NCBI GenBank assembly: GCA_963715985.1
Contig: CAVQSP010000011.1
Coordinates: 448,001-512,000 of the forward strand
Direction of reading: 5' to 3'
DNA length: 64,000 nt
From: an uncultured Thermoleophilia bacterium
Lineage (GTDB): Bacteria; Actinomycetota; Thermoleophilia; UBA2241
The position numbers and the translations under genes were made by a program. Shown piece after piece: positions 1 to 64,000 of this stretch; the first letter of the stretch is position 1; the number at the start of each line of letters is the position of its first letter. The notes beneath the pieces were generated by a model. That model worked only from the letters and a program-made list of their open reading frames with translations. It was not told where the DNA came from and did not search any database.

Positions 1-164
1 CACCAACCAGATCCTCCAGCTCGGCTACCTCAAGTGGCGTGCGAAGGGCGGCAAGAAGGTCGTCATGGTCGGCACAGCCCGGCTGGGAGGGCGGGGTCGC
101 CTACGTCTTCCCGCCCGACGAGGCAGCCAAGGACAAGATGGTGAAGCAGTTCCTCGGCGAGTGA
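1..164 (+). CDS. 3' end of a protein, possibly LCP (LytR-CpsA-Psr) family; apparent frameshift near 75
   Basis: Frame 2 reads TNQILQLGYLKWRAKGGKKVVMVGT, then a shifted frame reads PGWEGGVAYVFPPDEAAKDKMVKQFLGE* (TGA 162-164). The LCP resemblance is by eye only. Confidence 0.45.
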   Translation, partial: PTRSSSSATSSGVRRAARRSSWSAQPGWEGGVAYVFPPDEAAKDKMVKQFLGE

Positions 165-219
165 TGCCGTGGCGCGGCGCCGCGCACTCGCGGGCGCGCC
201 CGAGCGGTCGCGGCGCTGC

Positions 220-1203
220 TCAGTACTCCACCGCGACGAGCGCCAGACCGCGAGCCGGCGCCGTCTGACCCGCGCGCCGGCGCTCCCCGCTCGCCAGCGC
301 TGCCGCGAACTCGTCGACCGACATCCTGCCTTGGGCCACGTCCACCATCGAGCCCACGGCCACGCGGACCATGTTGTGCAGGAAGCTGCCGGCGCGGATG
401 GTGAAGACCCACTCGCTCGGGCCGGCCTCGTCCCAGCGCGAGGCGGGATCGGTGGGCAGACGCGACGTGGCGCCCGCCCGATGGTAGGCAGCAGCGCCCG
501 GCTGCACCTGCCCAGCGGAGTCTGACCGCACGTGCCCAGCGGCGTCTGAGTGTCCCGGCGACGCCGGGCCGGGCTGCCCGCCCTCCGCCGGCGCCCAGAC
601 GGCGCTGTACACCTCACGCACGCAGCTGTGATAGAGCCGGGCCGACGGCGTGAGCGCCGCGAAGTCGTGGCGCCCGGGCAGCAGGGCGGCGGCCTCCGCC
701 AGCAGCCCGACGTCGGGCCGGCCGCGCACAGGCCACACGTATGCGCGGTCGCGCACGGGCTTCGCCGGTGACACCCACAGGCGATACTCGTACGTGCGCG
801 CCACAGCCTCGCGGGCCACGAAGCCGGCCGGCGCCGGTTCCGCGCTCATCACACCGATGTCGGGGGGCAGCACGGCGTTCAGCGACCTCCGCAGCCGTTG
901 CGGGGGGAGGTCCGCGCGCGCACAGGTGAAGGAGGCCACCTGCGCCCAGGCGTGCACCCCGGCGTCGGTGCGCCCGGCCACGCTCAGGCGGACGGGCTCG
1001 CGCAGAACCATGGCGAGCGCCTCCTCGATGGTGCCCTGGACGGTCCGCTCTCCGGGCTGGCACGCCCAGCCGCGGTAGGCCGTGCCCTCATAGGCGAGGT
1101 CGAGACGCCAGACTGAGCGCTCGCCGGGCACGGCAGGTTCGGCCCCGATGGGTGCCTCATCGCGGGGCAGCGCCCCCGTCTCCGTGCCGCCGATGCCGCT
1201 CAC
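220..1203 (-). CDS. truA: tRNA pseudouridine(38-40) synthase TruA
   Basis: Motifs LAYEGTAYRGW, AGRTDAGVHA, FLHNMVR and TAPARGL; usual position after ecfT. Has a ~55-aa insertion. Confidence 0.95.
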   Translation of the reverse strand: MSGIGGTETGALPRDEAPIGAEPAVPGERSVWRLDLAYEGTAYRGWACQPGERTVQGTIEEALAMVLREPVRLSVAGRTDAGVHAWAQVASFTCARADLPPQRLRRSLNAVLPPDIGVMSAEPAPAGFVAREAVARTYEYRLWVSPAKPVRDRAYVWPVRGRPDVGLLAEAAALLPGRHDFAALTPSARLYHSCVREVYSAVWAPAEGGQPGPASPGHSDAAGHVRSDSAGQVQPGAAAYHRAGATSRLPTDPASRWDEAGPSEWVFTIRAGSFLHNMVRVAVGSMVDVAQGRMSVDEFAAALASGERRRAGQTAPARGLALVAVEY

Positions 1204-1212
1204 TGACGCATC

Positions 1213-1995
1213 CTACAGGAGCAGCCCGGCGGCGATGACGGCGGCCGTGAGCGCGAGCAGGACGGCGTCCGCCGGCCGAGCTCGCAGCGGATACAGGCGC
1301 GTGCGGAGCACACCGGGGCGGTAGCAGCGCGCCTCCATGGCCAGCGCCAGCTCATCTGCGCGGCGGAAGCTCAGCACGAACAGGGGGACGAGCACAGGCA
1401 CCAGGGCGCGGGCGCGCGTGACGAGCCCCCCGCTGCGAAAGTCGGCGCCGCGCGCCCGCTGCGCCCGCATGATGGTGTCCAGCTCGACCAGCAGCGTGGG
1501 GATGAAGCGCAGGGCGATGGTGACCATGAGCGCGAGCTCGTCGGTGGGCACGTGCAGGCGCCGCAACGGCCTGCCCAGCCAGGCGAGGCCGTCGGTGAGC
1601 GCGATGGGCGGCGTGGTCAGGGTGAGCACTGAGCCGATCAGCACGAGGACGACCAGGCGCAGGCTGAGATAGGTGGCGAACTCGAGGCCCTGCCACGAGA
1701 GGTGGATGAAGCCCACGCTGAAGAAGGGCTCGCCGGGAGCGAACAGCACCTGGAAGAAGAACGTGAGCCCGACCAGCCAGAGGAGCGGACGGAAGGCGCG
1801 CCAGAACCACGCCGCCGGCACCCCGCTGATGGCGTAGGCGAGGATGGCGGCGGCGGCGTACACAGCGAGCGTGATGAACGAGTCACGCACGAAGAGAGCG
1901 ATGGCGAACGCGGTCACGGCCACGAACTTGCTGCGGGGGTCCAGCCGGTGGATGACCGACGTGCCGGGGTAGTACTGCGCGATCGTCGCCTTCAC
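1213..1995 (-). CDS. ecfT: ECF transporter transmembrane component T
   Basis: QYYPGTSVIHRLDPRSK, IALRFIPTL, AQRARG and AMEARCY motifs; the GTG start overlaps the ecfA2 stop. Confidence 0.93.
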   Translation of the reverse strand: MKATIAQYYPGTSVIHRLDPRSKFVAVTAFAIALFVRDSFITLAVYAAAAILAYAISGVPAAWFWRAFRPLLWLVGLTFFFQVLFAPGEPFFSVGFIHLSWQGLEFATYLSLRLVVLVLIGSVLTLTTPPIALTDGLAWLGRPLRRLHVPTDELALMVTIALRFIPTLLVELDTIMRAQRARGADFRSGGLVTRARALVPVLVPLFVLSFRRADELALAMEARCYRPGVLRTRLYPLRARPADAVLLALTAAVIAAGLLL

Positions 1996-2819
1996 GCCAG
2001 AGCCTCCGCGGCATCGTCCGCGGTCCGCGGCGCCGCCGCAGGGTCGCGGCCGAGCCGCCGCCACAGCTGGACGTAGAACGGCTCGCGCAGGCGGCCTTCG
2101 GCGGAGAGCCCGCCGGAGGCGCCGAAGTCCCACGCCCCGGAGGCGACCACCTCGCCGCCGCTGAGAACCAGGTGCTCGTCACACAGCGTCCAGGCGAGGT
2201 CCACGTCGTGCGTCGCGAGGACCAGCGTCACCCCAGCGGCCTTGAGGCGCGAGAGGATGCCCACGAGCTCGCGCCGGGTGCGGGGGTCGAGGCTGACGAA
2301 CGGCTCGTCGAGCAGCAGGAGGCGGGGACGCATGGCGAGCACCCCGGCCAGGGCCAGACGCCGCTGCTCGCCCCCGGACAGAGCGTAGGGGTGCCGGTCG
2401 GCGAACTCGGACGGAGGAAGCCCCACCAGCTCGAGCGCCTCGTCGACGGCGGCGACGACCTGCTCGTCGGTCCAGCCGAGGCGCCGGGGCCCGAAGGCCA
2501 CATCCTCGCGGGCCGAGGCGGCGAACAGCTGCAGCTCGGCCCTCTGGAAAACGAGGCCCGCCTGCCGCTGCGCCGCGGCGTAGAGGGCGTCGTCCGGGCC
2601 GGCGCCGTCGAGCACCACCGCGCCGGCCTCGGGGTCATCCAGCCCGCGGACGACCTGCAGCAACGTCGACTTGCCCGCCCCGGAAGCGCCGAGCAGCGCC
2701 AGAGAACCGCCGGCGCGCAGACTGAACGACACCTCACGCAAGGCCGGTATCGGGACGCCGGCCTCGCGGTAGCTGAAGGACACCCCGGCGCAGACCAGGC
2801 TCATGCCCGTCGCGGTCAT
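1992..2819 (-). CDS. ecfA2: ECF transporter ATPase A2
   Basis: Walker A GASGAGKST, QLFAASAREDVAFGP, LSGGEQRR, LLLLDEP. Confidence 0.9.
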   Translation of the reverse strand: MTATGMSLVCAGVSFSYREAGVPIPALREVSFSLRAGGSLALLGASGAGKSTLLQVVRGLDDPEAGAVVLDGAGPDDALYAAAQRQAGLVFQRAELQLFAASAREDVAFGPRRLGWTDEQVVAAVDEALELVGLPPSEFADRHPYALSGGEQRRLALAGVLAMRPRLLLLDEPFVSLDPRTRRELVGILSRLKAAGVTLVLATHDVDLAWTLCDEHLVLSGGEVVASGAWDFGASGGLSAEGRLREPFYVQLWRRLGRDPAAAPRTADDAAEALA

Positions 2820-3667
2820 GCGGCACCTTCCAGCGCCGCCACCAGCTCGTCCAGCGTCAGCGGCGGGCCGGCGAGCTCCACGCGGCGCTCAGCGAGCGCC
2901 AGGGCCAGCTCGCCGGCGGCCGGCAGGCCGAGCCCGAGGCGGCGCACGAGGTCATGATCGCCGAAGAGGTCGCGGACGCCACCGGTGTACGTGTGCGTGC
3001 CGTGCTCGAGCGCGACGACCCGGTCCGCGTCTGTGACCTCGTCCATCTCCTGCGTCACATACACCACTGTGAGGCCCTCGCCGTGCAGCTCGCGCACGGC
3101 CGCGAGGACCTCCTGCCTGCCTGCAGGATCGAGCATGGCGGTCGGCTCGTCCAGCACGAGGATCCGACGCGGCACGGCCAGCACCCCGGCCAGCGCGGTG
3201 CGCTGCTTCTGGCCGCCGGAGAGGAGGTGCGGCTCGCGTCGTCGCAGGTCGCCCAGCCCGAAGCGCGCCAGCATCTCGTCGACGCGCTCGCGGATGCGCC
3301 CCGGCGGCCAGGCCAGGTTCTCGAGGCCGAAGGCGATGTCCTCCTCCACGCACTGGGCCACGAGCTGGTTCTCCGGGTCCTGGAACAGAACGCCGACATC
3401 CTGCCGCGCAGACAGCCTGCCGGGCTCGGTGAGGAGGTCGTGACCGCAGGCCACCGCGTGCCGCGCGGCGGTGGGCCGCTCCAGGCCGCCGAGGAGACGG
3501 GCGAGCGTGGACTTCCCCGAGCCGTTGGCGCCCACGACGGCGACGAACTCGCCGACCGCCAGCTCGAGGTCCACGTCGGACAGAGCGTCGCCTTGAGCGC
3601 CCGGGTAGCGAAAACGAAGCCCGGAGACGGAGAGGACGGCGGGGGTCTGAGGTGCAGGCGCGCTCAT
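2816..3667 (-). CDS. ecfA1: ECF transporter ATPase A1
   Basis: GANGSGKST, FQDPENQLV, EPHLLSGGQKQR, DEPTAMLDP. Confidence 0.92.
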   Translation of the reverse strand: MSAPAPQTPAVLSVSGLRFRYPGAQGDALSDVDLELAVGEFVAVVGANGSGKSTLARLLGGLERPTAARHAVACGHDLLTEPGRLSARQDVGVLFQDPENQLVAQCVEEDIAFGLENLAWPPGRIRERVDEMLARFGLGDLRRREPHLLSGGQKQRTALAGVLAVPRRILVLDEPTAMLDPAGRQEVLAAVRELHGEGLTVVYVTQEMDEVTDADRVVALEHGTHTYTGGVRDLFGDHDLVRRLGLGLPAAGELALALAERRVELAGPPLTLDELVAALEGAA

Positions 3668-3738
3668 CGCGGCCGAAGCTTACCGCATGCGCCCGTGCGC
3701 CCGGCTCAGGGCGCCGCGGGCCCTGGGCCCGTACGCGG

Positions 3739-3774
3739 CGAGGGGCGGGAGGCCCTTCGGCCTCCCGCCCCTCG
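3739..3774 (-). terminator. GC-rich hairpin downstream of rplQ
   Basis: Inverted repeat CGAGGGGCGGGAGGCC-cttc-GGCCTCCCGCCCCTCG; no clear U-tract. Confidence 0.6.
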
Positions 3775-3795
3775 CGCGAAAGTCACAGGCTGAGC

Positions 3796-4146
3796 CTAGA
3801 CCAGCTCGATGTAGGCCTGCTCGCTGCCGTCGCCGGGACGCGGTCCGAGCTTGATGATGCGCGTGTACCCGCCGTTGCGGTCCTTGTAGCGCGGGGCCAC
3901 ATCGTTGAACAGCTTGTACACGATCTTCTTGTTGCGCAGCATGGCGATGGCCTGCCGGCGCGCGTGCAGGTCGCCGCGCTTACCCAGCGTGATGACCTCT
4001 TCGACCATGGGGCGGACCTCTTTGGCACGCGCCACGCCGGTCTTGATCTTCTCGTGCTCGAGCACCTGGCAGGCGAGTCCCGACAGCAGCGACCGGCGCT
4101 GGTCGGGGGCCATGTTGAACTTGCGGCCTGACTTCTGATGGCGCAT
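3796..4146 (-). CDS. rplQ: 50S ribosomal protein L17
   Basis: MRHQKSGRKF...RNGGYTRIIKLGPRPGDG; ATG at 4146. Confidence 0.97.
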   Translation of the reverse strand: MRHQKSGRKFNMAPDQRRSLLSGLACQVLEHEKIKTGVARAKEVRPMVEEVITLGKRGDLHARRQAIAMLRNKKIVYKLFNDVAPRYKDRNGGYTRIIKLGPRPGDGSEQAYIELV

Positions 4147-4147
4147 G

Positions 4148-5095
4148 TTACTCGTCACCCCGCAGAGAGAGGCCCCGCTCGGCAAGCTTGTCCTTGACCT
4201 CGTCGATGCTCTTCTTGCCGAAGTTCGGGATGTTGAGCAGCTCGGCCTCGGTCTTTGAGACCAGGTCGCCGACGGTCTGGATTCCCTCGCGCTTGAGGCA
4301 ATTGTAGGAACGGACGCCGAACTCGAGCTCTTCGATGAGCACGTCGTCCATGCCGCCGCCCGCAGGCGCCGCGGTGAGACCCTCGATGGGGTACTCATCC
4401 GTGGAGCGCGTACGGTCGGGGTCGGTGAAGATCGACATCCGGTCGACGAGGATCTCGGCGGCCTCACGCAGCGCCTCTTCGGGCATGAGGGCGCCGTTGG
4501 TGGTGATGTCGAGGATGAGCTTGTCGTAGTCGGTGCGCTGGCCCACGCGGGCGCTCTCGACGTGATACGAGACGCGCTTGACGGGGCTGAAGATGGAGTC
4601 TATCGGGATGACCCCGATGACCATCTCCGCGGTCTTGTTGCCCTCGGCCGGCACATAACCGGTGCCGCGCCGCACGGTGAGCATCATCTCGATGACGCCG
4701 CCGTCGGAAAGCGTGGCGATGTGGTGGTCCGGATTGAGGATCTCGAGCTCGGCGGGGATGTCGATGTCGGCAGCCACCACTTTGCCCGGCTTGTCCTTGT
4801 ACAGGCGCACCTGCACCTCGTCCAGCTCGCCGTGCAGACGGCAGACGAGCTCCTTGAGGTTCAGGATGATGTCGGTGACGTCTTCTTTGACGCCCTTGAT
4901 GGTGGTGAACTCGTGAGCGACGCCCTCGATCTTGACGGAGCTCACGGCAGCGCCCTCAAGGGACGAGAGCAGCACCCGCCGCAGCGCGTTGCCGAAGGTG
5001 TGCCCGAACCCGCGATCGAGGGGTTCCACCTCGAAGCGCGCGCGGTTACCTGCGAGCTGTTCGCGCGTGATGTTGGGCATCTGGAACTGGAGCAA
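4148..5095 (-). CDS. rpoA: RNA polymerase alpha subunit
   Basis: [22 protein letters not shown] and alpha-[15 protein letters not shown]. Confidence 0.98.
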
Positions 5096-5137
5096 CTGGC
5101 CTCCTATAGGGTCTTCGCCGCGGGTCAGCTGCAGCGG

Positions 5138-5758
5138 TTACTTCGAGTAAAGCTCGACGATGAGCTGTTCCTGCACCGGGGTGTCGATCTCGTCGCGCGT
5201 CGGAGCGCGGAGGATCTTGCCGGTCAGGTTGTCGTGATCGACCAGAAGCCAGGGCGCGACCGACGACGTGAGGTCGGTGGCAGCGCGCACCGTCTCGACG
5301 GCCTTGCTGTTGGAGCGCACGGAGACGACGTCGTCCGGACGGACCTGGTACGACGGGATGTCCACCTTCTTGCCGTTGACCATGAAATGCGCGTGGCGCA
5401 CGAGCTGGCGGGCCTGACGGCGCGAAGCGCCGAAGCCCAGCCTGTACACCACGTTGTCGAGCCTCATTTCGAGGAGGCACAGCAGGTTCTCACCGGTGAT
5501 GCCCTGTTTGCGGCTGGCGACCTCGTAGTAATGGTGGAACTGCTTCTCGAGGACCTGGTAGTAGCGCCGCGCCTTCTGCTTCTCACGGAGCTGCAGAAGG
5601 TATTCTGACTGCTTGATGCGGCCGCGGCCGTGCTCGCCCGGCGGGTACGAACGCCGTTCGACGGCGCACTTGTCGGTAAGGCAGCGCTCCCCCTTCAGGA
5701 AGAGCTTCTCGGCCTCACGACGGCACTGCTTGCACTGGGCTGACGTATCTCTCGCCAC
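5138..5758 (-). CDS. rpsD: 30S ribosomal protein S4 (Zn-ribbon type)
   Basis: [15 protein letters not shown]; [13 protein letters not shown]; IVELYSK. Confidence 0.98.
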
Positions 5759-5768
5759 GTGGACCTTC

Positions 5769-6167
5769 CTAGACCCGACGACGCTTGCGGGGACGGCACC
5801 CGTTGTGCGGCACCGGCGTCACGTCTTTGACACTGATGATCTCGAGGCCGGCGGCCTGCAGCGAACGCACTGCAGTCTCGCGGCCCGAGCCCGGACCGCG
5901 CACGAAGACCTCCACCTTCTGAAGGCCGTGCTCCATGCCCTTCTTGGCACAGGACTCGGCCGTGACCTGGGCGGCGAACGGGGTGCTCTTGCGGGAGCCC
6001 TTGAAGCCCACCGACCCGGCGCTCTCCCACGCGATGACGTTGCCCTCTTTGTCCGTGAGGGTCACGAGCGTATTGTTGAACGACGTCTTGATGTGCGCCT
6101 GACCGACCGCGATGTTCTTGCGGATCTTGCGACGCTGACGCCCCTTGGCTCTCTGCGGCTTAGCCAC
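5769..6167 (-). CDS. rpsK: 30S ribosomal protein S11
   Basis: [14 protein letters not shown]; [12 protein letters not shown]. Confidence 0.98.
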
Positions 6168-6197
6168 TCTGCTCTACTCCTCCCGCCTCTGTCGCGG

Positions 6198-6569
6198 TCA
6201 CTTCTTGCGCTTGCCGCTGATGGTCCGCTTGGGACCCTTGCGGCTGCGGGCGTTGGTGCGCGTGCGCTGCCCGTTCACGGGCATACCGCGACGGTGGCGG
6301 ATGCCTCTGTAACAACCGATGTCCATGAGCCGCTTGATGTTCTGCGAACGCTCACGCCGCAGGTCGCCCTCGACCGTGACTTCGCGGTCGATGGTCTCAC
6401 GCAGGCGCACGATCTCCTCTTCGGTGAGGTCGCGGACCTTGGTGTTGGGATCGATGCCCACCAGAGCCAGCACCTTGTTGGACGTGGAACGCCCGATGCC
6501 GTAGATGTACGTGAGCCCGATCTCGACCCGCTTCTGCGGCGGGATGTTGACGCCTGCGATACGTGCCAT
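6198..6569 (-). CDS. rpsM: 30S ribosomal protein S13
   Basis: [10 protein letters not shown]; [24 protein letters not shown]. Confidence 0.98.
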
Positions 6570-6575
6570 GCGGAC

Positions 6576-6689
6576 TTACCCCTGCCTCTGACGATGTCGC
6601 GGATTGGCGCAGATCACCTGGACCGTGCCGTGACGCCGGATGATCTTGCACTTCTCGCACATCGGCTTGACTGATGCTCTTACCTTCAT
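6576..6689 (-). CDS. rpmJ: 50S ribosomal protein L36 (not in the ORF track)
   Basis: Manual translation: [37 protein letters not shown]. Confidence 0.97.
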
Positions 6690-6758
6690 GGTGATCCTCG
6701 CTCGAGCGCGCGGCGCGCCAACGGCCGCCGCACCCCGCCTCCGGGCGACCTGCGGCCG

Positions 6759-6980
6759 CTACTTGAACCGGTACGTGATCCTGCCTCTGCTGAGGTCGTA
6801 GGGCGAAAGCTCGACCTTGACCCGGTCTCCGGGAAGGATGCGGATGTAGTTCATGCGCATCTTGCCGGAGATATGGGCGAGCACTTCGTGGTTGTTGTCG
6901 AGGTGCACCCGGAACATCGTGTTGGGCAGAGCCTCGACGACCTCGCCTTCTATCTCAATGGCCTCTTCTTTGTTCGCCAT
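6759..6980 (-). CDS. infA: Translation initiation factor IF-1
   Basis: [10 protein letters not shown]; [17 protein letters not shown]. Confidence 0.98.
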
Positions 6981-7057
6981 ACTCCCTACTCGTCGTCAGA
7001 CAGCGGCCTGATATGCTACCACATTACGGTCAAGCCACAAAACACAGCGCCGGTGCA

Positions 7058-7825
7058 TCATGCACCACGCTGTTCCGAGCCCCGGCGCGTGAGCACCTTC
7101 GGCTTCTTCCTGCCCACGGCGACCGTGTGTTCGAAGTGCGCCGAGAGCGAGCCGTCGACGGTGGAGATGCTCCAGCCGTCGTCGGCGACGAACACCTCAT
7201 GCCCGCCGGCGTTGACCATAGGCTCGATGGCGAACACCATGCCCTCCTCGAGCCGCGGCCCCCGATCCGGGTCCCCGTAGTTCGGGATCTGCGGGTCTTC
7301 GTGCATCTCTTTGCCCACGCCGTGCCCGACCAGCGAACGCACGACGCTGAACCCGGCCGCTTCCACGACCTCCTGCACGGCGTGCGACACATCGCCCAGG
7401 CGGCGGCCCTCGTGACACTCGGCCAAGGCTGCTTCCAGAGACTCGGCCGTGACGTCGAGCAGGCGCTGCGCCTCCGGCTCCACGGTGCCGATGGGCAGCG
7501 TGATGGCCGAGTCGGCCACGTAGCCGTCGAGAGTGACGCCTACGTCGATGCTGATCACGTCGCCTTCACTCACCCGGTACTTGCCCGGGATCCCATGAAC
7601 GACCATGTCGTTGGGCGAGACACAGATGGAGGCGGGAAAACCACGGTACCCGAGGAACGTCGGCACCCCGCCCCGCTCCCTGATCAGACGCTCGGCGAGG
7701 CGGTCGAGCTCAGCCGTCGTGACGCCCTGCTTCGTCGCCACAGCCAGCATGTCGAGACACTCCGCGAGGATGTCGCCCGCGGCGTCGATCTTGGCGACCT
7801 CTGCTGCCGACTTGCGGACGATCAC
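7058..7825 (-). CDS. map: Type I methionine aminopeptidase
   Basis: GFPASICVSPNDMVVHGIP; GHGVG..MHEDP; AIEPMVN; SAHFEHT. Confidence 0.97.
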   Translation of the reverse strand: MIVRKSAAEVAKIDAAGDILAECLDMLAVATKQGVTTAELDRLAERLIRERGGVPTFLGYRGFPASICVSPNDMVVHGIPGKYRVSEGDVISIDVGVTLDGYVADSAITLPIGTVEPEAQRLLDVTAESLEAALAECHEGRRLGDVSHAVQEVVEAAGFSVVRSLVGHGVGKEMHEDPQIPNYGDPDRGPRLEEGMVFAIEPMVNAGGHEVFVADDGWSISTVDGSLSAHFEHTVAVGRKKPKVLTRRGSEQRGA

Positions 7826-7831
7826 GCCGTC

Positions 7832-8506
<675 letters not shown>

Positions 8507-9770
8507 CTACTTGAGGAAGCCCTCGTAGTGACGCATGAGCAACTGGGCTTCCATCTGCCGCATGGTGTCGAGCGCGACACCCACCACGATGAGCAGCGAC
8601 GTGCCGCCGAAGTAGAAGGGCACGTTGAGGAACCTGGACATGACCCACGGCAGCACCGCCAGCGCGGCCAGGAACAGGGCGCCGGGCAGCGTGAGCCGCG
8701 TGAGGATGCGGTCCAGGTACTCGGCGGTAGGCCGGCCCGGGCGCACGCCGGGGACGAAGCCGCCGTACTTCTTGAGGTTGTCGGCCTGGTCGATGGGGTT
8801 GAACGTCACGGCCGTATAGAAGTACGTGAAGATGATGATGAGGATGGCCTCGAGGAAGATGAACAGGAACGTGTTCGGCCCGAAGGTGTCGTTGAACCAG
8901 CCGGCGATGCCCCCGGTGCCCAGGAACTGGGTGAACGTGGGGATGATCATCATCATCGACGAGGCGAAGATGACCGGGATGACGCCGGCCATGTTGACCT
9001 TGAGCGGGATGAACGTGCTGGTGCCGCCCATCATGCGCCGGCCCACGACCCTCTTGGCGTACTGCACGGGCACGCGGCGTTCACCGCTGGTGATCCAGAT
9101 GACGCCGACCACCACCGCGAGAGCGATGACGAGGAAGAGCACGATGGTGATGATGCTCATCGTCGAGAGCTTGGCGGCGCCCGAGGGGATGCGTGAGACG
9201 ATGCTGATGAAGATCAGGATGGACATGCCGTTGCCGAGACCGCGGGCGGTGATGAGCTCACCGAGCCACATCACGAACACGGCGCCCGCCACGAGGCTGA
9301 GGGCGATGAGCAGCGCCGCGCCACCAGTTCAGGTCCGGCAGCGCGCTCTGGCTGTTGAACAGGACCAGGTAGCCCAGCGCCTGGACGGTGGAGAGGCCCA
9401 CGGTGAGCCAGCGCGTGTACTTGGTGATCTCCTTCTGGCCCTGCTCGCCCTCCTTGGCGAGCTCCTCGAGCTTGGGGATGACCACGGTGAGCAGCTGCAT
9501 GATGATCGACGCCGTGATGTACGGCATGATGCCGAGCGCGAACAACGCGACACGCGCCAGCGCGCCGCCCGAGAACAGGTCGAGGAAACCGATGACGCCG
9601 GCGCCGCCCTCTTCGAAGAACTTGCGCAGCGCGTCGAGGTCGATACCGGGCACCGGCACGTATGACCCGAACCGGTAGATCGCCACCATCGCCGCCGTGA
9701 AGAGGAGCTTCGTGCGAAGATCCGGGATCTTCCAGGCGTTGACGAGCGACTGCCAGAGCTTGTTGTTCAC
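8507..9770 (-). CDS. secY: Preprotein translocase SecY, split by an apparent frameshift near 9320
   Basis: N-terminal half (FALGIMPYITASII) is in ORF 9258..9836 and C-terminal half (WLGELIT..GLGNG, FGGTSLLIVVGV) is in ORF 8507..9292. Confidence 0.95.
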
Positions 9771-9792
9771 AGCCGCGTTCCTCCCGCGCCGG

Positions 9793-10269
9793 TCAGAGCA
9801 GTTCGGCCGAGCCGCCGGCCGCCTCGATCTTCTCAATGGCGCTGCGCGAGTAGAGCGGCATGCGCACCTTGAGAGCCTTGTCGAGGTCGCCGCCGCCGAG
9901 GATCTTGATGGGCGTACGGGTGTTCTTGACGATGCCCTTGGCCACGAGCGCCTCGGGAGTGACCTCGTCGCCGGCCGCGAAGGACTGCGACAGGCGGCCG
10001 ACGTTGACCGGCACGGCGTACGTGCGGAACGGGCCGATGGGCATGCTCTTCTTCATGTGCGGGCCGCGGAGCTTGCCGAGCCGCATATAGAGCGGCATCT
10101 GGCCGCCCTCGTAGCCCGGGCGCACGCCGCCGCCGGAGCGGGCGTTGTAGCCCTTGTGCCCTTTGCCGGAGGTCTTGCCCTGGCCCGTGCCCTTGCCGCG
10201 CCCGAGACGCTTGGTGTCCTTCGTCGAGCCCGGGTTGGGGCGCAGGTTGTGGAGTCCTAGTTCAGCCAT
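9793..10269 (-). CDS. rplO: 50S ribosomal protein L15
   Basis: RLGRGKGTGQGKTSGKGHKG; YEGGQMPL. Confidence 0.97.
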   Translation of the reverse strand: MAELGLHNLRPNPGSTKDTKRLGRGKGTGQGKTSGKGHKGYNARSGGGVRPGYEGGQMPLYMRLGKLRGPHMKKSMPIGPFRTYAVPVNVGRLSQSFAAGDEVTPEALVAKGIVKNTRTPIKILGGGDLDKALKVRMPLYSRSAIEKIEAAGGSAELL

Positions 10270-10270
10270 A

Positions 10271-10465
10271 TCACGACTTCTTCGCTACCGGGCGCACCTC
10301 GAGGAGGTACGCGACCTTGTTCACCATGCCGCGGATGACGGGGGTGTCCTCGTGCACCACGGTGTGACGGATGCGCTTGAGGCCAAGCGCGCGAAGCGTG
10401 CCTCGGTGACTCGGCAGCCGCCCGATCGAACTCTTGATCTGCGTGATCTCGAGATAGGTCGACAT
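10271..10465 (-). CDS. rpmD: 50S ribosomal protein L30
   Basis: ITQIKSSIG; LRALGLKRI; IRGMVNKV. Confidence 0.96.
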
Positions 10466-10470
10466 GCGTG

Positions 10471-11019
10471 TCAGGCCTCCCCGGCGGCCGGCGCCGCTTC
10501 TTCGACCTGGTCCATGCCGAGCACCTTGGCGACGGAGATGCCGCGCAGGCGCGCCTGGCCCTCCGGCGTCTTGAGCGACTGCAGGCCCGCCACGGTGGCG
10601 CGTACCAGGTTGATCGGGTTGGTGGTGCCGAGCGACTTCGTGAGGATGTCGCGGACGCCGGCCAGCTCGAGCACGGCGCGCACGCCGCCGGCGGCGATGA
10701 CGCCGGTACCGGGCGCGGCCGGCTTGAGCAGCACACGCGCCGCGCCGAACCGCCCGATGACCTCGTGCGTGGTGGTGGTGCCGTTGTAGCGCGGCACCGT
10801 GAACAGGTTCTTCTTCGCGTCCTCGATCGCCTTCTGGATCGCCAGCGGCACCTCGCGCGCCTTGCCGTAGCCGGCGCCCACGTGGCCGTTCTCGTCACCG
10901 ACGACGACCAGGGCCGTGAAGGAGAACCGCCGGCCGCCCTTGACGACCTTGGCGACGCGGTTGATGTCGACGACGCGCTCTTTGAGCTCGTTGCCTTCGC
11001 TGAATGATCCTCTAGCCAC
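10471..11019 (-). CDS. rpsE: 30S ribosomal protein S5
   Basis: [24 protein letters not shown]. Confidence 0.98.
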
Positions 11020-11037
11020 GGGGTCCTTTACTCCTTG

Positions 11038-11391
11038 TCAGAAAACCAGGCCGCCCTCGCGGGCGCCCTCGGCGAGGGCCTTGACACGGCCGTGATACAG
11101 ATAGCCGGACCTGTCGAAGACGACCCGTTCGATGCCTTTGTCCTTGGCGCGCTGTGCAAGCAGCTCGCCGACCTTCTTGGCGACCTCGGACTTCTTGAGT
11201 CCTGAGTCCGCCACCTCGTTGGAGCGCGCCGCCGCGAGGGTGGTGGCGGTGGCGTCGTCCACGAGCTGAGCGTAGATAGCCTTGTTCGAGCGGAACACCG
11301 AGACGCGGGGCCGCTCGGGAGTGCCGTGAAGGCGGCCCCGGATGCGGCGCTTGCGCCTGGCGCGTGCTTCTCTGATGCTTGGTGCGCTCAT
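11038..11391 (-). CDS. rplR: 50S ribosomal protein L18
   Basis: [11 protein letters not shown]; [25 protein letters not shown]. Confidence 0.97.
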
Positions 11392-11421
11392 CTTGTTGAC
11401 GTTCCTCTTCTCTCAGGCAGC

Positions 11422-11955
11422 CTAGGCGCGCTTGCCGACCTTGCGCTGCACGTACTCGCCGGCGTACCGGATGCCCTTGCCCTTGTAGGGCTCAGGCGGG
11501 CGGATGGAGCGCACCTTGGCGGCCACCTCGCCCACGACCTGCTTGTCGATGCCCCTGACCAGTACGACGGTGGCCTGCGGCGTCTCGAACTCGATATGCG
11601 CGGGCGGCTCGATGACCACCGGGTGGCTGTAGCCGACCAGCAACTCGAGGGCGTCGCCCTTGAGGCTGGCACGGTACCCCACGCCGACGATCTCCAGACG
11701 CTTCTCGAAGCCGTCCGTGACGCCCGTGACCATGTTGGCGATGAGCGTCCGCGTGAGCCCGTGCAGCGAGCGGTGCTGGCCGCTGTCTGTGGGCCGCTTG
11801 ACCTCGATGACGCCGTCGCCGACCTCCACGAGCATCTCGCGGGGGACGCGCTGCGTGAGCTCGCCCTTGGGACCCTTGACCGTCACCACGGCGTTGTCGT
11901 ACTTGAAATCGACGCCGGCCGGCAGCGGGATGGGTGCTTTTCCGATCCTCGACAT
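11422..11955 (-). CDS. rplF: 50S ribosomal protein L6
   Basis: MSRIGK; RPPEPYKGKGIRY. Confidence 0.98.
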   Translation of the reverse strand: MSRIGKAPIPLPAGVDFKYDNAVVTVKGPKGELTQRVPREMLVEVGDGVIEVKRPTDSGQHRSLHGLTRTLIANMVTGVTDGFEKRLEIVGVGYRASLKGDALELLVGYSHPVVIEPPAHIEFETPQATVVLVRGIDKQVVGEVAAKVRSIRPPEPYKGKGIRYAGEYVQRKVGKRA

Positions 11956-11964
11956 CTTCCGTCC

Positions 11965-12363
11965 TTACCAGATGAAGCAGATCACTTCGCCACCCAGGCC
12001 CAGCTTGCGCGCCTCGGAGCTCGTCACGAGACCCCGGGAGGTGGAAATGATCGCTGTGCCGAGTCCGCCGAGCACCTTGGGCAGCGATTCCTTCTTGGCG
12101 TACACACGACGCCCAGGCTTGGAGACGCGCTTGATGCCGGAGATGACCCGCTCCCTGTTCTTGCCGTACTTGAGTTCGACGCGGATGACCTGGCCGTGCT
12201 CGCCCTGCCCTACGTCATAGCCCGTGATGTAGCCCTGCTCAGTCATGAGCCGGGCGATCTCGACCTTCATGCGCGACGAGGGGATCTCGACCACGGAGTG
12301 GCGAGCGGTACTGCCGTTGCGGATGCGCGTAAGCATGTCGGCGATGGGGTCGGTCATTGACAT
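11965..12363 (-). CDS. rpsH: 30S ribosomal protein S8
   Basis: [14 protein letters not shown]; SKPGRRVY; GGEVICFIW. Confidence 0.98.
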
Positions 12364-12376
12364 GGTCCTCGCCTCC

Positions 12377-12562
12377 TCACCAGCTCGACTTGGTCAGACC
12401 CGGGATGACGCCCTGGTGCGCGACTTCGCGCAGGCAGATCCGGCAGATCCCGAACTTGCGGTAGTAGGCACGCGGGCGACCGCACCTGGCACAACGGTTG
12501 TACTCGCGCACCTTGTAGCGCTGCTTGCGCCCCGCCTTCACCACGAGGGATGTCTTAGCCAT
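12377..12562 (-). CDS. rpsN: 30S ribosomal protein S14, type Z (61 aa, Zn-binding)
   Basis: RCARCGRPR...ICRICLRE. Confidence 0.97.
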
Positions 12563-12575
12563 GCTTCAGATGCTC

Positions 12576-13118
12576 CTAGTTCGACCGGAACGGCATGCCC
12601 AGCTTGGTCAGCAGAGCTCGCCCTTCCTCGTCCGTCTTGGCAGTCGTCGTGATGATCACGTTCAGACCGCGGAACTGCTCGACCGAGTCGTAGTCGATCT
12701 CGGGAAAGATCGTCTGCTCGCGCACGCCCATGGCGAAGTTGCCGCGCCCGTCGAACTGGTCGGGCGAGATGCCGCGGAAGTCGCGGATGCGCGGCAGGGC
12801 GATGGAGACGAGACGGTCGATCATCTCGTACATGCGCTCGCCGCGCAGCGTGACCCGGCAGCCGATGGACATGCCCTCGCGCAGTTTGAAGCTGGCGATG
12901 GACTTGCGCGCCTTGGTGATGGCCGGTCGCTGGCCGCTGATGAGCGCCAGGTCCTCGACAGCGTCGTCGAGCAGCTTGGCGTTGGTCTTGGCCTCGCCGA
13001 CGCCCATGTTGAGGGTGACTTTTGTGACGCGAGGCACTTCCATCACGTTGCGGTAGCCGAACTCAGTCATGAGCTCCGGCACGATCTCTTTGAAGAACTT
13101 GTCCTTGAGCCTGGCCAT
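12576..13118 (-). CDS. rplE: 50S ribosomal protein L5
   Basis: [14 protein letters not shown]; LPRIRDFRG. Confidence 0.98.
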
Positions 13119-13124
13119 CGTCTC

Positions 13125-13460
13125 TTACGCCTTGTCGATGTCTTTGCCGCAGTTCTCGCGGCGGCACTTACGGACCTTGTCGCCGTCAGCGGTCAGCCGG
13201 TAGCCGACACGCGTGGGCTGGCCGCAGGCGGGGCAGACGATCATGACGTTGGAGGCGTCGATGGACCCCTCACGCTCGATGACGCCACCCTGCGGGTTCT
13301 TCTTGGGGTTCGGCTTGGTGTGCTTCTTCAGGATGTTGAGCCGCTCGAGCACGACGCGACCCGTCTCGGTGTCGACGCGCATCACCTTGCCGGTCTTCCC
13401 GGCTTCCTTGCCGGACATGACCTTGACCTGGTCACCCTTTTTGATCTTCAGCTTGCTCAT
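13125..13460 (-). CDS. rplX: 50S ribosomal protein L24
   Basis: KIKKGDQVKVMSGKE; GGVIEREGSIDASNV. Confidence 0.97.
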   Translation of the reverse strand: MSKLKIKKGDQVKVMSGKEAGKTGKVMRVDTETGRVVLERLNILKKHTKPNPKKNPQGGVIEREGSIDASNVMIVCPACGQPTRVGYRLTADGDKVRKCRRENCGKDIDKA

Positions 13461-13491
13461 CGTTATAGCGACTCCCTCGCCGGCACGGGCC

Positions 13492-13860
13492 TCAAAGGAC
13501 CTCAGGGGCCAGCGACACGATCTTCATGAAGTTCTTCTCGCGCAGCTCGCGGGCCACGGGTCCGAAGATGCGGGTCCCGCGCGGGTTGTTCTGGTTGTCG
13601 ATCAGCACCGCCGCGTTCTCGTCGAACGCGATGTACGTGCCGTCCTTGCGACCGTACTCCTTCTTGGTGCGCACGATGACGGCGCGCACGACGTCGCCCT
13701 TCTTCACGCTGCCGCCGGGCGTGGCGACCTTGACGGTACCGACGATGATGTCGCCGACCGTGCCGTAGCGCCGCTTGGAGCCGCCGCGGATCCGGATACA
13801 GAGGATCTCGCGCGCGCCCGTGTTGTCGGCGACTCGTAGTCTGGTCTCAACCTGGATCAT
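13492..13860 (-). CDS. rplN: 50S ribosomal protein L14
   Basis: VADNTGA; [13 protein letters not shown]; SLAPEVL. Confidence 0.98.
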
Positions 13861-13881
13861 GTGCTTCCTCTGCCGGCTTTC

Positions 13882-14337
13882 TTACTTGGCTTTCTCGAGG
13901 ATCTCGAGGAGACGCCACCGCTTGGTGGCGCTCAGCGGGCGCGTCTCGACGACACGCACGAGATCGCCGACGCCGGCCGCGTTCTGCTCGTCGTGCACGT
14001 GGAGCTTGGTGGAGCGGCGCACGACCTTGCCGTACCGCTCGTGCTTCTGCGCCACGTCGATGCGCACGACCACGGTCTTGTCCATGGCGTCGCTGACCAC
14101 GATGCCGCGGCGCTCTTTGCGCCCGGGCACCTTCTCAGGAGCCGTGCGCTCGGCCTTGGCCCGCGTCTTGGCGGCCGAGACCTTCTTGGCCGGCTTCGCG
14201 ACCACGGCGGTCTCGGTCTTCTTGGCGCCCGCCTTGGGCGTGGTCTTCTTGGCGGCCGCCTTCTTGGCCGCCGGCTTGCGGGCGGCCGTCTGCTTGGCCG
14301 CCGGCTTGCTGCTGTCGGTCTTCTTCGTCGTCGCCAT
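13882..14337 (-). CDS. rpsQ: 30S ribosomal protein S17 with ~70-aa Lys/Ala-rich N-terminal extension
   Basis: Core [14 protein letters not shown]...[11 protein letters not shown]; start overlaps the rpmC stop. Confidence 0.96.
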
Positions 14338-14552
14338 CAGGCTTCACCACCGGCTGCTTTGCGTTCGCGCTCGCGTTCGGCCTGCATGGTGATCAGGCGA
14401 GCGATCTCGCGACGCGTTGCGTTCAACTTATGCGGATTGTCGAGCTGCCCGGTGGCGTGCTGGAAGCGCAGGTTGAAGAGCTCCTTGCGCGTGTCCTTGA
14501 GGCGCACGATCAGCTCGTCGTCGGAGAGCTCGCGGAGCTTGCTAGCCTTCAA
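14337..14552 (-). CDS. rpmC: 50S ribosomal protein L29
   Basis: [16 protein letters not shown]. Confidence 0.96.
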
Positions 14553-14967
14553 AGAGACTGCCCTCCCTGGTCACGAACTTCGTCTTCAAGGGCAGCTTGT
14601 GGGCGGCCAGGCGCATGGCCTCGCGCGCCACCGGCTCACTCACGCCGGCCAGCTCGAACATGACCTTGCCCGGCTTCACCACGGCCACCCAGGACTCGGG
14701 CGAACCCTTGCCGCCGCCCATGCGGGTCTCAGCGGCCTTGCGCGTGATCGGCTTGTGCGGGAACACATTGATCCACACCTTGCCGCCACGCTTGATGTAG
14801 CGGGTCATCGCGATACGGGCGGCCTCGATCTGGCGGTTGGTGATCCAGCCGCACTCCAGCGCCTTCAGGCCGTACTGGCCGAAGTCCACACTGGTGCCGC
14901 CCTTGGCAGTGCCGGCCATGCGGCCGCGCTGCTGTTTTCTGTGCTTGACTCTCTTCGGCAGGAGCAT
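14542..14967 (-). CDS. rplP: 50S ribosomal protein L16
   Basis: [11 protein letters not shown]; RQIEAARIA; TRMGGGKG. Confidence 0.98.
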
Positions 14968-14987
14968 CGTCTACGTCCTCTCTACCG

Positions 14988-15983
14988 TCAGCTGCTCTGC
15001 TCGGTGGTGGGCTCGGCCGGCTTCTCGGCCGGAGCCGGCTTCGGGGCCGGCTTGGGGGCCGGCGCCTGGCTCCTCGTGGGGGCCTGACGGCCCATGGGGG
15101 CCTTGGGGCCGACCGACGGGCGGGACTGGCCGTCGCGACGCGGGCCACCAGGACCGCGACCGGGTCCACCGGGACCTCTGCCGGGGCCGCCGGGACCGCG
15201 ACCGGGTCCACCGGGACCGCGACCGGGACCGCCGGGACCTCTGCCGGGGCCGCCGGGAGCGCCGTCGCGACGCGGGCCGCGACGCTCGCGGCCGCGGTCG
15301 TCGCGGCGCTGCTCGTCGCGCTCGAGGCGCGCCTTGGTCTCGTCGACCGGGTAGCCCTCGGGGAGGATCTCGCCCTTGTTGATCCAGACCTTCACGCCGA
15401 TGCGGCCGAAGGTGGTACGCGCCTCACGGAAGCCGTAGTCGATGTCCGCCCGCAGCGTGTGCAGGGGCACGCGGCCCTCGCTGTAGTGCTCGTTGCGGGC
15501 CATCTCGGCGCCGCCCAGACGGCCGCCGCAGCGCACGCGCATGCCGGCGGCGCCGGAACGCATGGCGCTCGTGAGAGCACGCTTCATCGCGCGGCGGAAG
15601 CTGACACGGTTCTCGAGCTGCTCGGCGATGGACTGGGCCACCAGGAGCGCGTCGAGCTCGGGGCGCTTGACCTCGATGATGTTGACCTGGACGTTCTTCT
15701 TGGTCATCGCGTGGATCTCTTTGCGCAGTGCGTCGACCTCGGAGCCGCTCTTGCCGATGACGATGCCCGGGCGGGCGGTGTGGATGTCGATGGTCACGTT
15801 GTTCTGATCCTTGCGGATCATGATGCGCGAGAGACCGGCATGAGCGAGCTTGCGCATGATGTGCTTGCGGATCTGCTCGTCCTCAGCCAGGAACTGCTTG
15901 AACTCTTTCTCCGTATACCAGTGCGACTTCCAGTCGTGGATGACGCCGACGCGGAAGCCGCCCGGATGCACCTTCTGGCCCAC
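14988..15983 (-). CDS. rpsC: 30S ribosomal protein S3 with long C-terminal Gly/Pro/Arg repeat tail
   Basis: GTG-GQKVHP start overlaps the rplV stop; [10 protein letters not shown]; [14 protein letters not shown]. Confidence 0.97.
15135..15260 (-). repeat. ~6 tandem 21-nt coding repeats encoding GPGGPGR in rpsC
   Basis: APGGPGR-(GPGGPGR)x4-GPGGPRR, with synonymous codon variation between units. Confidence 0.9.
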
Positions 15984-16327
15984 TAGGAACGGACCTCCCT
16001 CTGCTCCACGGCGATGGTGATGTGGCTGCTGCGCTTGCGGATGCGGTTCACACGGCCCATGGCCCGGAACTGCCACCGCTTGAGGGTCGGGCCCTCATCC
16101 ACGCGAGCCTCTTTCACGTACAAGTCGTCGGCCGAGAACGCGTTGTTGTTCTCGGCGTTGGCGACGGCCGAGTTCAGCACCTGGGCGACGACCCGGGCGG
16201 CGTTGCGATTGGCGAAGAACAACGTGCTGCGGGCCTCTGCCACGGACTTGCCACGGATGAGGTCGACCACCTCACGCGCCTTGCGCGGCGCGATGCGGAT
16301 GTACTTCGCTTGTGCTCTGACTGCCAT
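15983..16327 (-). CDS. rplV: 50S ribosomal protein L22
   Basis: RIAPRKAR; SAVANAENN; KRSSHITI. Confidence 0.98.
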
Positions 16328-16333
16328 GCTCTA

Positions 16334-16612
16334 CTACCTTCTGGCCGAGCGGTCGCCCTTGATGTGACCGCGGAACGTGCGCGTGAGCGCGAACTCGCCC
16401 AGCTTGTGGCCGACCATGGACTCGCTGATGAAGATGGGCACGTGCTTGCGGCCGTCATGGACGGCGATCGTGTGCCCGACCATGTCGGGGAAGACCGTCG
16501 AGGCCCGCGACCAGGTCTTGATCATCTTCTTCTGGCCGGCGGCGTTCATCTCTTCGATGCGCTTGAGAAGGCGCTCGTCGACGAACGGACCTTTCTTGGC
16601 TGACCTGCTCAA
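16334..16612 (-). CDS. rpsS: 30S ribosomal protein S19
   Basis: KKGPFVD; IKTWSRAS; [10 protein letters not shown]. Confidence 0.98.
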
Positions 16613-16627
16613 AAGGTGCCTCCTGCC

Positions 16628-17466
<839 letters not shown>

Positions 17467-17467
<1 letters not shown>

Positions 17468-17754
17468 TACCTGCCCTCGAAGAATTCGATCTTGTCGCCG
17501 GGCGCGAGCTGCACGACGGCCTTCTTCCAGGCCGAAGTGCGGCCGCGCGACATGCCGCGGCGCTTGGGCTTCGGCCTGATGTTGGCGGTGCATACGTCGA
17601 CCACGGTGACGTTGAAGAGTTGGGCGACGGCCTGCGCGATCATGGTCTTGTGCGCGTCCGGGTGCACCTGGAAGGTGTACCGGTCGTGATCGATCTGCGC
17701 GTAGCTCTTCTCGGAGATGATCGGCTTGATGATGATCTTTTCGGCTTCAACCAT
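17467..17754 (-). CDS. rplW: 50S ribosomal protein L23
   Basis: [10 protein letters not shown]; WKKAVVQL. Confidence 0.97.
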
Positions 17755-17757
17755 GTG

Positions 17758-18801
17758 TCACGCCTCGTTCAGGGCGGCGAACGCCTTCTCGGTGAGGACG
17801 AGGGAGCGGGCGCGCAGCACCTGCTCGGTGGAGAGCGCGCCGACCTCGGTGACGTCGGCATAGCGCAGATTGCGCACCGACTTGGCGACGGCGGGCTCGT
17901 CGTGCGTGACGACCAGCACCGGCGCGCCGATGTCGAGATTCACGAGGAAGGCGTTCATCGCGGCCGTGCTGGGCTGCTCCAGGCTGAGACCGCTGGCGAC
18001 GAACACGTTGCCGTTCTCGGCGCGGTTGCTCAGGGCCATGGCCAGCGCTTTGCGCACGACCTTGCGATTGACCTTGATGTCAAAAGAGCGCGGATGAGGT
18101 CCGAACACGATGCCCCCACCGGTGCGCACCGGCGACTTGACGCTGCCGGCGCGGGCGCGGCCCGTACCCTTCTGGCGGTACAGCTTCGCGGTGGACCCGG
18201 AGACCATGCCGCGCGTCTTGGTGGACGCGGTACCGCGGCGCCGGGCAGCCTGCTCGGCGCGCACGACCAGGTGCAACGTGTTGACGTCCGCGGGGACGCT
18301 GAACAGCGCCGGGTTGAGGTCGCGCTCCTCCAGCTGCTTGCCGGCGGCGTCCACCACCGTGGCCACGCCCTCTTTGCCGTGACGCGTCTCCGGCGCCTCG
18401 CGCTTCTCGGCGCGCACACGCGGCGGACGCTCATGCTTGACGGCGGCCTCGACGGCCTTGGCGGCCGGCTTCTTGGCGGCGGCCTTTCTGGCCGCCGGCT
18501 TGGCGGCCGCGGCCTTCTTGGCGGCCGGCTTCGCGGCCTTCTTCTCGGCGGGCTTCGCGGCCGCGCCGGCCGACTTCTTGGGCGCGGCCTTGGCGGCCGG
18601 CTTCTTGACGGCGGGCTTCTCCTCCGCGGCCTCCACCTCGGCGGGCTTCTCGTCCGCGGGCGGGGCGACGGGTGCCTCGGCCTGCGGCGCGTCGGCCTTC
18701 TCGGCCTCAGGCGCGGCGGCGGCCTCGACGGCGTCGGTCTTGGGCTCGACGGCGGCCTCGACGTCCTGGTCCTGGTTGGTCTCGTCGGTGCTCACTGTCA
18801 C
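17758..18801 (-). CDS. rplD: 50S ribosomal protein L4 with ~130-aa acidic then Lys/Ala/Pro-rich N-terminal extension
   Basis: Core RRGTASTKTRG...KLYRQKGTGRARAGS; start overlaps the rplC stop. Confidence 0.95.
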   Translation of the reverse strand: MTVSTDETNQDQDVEAAVEPKTDAVEAAAAPEAEKADAPQAEAPVAPPADEKPAEVEAAEEKPAVKKPAAKAAPKKSAGAAAKPAEKKAAKPAAKKAAAAKPAARKAAAKKPAAKAVEAAVKHERPPRVRAEKREAPETRHGKEGVATVVDAAGKQLEERDLNPALFSVPADVNTLHLVVRAEQAARRRGTASTKTRGMVSGSTAKLYRQKGTGRARAGSVKSPVRTGGGIVFGPHPRSFDIKVNRKVVRKALAMALSNRAENGNVFVASGLSLEQPSTAAMNAFLVNLDIGAPVLVVTHDEPAVAKSVRNLRYADVTEVGALSTEQVLRARSLVLTEKAFAALNEA

Positions 18802-19412
18802 CTCCCCTTGATGACGACGACGGAGTTCTTGGCGCCCGGTACCGACCCCTTGATGAGCAGCAGGTTGTTCTCCACGTCCCTGCGGACGATCTTGAGCCCC
18901 TGCTGGGTGACGCGCTGCGCCCCCATGTGCCCGCTCATGCGCATGCCCTTGAACACGCGACTGGGATAAGCACTGGCGCCGATGGAACCCGGCTGCCGGA
19001 CGTTGTGCGAACCGTGGGTCTCGGGACCGCGGCCGAAGTTGTGCCGCTTGATGGTGCCCTGGAACCCCTTGCCCTTGCTGACGCCGGTCGCGGTGACGGC
19101 CTGGCCGTCCTCGAACGCCTCCACAGTGACGACGTCGCCGACCTTGAGATCGCCGGAGGCGTCGAACTCCACCAGGTGGCGCATGCCGTGCTTGAGGCCC
19201 GCCTTCTTGAGGTGGCCCAGCTCAGGCTTGCTGATGTGCTTGTCGCGGCACTCCTCGAACGCGAGCTGCACGGCCTCGTAGCCGTCGTTGTCGAGCGTGC
19301 GTATCTGCGTGACCGGACACGGGCCAGCCTGCACGACGGTGACGGCGATCACGTTGCCGTCGTCGTCGAAGAGCTGGGTCATGCCGACCTTCTTGCCGAT
19401 GATGCCTGCCAT
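18798..19412 (-). CDS. rplC: 50S ribosomal protein L3
   Basis: GIIGKKVGMTQ; SKGKGFQG; VFKGMRMSGHMG. Confidence 0.98.
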   Translation of the reverse strand: MAGIIGKKVGMTQLFDDDGNVIAVTVVQAGPCPVTQIRTLDNDGYEAVQLAFEECRDKHISKPELGHLKKAGLKHGMRHLVEFDASGDLKVGDVVTVEAFEDGQAVTATGVSKGKGFQGTIKRHNFGRGPETHGSHNVRQPGSIGASAYPSRVFKGMRMSGHMGAQRVTQQGLKIVRRDVENNLLLIKGSVPGAKNSVVVIKGR

Positions 19413-19416
19413 CGCT

Positions 19417-19725
19417 CTACAGCTTGATCTCGATGTGGACACCGGCCGGCAGATCGAGACGCATCAGCTGGTCGACGGTCTTGGGCGTCGGCTGATGGAT
19501 GTCGATGAGCCTCTTGTGCGTGCGGATCTCGAAGTGCTCGCGCGAGTCCTTGTCCTTGAACGGGCTCTTGATGACGCAATACACGTTCTTCTCCGTGGGA
19601 AGCGGCACGGGGCCAGAGATGGTCGCGCCGCTGCGCTGCGCTGTCTCCACGATGGACTGCGCGCTGCGCTCGATCAGCTCGTGATCGTAAGACTTCAACC
19701 TGATGCGTATCTTCTGCTGAGCCAC
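19417..19725 (-). CDS. rpsJ: 30S ribosomal protein S10
   Basis: [11 protein letters not shown]; GPVPLPT; [12 protein letters not shown]; GTG at 19725. Confidence 0.98.
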
Positions 19726-19813
19726 TCTAGCCTTCTCTGTCCTGTTCACGGGGCCGGGTGTGTCCGTCGCGCGGGCGCGATACGACGCGCCCGGCCCATT
19801 GCGTGTGCTGCTT

Positions 19814-21019
<1,206 letters not shown>

Positions 21020-21100
21020 AACTGCTACTCCTTTTCCCGAAACCCGGAGGTTGAGGTCACACAGAAAGCGGTACGGCAGCCCGCCGTACCAAAGGTCGGC

Positions 21101-21130
21101 AGTATACACGACGCGGGCCGACCGGGGCAA
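21101..21130 (-). promoter_or_regulatory. Internal sigma70-type promoter for tuf
   Basis: TTGCCC-N18-TATACT on the minus strand, between fusA and tuf. Confidence 0.6.
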
Positions 21131-21151
21131 ACGATGCTCACGTGCGCGTGC

Positions 21152-23227
21152 TCAGACACCGCGCACCTTGCTGACGATCTCTGTGGCGATGGAGGCGGGG
21201 ACCTCCGCGTAGTGCTTGAACTGCATGGTGTACGTGGCCCTGCCCTGTGTGGTGGAGCGCACGTCGGTGGCGTAGCCGAACATCGTGGAGAGCGGCACCG
21301 TGGCCGTGATGACCTGGGCGTTGCCGCGCGGCTCCATGCCGTCGATGTGACCGCGACGTGAGTTGAGGTCGCCCATGACGTCGCCCATGTACTCGGCGGG
21401 CGTGACGACCTCGACGGCCATCATGGGTTCGAGGAGCACCGGCTTGGCCTTCTGGGCGGCGTTCTTGAACGCCAGCGAGCCGGCGATCTTGAAGGCCATA
21501 TCGGACGAGTCGACCTCGTGGTAGCTGCCGTCGGTCAGAGCGACCTTGATGTCGACCACAGGGTAGCCGGCGAGCACACCCGTGCTCATGGCCTCCTGGA
21601 TGCCGTCGTCCACCGAGGGGATGTACTCACGCGGGATCGTACCGCCCACGATGCGGCTCTCGAACTCGTAGCCCGCACCGGGAACGTTGGGCTCCATCTC
21701 GATGACCACGTGCCCGTACTGGCCGCGGCCACCGCTCTGGCGCACGAACCTGCCCTCGACCTTCTCGACCCTGTTGCGCACGGTCTCGCGGTACGCCACC
21801 TGGGGTTTGCCCACGTTGGCGTCGACGTTGAACTCGCGCACAAGCCTGTCGACGATGATCTCGAGGTGCAGCTCGCCCATGCCGGCGATGATGGTCTGAC
21901 CCGTCTCCTCGTCGGTATGGACGCGGAACGTGGGGTCCTCTTCCGAGAGGCGCTGCAGGGCGTTGCCGAGCTTCTCCTCGTCGGCCTTGGTCTTCGGTTC
22001 GATGGCGACGAAGATCACCGGCTCGGGGAACTCCATGGACTCGAGGATGATCGGCTTGCCGATCTCGCACAGCGTCTCGCCGGTGGTGGTGACCTTGAGC
22101 CCCACAGCCGCCGCGAGCTCACCGGCGTAGATCTCGTCGCGGTCCTCGCGGTGGTTGGCGTGCATCTGGAGGATGCGGCTGATGCGCTCGCGCTTGTCCT
22201 TGGAGGCGTTGAGCACGTACGAGCCGGCTTTGAGCGTGCCGGAGTAGACGCGGAAGTACGTCAGCTTGCCCACGTAGGGATCGACCGCCACCTTGAAGGC
22301 CAGGGCCGCGAACGGCGCGTCGTCGGCCGTGAGCCGCGATGCCTCTTCTCCGTTGGGCCTGATGCCCGTGACCGGCGGCACGTCCAGCGGGGAGGGCAGG
22401 AAGTCGACGATGGCGTCCATGAGTGGCTGCACGCCCTTGTTCTTGAAGGCCGAGCCGCACAGGACGGGGGTGATGCTGATGTCCAGGGTGGCCTGGCGGA
22501 TGACCTCGCGCAGGTGCTCGGGGGTGATCTCCTCGCCCTCGAGGTAGGCCTCGAGGAGGTGGTCGTCGTGGTCGGCGATGGACTCGACCATCTTGAGACG
22601 GTACTCGTCGGCCAGCTCGCGGTGGTCCTCGGGGATGTCGACGACGTCGAACTCGGTGCCCAGCTCGTCCTGGTACACCAGCGCCTTCATCTCGATGAGG
22701 TCGATGATGCCGCGGAACTCGGCCTCGCGGCCGATGGGGATCTGCAGGGCCACGGGGTTGGCTCCGAGACGGTCCACCATCATCTCGAGGCCGCGGAAGA
22801 AATCGGCCCCGATGCGGTCCATCTTGTTGACGAAGGCGATGCGCGGGATGCCGTACTTGTCGGCCTGCCGCCACACCGTCTCCGACTGCGGCTCCACGCC
22901 GCCCACGGAACAGAACAGCGCGATGGCGCCGTCCAGCACACGCAGGCTGCGCTCCACTTCCATCGTGAAGTCCACGTGCCCGGGCGTGTCTATGATGTTG
23001 ATCTGCGTGTCGCGCCAGGCGACGGTGGTGGCGGCCGAGGTGATGGTGATGCCGCGCTCCTGCTCCTGCGCCATCCAGTCCATCACGGCCGCGCCCTCGT
23101 GGACCTCGCCGATCTTGTGCGTCTTGCCCGTGTAGTACAGGACGCGTTCGGTCGTCGTGGTCTTGCCGGCATCGATGTGAGCCATGATGCCGATGTTGCG
23201 CGTGTTGTTCAGCGAGTACTGTCGCAT
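21152..23227 (-). CDS. fusA: Elongation factor G
   Basis: [13 protein letters not shown]; DTPGHVDF; GMGELHL. Confidence 0.99.
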
Positions 23228-23296
23228 ATCGTGTGTCGTGTTCCTTCCACGCGAAAGCCCCTCACCGACGAAGGTCAGTGAGGGGCCCTCGAGGGA

Positions 23297-23767
23297 TTAC
23301 CAGCGATAGTGGGCGAACGCCTTGTTCGCCTGTGCCATCCTGAAGATGTCGTCTTTCTTCTTGAAGGCCCCGCCCTGAGCGGCGAGCGCGTCGAGCATCT
23401 CGGCAGCGAGGCGCTCGGCCATGACCTTCTCGCGGCGGTCGCGGGAGAAGGCGACCAGCCAGCGGATGGCCAGGGTGCGGGCGCGGCGGCCGGGCACCTC
23501 GACGGGCACCTGGTAGGTGGCACCACCGACGCGGCGGCTGCGGACCTCGAGGTGCGGCGTGAGCGCCTGCACCGCGTCCTGCATGACCTCGACGGGGTCG
23601 CGGCCGGTCTTCTCGCGCACGATCTCGAGAGCGCCGTACACGATCTGCTCCGCCGTGGACTTCTTGCCGTCCAGAAGGACCTTGTTGATGACCTGCGTGA
23701 CGAGCTTGCTGTTGTACACAGGGTCCGGAAGGACCTCACGCCGGGTGACGGTACCTCTGCGTGGCAT
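23297..23767 (-). CDS. rpsG: 30S ribosomal protein S7
   Basis: [11 protein letters not shown]; [10 protein letters not shown]. Confidence 0.99.
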
Positions 23768-23770
23768 GAC

Positions 23771-24148
23771 TTACCTCGATCCCTTGCCCTTCGCGCCGTA
23801 GCGCGAGCGGGCCTTCTTGCGATCAGCGACGCCGGAGGCGTCGAGCGTGCCGCGGATGACCTTGTAGCGCACGCCCGGCAGATCCTTGACACGGCCACCG
23901 CGCACGAGCACCACCGAGTGCTCCTGCAGGTTGTGGCCGATGCCGGGGATGTACGACGTGACTTCCATGCCGTTGGTGAGCCTGACTCGAGCGACCTTGC
24001 GCAGGGCGGAGTTCGGCTTCTTGGGAGTGGTGGTGTAGACGCGCGTGCACACGCCGCGCTTCTGGGGCGAACCCTTGAGCGCAGGCGTCTTGGCGCGCTT
24101 CACTTTGCTCTCGCGCCCCTTGCGAACGAGCTGGCTGATGGTTGTCAT
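23771..24148 (-). CDS. rpsL: 30S ribosomal protein S12
   Basis: [11 protein letters not shown]; [10 protein letters not shown]; ATG at 24148. Confidence 0.99.
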
Positions 24149-24196
24149 CTGACCTCTCTGGTCTCTCTTGGCTGCCGCTGAGCACAACGGCCATGT

Positions 24197-24225
24197 AGTG
24201 TAGCGAAACGGGGCCGCGGCCGCAA
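24197..24225 (-). promoter_or_regulatory. sigma70-type promoter of the str operon
   Basis: TTGCGG-N17-TACACT upstream of rpsL. Confidence 0.65.
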
Positions 24226-24272
24226 GACGAAGTGTCCGCGGCCGCAGCCCGCGTCTCGATTCCGCCTCTCGC

Positions 24273-28529
<4,257 letters not shown>

Positions 28530-28554
28530 AGTCGCTCCCTCTGCCTAGGCGGGG

Positions 28555-32322
<3,768 letters not shown>

Positions 32323-32413
32323 GCGAGTCTCCTCTTTCTAGCGTGGACCAGGGAAAAAGAGCACACCATACCGGAGGTCGAGAGGCATGGCCGCGGGTAA
32401 CGCACGGCCGAAA

Positions 32414-32442
32414 AATATACCACAGCGCAATCAGGCGCGCAA
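32414..32442 (-). promoter_or_regulatory. sigma70-type promoter of rpoBC
   Basis: TTGCGC-N17-TATATT with extended -10 TG. Confidence 0.65.
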
Positions 32443-32499
32443 GACGAATGTCGGCGCCGATCAGAGGCCCCGTCGGCGCGGGGAGGCCGCACCGACGCG

Positions 32500-32533
32500 A
32501 AGGGCCGGGGCGCCTCACGGCGCCCCGGCCCTT
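32500..32533 (-). terminator. Hairpin downstream of rplL
   Basis: Perfect inverted repeat AAGGGCCGGGGCGCC-N4-GGCGCCCCGGCCCTT. Confidence 0.7.
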
Positions 32534-32560
32534 CGGGGAAGATCTGGTGACGGACGATCG

Positions 32561-32953
32561 CTACTTGATCTCGACGCTCGCGCCGGCCTCTTCAAGCTGC
32601 TTCTTGGCCTCCTCGGCCTCGTCCTTGGTGACGGCTTCCTTGATGGCGCTCGGCACGCCCTCGACCACGTCCTTGGCCTCCTTGAGACCGAGACCGGTGA
32701 GCGCGCGCACGACCTTGATGACCTGGATCTTCTGGTCACCGAAGGCGGTGAGCATCACGTCGAACTGGGTCTGCTCTTCGGCGGCCTCGGCCGGGGCACC
32801 GGCGGCGGGGCCGGCGGCGGCGGCGGCCACGGGAGCCGCGGCGCTGACGCCGAACGCCTCTTCAAGCGCCTTGACCATCTCGCTGAGCTCGAGCACGGTC
32901 ATGCCCTTGATTGCCTCGATGAGCTCGTCTTTCGTGAGAGTCTTGTCTGCCAT
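32561..32953 (-). CDS. rplL: 50S ribosomal protein L7/L12
   Basis: MTVLELSE; [20 protein letters not shown]. Confidence 0.98.
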
Positions 32954-33013
32954 TGTCAGTTCACCTCGCGTAGGGCTGGAAAGCCTTGATGGACAGTGTC
33001 GTGGCGGGGCGCC

Positions 33014-33544
33014 TCAGGCCTCGCCGGCGGCGGCGCGCTGCTCGGCCACCTGGTTGAGCGCACGCACGAACCCGCTCACGGTGCCCTGGAGCACGGTGAC
33101 CAGGCCGATCATGGGCGCGGCCATGGTGCCGACGACCTGCGCGATGAGCACGTCGCGCGACGGCAGCCCGGCCAGCGCTTTCACGGCGTCCGTGTCGATG
33201 AGGCTCGACTCGAGCAGGCCGCCACGGACCACGAGCTGGGGGTGCGTCTTGGCGAAGTCGGCGAGCGCCTTGGCGGCGCCGACGAGGTCGTCACCGCAGA
33301 AGGTGACGGCGGTGGGACCGCTCAGCATGTCCTTGACGACCTCGCGGCCGGAGCGGTCGGCGGCGATGCCGCCCAGTGTGTTCTTGACGATCTTGAACCT
33401 GGCCCCGCTCTCGCGGAGCTTGCCGCGCAGCTCGGCCAGCTCGGCCACCGTGAGACCGCGATAGTCGCTGACGAACAGGTTCTCCGTGTCCGTCAGAAGC
33501 TGCGCCACCTCGGCGATCACGGCTTCCTTCTCGTTTCTCAGCAT
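33014..33544 (-). CDS. rplJ: 50S ribosomal protein L10
   Basis: DYRGLTVAEL..LR; VKNTL; ALAGLPSRD. Confidence 0.97.
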   Translation of the reverse strand: MLRNEKEAVIAEVAQLLTDTENLFVSDYRGLTVAELAELRGKLRESGARFKIVKNTLGGIAADRSGREVVKDMLSGPTAVTFCGDDLVGAAKALADFAKTHPQLVVRGGLLESSLIDTDAVKALAGLPSRDVLIAQVVGTMAAPMIGLVTVLQGTVSGFVRALNQVAEQRAAAGEA

Positions 33545-33561
33545 CTCGACCTCTCAGTCGC

Positions 33562-33700
33562 AAACAAAAACCCGCTCCCGAAGCGGAAGCGGGCTCAGGC
33601 GGTAGCGCCGGCTCGATTCGCCTCGGGTGGCGGATCCGGATGGATCCCTTCGGCTCCCGGAGGAGCACCGGCCGTCTCAGGCCGCGGCGCGAGAGGCGCC
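33562..33700 (-). promoter_or_regulatory. L10 leader (autoregulatory RNA) ending in an intrinsic terminator/attenuator
   Basis: Leader has GAGACGGCCGGTG...CACCCGAGG, resembling L10 leaders, then the hairpin CCCGCTTCCG-CTTCGG-GAGCGGG followed by TTTTTGTTT just before rplJ. Confidence 0.7.
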
Positions 33701-33710
33701 GCGAAGCGGC

Positions 33711-33739
33711 AGTATAGAACGTAGCAGGGGCGCCGGCAA
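33711..33739 (-). promoter_or_regulatory. sigma70-type promoter of rplJL
   Basis: TTGCCG-N17-TATACT. Confidence 0.7.
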
Positions 33740-33768
33740 CTGCCGCGGCGCCGGCGCCCCTGTGAGAC

Positions 33769-34476
33769 TCAGCCTTCCAGCAGGTCGCGCGTGCGCGCAG
33801 GGTCCAGCTCGACGCTCGGGCCCATGGTGGAGGCGATGTTGACGCTCTTGATGTACTTGCCCTTTGCCGCCGACGGCTTGGCGCGCACGATCTCGTCGAG
33901 CACGGCGCCGTAATTCTCCACCAGCATCTCCTCGGTGAAGGACTTCTTGCCGATGCTCATGTGCACGATCCCGGAGCGGTCGGTGCGGTACTCGACCTTG
34001 CCGCCCTTGGCGTCGGCGACGGCCTTGCTCACGTCGAAGGTGACGGTGCCCGACTTGGGGTTCGGCATGAGGCCGCGCGGACCGAGGATGCGGCCGAGCT
34101 TGCCGACCGTGCCCATCATGTCCGGCGTGGCGATGGCGATGTCGAAGTCGAAGACGCCCTCCTGGATCTGCTTGGCCAGGTCCTCGCTGCCCACGATGTC
34201 GGCGCCGGCGTCCTTGGCCTCACGCGCCTTGTCGCCCTCGGCGAACACGGCGACCCGCATCTCCTTGCCGGTGCCGTGCGGCAGCACCGTGGTGCCGCGC
34301 ACGATCTGGTCGGCGTGGCGCACATCGACGCCGAGGCGGAAGTGGGCTTCCACGGTCTCATCGAACTTGGCGCCGGGGAGCGTCTTGAGCAGACGCATGC
34401 CTTCGAGGGGGGTATACAGCCGGCCCGGCTCGATGGAGCGCTTGGCGGCGACGTAAGTGCGGCCTTTCTTGGCCAT
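33769..34476 (-). CDS. rplA: 50S ribosomal protein L1
   Basis: KFDETVE; [13 protein letters not shown]; [16 protein letters not shown]; ATG at 34476. Confidence 0.98.
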
Positions 34477-34483
34477 TCGCGTA

Positions 34484-34523
34484 CCTCCTGTGGTGCAAAC
34501 GGCGACCGCGTCGCCTCCCACAT
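34484..34523 (-). promoter_or_regulatory. L1-binding leader RNA upstream of rplA
   Basis: TGTGGGAG-GCGAC..GTCGC-..ACCACA-GGAGG matches the GGGAG/ACCAC L1-site layout and abuts the RBS. Confidence 0.7.
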
Positions 34524-34561
34524 CGGCGGCCGGGCGGCGAGCCCGGCCTCATTCGATCTTC

Positions 34562-34651
34562 AGCTTACAGTCGCAGAGCCTTCGGCCCTTGCGACGGTGA
34601 CTTCGCTTCGTAGCTTACTGTCGCATCGCCTGCGGCGATTGCGACGGTAAC
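34562..34651. repeat. Two tandem ~40-bp imperfect palindromic (REP-like) units between rplK and rplA
   Basis: AGCTTACAGTCGCA-gagccttcggccct-TGCGACGGTGACT and AGCTTACTGTCGCA-tcgcctgcggcgat-TGCGACGGTAAC. Confidence 0.7.
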
Positions 34652-34664
34652 CCACCTTCGGTGG

Positions 34665-35090
34665 TTACTCGGCCACCTCGACGCCCATGCTGCGGGCGGT
34701 GCCCTCGATGATCTTCATCGCGGCGTCGACATCGTTGGCGTTGAGATCCGGAAGTTTGGTCTCGGCGATGGCACGCACCTGGTCGCGCGTGACCTTGCCG
34801 ACCTTGTGGCGGTTGGGCTCGCCCGAACCTTTGTCCAGACCGAGCGCCTCGCGCAACAGCACGGCCGCCGGCGGCGTCTTGGTGACGAAGGTGAAGGAGC
34901 GGTCCTCGTACACGGTGATCTCCACCGGCACGATGGTGCTGCCGGAGCCCTGCGTCTGGGCGTTGAACGCCTTGCAGAACTCCATGATGTTGACGCCGTG
35001 CTGGCCCAGCGCCGGACCGACCGGTGGCGCCGGACTGGCGGCGCCGGCCGAAATCTGCAACTTGATCTTGGTGAGGACCTTCTTGGCCAC
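34665..35090 (-). CDS. rplK: 50S ribosomal protein L11
   Basis: [24 protein letters not shown]; GTARSMG. Confidence 0.99.
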
Positions 35091-35112
35091 TGCTGCCTCG
35101 CTTACTGCCCGA

Positions 35113-35637
35113 TTAGGATGTCTTCTTGACCTGGTCGAAGGCGAGCTCGACCGGGGTCTCCCGGCCGAAGATCGACACCATGACCTTGAGCCGGCTCTGG
35201 TCGAGGTTGACCTCGACGACGTCGCCGGAGAAATCGCTCAGCGGGCCGGACGTGACGCGCACGTTCTCGCCAACTGTGAACTCGGCCTTCTGCTTGGGAC
35301 GCTCGACCGACGCCGTGTGCATGATGCGGTCGACCTCGGCACGCGAGAGGGGCACCGGCTTGTTCTGGGCACCGACGAAGCCGGTGACGCCGGGCGTGTT
35401 CTTGACCAGCGACCAGGTGTCGTCGGTGAGCTCCATCTGCACCAGCACGTAGCCGGGGAACACGCGCCGCTCGCTGGTGACCTTCTCGCCGTCCTTGGTC
35501 TCGACGACCTGCTCCGTGGGCACGACGATCTGGTGGATGCGGTCCTCCTGGTGCATCGACTGCCGCCGATGCTCAAGATTCGCCTTCACCTTGTTCTCGT
35601 GCCCGGAGTACGTGTTGACGACGTACCACTTATACAC
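35113..35637 (-). CDS. nusG: Transcription termination/antitermination factor NusG
   Basis: [14 protein letters not shown]; FPGYVLV; [11 protein letters not shown]. Confidence 0.98.
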
Positions 35638-35649
35638 GCGCGACCTCTC

Positions 35650-35985
35650 TCACTTGATGACCGAGAGGACCACGTCAACGGCCTTGGAGAAGACGAAATC
35701 GAGGACCCCCGTGTAGACGGTCGCGATGCCGACCGCCACGAGCACGACGATGGTGGACTGGATGAGGTCCTTGCGGGTCGGCCAGGTGACCTTGCCGAGC
35801 TCGATGCGCACGTCGCGCAGGAACCTCATGAGGCCGCGCTTCTCGCCGCCCTTCCCGGACTTGGCAGGGGCCTTGGACTTCTGGCGCGCCGGCTTGGCGT
35901 CCGACTTCTTGGCCACCGCTTTGCCGTTCGCGGGCGGCTTGCCCTTGCCGGTCTTGCCCTGTCTGTTGTCCGCAGTCTTCGCCAC
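35650..35985 (-). CDS. secE: Preprotein translocase SecE with Lys-rich N-terminus
   Basis: FLRDVRIELGKVTWPTRKDL plus one TM helix; lies between tRNA-Trp and nusG. Confidence 0.95.
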   Translation of the reverse strand: MAKTADNRQGKTGKGKPPANGKAVAKKSDAKPARQKSKAPAKSGKGGEKRGLMRFLRDVRIELGKVTWPTRKDLIQSTIVVLVAVGIATVYTGVLDFVFSKAVDVVLSVIK

Positions 35986-36005
35986 TCAACCGCTCCGATT
36001 GTCAT

Positions 36006-36081
36006 TGGCAGGGCTGGAGGGACTCGAACCCCCGACCCCCGGTTTTGGAGACCGGTGCTCTACCAATTGAGCTACAGCCCT
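36006..36081 (-). tRNA. trnW: tRNA-Trp (CCA)
   Basis: AGGGCTGTAGCTCAATTGGTAGAGCACCGGTCTCCAAAACCGGGGGTCGGGGGTTCGAGTCCCTCCAGCCCTGCCA: 76-nt cloverleaf, anticodon CCA, encoded 3' CCA. Confidence 0.98.
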
Positions 36082-36102
36082 AAGAACACAAGGGGGGAAC
36101 GC

Positions 36103-36252
36103 TCAGCGCGTCTCCTTGTGCACAGTGTGCGTCCCGCACCAGCGACAGTACTTCTTGAGCTCGATGCGGTCCGGATCGTTCTTCTTGTTCTTGTTCGTAT
36201 GGTAGTTGCGACGCTTGCACTCCTGGCAAGCGAGCGTGACCAGCTGGCGCAC
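36103..36252 (-). CDS. rpmG: 50S ribosomal protein L33 (Zn-ribbon type; not in the ORF track)
   Basis: Manual translation: [49 protein letters not shown]. Confidence 0.97.
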
Positions 36253-36282
36253 GTCGTCGTCCTTTCAGAAAAGAAGCACGTA

Positions 36283-36397
36283 AGGATACCAAGGGTGTGC
36301 CGCGAGGGTCAACGCGGCCCACCGTGGCTCCCGGGCGCGGACCACAGGCCGCGCCGACCACGGCGGCGGAGTATAGCAGACAGCGGAGAAGGGACAA
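36283..36397 (-). promoter_or_regulatory. Two tandem sigma70-type promoters for rpmG-trnW-secE-nusG
   Basis: TTGACC-N18-TATCCT (36283-36312) and TTGTCC-N16-TATACT with extended TG (36370-36397). Confidence 0.6.
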
Positions 36398-36439
36398 ACC
36401 GGGGGTGGCCGACGCGCGTCTGCGTCTCGCCGCGTCACG

Positions 36440-36732
36440 GGCGTCGGGCCGATCGCGCAGCTCCGGCCCGTCGATGCGCGAGACGCGGTGCACGAGGGCG
36501 CGTGCCCGGAGTACCGGCGGAAGCGCCTCTTCGAGAACAGCCTCCCGCCCGGCCCGTCCAGCATGGCCCAGGCGCGGTGCTCGCCCACGTGGCAGCCCCA
36601 CCAGAACATGGAGCCGTACTGCGGCCCGCGGCCGATGATCTCGTCCATCATCCAGCCGCACTCGTCGGCGTCGTGCGGCACCTCGATGAGATAGCGTGTC
36701 TTGGTACGCTTTGGACCGGTGAGGAAGCTCAT
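36440..36732 (-). CDS. Small hypothetical protein with Cys/His motif; apparent frameshift near 36548; 3' end uncertain
   Basis: MSFLTGPKRTKTRYLIEVPHDADECGWMMDEIIGRGPQYGSMFWWGCHVGEHRAWAMLDGP, then in another frame EAVLEEALPPVLRARALVHRVSRIDGPELRDR. Confidence 0.55.
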
Positions 36733-36779
36733 GGACCGGAGCTTCCCGGCAGCGGAGATGTGAAACGACCGGTGCGGAC

Positions 36780-37713
36780 ATGACCGAAGACCAGGGACCA
36801 GAGGGGATCGAGCGCGCAGACGCGCGGGGGACCGGCGCGCCCCGACCGGCGGCGCGCCCGCCGGTGCCGCCGCCGGAGGTCCCGGGCCGCGGCTGGAGAC
36901 CTGCGCCGCCGCCCCCGAGTGCGCCCGGCGGCGGCTTGCCGCCGCTCTTCCCATACGTCGCCGCCACCGGACCTCGCCAGGCCCGCGGGCCCACAGCCAC
37001 CACAGCCCGAGGCGGAACCCCCGGGCCCGCTGCGCCGCGCGGCGCCGTGGGGCTGGGGCGGGAGCCTGGCCGGGCTGGCCGTAGGCTTCGGCCCCGAGCT
37101 GCTGCTCTACGCCGCCTCACTCGGGCTGGCGGCGACCGACGCTTCCGCCACCAAGGTCACGACCGGTTCCGCGGTGGCGCTCGTCGTCATCTCGCTCGTC
37201 ATCTACGGCTGGCAGACGCTCGCCGCCTGGTTCTTCTCCGTGCGCGTGGCCGGCCGCCGACTCTCGGCCTGGGGCTTTCGGCGGCCGACCAAGGCCTACT
37301 TCTGGACGATACCGGTGGGCCTCGCGGTCGTGTACGTCGCGAGCATCCTGCACGACCTCGTGGTGCACCCCAAAGCGCAGGACATCATCGGCGAGTTCCC
37401 GCACACCCCCGTGGGCGTCGCCCTCTTCGTCATCCTCGCCGTGGTCCTTGCACCGCTGTTCGAGGAGATCTTCTTCCGCGGCTTCCTGTTTCGCGGGTTC
37501 TCCTCGTCGTGGGGCTGGCCGGCGGGACTGCTGATCTCGGCGGGGGTCTTCGGCATCGCCCACGCCCAGCTCGACGTCTTCGTGCCGCTCTTCACCCTCG
37601 GCCTGATGCTGGCGTGGGTCTACAAGCGCACCGGCTCGCTGTGGACGAGCATCTCCCTGCATGCGCTCTTCAACGCCATCTCGGTGCTGGCCTGGGCGTT
37701 GACGGCGCACTGA
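36780..37713 (+). CDS. CPBP (CAAX protease/Abi family) intramembrane glutamic endopeptidase; Pro-rich N-terminus possibly frameshifted
   Basis: Motifs EEIFFRG, FGIAH and HALFN with multiple TM helices in ORF 36919..37713. The ATG at 36780 is in a different frame, so the start is uncertain. Confidence 0.85.
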
Positions 37714-37783
37714 GCGAGGAGACGGGCTCCGAGAGGGGCGCCGGAGGCGGACCCGATCGGTGATCGGGCGGCGCGGCGGGCGG

Positions 37784-38608
37784 TCAGCCGAGGAGCGTCG
37801 GCTTGCGCAGCTCGCGGCAGTGACAGGCGTCGTCGGCGGGCAGCGAGGCGAGCGCCGTGAGCAGGATGCGGCCCATGAGCTCCGCATCGTCGGCGAATAT
37901 ACGCGCGAGCTCCGCATGCTCCCACTCGCGCACCACGCCCTCGGCGTAGTTCACGATCAGGTAGATCCCGGCGTAGCAGGCGCCGATGTCCCGGGCCAGC
38001 CACACCTCAGGGCAGAAGCTCTGCCCGACCACGTCGCCCATGGTCTGCAGGTAGCGCACCTCGGCCGGCGACTCGAAGCGCGGGCCCTCGGTGACGACGT
38101 ACGTCCCGCGGGTGAAGAGGCGGCGCTCGGGGGCCACCGCCCGCGCCGCCGACAGCAGCGCCTCACGGCCGGTCGCGCAGACCGGGTCGCGCATGATGAG
38201 CAGGTGACCTCCCGCGACGAGACCGTAGCGGTCACGGTCCGTGGTCTGGTCGACGAAGTCGTCGACGACCACGAGGTCGCCGGGGTCGAGCAGGTGGTTG
38301 AGGCTGCCGACGCCGGCGTCCGAGAGGATCCGTTTGACGCCGGCGCGATGCAGCACGCTGAACACCTGACGTGAGGCACGACCGCGCGAGACGCCGCGCC
38401 GCCAGCCGTGCATGCGCACGCTGAGCGCGGAGCGTCCCCCGATCTCGAAGAGCGTGAACGGCGGGCTGTCGCCCCACGGGGTCGCAAAGACGAGCTCGTC
38501 CTCCACCTGGCGCGCGTCAGGATGCAGGCCGGCGGGGAAGCCGGAGGCCAGCGACCCGGAGCCGCCGATGACGGCGAGCGCGGCGGAGGGGACCTCGGCG
38601 GCCGCCAT
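37784..38608 (-). CDS. MTAP/PNP family purine nucleoside phosphorylase
   Basis: LAVIGGSG; TPWG; VGSLN..LDPGDLVVVDDFVDQT; TEGPRFESPAE; NYAEG. Confidence 0.88.
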   Translation of the reverse strand: MAAAEVPSAALAVIGGSGSLASGFPAGLHPDARQVEDELVFATPWGDSPPFTLFEIGGRSALSVRMHGWRRGVSRGRASRQVFSVLHRAGVKRILSDAGVGSLNHLLDPGDLVVVDDFVDQTTDRDRYGLVAGGHLLIMRDPVCATGREALLSAARAVAPERRLFTRGTYVVTEGPRFESPAEVRYLQTMGDVVGQSFCPEVWLARDIGACYAGIYLIVNYAEGVVREWEHAELARIFADDAELMGRILLTALASLPADDACHCRELRKPTLLG

Positions 38609-38610
38609 GC

Positions 38611-39396
38611 TCAGAAGCCCTCCAGGTCGGGGGTCACCCGCAGCACCATGAGCTGCACGTGGTCGCCCGTGTCCGACGTGTACCGGCTGAGCGCCTGATC
38701 GAGGCCCGCCGGGAAGCCACGGACGACTCCGAGCTGGGTGTCGCCGGCGGCGACGGAATCGCCGAGGCTCACCTGGACCTCGGCCACGTGCGTGACCACG
38801 AGCAGCAGCGACGGGTCACTTGCGAGCTGGATGTCGATCTCCACATCTGGGTACCGCCCCAGGATGCTGTACGGCTTGATGCCCACCACTTTGCCGTCGG
38901 CGGGACTGACGACCGGTGAACCCGGCACCGCGCCCACGTCCAGGCCGGACGTGGCCGGCGACGTCTGTCCGCCGGTGCCGTCCATGAGGTAGTACTGCAC
39001 TCCTCCGCCGCCGGCGAAGATGTCGCCCAGTGTCTCGCCCAGCCCGCCGCCGCTGATGCGGTCGCCGCCGGGAGTGAACGGGACCGTGTTCGCATTGTCG
39101 ACGGGGTGGTACGCCACCGCCGTGGTCACGTCGCCGGCCACGGGCAGCACCATATCGACGCCCTCGACCCCGGCGACCACGACCTGCCCGGCGCCGCTGG
39201 GACTGGCCTCCGCAGCGGGCATGGCGGCGCTCTCCGGCACGCGTGCGGGAGTCTCCCCGGGGATGGCGTACGCAGCCCACACCGCGACGACGATGAGGAT
39301 GAGGAAGACGGCCAGCGCGATCACACGCCGGCGCAGAATCTGGTTCCGGCGCTGCGCCCGCGGGCGCCGCCGGTGGCTTACCGGACCCGTGTGCAT
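38611..39396 (-). CDS. Membrane-anchored M23/LytM-like protein, probably catalytically degenerate
   Basis: Basic N-terminus plus TM helix; GLDVGAVPGSPVVSPADGKVV, VTHV, VSLGDSVAAG. Canonical HxxxD and HxH motifs are not intact. Start uncertain. Confidence 0.7.
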   Translation of the reverse strand: MHTGPVSHRRRPRAQRRNQILRRRVIALAVFLILIVVAVWAAYAIPGETPARVPESAAMPAAEASPSGAGQVVVAGVEGVDMVLPVAGDVTTAVAYHPVDNANTVPFTPGGDRISGGGLGETLGDIFAGGGGVQYYLMDGTGGQTSPATSGLDVGAVPGSPVVSPADGKVVGIKPYSILGRYPDVEIDIQLASDPSLLLVVTHVAEVQVSLGDSVAAGDTQLGVVRGFPAGLDQALSRYTSDTGDHVQLMVLRVTPDLEGF

Positions 39397-39514
39397 ATGT
39401 GAAGCAACGTACACGGGGTACCGGCCACCCGCAAGCCGGGCGGCGTTGCCGGGCCGTCCGGGCGCCACCGAGAAGGTGTTGTCCCGACTGGCTAAGGAAG
39501 AGCCTGCACAGCGC

Positions 39515-39541
39515 TCAGTTTGTGGGGGGTGCCGCCGATAC
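39515..39541 (+). promoter_or_regulatory. sigma28 (FliA/SigD/WhiG)-like promoter upstream of the CAP gene
   Basis: TCAG-N15-GCCGATAC versus consensus TAAA-N15-GCCGATAA. Confidence 0.45.
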
Positions 39542-39613
39542 CAGTGCTAGACAGCCGTTCCACCCGGTACATCCGTCGGCCGTCAACAGCGTTGCTGGGC
39601 TCGGAGGTGAGCC

Positions 39614-40141
39614 GTGAAGTCTCGTTGCGGGATCGTGCTGCTGCTCGTCGCGCTGGCAGCGCTCCTCGTCGCAGCGATCCCCGCCGTGTCCCTCGCGAGC
39701 ACCGAGCTCACCACGTACGAGCAGCAGATCGTGAAGTACGTGAACCAGGAACGCGCCGAGGCCGGTCTCGGCAAGCTCAAGGTGAGCGCCAAGCTGGTGC
39801 AATCGGCCCGCGCGCACTCGACCGACATGGGCGAGAACAAGTACTTCGAGCACGACTCCCTCGACGGGACGGCATGGGGCGAGCGCATCGTGGCCCACGG
39901 CTACAAGCGTGACGGCTACCGCGTGTGGAAGGCCGGCGAGAACATCGCCTGGGGCGCCGGCCTGTACTCGGCTCCCGTGCTCATCGTGGACGACTGGATG
40001 GCATCGGCGACTCACCGCGCGGTCATCCTCAGCAAGGACTTCAAGGAGATCGGGGTCGGGGCCGTGAGTACGCAGGGCTACGGCTCGATCGACGGTGAGG
40101 TCTGGTTCTTCACGATGGACGCGGGACTTCGAGCCAAGTGA
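39614..40141 (+). CDS. Secreted CAP (SCP/YkwD-like) domain protein
   Basis: Signal peptide; VNQERAEAGL; ARAHSTDM..YFEHDS; GENIAWG; WMASATHRAVIL; RBS GGAGG. Confidence 0.93.
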   Translation: MKSRCGIVLLLVALAALLVAAIPAVSLASTELTTYEQQIVKYVNQERAEAGLGKLKVSAKLVQSARAHSTDMGENKYFEHDSLDGTAWGERIVAHGYKRDGYRVWKAGENIAWGAGLYSAPVLIVDDWMASATHRAVILSKDFKEIGVGAVSTQGYGSIDGEVWFFTMDAGLRAK

Positions 40142-40163
40142 CGCGTGCGCACACCCCCTCTGC

Positions 40164-40194
40164 CGCGAAAGGGCGCCTCCGGCGCCCTTTCGCG
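40164..40194 (+). terminator. Hairpin downstream of the CAP gene
   Basis: CGCGAAAGGGCGCC-tcc-GGCGCCCTTTCGCG. Confidence 0.6.
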
Positions 40195-40229
40195 TGAAGG
40201 AGAGCGGCCGGTGAAGGAGAGCGGCCGGT
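40194..40229. repeat. 17-bp tandem duplication
   Basis: GTGAAGGAGAGCGGCCG twice. Confidence 0.8.
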
Positions 40230-40383
40230 CTTCCCTGTGCCCCGTCAAGTAGGATGACGGCCATGAGCGAGCGAGGCACCGGGGGCCGGGCTGGGCGGGG
40301 CGACGGGCACAGCCGCCGCGGCGCCCGGCAGCGCGTCGACGGGCAGCGGGGGCGCCGGCGAGGCGGCCGAGGCGTCGCCCGCA

Positions 40384-42757
40384 GTGCAGCGGCGGCTGCG
40401 CGCGTTCTTCCGCGAAGGCGGCCACGAGCAGGTGGTCGCCGTGGCCCACGAGGCGGCGCGCAAGGGTCGCGCCGCCGAGCTTCCCGAGGATCTGCCGGGC
40501 GCGCTGCGCGAAGCGCTCCTCGCGGCCGGCATCCACTCGCTCCACGGGCACCAGCGCGCCGCCTTCGACCTGCTGCGCGCCGGCGAGCACGTGGTGGTCA
40601 GCACCGGCACGGCGAGCGGCAAGAGCCTCTGCTACCAGCTCGCCGTGCTCGACGACTTCGCCCGCGACCCGCAGAGCCGCGCGCTGCTCCTCTTCCCCAC
40701 CAAAGCGCTCGCCCAGGACCAGGCGCGCAAACTCGCGAGCCTGAAGCTGGACGCGGGGCCGGGCGGTGCGCCCTCCGTGCGGCCCGCCGTGCCCGCCATC
40801 TACGACGGCGACACGCCCTCGGACACGCGCGCCCACATCCGGCGCTCGGCCACCATCCTGCTCAGCAACCCCGACATGCTGCACCTCGGCATCCTGCCCG
40901 GCCACGAGCGCTGGGCGGAGTTCCTGCACCACCTGCGCTTCGTCGTGCTCGACGAAGCGCACGTGTATCGCGGCGTGTTCGGCAGCCACGTCGCCCAGGT
41001 CGTCCGGCGCCTGCGGCGCCTGTGCGCCCACTACGGCAGCGACCCCCTGTTCGTGCTCACGTCGGCCACCATCGCCGAGCCGCAAGCCTTCGCGGAGCGG
41101 CTGGTCGGGGTGCCGTTCGCCGCCGTGGACGAGGACCAGGCGCCACGCCCGGAGCGGACCGTGGTCTTCTGGAACCCGCCCCTGGAGGATCCCGCCGCCG
41201 GTACGCGGCGAAGCGCCCTCGCGGAGGCCAGCTACGTGGCCGCAGAGACCGTGCTCGCCGGGGCGCGAGTCATCGCGTTCGCACCCACGCGCAAGGCGGC
41301 GGAGCTCATCTACGGCCACGTCCGCCGCCGCCTCGAGGACCGTGACCCCGGTGGCGCCGCCACGCGCGTGCAGCCCTACCGCGCCGGCTACACCCCGCAG
41401 CAACGGCGCGACATCGAGCGCCGCCTGTTCGCGCACGAGCTGGACGCGGTGATCGCCACGCAGGCCCTGGAGCTCGGCATCGACGTGGGCAGCCTGGACG
41501 TGTCGCTGGTCACCGGCTTTCCCGGCACCGTGACCAGCCTGCGCCAGCGCTGGGGACGAGCCGGTCGCACCGGCCACGGCTGGGCCGTGCTGGTGGCCGG
41601 CCAGGACGCCCTCGACCAGTACTTCATGCGCGAGCCCGAACTGCTGCTCTCGCGCCGGGTCGAGGAGGCCATCATCGACCTGCACAACCCGCATATCTCG
41701 GCCCGCCATCTGGAGGCGGCCGCCTACGAGCGGCCACTCACGCCGCACGATGAGGCGTTCTTCGGCGAGGAGGGCATGCTCGCGGCCGGCCGCCTGGCCG
41801 ACGCCGGCCGCCTGCGCCGGCACCGCGACGGCCTGGTGTGGAGCCTGCCCCACTCGCCGGCCGCCGAGACCAGCCTCCGCACGGCCGGCAACGAGCAGTT
41901 CGTCATCGTCGAGACACGCGCCGGTGAGATCATCGGCACCGTGGAGCGCGAGCGTGTGTACCGCTTCGCCCACCCCGGCGCCGTCTACCTCCACCTCGGG
42001 CGCAGCTACCTGGTCACGCGGCTCGACCTGGAGGGCCGCACGGTGCTCGTGGAGGACTTCGACGGGACCTACTACACCCAGGTGAAGGTCGACAAGAACG
42101 TGCTCATCGCCGGGCAGGCCGGCACGCGCACCCTGCCCGGCGCCGTGCTCTTCTTCGGGGAGATCGAGGTGACCGAGCAGGTCATCGCCTACCAGAAGCG
42201 CGACATGACCGATCAGCACATCATCGACACCACCAGCCTCGACCTGCCGGAGCAGACCTTCATCACGCAGGCGTTCTGGCTCGCCATCCCGGGACCGGTG
42301 ATCGACGGGGCACTTGCGCACCTCGCGTCCGAACCTCGGGCGGGCGCCTCGGGCGACGAGGGACCGCGGGGGCCCGAGACGGTCACGCCGGGGTCGCTCC
42401 ACGGCGCCGAGCACGCCCTCATCGCCCTGCTCCCGCTGTACGCGATGTGCGACCGCTGGGACATCGGCGGGCTGAGCACACCGTGGCACTGGCAGACCGA
42501 TACCGCGAGCATCTTCGTGTACGACGGTTACCCGGGCGGGATCGGGCTCTCGAAGCGCGGTTACGAGGCCTTCGAGAGCCTCGCCGCCGACGCCCGCGCC
42601 CTCATCGCCGCCTGCCCCTGCGAGAGCGGGCTGCCCCAGCTGCGTGCAGAGCCCCAAGTGCGGCAACCTCAACGAGCCGCTGCACAAGGCCGGTTCCATC
42701 GCCCTGTTGCAGGCGCTGTTGCACGGAGCAGGGGACCCGGCCTCGGCACCGCACTGA
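40384..42757 (+). CDS. DEAD/DEAH SF2 helicase with C-terminal DUF1998 Zn-binding domain (YprA/MrfA/SftH/Hrq1-like); +1 frameshift near 42629
   Basis: [25 protein letters not shown] and QRWGRAGR motifs. Removing one G gives [23 protein letters not shown]...* (TGA 42755-42757). Start may lie further upstream (~40263). Confidence 0.9.
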
Positions 42758-42855
42758 GCCTCCCACCTGCGCCGGTCTCGCAGGCTGACCGGGCGAGGGC
42801 ATCGAGAGGGGCGGCGAGAACGGCCGCCGCGACGGCAGAGCCCGCCGGCGGGCCG

Positions 42856-43569
42856 TCACTCCGGTGCTGCGAGGCCCGCAGCAGCCGTGGCAGAGCGGCA
42901 AGGGTCCGCGGCGCGAGCAAGGAGACTACTCCTGAGACTCCAGGGACCCTTGGGCGGGCGCCCGACGACGGCTTCCTCGCCGAGGAGCTGGGTGGCGCGC
43001 AAGCCGAGGTAGAGCTCCATGATGTCGTCGGGGTCCTGGAGGTCGACGCCGAGGAGCGTCTCGATGCGCCTGAGGCGCTTCTGCAGCGTGTTGCGGTGGA
43101 TGAACAGGGCCTCGGCGGTCGGCTGGATGGCCCAGTGATGGTCCAGCCACGTGCGAAGGGTCTCGACCAGCCGCGCGTGCCGCCGCGCGTCGTATTCGAT
43201 GAGCGGCGCGATGGTGCGCTGCGCCATGTCGGCCAGTGCCTCCTCGCTCTGACCCTTCAGGAGCCGGAACCTCCCGCTCATCGACTCGAAGAGGACCAGC
43301 CCGCCGGCGTCGACGCCGCGCCTCGCGGCCGCGCTCGCGTCGAGCGCCTCCTGGAGCGCTCTGCGTCCCTCGTCCGGATGCGAGTGCGCGGCGGACGCGC
43401 CGATGGTCAGCGGCAGGCGGTAGGGTGCGTCGGCCGTGACCGCCTTGAACAGGAGCAGCAGGTCGCGCGCGCTGCCCGTGCCGACCGAGGTCGAGCCGCC
43501 CGGGAGGAGGATGGTGATGGACAGACGCCTCGGTCTGCTCAGGAACGGGATGAGGCGGTCCCCGCTCAC
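42856..43569 (-). CDS. PucR/CdaR-type C-terminal HTH regulator lacking an N-terminal sensor (possible truncated remnant)
   Basis: IAPLIEYD...LVETLRTWLDH...TAEALFIHRNTLQKRLRRIETLLGVDL; start unclear. Confidence 0.7.
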   Translation of the reverse strand: MSGDRLIPFLSRPRRLSITILLPGGSTSVGTGSARDLLLLFKAVTADAPYRLPLTIGASAAHSHPDEGRRALQEALDASAAARRGVDAGGLVLFESMSGRFRLLKGQSEEALADMAQRTIAPLIEYDARRHARLVETLRTWLDHHWAIQPTAEALFIHRNTLQKRLRRIETLLGVDLQDPDDIMELYLGLRATQLLGEEAVVGRPPKGPWSLRSSLLARAADPCRSATAAAGLAAPE

Positions 43570-43697
43570 TGACGCACACGAGGCGCGCAGCGTGCGATGC
43601 GATGCCCGCCGCGGCCGTGTGAGGTCACCCGACCCTGGGGTAGGCTGCAGCAAGGCATCCCGGCCACACGGGGAGCACCCCGCGAAGGAGCGGCAAC

Positions 43698-44876
43698 GTG
43701 CCCGACGGCATCAGCATCGAGCGCCTGCGGCGCGAGGACATCGAGGAGATCGCACCGCTGTGGAAGGCGCTGCTCGACCACGTCGCGGCGCTGCCCGACG
43801 CCATCGTGCCCGTGCGCCCGTCCGACGAGTCCTGGGAGCTCGAGCGCGCGCAGATGCTGGCGGCGCTGGCGGGCGACGCCTTCGTCCTGGTGGCGCGGCG
43901 GGACGGAGCAGCCGTGGGCTACGTCTTCGTCCTCATCGAGGGGCCGGATCCCGTGTGGTACACCGGCGATTCGCACGCCGAACTCGCTCACCTCAGCGTG
44001 GCTCCCGGAGAACGGGGAGCCGGCGTCGGCACCGCGCTCATGGACGCCATGGACGCCGAGCTCGAGCGCCTCGGCGTCGAGGACGTGGAGATCGGTGTGG
44101 ACACCGGCAACGACGTGGCCGCGCGCCTCTACGAGAGCCGCGGCTACAAGCCGGACTTCAGGATCTTCTACGGCTCGCCCGGCAAGAAGCCCTGGGCGTG
44201 CCTGCGGCGCGAGGCCGCGGACCAGAGGGCCGGGCGCGGGCGCTTCGCGCCGCCCGGCCCGGCAGCCACGGCCGCGCAGCCCGCGGCGGCCGGCGCTTCG
44301 ACACGCGACCTGCGTCGGGGCACCGGTGGCGCAGACGAGGCTCGCGCAGGCGCACCCGCGGCCGAGCCGCCGCTGATCGAGCTCCTCCCCGCCGCCGACC
44401 TCGACCTCCTCGGGCCGCTGTGGCGCGTCCTGCAGGACGACCAGGCGCGCCGGTGGGACGTGCTGCCGGCGCGCGATCCGGCGGACTCATGGGCGCTGCG
44501 CCGCCAGCGGTACGCGGACTGGCTGGCGACCACCGACTCGTTCGTCCTCGTCGCGCGTCGCGACGAGCGCCTCGTCGGCTACTTCATGGTCGCCGTGGCC
44601 GAGGGCGATGAGACCTTCGACACCGGCGAGCTGCTGGCGGAGCTGGAGTCGCTGGTCGTGCTCCCCGAGGAGCGCGGCGCCCACCTCGGTGAGCTGTTCT
44701 TCCAGGCCGGCATGCGGCGCCTGGAAGAGCTGGGCGTGGAGCACGTGGTCTGCGGTCTGCTGGTCACGAACCCCTTCATCCGGCGGTTCTGCGAGCGTCA
44801 CGGTTTCGTGCCGTTCGTGGACTTCATGTACGCCAGGCGCGCGGACATCCAGGCGGCCGAAAGGAAGGACGCATGA
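43698..44876 (+). CDS. Tandem two-domain GNAT acetyltransferase
   Basis: Two acetyl-CoA motifs (VAPGERGAGVGTAL...ARLYESRGY and VLPEERGAHLGEL...FCERHGF) joined by an Ala/Pro linker; RBS AAGGAG. Confidence 0.85.
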   Translation: MPDGISIERLRREDIEEIAPLWKALLDHVAALPDAIVPVRPSDESWELERAQMLAALAGDAFVLVARRDGAAVGYVFVLIEGPDPVWYTGDSHAELAHLSVAPGERGAGVGTALMDAMDAELERLGVEDVEIGVDTGNDVAARLYESRGYKPDFRIFYGSPGKKPWACLRREAADQRAGRGRFAPPGPAATAAQPAAAGASTRDLRRGTGGADEARAGAPAAEPPLIELLPAADLDLLGPLWRVLQDDQARRWDVLPARDPADSWALRRQRYADWLATTDSFVLVARRDERLVGYFMVAVAEGDETFDTGELLAELESLVVLPEERGAHLGELFFQAGMRRLEELGVEHVVCGLLVTNPFIRRFCERHGFVPFVDFMYARRADIQAAERKDA

Positions 44877-45343
44877 GCGACGTCAGGTACGTGAGCGTGA
44901 TCGGCGCGAGCCGGGCCACGCCGGAGCTGGCCGCCAAGGCCGAGGAGCTCGGCGAGCTGCTCGCGGAGCGCGGCGCCGTGGTGGTGTGCGGGGGCCGCAG
45001 CGGCGTGATGGAGGCGGTGGCCAGAGGCGTCAAGAAGAAGGGCGGCGTCTCGATCGGCATCCTGCCGGAGGCCGATCGCCACCGCGCCGCCCCCGACCTC
45101 ACCTACACGATCTGCAGCGCCATCGGCCTGGCCCGCAACCTCACGGTGGTGGCCAGCGGCGACGTGGTGATCGCCGTCGGCGGCGCCTGGGGCACGCTCA
45201 GCGAGATCGCCCTCGCGCGCAACGTGGACCGCGAGGTGATCCTGCTCGACACCTGGTCGATGGAGCCGCCGGAGGGCGGCGAGCTCGACGGGGTGCGGCG
45301 GGCGTCCACGCCCGCCGAGGCCGTCGAGCTCGCGCTCGCCTGA
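44873..45343 (+). CDS. TIGR00725 family (LOG/SLOG superfamily) protein
   Basis: VVCGGRSGVMEAVARG; IGILP; GLARN; GGAWGTLSEIA. Confidence 0.9.
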   Translation: MSDVRYVSVIGASRATPELAAKAEELGELLAERGAVVVCGGRSGVMEAVARGVKKKGGVSIGILPEADRHRAAPDLTYTICSAIGLARNLTVVASGDVVIAVGGAWGTLSEIALARNVDREVILLDTWSMEPPEGGELDGVRRASTPAEAVELALA

Positions 45344-45374
45344 CGCCGCTGGTGTCGCCGCGCGCCCGACGCCG

Positions 45375-47350
45375 CTAGCGCTTCACCTTGAAGCGCACGG
45401 CGTTGCTCCTGCCGGCCGGGGTCGTCACCGTGATCTTGACCGTGCCGTACTTGGCCTGCCGAGGCACCTTGCAGGTGATCTGCCCATCGCTCCAGGAGAG
45501 ATAGGCGGTGCAGGTCTTGAGGCCGAACTTCACGACGCTCACGCCCCTCGCCGCGCCGAAGTTGACGCCCGCGATACTGACGAGCGCACCACGCTTCGCG
45601 GAGGCGGGCTCGCGCTTGGTGATCCTGGGGGGCGTGGTCGGCGCCGGAGGGAAGCCGCCGCTCCTCGTGACGAGGATGGTGCCGAGGGAACCCACCGCCC
45701 AGCCGTGGATCCCATCGGGGAAGGTGACGCCGAGGAGCGTCTTGCCGCCCCCGGAGGGCTGCAAAGCCCAGGTCGCGCCGCCGTTGGTGGTGACGAGGAT
45801 GCCGAGGGAGCCCACCGCCCAGCCGTGGAGCGCGTCGGTGAAGGTGACGGCGTTGAGTGACGCGACGCTCCCGGCGCTCTGCTTCGTCCACGTGACTCCA
45901 CCGTTGCCGGTGGCGAGGATGGTGCCGAGGGAGCCCACCGCCCAGCCGTGAAGCGCGTCGGTGAAGGTGACGGCGTTGAGTGACGCGACGCTCCCGGCGC
46001 TCTGCTTCGTCCACGTGACCCCGCCGTTGCCGGTGGCGAGGATGGTGCCGCCGGAGCCCACCGCCCAGCCGTGTGAGGCGTCGGTGAAGTCGACGGCGTT
46101 GAGGGTCGCACTGACCCCCGTGGTCTGCGTGGTCCAGGCGGCTCCGCCGTTCGTGGTGGCGAGGACGGTGCCGCCCTCGCCCACCGCCCAGCCGCGGGTG
46201 GCGTCGGTGAAGGCGACGGCGCCGAGGGACGCGCTGACCCCCGTGGTCTGCTTGGTCCAGGCGGCTCCGCCGTTCGTGGTGGCGAGGACGGTGCCGCCCT
46301 CGCCCACCGCCCAGCCGCGGGTGGCGTCGGTGGAGGCGACGCCGAAGAGCCCTGCGCTGTTCCCCGTACTCTGCTGGCTCCAGGTGGCGCCGCCGTTGGA
46401 GGTGGCGACGATGGTGCCGATGTTCGTCGAGGCGCGGGCGGCGCCGCTGGTGCCCACGGCCCAGCCGTGGCTGGTGTCGCTGAAGGCGACGGCGCGCAGA
46501 TCGGCGGTGGTCCCCGAGGCCTGTTGGACCCAGCCGACGGACGTGGGAGTCGGGGTGGGAGTCGGGGTGGGGGTGGGGTCGGGGTCGGGGTGGGAGTCGG
46601 GGTGGGGGTGGGCGTCGGGGTCGGCGTGGGCGTCGGGGTCGGCGTGGGCGTGGGCGTCGGGGTGGGCGTGGGAGTCGGGGTGGGCGTCGGCGTGTAGATC
46701 GTTGGGATCCCGTACGCAGAGCACATGCCATGGCCCATGGTGCCCGAATTCTGGGACCACGTCTCCGGGTCTGAATCGATCACCGTGTACGTGCCGGCCG
46801 GGATGTTCTCCCGCGGCTCGGCCACCCAGTAGGCGTTGGGCACTCCACCCTGCCCCGCCTGGCCCACCGCCTGCCACGGACCGTACAGCGCACCGTTCGA
46901 CGCCCTCAGCGAGATCTGCCCGGGCCTTGCGCCTTTGCCGTAGTTCCAGTGGTACGTGCGGACCGACGTGACGAAGTAGTCGGCGTCCTGCGTCACGGTG
47001 GGCGACGTGGCCCCGTTGTACACAGCCGCAGTGTTTCCGACCTCCCAGATGAGGACGGGTTCACCGGGCATGGTACGCGCGGGAGAAAGGTCATCGGCGG
47101 CGGCGGCGAGGACGAGACCCGGCCTACCCGCCACCCAGCCGAGAGTGACATGGCCGGCAGCCATGCCGCCGAGTCGCACGCTGGTCCCCGAGCTCCGCTC
47201 GCCGCGGCCGTCGCCGCCTCTAGAGACGTAGGCCGAAGCCGACGCGGACAGCGCCAGGGCGACGGCGAGCAGGATCGATGCCAAGCTGAGAAGCCTGCGG
47301 ACGCGCCGCCGAGCCGCCGGCTTGTCTGAGTGTGTCGCGGACTGCAGCAT
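45375..47350 (-). CDS. Secreted modular protein: signal peptide, unknown N-terminal domain, Pro-Thr linker, YCF48/BNR-like propeller repeats, IPT/TIG domain; frameshift in the PT linker near 46576
   Basis: N-terminal half in ORF 45539..47350 and C-terminal half in ORF 45375..46877. Repeats read GWAVG..GTILATxNGGxTW; C-terminus has GVNFG...WSDGQITCKVP. Confidence 0.8.
45790..46340 (-). repeat. 123-nt coding repeats (41-aa propeller blades), two pairs nearly identical at DNA level
   Basis: Near-identical blocks begin at ~45812/45935 and ~46138/46261. Confidence 0.85.
46543..46695 (-). repeat. Hexanucleotide repeat tract encoding a (PT)n linker
   Basis: About 25 units of GTCGGG/GTGGGN on the + strand. 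Confidence 0.9.
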
Positions 47351-47689
47351 GTGCCACCCCCTGCGAAGGCGGGACGTCGGGCGTCACGCCGTTGACCAAG
47401 CCGTGCAAGGCACGGGTGCAGCGCCGCGCGCGGCGTCACCGCACACGGAAGACATGTGCCGCGCCTGCTCAGGGCCATTCCCGCGCAGGCACGAGCCCGT
47501 CAACCTCACCTTACCCCGGTCCACGAGGCGACACCATGGGACCGGACGTTGGGCGCCTGTCGCGGTCCAGATGAGCGCCGCCTCCGCGAGCGATCGTCGA
47601 GGCGCAGGCGCCCGCCGCGGGGCGCGGTGGCAGAGCTCCCGCCGGACGTGCCACGACGCTCCTCGACGAGGGGCCGAGGCGCCCTGGGC

Positions 47690-47898
47690 GTCGCGCGAGG
47701 GGCGAAGGAGAAGGGCGGCGACATCGTCATCGCCGTCGGCGGCGCCTGGGGCACGCTCAGCGAGATCGCCCTGGCGCGCAACGTGGACCGCGAGGTGATC
47801 CTGCTGGACACCTGGTCGATGGAGCCGCCGGAGGGCGGCGAGCTCGACGGGGTGCGGCGGGCGTCCACGCCCGCCGAGGCCGTCGAGCTCGCGCTGGC
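47690..47898 (+). pseudogene. Decayed partial second copy of the TIGR00725 gene
   Basis: 47729-47898 matches 45170-45339 with only three synonymous CTC>CTG changes. Upstream VARGAKEKGG is joined to it through a 114-nt deletion. No intact 5' end. Confidence 0.85.
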
Positions 47899-48029
47899 GA
47901 CTGCTCGCCAGCGGCCGGAGTCGGCGCCGAAACGTCAACCAGGATGGCCGCCGTCCGGGCTATGCGGTAATGGCGCCCCTGCTATAGTTCACGCCGCCTT
48001 GTTGACCCAAGGGTCCTGAGAGCCGCACA

Positions 48030-50851
48030 TTGGCAGCTGAACCACTCAGCCTCGGCCCGGTGACGGCCAAGCTCGCGCGTCCACCTGCCGCGGACGCCGT
48101 GCTCCGTGCCGAGACCCTCGACGCCTACCGGGAGGCTCTGCGCCGCCGGCTGACCGTCGTGTGCGCACCCGCCGGCTACGGCAAGTCCACCGCCACGGCC
48201 GCGGCGACGGACCGTCTCGGAGTCGACTGCGTCTGGTACAAGCTCGACCTCCTCGACCGGGACCCAGTGCTGTTCCTGGCCTCTCTGACCGAGGCCTTCC
48301 GGCGACGCGTACCGGCGTTCGGAGAGGCCATCCGCGAGCGCCTCAAGTCGTCGGCCGCGGATCCGTTCCCCGTCGCACATCTGCAGGCGATGTTCGCGCG
48401 CGAATGCGAGGACCACCTCCGGGGCGACATCCACATCGTGCTCGACGACTACCACGAGGCGGCCGAGTCCGCAGCCACGAGCCGCGCCCTCGACTACCTG
48501 CTCTCGAACCTGCCCCCCTCGATCCGCTTCGTCGTGATCAGTCGGTACGACCCGGCCATCCAGGTCTCCAGATTGCGTCTGGACGACGAAGTAGCCATCC
48601 TCGATGCTGAAGTGCTTCGGTTCGACGCGGCACAGGCGGTGGAGGTCCTCACTGCACGCACCGGTGTGGAACCCGCGGCCGCTCTCGTGGCGAGGCTCCT
48701 CGAGACTGCGGAGGGCTGGCCGACCAGCATCGTCCTCGCGGGCCTCGCTCTGGACTGGATCTCGCCCGCCTCAGTCGAGGCCGCCCTCTGCGACCCGCGC
48801 CTCAAGCAGGACATCTACTCCTACCTCGCCGAGCAGGTCTACGTGCGGGAGAACCGTTCGGTCCGCCGCTTCCTCAAGCGCACCTGCTGTCTCGAGCACA
48901 TCACCGTGGATCTCGCGGCGCGCGTCGCGAGGACCGACGCGGCTCACAGGCACCTTCGCCATCTCGCCACGAACCGCGTCTTCACGTTCGCAGCCGGTCA
49001 GGATGGCGTCTACCGCTACCACAACCTCTTCCGTGACTTCCTGCGTCAGAAGTACCTGCAGGACGAAGGCGAGGCGGCATTTCGGGAGATCCAGAGAGAA
49101 ACGGCTGCGGCCCTCGAGGACGCCGGCGAGATCGAGATGGCAGTGGAACTCTTCCTCGGCGCCAACGAGCCTGCCGAAGCGCTCCGCGTGGTGGCGCGCG
49201 CCGGCGAGGCGCTGCTCGACGATGTGCCCTCCGACCGTCTCGCTTCCTGGGTGGACCGGCTGCCGCCTGCGCTGCGGATCGACGAGCCGTGGCCACGGCT
49301 CATGGAGGCGCAACTGGATTCCCGTGCGGGCGACTATGGGAGAGCCCTGCACAGTATCGAGGACGCGACGAGGCTGTTCGGCGAGGCGGGCGACAGGCGC
49401 GGCCTCTACGAGGCCTACTCGATTCGTGAGTGTGTGCTGTTCTGGCACGGCGACATGGCCGCGGCCATCCTGGCGTGTCAGCAAGCCCTCGCCTATGCGC
49501 ATACCGACCAGCAGCGCTTCCACACGCTCCTCAGTCTCGGCTCAGCCGCGGTGGAGTCGCGCGACTGGTCACTCGCCGAGCGAACCTTCGACGAGGCGGA
49601 CCGGCTTGCTGTGGAGACGGCGCCCCGGGAGCGACCACGGGCGCAGGCGCTGAGGGCGCATGCCCTCTTCTTCCAGGGCGCGGTGAAGAAGGGCAAAGAA
49701 CTCCATGCCGAGGCTTGAGGGTCCGCTGATCTCGCCTTCGCTCAAGGTCAACGCCGCCAACACCGTCGGCATGATTGAGACTGCGCTGGCCTCATACCAT
49801 TCGGCCCTGACAACGCTTCAGAACGCGAATGATTCAGGCTCGCCACTATGGCTTTGTCGGCTCTCGCGACATGATTCTCGACAACATCGGCCTCGCACAA
49901 GGTTCGCTCGGACGCTTCGACAATGGACTGGAGTGCGTGCGCACGGCCGTCCAGGAGCACCCCGTCGAGCAGCAACCCGGTCGGCATGCGTGGGCTCACT
50001 GCCACGAGGCGACGCTGTTGCGGCGAGCCGGACGTATCGAAAGCGCCCTGCCGGCGGCGGAGAACGCCCTCTCACAGGCCGCAGCCTTGGATGACGCCTA
50101 CGCACGCCTCAACTTCGAGGCCAATCTGCTGTTCACCCGAGGCCTTCTCGGAGAGGAGTCGGTCGCCGCTCTTGACGGCGTGGCGAAGAGGGCGGCCGAT
50201 GCGCGCGTCGCCTTCGTCGCCCTCAAAGCCCAGCTCTATGCGGCCGTCCTCTCCGGAATGGGCGAACGCACGAGTGAACGTGAGACCAGACTGCGCGCCT
50301 GCGTACCCCAGCAGCTCAGTCTGGGCCACCTGCACGTGCTGGCTCAGGAACTCTGCCCCAGGCCAGCCGGCGCCATCGCGGCGCTGTACGTCGCCGCCGA
50401 GCAGGGTCTGGAGCAGCAGCTCATGGACGCATTCGCTGCCCATTGGGCGTTCGCCGATCTCGCCGGAGTGGTCATCGCCGAGCATCCACGGTTCGCGCAC
50501 GTGGCGATCCACGCGGCACGCGCGAAGGCGGCCGACGAGGTACTGGCAAGGATCGTGGCGGCCGCGGAGGGTTCGGCGTTGCCCGCCGTCGACGCCGCAG
50601 TGGAGGCCGCACTGGCGTCAAGACCGGGCGTGTCAGAAGGGCAGGCGACGCCTCTCGACGGCTTGAGCCCGCGCGAATTGGAGGTCCTCGCACTGATGGC
50701 CGACGGGCTCCGGAACGCGGAGATAGCCTCGAGGCTCTTCATCGTCGAGGGGACGGTGAAGACTCACATCAACCACATCCTCACCAAGCTGGAAGTGACG
50801 ACCCGAGTCCAGGCGATCCTTCGCTTCCGCGACGCCCAGGCGCGACCCTGA
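48030..50851 (+). CDS. MalT-like STAND/LAL regulator (NTPase, TPR-like region, C-terminal LuxR HTH); two apparent frameshifts (~49700 and ~49835)
   Basis: KLARP; APAGYGKST; LDDYH; EGWP; YRYHNLFRDFL; C-terminal LSPRELEVLALMADGLRNAEIASRLFIVEGTVKTHINHILTKL. Spread over ORFs 48030..49718, 49705.. and 49829..50851. Confidence 0.88.
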
Positions 50852-50968
50852 GACCAGCCCGGATCTCTAACCACCGGCGGCGTCAGAATACAACCCAGGT
50901 ATGATTCGCCTGAGCGCCCCTCGGGCTACGCTGCGGACCCGCAGTAAGCGACCGATCGAGGAGCGACG

Positions 50969-51988
50969 ATGGAAGGCGCAACGTCTGTCATCTACATCGA
51001 GTCCAACCGTATGAGCCAGCGAAAGCAGACGGTCATCGACCTGTTGAGAGGCAGCCAGGACTTCGTCTCCGGCGAGGCCATGAGCGCCCAGCTCGGCATC
51101 TCGCGCAACGCGATCCACAAGCACGTCAAGTCACTGCGCCGGCGCGGCTACCGCATCCTCGGCGTCTCGCGCCGCGGCTACCGCCTGGATGAGGAGCCGA
51201 GCCGCCTCTCCATGGGCCACGTCACCGACCGCACCGCCGGAAGCGCGTTCGGCCGCTCCTACCGGTACTACGACGAGATCGAGTCGACCAACGCGGAGGC
51301 CAAAGCGCTGGCGAACAGCGGCGCCCCCGAAGGCACCGTGGTGATCGCCGAGGCGCAGACCGCAGGGCGTGGGCGCCTCGGGCGTCGCTGGACCTCGCCG
51401 GCCGGCAAAGGGCTGCTCTTCTCCGCCCTTCTGCGCCCCGCGCTGCCCATGGGCGATGCACACATGTTGACGTTGGTGGCGGCCTGCGCCGCCGCCGAGG
51501 CGATAGAGTCGCTGGCCGAGGTGCCGGTGCGCATCAAGTGGCCGAACGACCTCTTCATCGGCGACCGCAAGGTCGGCGGCATCCTGCTCGAGGTCGCCGG
51601 CGAACAAGACGAAGTCGACTGGATCGTGGTCGGCATCGGCGTGAACGTGAACACCGAGTACTCGGAGCTCCCGGTCGCGCTGCGGCGCACGGCGACGTCG
51701 CTCAAGATGGCCACGGGCGAACCCGTTGACCGCAGCGAGCTGCTCGCCAAGCTGCTGCTGACACTCGATGCCCACTACGCGCGTGCGCTCGCCGACGGTT
51801 TTGAGAGCGCAGTCAGCGTCTTCCGCAGCCGAGACTACCTGCTCGAGAGGACGGTCAGTGTGCAGACCCGCGATGGTGCGGTGGTCGGCCAGGCGAGCGG
51901 CATCGACGAACGAGGGGCGCTGCTGGTCGAGCTGCCCCAGAGGAGGATGCGGACCTTCCACTCCGGCGACGTCACGCTGGCCCCGTGA
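50969..51988 (+). CDS. birA: Bifunctional biotin ligase/repressor with N-terminal winged HTH
   Basis: FVSGEAMSAQLGISRNAIHKHVKSLR HTH; STN; QTAGRGRLGRRW; KWPND; KVGGIL; GIGVN. Confidence 0.95.
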   Translation: MEGATSVIYIESNRMSQRKQTVIDLLRGSQDFVSGEAMSAQLGISRNAIHKHVKSLRRRGYRILGVSRRGYRLDEEPSRLSMGHVTDRTAGSAFGRSYRYYDEIESTNAEAKALANSGAPEGTVVIAEAQTAGRGRLGRRWTSPAGKGLLFSALLRPALPMGDAHMLTLVAACAAAEAIESLAEVPVRIKWPNDLFIGDRKVGGILLEVAGEQDEVDWIVVGIGVNVNTEYSELPVALRRTATSLKMATGEPVDRSELLAKLLLTLDAHYARALADGFESAVSVFRSRDYLLERTVSVQTRDGAVVGQASGIDERGALLVELPQRRMRTFHSGDVTLAP

Positions 51989-52042
51989 GGGAGCGCCGGA
52001 CACACCGGTGAGGACGCGCCTCCGGGCGGCTGCCGATCCCAC

Positions 52043-52071
52043 TTGACAGCCGCCCAGGGGGCCCCTACATT
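52043..52071 (+). promoter_or_regulatory. sigma70 promoter of bioY
   Basis: TTGACA-N17-TACATT. Confidence 0.8.
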
Positions 52072-52103
52072 GTCACCTCTGTTCCGGAAGACGAGGTTGA
52101 CGA
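52070..52103. promoter_or_regulatory. BirA operator
   Basis: TTGTCACCT-N15-AGGTTGACGA approximates the BirA palindrome TGTcAACC-N14/16-GGTTgACA and overlaps the -10 box and RBS of bioY. Confidence 0.7.
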
Positions 52104-52104
52104 A

Positions 52105-52656
52105 CTGTCCTCGCTCACCGCTCGCGAGATCGCCTACTCAGCCCTGTTCACGGCGCTCATCGCCGGCGGCTCCTTTGTGGCGATCCCTTTGGGCCCAGTG
52201 CCCTTCACGCTGCAGGTCATGTTCGTGCTCCTGGCCGGACTTGTCCTGGGGTCTCGGCTTGGGGCCCTGAGCGTGATCGCCTACCTTGCGCTGGGCCTCG
52301 TCGCGCCCGTCTACGCAGGTGGCACGTCCGGGGCAGGCGTACTCTTCGGCCCCACGGGCGGCTACCTGTGGGGGTTCGTCGCTGCAGCGGCGCTCGCGGG
52401 TCTCGCGGCCCGTGGGAGCGATGATCCTGATCTGGGGCGCTTCGTGCTCGCCGGGCTGGCGGGTCTGGTGCCCATCTACGTGCTGGGAGCGGCGTGGCTC
52501 GCGCTCCAGCTCCACCTGGACCCGGCCGCGGCCATAGCTGCCGGCGTGGCGCCGTTCGTGTGGGGGGACGTGTTCAAGGCGCTCGCAGCCGCGCTGGCGG
52601 CGCGGAGCATGGTCAACCTGCCGCTGGGTCTTCCTTCGCCTCAGAGAGACCGCTGA
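52105..52656 (+). CDS. bioY: Biotin ECF S-component BioY (likely CTG start at 52105)
   Basis: PLGPVPFTLQ; YLALGLVAPVYAGG; GPTGGYLWGF; PFVWGDVFK. The frame extends upstream of the ORF call (LTAREIAYSALFTALIA) to a CTG preceded by GAGG. Confidence 0.92.
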   Translation: MSSLTAREIAYSALFTALIAGGSFVAIPLGPVPFTLQVMFVLLAGLVLGSRLGALSVIAYLALGLVAPVYAGGTSGAGVLFGPTGGYLWGFVAAAALAGLAARGSDDPDLGRFVLAGLAGLVPIYVLGAAWLALQLHLDPAAAIAAGVAPFVWGDVFKALAAALAARSMVNLPLGLPSPQRDR

Positions 52657-54047
52657 CGTCGGCCAGAGCGTGGCCGCGCAGCCGCAGGTTGATGCGCCCT
52701 CGCTCGTACTCGACCATGAAGTCCGTGGAGCTGCCGTCGCGGTAGGCGAGGTCCTTGTCGCGCAGCACGCGGGCGAGCGCCTCCACGTGGTCCTTCTCGA
52801 GCGTGCGCCCCGACATCATGCGCAACTCCTTGAGCGCCTCGAAAGAACTCCTCGCCGAGTGGTAGGGCCGGTCCGACGTCATGGCGTGATACGAGTCGGC
52901 CACGGCGAGGATCTTGCTCAACTCCGGAATGGAATCGCCCGAGATCCCGCTCGGGTAGCCGCTGCCGTCGAGTCGCTCGTGGTGATAGCGGACGATGTCG
53001 GCCACATCCTGATAGGCGACGAGGTGTGAGAGGACCTCGGCGCCCTTCTCGGGATGCTCGCGGATGCACGCCCAGTCCTGATCATCCAGCACGGTGGTCT
53101 TGCGCAGCACGGCGTCGGGCACTCCCACCTTGCCGAGATCGTGCAGCAGACCCGCCAGATGCAGGGCCTCCGATTCCTCCTCGGGCAGCTGCAGGGCGCC
53201 GGCGATGTCGCGACAGTACATGGCCACCGCCGCAGAGTGCTGCGCGGTGTACTCGTCCTTGCTGTCGAGCAGCACCACCATGGCCGCTGCCAGCCCGATG
53301 TTCATCTCGAGGTACTGGTCGCTGAGCTCCTTCTGCTTGGTCAGGTGCTGCTTCTCGCGGACCAGCAGCTTGAACATGTACTGGCTTGCGAAGAGAGGAA
53401 TGAAGAGGAGCGTGACCGCCACGATGCCCGCCTCCGCGTACAGCGCCGCGATGGCCAGCCCGAGCAGCAGGAGGACTCCGAGAGAGCGCAGGAATGGCGG
53501 CATTTCTTCGCGCCAGAAAGAGCCTAGATGCCGCCTGCGTATTTGACTCGCATCCCGAAGCTCACGAGCAAGAGATTGGCAGCCTCAAACGCGACTGCCG
53601 CCGCAGCGCCCGCGCACAGGAGGCCTACTGAGAGCTCGAAGGTGGAGACATCAAGCGCCGCGGTTACGCGGCCTCGAAGACCATCGTCGCGAGAAACACA
53701 GATAAGACCGTGTTTGCGGCATTGAAGGCGACAACGGCGCGCGAATCCTCCCGCCAGGCGCCCCAAAGGCCCATGATCAGGGCTATGGCGAGGGCCGGCA
53801 GCCGACCCGTGTACATGATGGCCAGCAGCAATGGGAGGTTCCCGGCCGCAAGCGTGACGCGATCCGAGACCTCCACCGACATCTCGTCGGCGATCACTGC
53901 CAGCACAGCGAAGACCACAGCATCGCGGAGTACCGTAGTGGACAGCGGAATGGGACCCGGCCAGTTAACGCAGAAGAGCGCGGCTAGCCCGGCACCGGCG
54001 GCCAGGCCCGCGGCGAACACGCGGAAGTTGCGCTCAGCTATGGACAC
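52613..54047 (-). CDS. Multi-TM membrane sensor fused to an HD-GYP cyclic-dinucleotide phosphodiesterase; two apparent frameshifts (~53667 and ~53538)
   Basis: LLHDLGK, HHERLDGSGYP and ILAVADSYHAMTSDRPY are intact. The hydrophobic N-terminus runs across ORFs 53664..54047, 53524..53766 and 52613..53503; RBS GAGGTG. Confidence 0.88.
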
Positions 54048-54077
54048 GACACCTCACCCGGGTGTGCAGTGCCGAGT

Positions 54078-54105
54078 GTATCGGCACGACCCGGGAAGAG
54101 CTTGA
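54078..54105 (-). promoter_or_regulatory. sigma28-like promoter upstream of the HD-GYP gene, overlapping a stem-loop
   Basis: TCAA-N16-GCCGATAC on the minus strand; stem CCCGGGT..GTGCCGA/TCGGCAC..ACCCGGG. Confidence 0.5.
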
Positions 54106-54108
54106 GCG

Positions 54109-54189
54109 CTAATGGATCTTGCTGCTGCCGCCAGAAGCGACGAGCGCCAGGAGCAGCGAGGCAAGCGTGCGTTCGATCTTCTTGCTCAT
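54109..54189 (-). CDS. 26-aa small peptide with signal-peptide-like architecture (not in the ORF track)
   Basis: MSKKIERTLASLLLALVASGGSSKIH*; RBS AAGGACGGAG 6 nt before the ATG; directly upstream of and co-oriented with the HD-GYP gene. Confidence 0.7.
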   Translation of the reverse strand: MSKKIERTLASLLLALVASGGSSKIH

Positions 54190-54283
54190 GATGGACTCCG
54201 TCCTTGCCTGGCGCGTCAGTGAAGCTTGGCGTAGGTCGAGTGAGATGGAGTTTGGCGTAGGAAGCGAGCATAAGAATCCCTCC

Positions 54284-54310
54284 TAAAGGTCCGGCAACAA
54301 CTGCCGATAA
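54284..54310 (+). promoter_or_regulatory. Consensus sigma28 (FliA/SigD/WhiG) promoter
   Basis: Exact TAAA-N15-GCCGATAA (TAAAGGTCCGGCAACAACTGCCGATAA). Confidence 0.7.
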
Positions 54311-54510
54311 CAAATGGTTGACGACTCCGTGGCCGCACTCTGGCAGGCTCGTCGCTCCCCGCGCATGCATCCGCGTATGGACATTCCTGGCAAATCGGCG
54401 GTTGACGATTGCCAGAATGGACAACACTTTGTAGGCTCGCGGCGCGCCGTCGCGGCGAAGCTACACCGCACGCGCTCGGGCGCGCCGCCGACGCGCGGGT
54501 CCACGCCCGC

Positions 54511-55788
54511 GTGATGCGGCGGCCAGTGTCACGCCGAGCGACGACGAAGGGGGTCGTAATAGAGGCACACGGCATCACCGCAGCCGAGGCGCCGTCGGTC
54601 TCACTGGCCCGCAACGGCAACTTCCTGTTGCTGTGGACGGGCCAGTTCATCTCCCAGCTGGGCGACCGCCTGGCCATGGTCGCCCTGCCGTGGCTGGTCT
54701 ACACGAGCACCGGGTCCGCGCTGAGCACGGGGCTCGTCTTCGCTCTCTACACGCTCCCGTACGTGCTCTTCGGCGCCTTCGCCGGCGTGCTCATCGACCG
54801 CTTCGACAAGCGCCTTGTGATGATCGCCTCGGACGTCGCTCGCACGGGGCTGGTGATACTCGTGCCGCTGGCCGCCACGTGGTCTCTCCCCGCGGTGTAC
54901 GTGCTCAGCTTCCTCATCGCCAGCGCCGCGGTCTTCTTCGACCCGTGCAAGCTCGCCATCCTCCCCGACCTGGTGAGCCGCGACCGCCTGCTGCGCGCCA
55001 ACTCCCTGCTGGCCACGGGGGAGAACCTCACGGAGATCGTGGGCTACACCCTCGCCGGCTTCACGCTCGCCACCATCTCCACCACCAGCGCGTTCCGCAT
55101 CGACGCCGCGACGTTCGCCGTGTCCGCGGTGTCTCTGGCCCTCATCCGCTACCGCGCGCCGGCGCGCGAGGCGGCGCAGAAGATGGCGGGCTCGTTCCGG
55201 CGCGAGCTCCGCGAGGGACTCGACTTCCTCGTGCACCACCGCGGGCTTCGCACGAACACGATCATGGTCATCGGCTGCGTAGCGGGTCTTGGCGCCGCGT
55301 ACCCACTCACGTTCCTCTTCGCGGTGAACGTGCTGGACGCCGGCACAGGAGCCTTCGGCGTCTTCGAAGCCGTCATCGGTCTCGGGTACCTGATCGGCTC
55401 GCTGGCCCTGGCGACGCTGGCCACCCGTATCCCCAAAGGCCGCGCGATGACGATCGGGCTGGTCGTCATGGGCGCGAGCCTGGCCCTGGTGGCCGCGGCG
55501 GGCGGCGTGGTCGTGGCCTGCATCCCCTTCGCCGTCCTCGGCCTGGCCAACGCCGCGGCGCTCATCGCCATCGACACGTACCTGCAGGACGTCGTGCCCG
55601 AGCAGCTGCGTGGCCGCGTGTTCGGCACGCGCTTCACGCTGACCCAGGGCGTGTACGCACTGTCGGTCCTGCTCGGAGGCGCACTCGCGACCGTGGTGGA
55701 CGTGCGCATCCTCTTCATCGTCTGCGGCCTCCTGATCGCCCTGCCCGCGCTCGCGGGCCTGTTCGTGCGCGACATCCGGGAAGCCTGA
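54511..55788 (+). CDS. MFS transporter (DHA3/macrolide-efflux-like); start uncertain
   Basis: NFLLLWTGQFISQLGD; AGVLIDRFDKRLVMIASD motif A; ~12 TM; VPEQLRGRVFG. Confidence 0.9.
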   Translation: MMRRPVSRRATTKGVVIEAHGITAAEAPSVSLARNGNFLLLWTGQFISQLGDRLAMVALPWLVYTSTGSALSTGLVFALYTLPYVLFGAFAGVLIDRFDKRLVMIASDVARTGLVILVPLAATWSLPAVYVLSFLIASAAVFFDPCKLAILPDLVSRDRLLRANSLLATGENLTEIVGYTLAGFTLATISTTSAFRIDAATFAVSAVSLALIRYRAPAREAAQKMAGSFRRELREGLDFLVHHRGLRTNTIMVIGCVAGLGAAYPLTFLFAVNVLDAGTGAFGVFEAVIGLGYLIGSLALATLATRIPKGRAMTIGLVVMGASLALVAAAGGVVVACIPFAVLGLANAAALIAIDTYLQDVVPEQLRGRVFGTRFTLTQGVYALSVLLGGALATVVDVRILFIVCGLLIALPALAGLFVRDIREA

Positions 55789-55903
55789 CCGCCTGCCGGG
55801 TCGGACGGCAGGAGCGGCTGCGCGCGACGGGCGGCGGGTGATAGCCTAGCCTCCGGATTCGCGCCATTCCTGATGGGGCAGGGGCGCCGTTCAGGGCACG
55901 AAG

Positions 55904-57238
55904 GTGACCATGAGCTCACCGCAGCATCCACAGACACGATCGCTTCCGGGCACGCCGCGTACGGCGTGGCTGCAGCTCGGCGTGGTGTGCGCAGCCGAGT
56001 TCGTCGTGTGGACCGGCTTCGGCGCCATCATGCCGTACCTGCCCATCTTCCTGCGCGAACAGGCGCACAGCTCGATGTTCATGATCGGCGTGATCGCGGC
56101 CGCCTTCTACCTCGGCACGCTGCTGTTCTCGTCACCGTTCGGGTGGCTCAGCGACACCATCGGGCGCAAGCCGGTCATGCTCGGTGGCGTTGTGCTGTAC
56201 GCCGTGGCCATGTTCCTGTTCACACGCACGGCGGACCCCTGGTGGTTCGTGCTCTTCCGCTTCATGGAGGGGGTCGGCACTGCCGCGGTGGCGCCGGCCG
56301 CCATGGCCTTCGTCGCCGACATCAGCACCGAGCAGACCCGCAGCAAGGCCTACGGCATCCTGACCTCGGCGCAGTTCGGCGGGCTCATCGTCGGGCCGGC
56401 TCTGGCGCCGCCGATCTACCACCTCTTCGGCGGCGGCCGCTCCGGCTTCTACGCGATCTTCTACTTCGGCGCCATCCTCACCGCCGTGACGGCGGTGCTG
56501 GTGCTGGCGCTCGTCCGCGAGCCGGCGACCACCCACAAGCGGCAGGCGGCGCGGCGCGGCAGGAAGGCGGAGAGGCCGCCGTACCGCGCCATCCTGAGCC
56601 CGGCCATCATCGCCTTCCTCGTGGTCGGCTTCACCACGCACTTCGCCATGGGCGGCTTCGAGGTGGTGTGGAGCATCTGGCTCAAGGAGCTGGGTGCGTC
56701 CATGACGTACATCGCCCTGACCTGGATCGCCTTCAGCGTGCCCATGCTGCTCGCGTTCGTCGGCGGCATCGTGGCCGACAGGTACAGCCGCTTCACGCTC
56801 ATGTTCGCCGGCTACACCGTCTCGGCAGTGGCCTGGATCCTGTACGGGACGACGACGAACCTGGTGGTCTTCCTCGTCGTCAACGTGATCGAAGGGCTGG
56901 CGATAGCGTTCTCGTATCCGCCCAAGCAGGCGTTCCTCATCCAGGTGAGCCCGCCCAAGTGGCTGGGCACGGTGACCGGGCTGGAGGCCACGTCGATGCA
57001 GCTTGCCGGGATGATCGGCACGTTTCTGGCGCCGGTCCTGTACGGGTGGATCTCCGGCTACGTGCTCGCCGTGGGCGGCGTGATCAACCTGGTGGGCCTG
57101 GGCATCGCCGCACCCATCCTGCACCGCGAGTGGCGTCGGATCTCGTCGACGGGCCCCGTGCCCAGCACGAGAGCGCTTGAGTCGCGCGAGGGCGCGCTCC
57201 CCGTGGTGAGCGCCGAACCACCCAGTGGCAGAGAGTGA
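55904..57238 (+). CDS. MFS transporter (DHA1/TetA-like)
   Basis: GWLSDTIGRKPV motif A; FRFMEGVG; GLIVGPALA motif C. Confidence 0.9.
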   Translation: MTMSSPQHPQTRSLPGTPRTAWLQLGVVCAAEFVVWTGFGAIMPYLPIFLREQAHSSMFMIGVIAAAFYLGTLLFSSPFGWLSDTIGRKPVMLGGVVLYAVAMFLFTRTADPWWFVLFRFMEGVGTAAVAPAAMAFVADISTEQTRSKAYGILTSAQFGGLIVGPALAPPIYHLFGGGRSGFYAIFYFGAILTAVTAVLVLALVREPATTHKRQAARRGRKAERPPYRAILSPAIIAFLVVGFTTHFAMGGFEVVWSIWLKELGASMTYIALTWIAFSVPMLLAFVGGIVADRYSRFTLMFAGYTVSAVAWILYGTTTNLVVFLVVNVIEGLAIAFSYPPKQAFLIQVSPPKWLGTVTGLEATSMQLAGMIGTFLAPVLYGWISGYVLAVGGVINLVGLGIAAPILHREWRRISSTGPVPSTRALESREGALPVVSAEPPSGRE

Positions 57239-57286
57239 GATCCGAGGCGGGCGGGTCGCCTGCCGGCGCCCCGGAGCCGGAACTGG

Positions 57287-58369
57287 TCAGTAGCGCCGGA
57301 CTTCCCGGTACAGCGTGTCGCGCTGCACCGGCGTGCGCCCGGCGGCGCGGATGAGCCGCACCATCTCGGGCACGTCACACTGGTTGCGCACCCCGGCCGC
57401 CGCCACCACGTTCTCCTCGATCATCGTGGAGCCCATGTCGTTGGCGCCGAAGGCGAGCGCGACCTGGCCCATGCGCAGACCCTGCGTGACCCAGGAGGCC
57501 TGGATGCTGGGCACGTTGTCGAGGTAGATGCGGCTCACGGCGAGCATGCGCAGGTAGTCGAAGCCGGTGGCGGAGACGTGGCCGGCCTGCAGCTCCGTGT
57601 TGCCGGCCTGGAAGGTCCACGGGATGAACGCTGTGAACCCGCCCGTCTCGTCCTGCAGATCGCGGATGCGACGCAGGTGCTCGACGCGGTCGGCGAGCGT
57701 GTCGGTCGAGCCGAACATCATCGTGGCCGTGGTCTTCATGCCCAGGCGATGCGCCACGCGCATGACGTCGAGCCACGTGTCGGTGGGGATCTTGTGCGGG
57801 CTGATCTCGAGGCGCACGCGGTCGACGAGCACCTCGGCGCCGCCGCCCGGCAGCGAGTCGAGTCCGGCGGCGCGCAGGCGCGTGAGCGTCTCCTCCACCC
57901 CGATCACGCTCACCTTCGCGATGTGCACGATCTCCGGCGGCGAGAGCGAGTGGATGTGGATCGGGTACTTCGCCTTGATGCCGCTGAAGACGCGCTCGAA
58001 CCAGCCGATGTCGAGGTCCGGGTGCAGACCGCCCTGCATCATGATGGCCGTGCCGCCGAGGGCGAGGGTCTCCTCCACCTTGCGGTGGATCTCCTCCTCG
58101 GCGAGCAGGTAGCCCTCCCCGCTCCCCGGCTTCTTGTAGAAGGCGCAGAAGCGGCAGCCGGAGATGCAGTAGTCGGTGTAGTTGATGTTGCGGTCGACGA
58201 TGAAGGTGACGTCGTCGCCGGGGTGGAGGCGGCGACGGACGGCGTCGGCGCGCGCGCCGACGCCCAGAAGGTCGCCGCCCTCAAGCAACGCGAGCGCCTC
58301 AGCGTCGTCGATGCGGCGCGCGGCGTCGCTCTCCGGGCCGGCCGGACCCGCCGGGGGCCGGCCACTCAC
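57287..58369 (-). CDS. mqnC: Cyclic dehypoxanthine futalosine synthase (radical SAM)
   Basis: FIVDRNINYTDYCISGCRFCAF; MQGGLHP; SLPGGGAEVL; IQASWVTQG; GANDMGSTMIEENVV. GTG at 58369 overlaps the upstream stop. Confidence 0.93.
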   Translation of the reverse strand: MSGRPPAGPAGPESDAARRIDDAEALALLEGGDLLGVGARADAVRRRLHPGDDVTFIVDRNINYTDYCISGCRFCAFYKKPGSGEGYLLAEEEIHRKVEETLALGGTAIMMQGGLHPDLDIGWFERVFSGIKAKYPIHIHSLSPPEIVHIAKVSVIGVEETLTRLRAAGLDSLPGGGAEVLVDRVRLEISPHKIPTDTWLDVMRVAHRLGMKTTATMMFGSTDTLADRVEHLRRIRDLQDETGGFTAFIPWTFQAGNTELQAGHVSATGFDYLRMLAVSRIYLDNVPSIQASWVTQGLRMGQVALAFGANDMGSTMIEENVVAAAGVRNQCDVPEMVRLIRAAGRTPVQRDTLYREVRRY

Positions 58370-58863
58370 CGCGCGTCTCCTGCGTCCAGACGCCAGACCA
58401 TCTCGATGTAGTCCACGCCGCGACTGCCGGTATCGCGGAACAGAGGGGTGCCGTCGACCACGTCGTCTCCGGGCAGCAGTTCGAACCCGACCGTCTTGTG
58501 GAAGGCGATGGAATCGACGTTCCACGTGCCCACCTCGGCGAACACCTCGGTGCGGCCGCGGGCGCGCGTCATCGCGGCGAAGCGCCGGTACAGCTCGCGC
58601 CCGAGGCCGTGCCCGCGCAGGTCCGGGCGCACGCCCATGTAGTGCACGTATCCGCACGCCGGCCTGCGCTGGGACATGAAGCCCACGAGAAAGGCGATCA
58701 TCTCGCCGCCGTCCTCGACGATCAGACACGTGTCGCCCATGTGCTGGAAGAGCTGCGGACAGACGCCGTGGACCATGTGCGCGTGCGACCACCAGCCCTC
58801 GATGGCGGCGACCACCACCGGCGCGTCCTCCGGCTCGGCGGTGCGCCAGACGACGTCACTCAT
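58366..58863 (-). CDS. GNAT acetyltransferase (YqjY-like), copy 2
   Basis: IAFLVGF..YVHYMGVRPDLRGHGLGRELY..NVDSIAFHKTVGF; ATG at 58863. Confidence 0.85.
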   Translation of the reverse strand: MSDVVWRTAEPEDAPVVVAAIEGWWSHAHMVHGVCPQLFQHMGDTCLIVEDGGEMIAFLVGFMSQRRPACGYVHYMGVRPDLRGHGLGRELYRRFAAMTRARGRTEVFAEVGTWNVDSIAFHKTVGFELLPGDDVVDGTPLFRDTGSRGVDYIEMVWRLDAGDAR

Positions 58864-59374
58864 CGCCACTGCCCCCCTCCCCGTCGAGGGCCAGCTCGAA
58901 GTGCACAAGGTAGTCACCATAGGGCCCGGGCTCCCGCGATACCGGGACGCCGTCGACCTGGGCGTCGCCCGGCAGAACGTTGAAGCCGAGGCCTGTGTGA
59001 AAGGCGATCGAGAGAGTGTTGACCGGCGCCGTGACCGCGCGCACCGCCGTGCACCCCTGCGAGCGGGCGCGAGCGCAGAAGCGGCGGTAGAGGTCGCGCC
59101 CGAGCCCGGCCCTGCGCCAGGCCGGGTGCACCCCGCAGAAGTGCACGTAGGCCTCACCGGGGTGGTCGGGACAGGCGAAGCCCACAAGAAACCCGATCAG
59201 CTCGTCCTCGAACTCGGCGACCAGCGAGGTCGAGCGGAAGTGCTCGAAGAACACCCGAGGGAGCATGGCCCTCAGGTCGCGGCCCGCCCACCACTCGACC
59301 ATGACCGCCATGACGCGCTCGTGGTCGGCGGGGATGGGGCGGCGAAACGTGAGTGTGGTGCACGACACAGGCAC
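58856..59374 (-). CDS. GNAT acetyltransferase (YqjY-like), copy 1
   Basis: EWWAGRDLRAMLPRVFFEHF; YVHFCGVHPAWRRAGLGRDLY; VNTLSIAFHTGLGF. Confidence 0.88.
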   Translation of the reverse strand: MPVSCTTLTFRRPIPADHERVMAVMVEWWAGRDLRAMLPRVFFEHFRSTSLVAEFEDELIGFLVGFACPDHPGEAYVHFCGVHPAWRRAGLGRDLYRRFCARARSQGCTAVRAVTAPVNTLSIAFHTGLGFNVLPGDAQVDGVPVSREPGPYGDYLVHFELALDGEGGSGDE

Positions 59375-59379
59375 GACTC

Positions 59380-60324
59380 TCAGTCTGACGTCGAGGCTGA
59401 GACTACGGAGTCTGACGGCCTCGAGAAGGTGGCGCCGGTGAGGTCCGGGGCGACGACGAGCTCCCCGGCCGCCACGGCGCGCCGGTAGAACTCCTCGAGC
59501 CCGGCGCGGTACTCAGGAGTGAACTCGAACTTGAGCTTGTCGAAGTAGTCGAGCAGATAGCGCTGGCTGAAGTCGTAGCGCTGCGCCGCGGCGGCGGCCG
59601 TCTCGTGCGGATGCGCGGCGCACTCGTCGCGGGAGGCCAGCAGGGCGGCGCCGACAGCGGCGGCGGCGGCGGGCCGGGCCGCCGTGAACTCGCGGCGCAC
59701 CGCGCAGACCGCGAACACCATGGGCAGTCCGGTGACCGTGTGCCACTCCTCACCGAGGTCGTAGTGGTATGGGTACACCTCGGCGCGCAGCACGTGGAGT
59801 GCCTCGTCGCCGATGAGCAGGAGGCCGTCGAAGTCGGCGAGCACCTCTGCGAGGGAGCCGCGACGGGGCGCGAAGTAGGGGTCCAGTCCCCACTCCCGGC
59901 AGAGGACCTTGAGGAGCGCGATGGAGGTAGCGCTCTTCTCAGTGAGGGCGATGCGCCGCACCTGCGGCAGCGGGACGCGTGTGAACAGCTGGACCGAGTC
60001 CACAGCCCCGAAGGCGCTGATGGAGACGTGAGGAAGAAGCGCCAGCTCACTCGCGTTGCGTGCGAAGGCGATCGAGGACGGGAGGGCGACGTCGATGAGG
60101 CCGTCCACCAGCATCTCGTTGAGCTGCGCCGGATAGCCTTCCACGATGGTCGCAGCCACGCCGCGGCCGGCCAGCTCCGCCGCGAAGTGGTGGTAGAGGG
60201 GGAAGCAGTTGACGAACTCGATGCGCCCGACCCGCACCGGGTTGTCCCCGGCGGCGGGGTGCGGCCGCGGGCCGGCGGCGGCACCGGCCATCGGCGACCC
60301 CTCAGGCGCCGGCGAGGTCGCCAT
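59380..60324 (-). CDS. mqnA: Chorismate dehydratase (futalosine pathway)
   Basis: RVGRIEFVNCFPL; GAVDSVQL; SATSIALL; LLIGDEAL; DLGEEW...GLPMVFA. Confidence 0.92.
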   Translation of the reverse strand: MATSPAPEGSPMAGAAAGPRPHPAAGDNPVRVGRIEFVNCFPLYHHFAAELAGRGVAATIVEGYPAQLNEMLVDGLIDVALPSSIAFARNASELALLPHVSISAFGAVDSVQLFTRVPLPQVRRIALTEKSATSIALLKVLCREWGLDPYFAPRRGSLAEVLADFDGLLLIGDEALHVLRAEVYPYHYDLGEEWHTVTGLPMVFAVCAVRREFTAARPAAAAAVGAALLASRDECAAHPHETAAAAAQRYDFSQRYLLDYFDKLKFEFTPEYRAGLEEFYRRAVAAGELVVAPDLTGATFSRPSDSVVSASTSD

Positions 60325-61435
60325 CGTACCGGCGCACGACGTTGTAGAGCGTGTCCCGCTCCACGGGGACGCGGCCGGCGGCGCGGATGACGCGGATGAG
60401 CTCAGCTTTGCTGAGCTCCTGGCCCGTGTCGACGCCGGCCGCGTGGCTGATCTTCTCCTCCACCACGGTGCCGTCGAGGTCGTTGACCCCGAAGACCAGC
60501 GAGACCTGGGCCAGCTTGACGCCGACGTTGATCCAGAAGGCCTTGATGTGGCGGAAGTTGTCCAGCACCAGGCGGCCGACGGCGAGCATACGCAGGTCGT
60601 CGAAGCCGGTGGGGCCGGGCAGGTCGTCCAGACCGGTGTTGGCCGGCTGGAACGAAAGCGGGATGAAGGCGTTGAAGCCGCCGGTGTCGTCCTGGAGCTC
60701 GCGCAGACGCACCATGTGATCCGCGAGCTCGTCCGGCCGTTCCACGTGCCCGTAGAGCATGGTGGCGTTGGACTTGAGACCGGCCTCGTGCGCGGCGCGC
60801 ATCACGTCCAGCCACTCCTGCCCGGAGATCTTGCGCTCACAGATGAGGTCGCGCACGCGGCCGCTGAACACCTCGGCGCCGCCGCCCGGCAGCGATCCCA
60901 GCCCGGCCGCTTTGAGCTCGGCCAGCACGTCGGGCACCGGCTTGCCGCTGATCTTCGCGAAGTGGGCGATCTCGCTGGCCGTGAAGGCCTGGATGTGGAC
61001 GTCCGGCGCGAGCTCCCTGAGGGCCCGCATCATGTCCAGGTAGTAGGTGAACGGGAGGTCGGGGTGCTCGCCGCCCACGATGTGGATCTCGCTGATACTG
61101 CCCTCGGCGAGGGTCTCACGCGCCTTGTCGACGACCTCGTCGACCGTGAGCGTGAAGGCGTCGGCGTCGCCCTCGTCGTGGCTGAAGGCGCAGAACAGAC
61201 AGCGGTTGCGGCACACGTTGGTGTGGTTGATGTGGCGGTTGCGGATGAAGAACACGTCGTCGCCCACGGCGCGTGCACGGGCGAAGTCGGCCATCGCGCC
61301 GAGCGCGAGGATGTCGTCGCTCTCCAGCAGGGCGCGCGCCTGGGCGGCGTTCAGCCGCTCGCCCGCCTCGACGGCGCTCCAGACGTCACCGAAGCCGGCG
61401 CGCGCGCTCAGGGACGCGATCTCATAGGGTTCCAC
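60302..61435 (-). CDS. mqnE: Aminofutalosine synthase (radical SAM)
   Basis: NRHINHTNVCRNRCLFCAF; EIHIVGG; SNATMLYGHVE; HIKAFWI; DLDGTVVEEKI. Confidence 0.93.
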   Translation of the reverse strand: MEPYEIASLSARAGFGDVWSAVEAGERLNAAQARALLESDDILALGAMADFARARAVGDDVFFIRNRHINHTNVCRNRCLFCAFSHDEGDADAFTLTVDEVVDKARETLAEGSISEIHIVGGEHPDLPFTYYLDMMRALRELAPDVHIQAFTASEIAHFAKISGKPVPDVLAELKAAGLGSLPGGGAEVFSGRVRDLICERKISGQEWLDVMRAAHEAGLKSNATMLYGHVERPDELADHMVRLRELQDDTGGFNAFIPLSFQPANTGLDDLPGPTGFDDLRMLAVGRLVLDNFRHIKAFWINVGVKLAQVSLVFGVNDLDGTVVEEKISHAAGVDTGQELSKAELIRVIRAAGRVPVERDTLYNVVRRYDGDLAGA

Positions 61436-61454
61436 GGGGCAGACTCCAGACGTA

Positions 61455-62435
61455 TCAGCTGTAGCGGTCCACGACCATGGCGGCGACCTGCTCGAGCAGG
61501 TCGCGCTCCACAGGGCCTGGGCACGCGTTCAGTACTTCACGGGCCTGTTCAATGTACCCCAAAGCAACGGTCCGGGCACGCTGCAAGGCGCTGGTGCGCG
61601 CGACCGCCTCGAGCACTACGGCCACGTCGGCGGCGCCGAGGTCGCGACGCGCCAGCAGCGCGGCCAGTTCGGGGCGCTCCTCCAAGGCGAAGATGAGCGG
61701 CAGCGTCACGGTGCCGTCCCGCACGTCGGTGCCCGGACGCTTGCCGGTGGAGAGCTCGTCGCCGCTGCAGTCGAGGATGTCGTCGAATACCTGGAAGGCC
61801 AGGCCGATGAGGCGGCCGTACTCGGCAAGGGCAGGAGCGTTGTCCGTGGCCCCGCCCAGCAGGGCGCCGAGCCGGCAGGCGGCGGCGAAGAGGTCCGCCG
61901 TCTTGCGCTCGCAGCGGCGCTCGTACTCCAGTACGGTCACCGTGCTGCGGTGGGAGTCGTCGCGCTGCAGCACCTCGCCCTCGGAGAGGCCCACGGCGGC
62001 GGCGCTGAGCGTGTCCACCGCCGCCGCGTCGCCGCTGCCCACGAGCTCCCTGAACGCCCTCGCCAGCAGGAAGTTGCCGGCGGAGACGGCGGTGTCCACA
62101 CCGTAGGCGTACGCGACAGTGGGGCGGCCGCGCCGCAGCTCGGCGCGGTCGAGCACATCGTCGTGTACCAGCGTGGCCATGTGCAGGAGCTCGACGGCGG
62201 TGGCGCCACGCACGACTGGCTCCCCCAGCTTGGCGTCACGCCGCGCGCAGAGCAGAGTGAGCAGCGGCCGCACGCGTTTGCCCCCCGCGGCCAGCGTGGC
62301 CCGGCAGGCCTCGCCGAGCTCGCCGGGCGGATCCGTGGCGACAGCCGAGAGGCGCCCCTCGACCTGGCGCATGCCTCGCGCGTACCGCGCCTTCTGGCGA
62401 GCGGAGGCCCACTCCAGCGCCGGCCCGGTACTCAC
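61455..62435 (-). CDS. Polyprenyl diphosphate synthase (HepT/IspB-like)
   Basis: GGKRVRP; HMATLVHDDVLD..RRG; KTA; FQVFDDILD. Confidence 0.92.
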   Translation of the reverse strand: MSTGPALEWASARQKARYARGMRQVEGRLSAVATDPPGELGEACRATLAAGGKRVRPLLTLLCARRDAKLGEPVVRGATAVELLHMATLVHDDVLDRAELRRGRPTVAYAYGVDTAVSAGNFLLARAFRELVGSGDAAAVDTLSAAAVGLSEGEVLQRDDSHRSTVTVLEYERRCERKTADLFAAACRLGALLGGATDNAPALAEYGRLIGLAFQVFDDILDCSGDELSTGKRPGTDVRDGTVTLPLIFALEERPELAALLARRDLGAADVAVVLEAVARTSALQRARTVALGYIEQAREVLNACPGPVERDLLEQVAAMVVDRYS

Positions 62436-63223
62436 GCCGCACCGCTTCCGGCAGGCCCTCCGGGCACTTCACCGACGTGCAGCGCCACGGCGCCGAACCC
62501 CAGCCGCCGGTAGCGGATGCGCGTCAGGCCTGCTTCACTCATGACGGCCGCCAGCTCGTCAACACGCGGAAACGCCTCGACCGAGGCGGGCAGATACGCG
62601 TAGGCGGACGGGTCTCCGCTCACCACGCGGCCCAGGCGCGGCACCACGCGGCCCATCCACAGATCCTGGAGCGCGCGCTCCGCACCCGGGGGAGCCACGG
62701 TCGACTCCAGACACACCACGCGGCCGCCGGGCCGCGTGACGCGCGCCATCTCGGCGAAGGCGCGGGGGACGTCCGGCACGTTGCGCACGCCCCACCCGAC
62801 GGTGACCGCGGAGAACTCACCGTCGGAGAACGGGAGCGCGAGCACGTCGCCGTGCACGAAGGAGACGCGGGCGCCCGCCCCGGCGTGCCGCGGTGCAGCG
62901 GCCTTGCGACGCGCCACCTCGAGCATGGCCTCCGTGAAGTCGAGGCCGACCACGGTGGCGCGCGGCCACAGCTCCGCAAGCTCCAGGGTGAGGTCGCCGG
63001 TGCCGCAGCAGGCGTCAAGGGCCCGACCCCCATCGCCCACGAGTGCCTCCAGGCCGGCGAGGCGGCGCCAGCCGCCGTCCATGCCCAGCGTCATCAGCCG
63101 GTTCATGAGGTCGTAGCGTGCGGCGATGCCCGCGAACATCGCGGAGATGCGTCCCGGCTCGCGATCGACGGGCAGCGACCGCCCGCCGCCGGGCGGGCCG
63201 GCGTGGGCGCCAGAGGTGATCAG
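62432..63223 (-). CDS. menG: Demethylmenaquinone methyltransferase (MenG/UbiE); start uncertain
   Basis: MFAGIAARYDLMNRLMTLG; LDACCGTGD; GVRNV..RVTRPGGR; AYAYLPASV. A candidate CTG start overlaps the ubiX stop. Confidence 0.9.
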   Translation of the reverse strand: MITSGAHAGPPGGGRSLPVDREPGRISAMFAGIAARYDLMNRLMTLGMDGGWRRLAGLEALVGDGGRALDACCGTGDLTLELAELWPRATVVGLDFTEAMLEVARRKAAAPRHAGAGARVSFVHGDVLALPFSDGEFSAVTVGWGVRNVPDVPRAFAEMARVTRPGGRVVCLESTVAPPGAERALQDLWMGRVVPRLGRVVSGDPSAYAYLPASVEAFPRVDELAAVMSEAGLTRIRYRRLGFGAVALHVGEVPGGPAGSGAA

Positions 63224-63830
63224 CCCCGGCCCCCGTCCCACGGCGGGAAGAGCGTCTGCTCGAAGCCCAGAGACGTGAGCACCTTGCCCACCACGTGGTC
63301 CACGGCATCCTGGAGGGTCTGCGGGCGCGAGTAGAAGCCGGGCATGGCCGGCAGCACCACGGCGCCCGCCTCGGCGAGCTCGAGGAGACGCCGCAGGTGG
63401 ATCTGCGTGAGCGGCGTCTCCCGGGGGACGACCACCAGCGGGCGCCGCTCCTTGAGCGCCACGTCGGCGGCGCGATGGATGAGCGTGCGCGTCGTCCCCA
63501 GGGCGATGTGCGCCACGGTGGCGACCGAGCAGGGACACACGACGACGGCGTCGGGAGAGCTGCTGCCACTCGACGCCGGCGCCGCGAGGTCGTCCGGCGC
63601 GTACACCCGCGCCTGCGCGCCCGCGCGCTCGAGGAACGCCGCGATGACGCCGTCCCGACCGTCTGCCTCCAGCTCCAGCTCGTGCTGGAGCACGAGCACG
63701 CCGTTGTCGGAGACGCACAGCTGCAGGCTGCAGCCGGCGGCGGCCAGCGCCTGAGCGAGCCGAAGGCATAGGGGGCGCCGCTGGCGCCGCTCACCCCCAG
63801 GAAGACGCTAGAGGGAGGTGTCGAGGTAAT
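63220..63830 (-). CDS. ubiX: Flavin prenyltransferase UbiX (MqnM-like); apparent frameshift near 63765
   Basis: VFLGVSGASGAPYA in one frame, then SSGS, PCSVAT, RAADVALKERRPL, RETP and PAMPGFY in ORF 63220..63699. Confidence 0.88.
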
Positions 63831-63845
63831 GGGCAGCCTCGGGCG

Positions 63846-64000
63846 TCACTGCGACAGTGGGGCCGGGTTGATGACGTCGCCGGTCACATGGCACTGGCCA
63901 CCATAGCACCCGTGCGGCCCGGTGCCGCCGTTGCCGTGGCACTTCATGCACACGCTGCCGCTGTTGTACACGTGGTTCGGGTGGTCGTTGATGAAGGCGC
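63846..64000 (-). CDS. C-terminal end of a multiheme c-type cytochrome (runs off the window)
   Basis: AFINDHPNHVYNSGSVCMKCHGNGGTGPHGCYGGQCHVTGDVINPAPLSQ* contains CxxCH and CxxxxCH. Confidence 0.75.
   Translation of the reverse strand, partial: AFINDHPNHVYNSGSVCMKCHGNGGTGPHGCYGGQCHVTGDVINPAPLSQ

Follow-up and report, generated by a model that had tools for sequence, protein, structure and literature searches.

A conserved micro-protein gene ahead of a MASE9-like membrane HD-GYP phosphodiesterase gene in uncultured Thermoleophilia: a candidate sensor partner

The leader of a membrane HD-GYP phosphodiesterase gene in an uncultured Thermoleophilia bacterium contains a 26-codon reading frame, mini-ORF 2, which is a real, selected, single-copy coding gene. 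The best explanation, put forward tentatively from comparative sequence data, is that its product may be a membrane micro-protein partner of the enzyme's MASE9-type sensor, and that the structured leader may also gate enzyme synthesis. A still smaller frame, mini-ORF 1, lies upstream, and both products end in Lys/Arg-hydrophobic-His-stop. The hosts of these mini-ORFs form one family of uncultured soil and wetland Actinomycetota. All coordinates refer to the window, the whole stretch of 64,000 nucleotides that was analyzed.

The locus and its enzyme gene

54409..55788, plus strand: divergent MFS transporter gene (Pfam MFS_1, MFS_3), in synteny at 51 of 57 related loci
54409..54424: inverted repeat TTGTCCA-nnn-TGGCAA where the promoters of the MFS gene and the mini-ORF operon diverge, conserved among 18 aligned same-genus loci
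54337..54342, minus strand: -10-like promoter hexamer CAGAGT (TAGAGT, TAGCAT or TACCAT in aligned relatives)
54302..54323, minus strand: 5' leader motif, CGTCAACC at 54323-54316, then TATCGGCA at 54309-54302
54271-54216, minus strand: mini-ORF 1, two 9-codon units, each ending Y-A-K-L-H
54189-54109, minus strand: mini-ORF 2, 26 codons, ATG start, stop TAG at 54111-54109
54100..54106, minus strand: post-stop motif CTCAAGC, conserved in alignments, predicted to pair with enzyme codons 5-6
54057..54095, minus strand: nested hairpin holding TGCCGATA at 54086-54079, directly before the ribosome site GAGG
54047-52613, minus strand: membrane HD-GYP phosphodiesterase gene, GTG start, ribosome site GAGG at 54055-54052; codons 1 to about 240 encode a MASE9-like helical membrane domain and codons about 250-440 the HD-GYP domain
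52177..52656, plus strand: convergent BioY gene, kept in 53 of 57 loci, outside the module
50969-51988: BirA gene, upstream of BioY, kept in 53 of 57 loci, outside the module

The sequence-only reading of this DNA had described a short ORF with a good ribosome-binding site about 60 bp upstream of its partner, a stem-loop between the two, and a downstream product joining transmembrane helices to an intact HD-GYP domain, and these elements were all recovered. Mini-ORF 2 has the ribosome site GGAG at 54199-54196, with its ATG 6 nt further on, and lies 61 nt ahead of the enzyme GTG at 54047. The spacer holds the nested hairpin, with inner arms GTGCCGA (54087-54081) and TCGGCAC (54075-54069) and outer CCCGGG arms (54095-90 and 54062-57); its fold energy, -38.3 kcal/mol (z -3.49), was reached by none of 200 shuffles. 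The enzyme matches Pfam HD_5 (PF13487) at E 8.1e-40, with 136.8 bits against a cut-off of 27.2, and carries H-D and HHERLDGSGYP; the HD and GYP motif residues are invariant in 28 orthologues. By profile and motifs it is a member of HD_5, and hydrolysis of c-di-GMP (or cGAMP) is predicted.

The same reading had also noted two frameshifts in the enzyme gene. As assembled, the gene does span three frames (54047-53664, 53766-53524 and 53503-52613), but short-read contigs of the independent runs X1 and X2 have 2 nt fewer at 53664 and 2 nt fewer at 53537. When both changes are made, the frame is open for 476 codons from the GTG at 54047, which is the length of the orthologues. Since the frameshifts are absent from these independent contigs, the enzyme gene is probably intact, and the breaks look like assembly errors or strain variants.

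For the membrane domain, an AlphaFold model of an orthologue has pLDDT values of about 75-93 over residues 1-240. It shows long helices at 2-28, 37-55, 103-131, 140-169, 173-205 and 207-260, together with short helices at 70-79 and 82-98 that correspond to the short-helix feature of MASE9; the membrane topology is inferred. Against the MASE9 profile (PF20972), the orthologue in L009 scores 20.4 bits (E 5.4e-4), below the gathering cut-off of 24.3, and the one in L027 gives no match. Homologues reached through a profile of the family's own membrane domain pass the cut-off: L158 with 48.3 bits, L160 with 49.6, L163 with 36.2, L157 with 29.1 and L145 with 27.4.

The neighbors of the locus are the MFS gene, BioY, BirA, LuxR-type and AAA_22 genes, and menaquinone genes. 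The real start of the MFS gene probably lies about 40-60 codons inside the listed ORF, and the inverted repeat at its listed 5' end is possibly an operator. A domain scan of the neighborhood found no AgrB-like, site-2-protease, peptidase-ABC or Rgg/Rap-like (RRNPP) gene, and the divergent MFS protein is the sole transporter nearby. Neither a P450 nor another maturase is encoded within 10 kb (22 ORFs scanned), and the radical-SAM genes in the vicinity encode menaquinone (futalosine-pathway) enzymes.

Two mini-ORFs with one tail

The mini-ORF 2 peptide runs from a basic N-terminus through a hydrophobic helix with S-x-x-x-A to GG and the tail S-S-K-I-H; its hydrophobic, glycine-rich stretch of about 15-19 residues has a basic residue at either end. 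Every orthologous Thermoleophilia locus with 520 nt or more of upstream sequence, 51 in all, has the ORF, uninterrupted in 49 and with a single frame change in two. In the 26-codon class (22 unique DNAs), the variable columns number 5, 3 and 19 at the three codon positions, out of 25 each, and pairwise codon differences comprise 1281 synonymous and 333 non-synonymous changes. The peptide is kept down to 47-65% enzyme identity, and conservation reaches 90% or more at L9, S11, A15, G20, G21, K24 and H26, so that the S-x-x-x-A motif, a helix-packing signature, is kept. The tail residues persist while their codons vary, as in AAG ATG CAC, AAA GTC CAC, AGG CTC CAC and CGC ATG CAC. In the window's genome the gene is single-copy (E 3.6e-14, next best match 0.08), and a sequence search there found no paralogue. 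Among 401 genomes of the class, the peptide matches 61 of the 79 from the window's own family, and outside that family matches occur only at E of at least 0.0026 and within long ORFs. Its conservation, coding substitution pattern and single-copy state uphold the earlier proposal that the small ORF is a gene paired with the receptor gene. Public gene calls that were looked up leave mini-ORF 2 unnamed or list a 'hypothetical protein'. A 514-residue member of one peptide cluster proved to be an unrelated protein, a clustering artefact.

Mini-ORF 1, which had escaped the sequence-only reading along with the conserved RNA leader and the short-read evidence on the frameshifts, is served by the leader's strongest ribosome site (AGGAGGG, 54284-54278, 6 nt ahead of its start). 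As assembled, its second 9-codon unit is out of frame; three independent runs carry an extra base behind 54237, which makes mini-ORF 1 a frame of 18 codons ending in TGA at 54218-54216. In metatranscriptome run X18, a 176-nt contig is identical to 54106-54280 except for the extra base and another covers 52808-52958; these are a hint only, in that they show no transcript ends, strand or level, the library may contain DNA, and the uncovered stretches of the region carry no meaning. Clean ribosome sites and starts are present in 43 of 49 orthologues of mini-ORF 1. Its basic length in the family is 8-9 codons, often in two to four tandem units, and conservation is limited to the last three residues. 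Expansion of tail-bearing units arose separately in five or more lineages, the units being 5, 6, 8 or 9 residues long, and the junctions share no common cleavage context, the residue after His being I, L, S, H or T. At four loci the middle DNA repeat is out of frame.

Every one of 43 loci encodes K or R two residues ahead of His, and all three stop codons are in use. Of 39 unique mini-ORF pairs, 27 have matching tails, where the shuffled mean is 12.1 and none of 10,000 shuffles reaches the observed number, although this statistic is inflated by shared ancestry. Eight of the 27 matching pairs use different codons, one locus has R-L-H on both mini-ORFs, and the middle residue of the tail co-varies between them within lineages. 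Among the 2318 short ORFs of the window's genome that have a ribosome site, 3 end in Lys-hydrophobic-His-stop, where permuted patterns give 0-1; none of the three is a leader, and a search of the genome found no other Lys/Arg-hydrophobic-His leader ORF. G007, a complete genome within the family, lacks mini-ORF 2 and carries mini-ORF 1 twice, with the ending K-L-R.

The leader RNA and the distant relatives

Conserved motifs flank both mini-ORFs. The putative -10 hexamer lies about 13-20 nt ahead of the 5' leader motif, in which CGTCAACC and ATCGGCA vary little or not at all across 46 sequences, and GTCAAC is present upstream in 48 of 49 loci. Reverse-complemented, TATCGGCA ahead of mini-ORF 1 is identical to TGCCGATA, which lies in the spacer upstream of the enzyme gene and is kept in all 24 diverse spacers aligned. 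At 5 of 12 loci the spacer folds with a z between -2.5 and -3.5. In a consensus fold of 18 near relatives, the GUGCC of the TGCCGATA motif pairs with GGUAC or GGUGC between ribosome site and start, and the post-stop AAGCUC pairs with enzyme codons 5-6; no compensatory change was found in these pairs. RNAalifold returned three trivial pairs and no consensus structure for the 5' motif region (46 sequences), and no pairs for the diverse spacers (24 sequences). Within the family, the duplex energy of the long-range pairing beat all 20 controls at 9 of 48 loci, in a test that is undiscriminating in GC-rich DNA; the longest helix (median 9 bp) was equaled by at most 5 of 100 shuffles at 9 of 48 loci. 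No c-di-GMP-I or c-di-GMP-II riboswitch of Rfam matched 53900-54500 at E up to 10.

Beyond the family, 19 distant homologues of the membrane domain were collected from other Actinomycetota classes; 17 are HD-GYP proteins, of which six score above the Pfam MASE9 cut-off and six more below it. An ORF of 24-29 codons stands directly upstream in 7 of the 19 by each of two filters (union 8), in the format M-K/R, hydrophobic helix, GG, basic tail, and the enzymes that carry it are 7 of the 10 with at most 505 residues. The tails there are quite different, the second peptide is absent, and the neighbors are other than here. These micro-ORFs escape a profile built from the family's peptides (E of at least 13), and their homology rests on format and position only. 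In 5 of 7 of their leaders, long-range helices of 12-20 bp with locus-specific sequence lie at the same positions, and for four of the five no more than 1 of 200 shuffles does as well. Their 3' arm lies 4-13 nt past the stop of the micro-ORF, where a ribosome terminating there could reach it. No c-di-GMP riboswitch matched the seven distant leaders at E up to 1, and the only strong Rfam match among them is an unrelated raiA RNA in L156. In the sister family f6, the upstream small ORF and the leader motif are absent from 12 of 12 orthologous loci, which indicates that the enzyme can do without the micro-ORF.

Peptide divergence over 28 loci correlates with that of the membrane domain at r = 0.875 and with that of the catalytic domain at 0.733 (partial r 0.71 and 0.14), in distances whose correlation is inflated by shared ancestry. 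The sequence-only reading had proposed a test for such peptide/receptor co-variation. Its expectation of small ORFs upstream of homologous HD-GYP genes held for the 51 orthologous loci above and for 7 of 19 distant homologues and failed in f6. Its suggestion that the peptide is a ligand or a membrane subunit agrees in the second half with the comparative data, since similar micro-ORFs precede distant MASE9-HD-GYP genes and peptide divergence tracks the membrane domain; the first half, in which a processed tail would be released, is not supported.

Possible functions and their rivals

Mini-ORF 2 may be, at somewhat less than even odds, the Thermoleophilia version of a membrane micro-protein of about 25 residues that precedes short-form MASE9-HD-GYP genes. 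The peptide would insert in the membrane by its basic-flanked hydrophobic stretch and act as a subunit or modulator by packing on the MASE9-type sensor domain, and this packing would set the signaling of the membrane domain to the cytoplasmic c-di-GMP hydrolase. The three-residue tail common to both peptides would be the part read by a common partner. As a secondary and non-exclusive step, translation of the mini-ORFs may remodel RNA pairings that cover the enzyme start site, so that peptide and enzyme would be made in a set ratio. Ligand binding by MASE9 has been argued to take place inside the membrane (Galperin and Chou, bioRxiv 10.1101/2021.11.05.467447). Counting against a sensor partner are the hydrophobic stretch, whose 15-16 or so residues are short for a membrane span, the f6 loci without the ORF, and G007 without mini-ORF 2; in addition, a conserved RNA leader and a mini-ORF 1 with its strong ribosome site suit cis-regulation equally well or better. 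A more elaborate version, in which the two products form a matched pair, is a long shot: the membrane-anchored micro-protein would be a tethered ligand, offering its Lys-hydrophobic-His tail to the enzyme, the soluble mini-ORF 1 peptide, bearing one to four tail copies, would compete for the same site, and the ratio of the two products, set by the structured leader, would tune c-di-GMP degradation.

The conserved RNA leader makes a cis-regulatory role a serious rival. Both mini-ORFs would then be purely cis-acting leader ORFs with functionless peptides, whose ribosomes unmask the HD-GYP ribosome site and its weak GTG or TTG start, perhaps by pausing at Lys-hydrophobic-His-stop and so opening the masking RNA pairings. 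This is judged unlikely, though not markedly so. Short ORFs with ribosome sites 6 nt ahead of their starts are what such a leader would contain, and mini-ORF 1, with the strongest of these sites and conservation in its last three residues only, fits well. The conserved non-coding motifs, the exact complementarity of TATCGGCA and TGCCGATA, the consensus fold at the enzyme start, the stable spacers and the helices at equivalent positions in distant loci, their sequences differing, point the same way. However, mini-ORF 2 is conserved over its full length, and its membrane-helix character would be superfluous in a leader acting in the ribosomal tunnel; with a chain of 26 residues still in the ribosome at termination, the hydrophobic part should be unable to act co-translationally. 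A ribosomal target would not impose co-variation of the middle tail residue between the ORFs, and the use of all three stop codons, as well as the lack of any other leader ORF in the genome with this ending, also counts against it. On the RNA side, none of the pairings in the family's leader is backed by a compensatory double change, and the long-range match of 8-12 bp is not significant per locus.

An exported precursor of the Agr, SHP or Phr type, as the sequence-only reading had proposed, is distinctly unlikely. Mini-ORF 2 would here be a minimal Phr/SHP-type precursor whose released tail or C-terminal fragment is sensed by the membrane domain as a cell-cell signal, the mini-ORF 1 peptide perhaps being exported by the neighboring MFS transporter. 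The layout does resemble a signal peptide (basic N-region, hydrophobic core of 10-12 residues, S/G-G-G, tail of 4-5 residues), both peptides share the tail, the independent expansion of tail units resembles multi-copy peptide precursors, and the transporter is syntenic; yet the processing, export and receptor genes of such systems are missing from the neighborhood, where the divergent MFS gene stands alone, specific core positions are conserved where signal peptides usually keep hydrophobicity only, the tandem junctions offer no common cleavage context, and distant relatives keep the micro-ORF with quite different tails and no second peptide. Even less probable is a role apart from HD-GYP, as a modified or metal-binding precursor or as a cargo or partner of the MFS protein, with the linkage reflecting operon economy. 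Actinomycetota do make natural products from tiny ORFs that end in x-His, and the MFS gene is a constant neighbor, but no maturase is encoded within 10 kb, the radical-SAM genes belong to menaquinone synthesis, the residue two before His is Lys or Arg and not aromatic, and pairing with MASE9-HD-GYP genes recurs in distant classes amid other neighbors. Finally, it is so very unlikely as to be nearly negligible that mini-ORF 2 is open merely by chance, within a leader conserved for non-coding reasons. RNA or DNA motifs are indeed conserved in the region and the middle repeat of mini-ORF 1 does fall out of frame at four loci, but variation concentrates at third codon positions, the peptide outlasts wide enzyme divergence, and the tail residues are kept while codons change.

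Literature searches found no description of the mini-ORF/HD-GYP module. Input signals are unknown for most membrane-bound c-di-GMP enzymes, the whole MASE9 class included, as far as the available parts of the sources go, and a conserved, unannotated micro-protein gene is a concrete candidate for the missing partner of MASE9 enzymes. If the peptide binds the sensor, second-messenger turnover joins the processes under bacterial micro-protein control; a matched pair, if true, would amount to a genetically encoded agonist and decoy, an undescribed control of a second-messenger enzyme. If the peptides act only in cis, they represent a new leader-peptide motif. Either way, both mini-genes are unnamed in standard annotation (gene calls were looked up for mini-ORF 2).

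Comparison with known systems

The enzymes closest in kind are the MASE9-HD-GYP proteins of the Thermotoga maritima TM1467 type and Streptomyces venezuelae HdgA, which likewise combine a membrane sensor, a short-helix pair and HD-GYP. HdgA, the one studied MASE9 member, is reported there as poorly expressed, without a deletion phenotype and with no known phenotype (PLoS Genet 2026, PMC13232838), and the available portions of bioRxiv 10.1101/2021.11.05.467447 and PMC13232838 mention no associated micro-protein or leader ORF. The proteins of the window's family differ in falling below the MASE9 cut-off (20.4 vs 24.3 bits).

MgrB and SafA with PhoQ, KdpF with KdpABC, and AcrZ with AcrB are small membrane-protein modulators. 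Such peptides are encoded beside their membrane partner or within its regulon. The mini-ORF 2 product would be like them in having fewer than 50 residues, one predicted hydrophobic helix, a gene beside that of its candidate partner and a proposed helix packing in the membrane. In contrast, its proposed target is a c-di-GMP phosphodiesterase instead of a kinase or pump, the peptide is shorter, and it is encoded inside the enzyme's structured leader with a soluble twin of the same tail. The ermC, cat/cmlA, tnaC and mgt leader ORFs exemplify leader-ORF control of a masked start, and they share with this locus short 5' ORFs with good ribosome sites, predicted pairing over the downstream ribosome site, and conservation of the residues nearest the stop codon. 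Here, however, two ORFs have the same three-residue end, one of them encodes a conserved hydrophobic peptide, and the pairing is predicted, without covariation within the family. The Phr, SHP and AgrD precursors are similar in size class, basic N-terminus, hydrophobic core and short C-terminal part, whereas the present locus lacks both the dedicated genes for processing or export and an RRNPP or histidine-kinase receptor, and the hydrophobic core of mini-ORF 2 is conserved at specific positions.

Biarylitide precursors typically end in His. They are five-residue peptides from 18-bp genes of Actinomycetota (e.g., PMC13417212, PMC12002111), and resemble the mini-ORFs as minimal ribosomal peptides that evade annotation, but they depend on a cytochrome P450 encoded alongside and on an aromatic residue two before the last, whereas the 22 ORFs scanned here include no P450 and the residue in question is K or R. 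In Clostridioides difficile, membrane-associated proteins of 58 residues are controlled by c-di-GMP riboswitches (Nat Commun 2026, PMC13724677). These form a four-helix bundle unrelated in size and fold, are riboswitch-regulated where no Rfam family matched the present leader, and are not paired with HD-GYP; what they have in common with the mini-ORF 2 product is that both are small, previously unannotated, c-di-GMP-linked and membrane-associated, the last two by prediction here.

Reading frames of the locus

The sequence-only reading had described a short ORF with a ribosome-binding site about 60 bp before an HD-GYP gene, a stem-loop between the two, and an intact HD-GYP domain, each of which is present. 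The locus is laid out as follows:

54271-54216, minus strand: mini-ORF 1, with a strong AGGAGGG site, upstream of mini-ORF 2
54189-54109, minus strand: mini-ORF 2, with an ATG start, 26 residues, a TAG stop, and GGAG 6 nt before the ATG
GTG 54047, minus strand: start of the enzyme gene, preceded by GAGG and lying 61 nt after the TAG of mini-ORF 2

The spacer between mini-ORF 2 and the enzyme gene holds a nested hairpin of -38.3 kcal/mol (z -3.49; 0 of 200 shuffles as stable), and the C-terminal 296 codons of the enzyme match the HD-GYP profile (HD_5, E 8e-40) with HHERLDGSGYP intact.

The enzyme gene is spread over three frames in the window assembly. It is also split, at different sites, in several relatives, and in some of these assemblies neighboring genes are split too. 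Relative to the window, short-read contigs from two independent wetland metagenome runs (X1 and X2) are missing 2 nt at 53664 and 2 nt at 53537, and carry an offsetting +1/-1 pair at 53636 and 53644. Repair of the frameshifts had been advised in the earlier reading, and application of both 2-nt changes gives an open frame of 476 codons from GTG 54047, the length of intact orthologs; thus, the enzyme gene is most likely intact in nature. The frame breaks are best regarded as assembly errors, with strain variants less likely. In the stretch 53489-53906 (about 415 nt), the short-read contigs of two runs depart from the window at 10 substitutions and 6 gap letters. Flanking contigs of these runs match the window exactly, and the stretch looks like a local patch of poor assembly consensus. 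As listed, the HD-GYP gene overlaps the convergent BioY ORF by 44 nt, 3′ end to 3′ end (52613-52656).

A further added base, behind 54237, occurs in contigs from three runs (X2, X4, and the RNA-library run X18). The second of the two 9-codon units of mini-ORF 1 is out of frame in the window assembly, and the added base joins them into a single ORF of 18 codons. Library X18, a metatranscriptome, contains a contig identical to 54106-54280, spanning both mini-ORFs with the added base, and a second contig inside the enzyme gene, which in both cases denotes presence in that library only.

An AlphaFold model of an ortholog, built on a 28-sequence alignment, has a mean pLDDT of 71, with 75-93 across most of residues 1-240. 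The modeled membrane domain consists of long helices and a short-helix pair (70-79 and 82-98), a predicted arrangement that matches the published description of MASE9; the proteins of the window's family themselves fall just below the Pfam MASE9 cut-off. The preprint that gives this description argues that the MASE9 ligand is bound within the membrane (bioRxiv 10.1101/2021.11.05.467447).

Conservation and distribution of the mini-ORFs

On comparative sequence grounds, mini-ORF 2 is a gene. A DNA search of 40 relatives recovered orthologous loci at 70-82% identity, and most full-length matches start within a few bases of the mini-ORF 2 start. By their record titles, the related loci belong to MAGs of uncultured Thermoleophilia (Actinomycetota). 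The peptide is kept in all 18 same-genus loci examined. A wider search gave 57 loci, 51 of them with at least 520 nt upstream; the scan upstream of homologs proposed in the earlier reading found the small ORF in all 51, uninterrupted in 49 and with a single frame change in the other two. Among the 22 unique DNAs of the 26-codon class, 5, 3, and 19 of 25 columns vary at codon positions 1, 2, and 3, respectively, and pairwise codon differences comprise 1281 synonymous and 333 non-synonymous changes. The consensus is M-(S)-K-K-I-E-x-x-L-A-S-L-L-x-A-L-V-x-S-G-G-S-S-K-x-H, in which M1, G21, and H26 never vary and L9, S11, A15, G20, and K24 reach at least 90% conservation. Public gene callers occasionally predict mini-ORF 2 (JGI/IMG records, up to 65 contigs), with entries that are nameless or labeled 'hypothetical protein'.

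Mini-ORF 1 is far shorter in its minimal form, which in relatives comprises 8-9 codons of the form M-R/I/T-x-x-x-K/R-hydrophobic-H-stop. By a strict script, 43 of 49 loci carry it together with a ribosome site and a start; in the other six, its pieces are broken by single-base differences. In relatives it is often enlarged to 2-4 tandem units with the same final three residues per unit, and the unit length differs among lineages (5, 6, 8, and 9 residues). Both units in the window end in Y-A-K-L-H, and their two K-L-H codon sets differ at all three third positions. Both mini-ORFs always end in Lys/Arg-Met/Ile/Leu/Val-His, encoded by varying codons (e.g., AAG ATG CAC, AAA GTC CAC, AGG CTC CAC, CGC ATG CAC) and followed by any of the three stop codons. 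Mini-ORFs 1 and 2 have the same tail in 27 of 39 unique pairs (shuffle mean 12.1; 0 of 10000 shuffles reach 27), figures that kinship inflates and that overstate the case because related genomes are not independent. In eight of these 27 pairs the two tails are encoded by different codons, and without the large K-M-H group matches number 8 of 20 pairs, including one locus with R-L-H twice.

The window's genome contains one mini-ORF 2 copy (peptide profile E 3.6e-14; next best 0.08). Across 401 genomes of the class, the peptide profile matches 61 of the 79 genomes of the window's family, those without a match including incomplete ones (64-98% complete), and each matching genome has one copy, except one fragmented assembly. 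Other families yield only 11 matches (E 0.0026-0.01), all within long ORFs and read as probable chance. By membrane-domain profile, the enzyme is present in 72 of the 79 genomes and in 14 of 24 genomes of the sister family f6, a tally that includes one unpublished genome (G350) on which no result rests. None of the 12 f6 loci fetched has a small ORF with such an ending or the leader motif. Four f6 loci (L129, L130, L132, and L135) share a conserved stretch about 110 nt before the enzyme start, in frame as G-C-Y-N-A/T-T-T..., which could be a different kind of conserved leader or an extension at the N terminus. Within the window's family, the complete genome G007 (locus L139, G007:C4:204900-206500) has two mini-ORF 1 copies ending in K-L-R, not K-x-H, with no recognizable 26-codon mini-ORF 2 and no GTCAAC motif at that locus; this natural variant could reveal which part is dispensable.

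Synteny is stable; of the 57 loci, 51 have a divergent MFS transporter, and convergent BioY and BirA each occur in 53. The promoter region that the mini-ORF operon shares with the MFS gene contains an inverted repeat, TTGTCCA-nnn-TGGCAA (54409-54424), which is conserved in the genus and is a possible operator co-regulating the two transcription units. Six further HD-GYP matches occur in the window's genome: contig C13 carries four, of which three cluster within about 10 kb (about 106-118 kb) and the fourth lies at about 149 kb, and C14 and C21 carry one apiece. The genome also has a MASE9 paralog in fusion with a SpoIIE/PP2C phosphatase (C20:248570-249199). No mini-ORFs were found at any of these.

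Leader RNA and distant relatives

Across the window's family, the leader conserves a -10-like hexamer, CGTCAACC then TATCGGCA before mini-ORF 1 (with GTCAAC in 48 of 49 loci), CTCAAGC directly past the mini-ORF 2 stop, and TGCCGATA(GAC) in the spacer. Since TATCGGCA is the exact complement of TGCCGATA, a long-range helix could bracket both mini-ORFs; it spans only 8-12 bp and is non-significant locus by locus. When 18 near relatives are folded to a consensus, the GUGCC in the spacer motif is paired with GGUAC/GGUGC between the enzyme ribosome site and start, and the post-stop motif with enzyme codons 5-6; no compensatory changes were found in these 18. The window leader matches no Rfam family.

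The membrane-domain profile also identified 19 distant homologs in other Actinomycetota classes (401 genomes), of which 17 are HD-GYP proteins, six above the Pfam MASE9 cut-off, and two are MASE9-histidine kinases. An ORF of 24-29 codons and like format (a basic start, then a hydrophobic helix, GG, and a short tail that includes a basic residue) lies directly upstream in 7 of the 19 by each of two filters (8 in union), and such loci account for 7 of the 10 enzymes of at most 505 residues. The family peptide profile does not detect these distant micro-ORFs, so their kinship with mini-ORF 2 rests on format and position only. In 5 of 7 distant loci examined, a helix of 12-20 bp has one arm 109-144 nt before the micro-ORF and the other 4-13 nt past its stop. 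The helix sequence varies among loci, four of the helices are equaled by at most 1 of 200 shuffles, and ATCGGCA, a core shared with the window's family, lies within one of them.

Five distant loci (L145, L152, L154, L157, and L158) share a motif of the form GAGCGGAGCG ... CTAGCGG in the stretch from the 5′ helix arm to the micro-ORF; it matches no Rfam family and may mark a class of structured leader, so far undescribed, that precedes short-form MASE9-HD-GYP genes. A raiA RNA (Rfam RF03072, 169.6 bits) lies at L156:3354-3562 in another Actinomycetota genome, on the opposite strand to a long-form MASE9-HD-GYP gene and flanking its 3′ side.

Roles considered for the micro-ORFs

The reading tentatively preferred here, held at somewhat under an even chance, is that the micro-protein acts in trans on the membrane domain of the enzyme, with a probable secondary role in gating. 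A helix with an S-x-x-x-A motif is conserved at whole length, the pair of micro-ORF and enzyme recurs across large evolutionary distances in otherwise differing surroundings, and the two tails match in a lineage-specific manner. Peptide divergence also follows that of the membrane domain more closely than that of the catalytic domain (r 0.875 and 0.733; partial r 0.71 and 0.14; 28 loci); shared ancestry and unequal rates confound this measure. A purely cis-acting role, in which leader ORFs gate enzyme synthesis, is a weaker candidate, perhaps one chance in a few. Mini-ORF 1 favors it, with a strong ribosome site and minimal conservation, as do the conserved leader motifs and the bracketing helix, whose 3′ arm a terminating ribosome could reach in distant relatives. 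The trans-acting and cis-regulatory roles are compatible.

Export of the peptide as a pheromone is improbable; within about 10 kb of the mini-ORFs no peptide-maturation or export genes besides the MFS gene were found, and the radical-SAM genes near the locus belong to menaquinone synthesis. A peptide function unrelated to the enzyme, beside which stands the recurrent pairing of the two, is given still less credence, and a chance ORF, set against the predominance of synonymous changes, next to none. No published description of such a module was found in the full-text literature on HD-GYP, MASE9, and c-di-GMP small proteins or leader ORFs, a coverage mostly outside subscription journals. The closest published case found is that of the 58-residue proteins of C. 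difficile, which are unrelated to the mini-ORFs.
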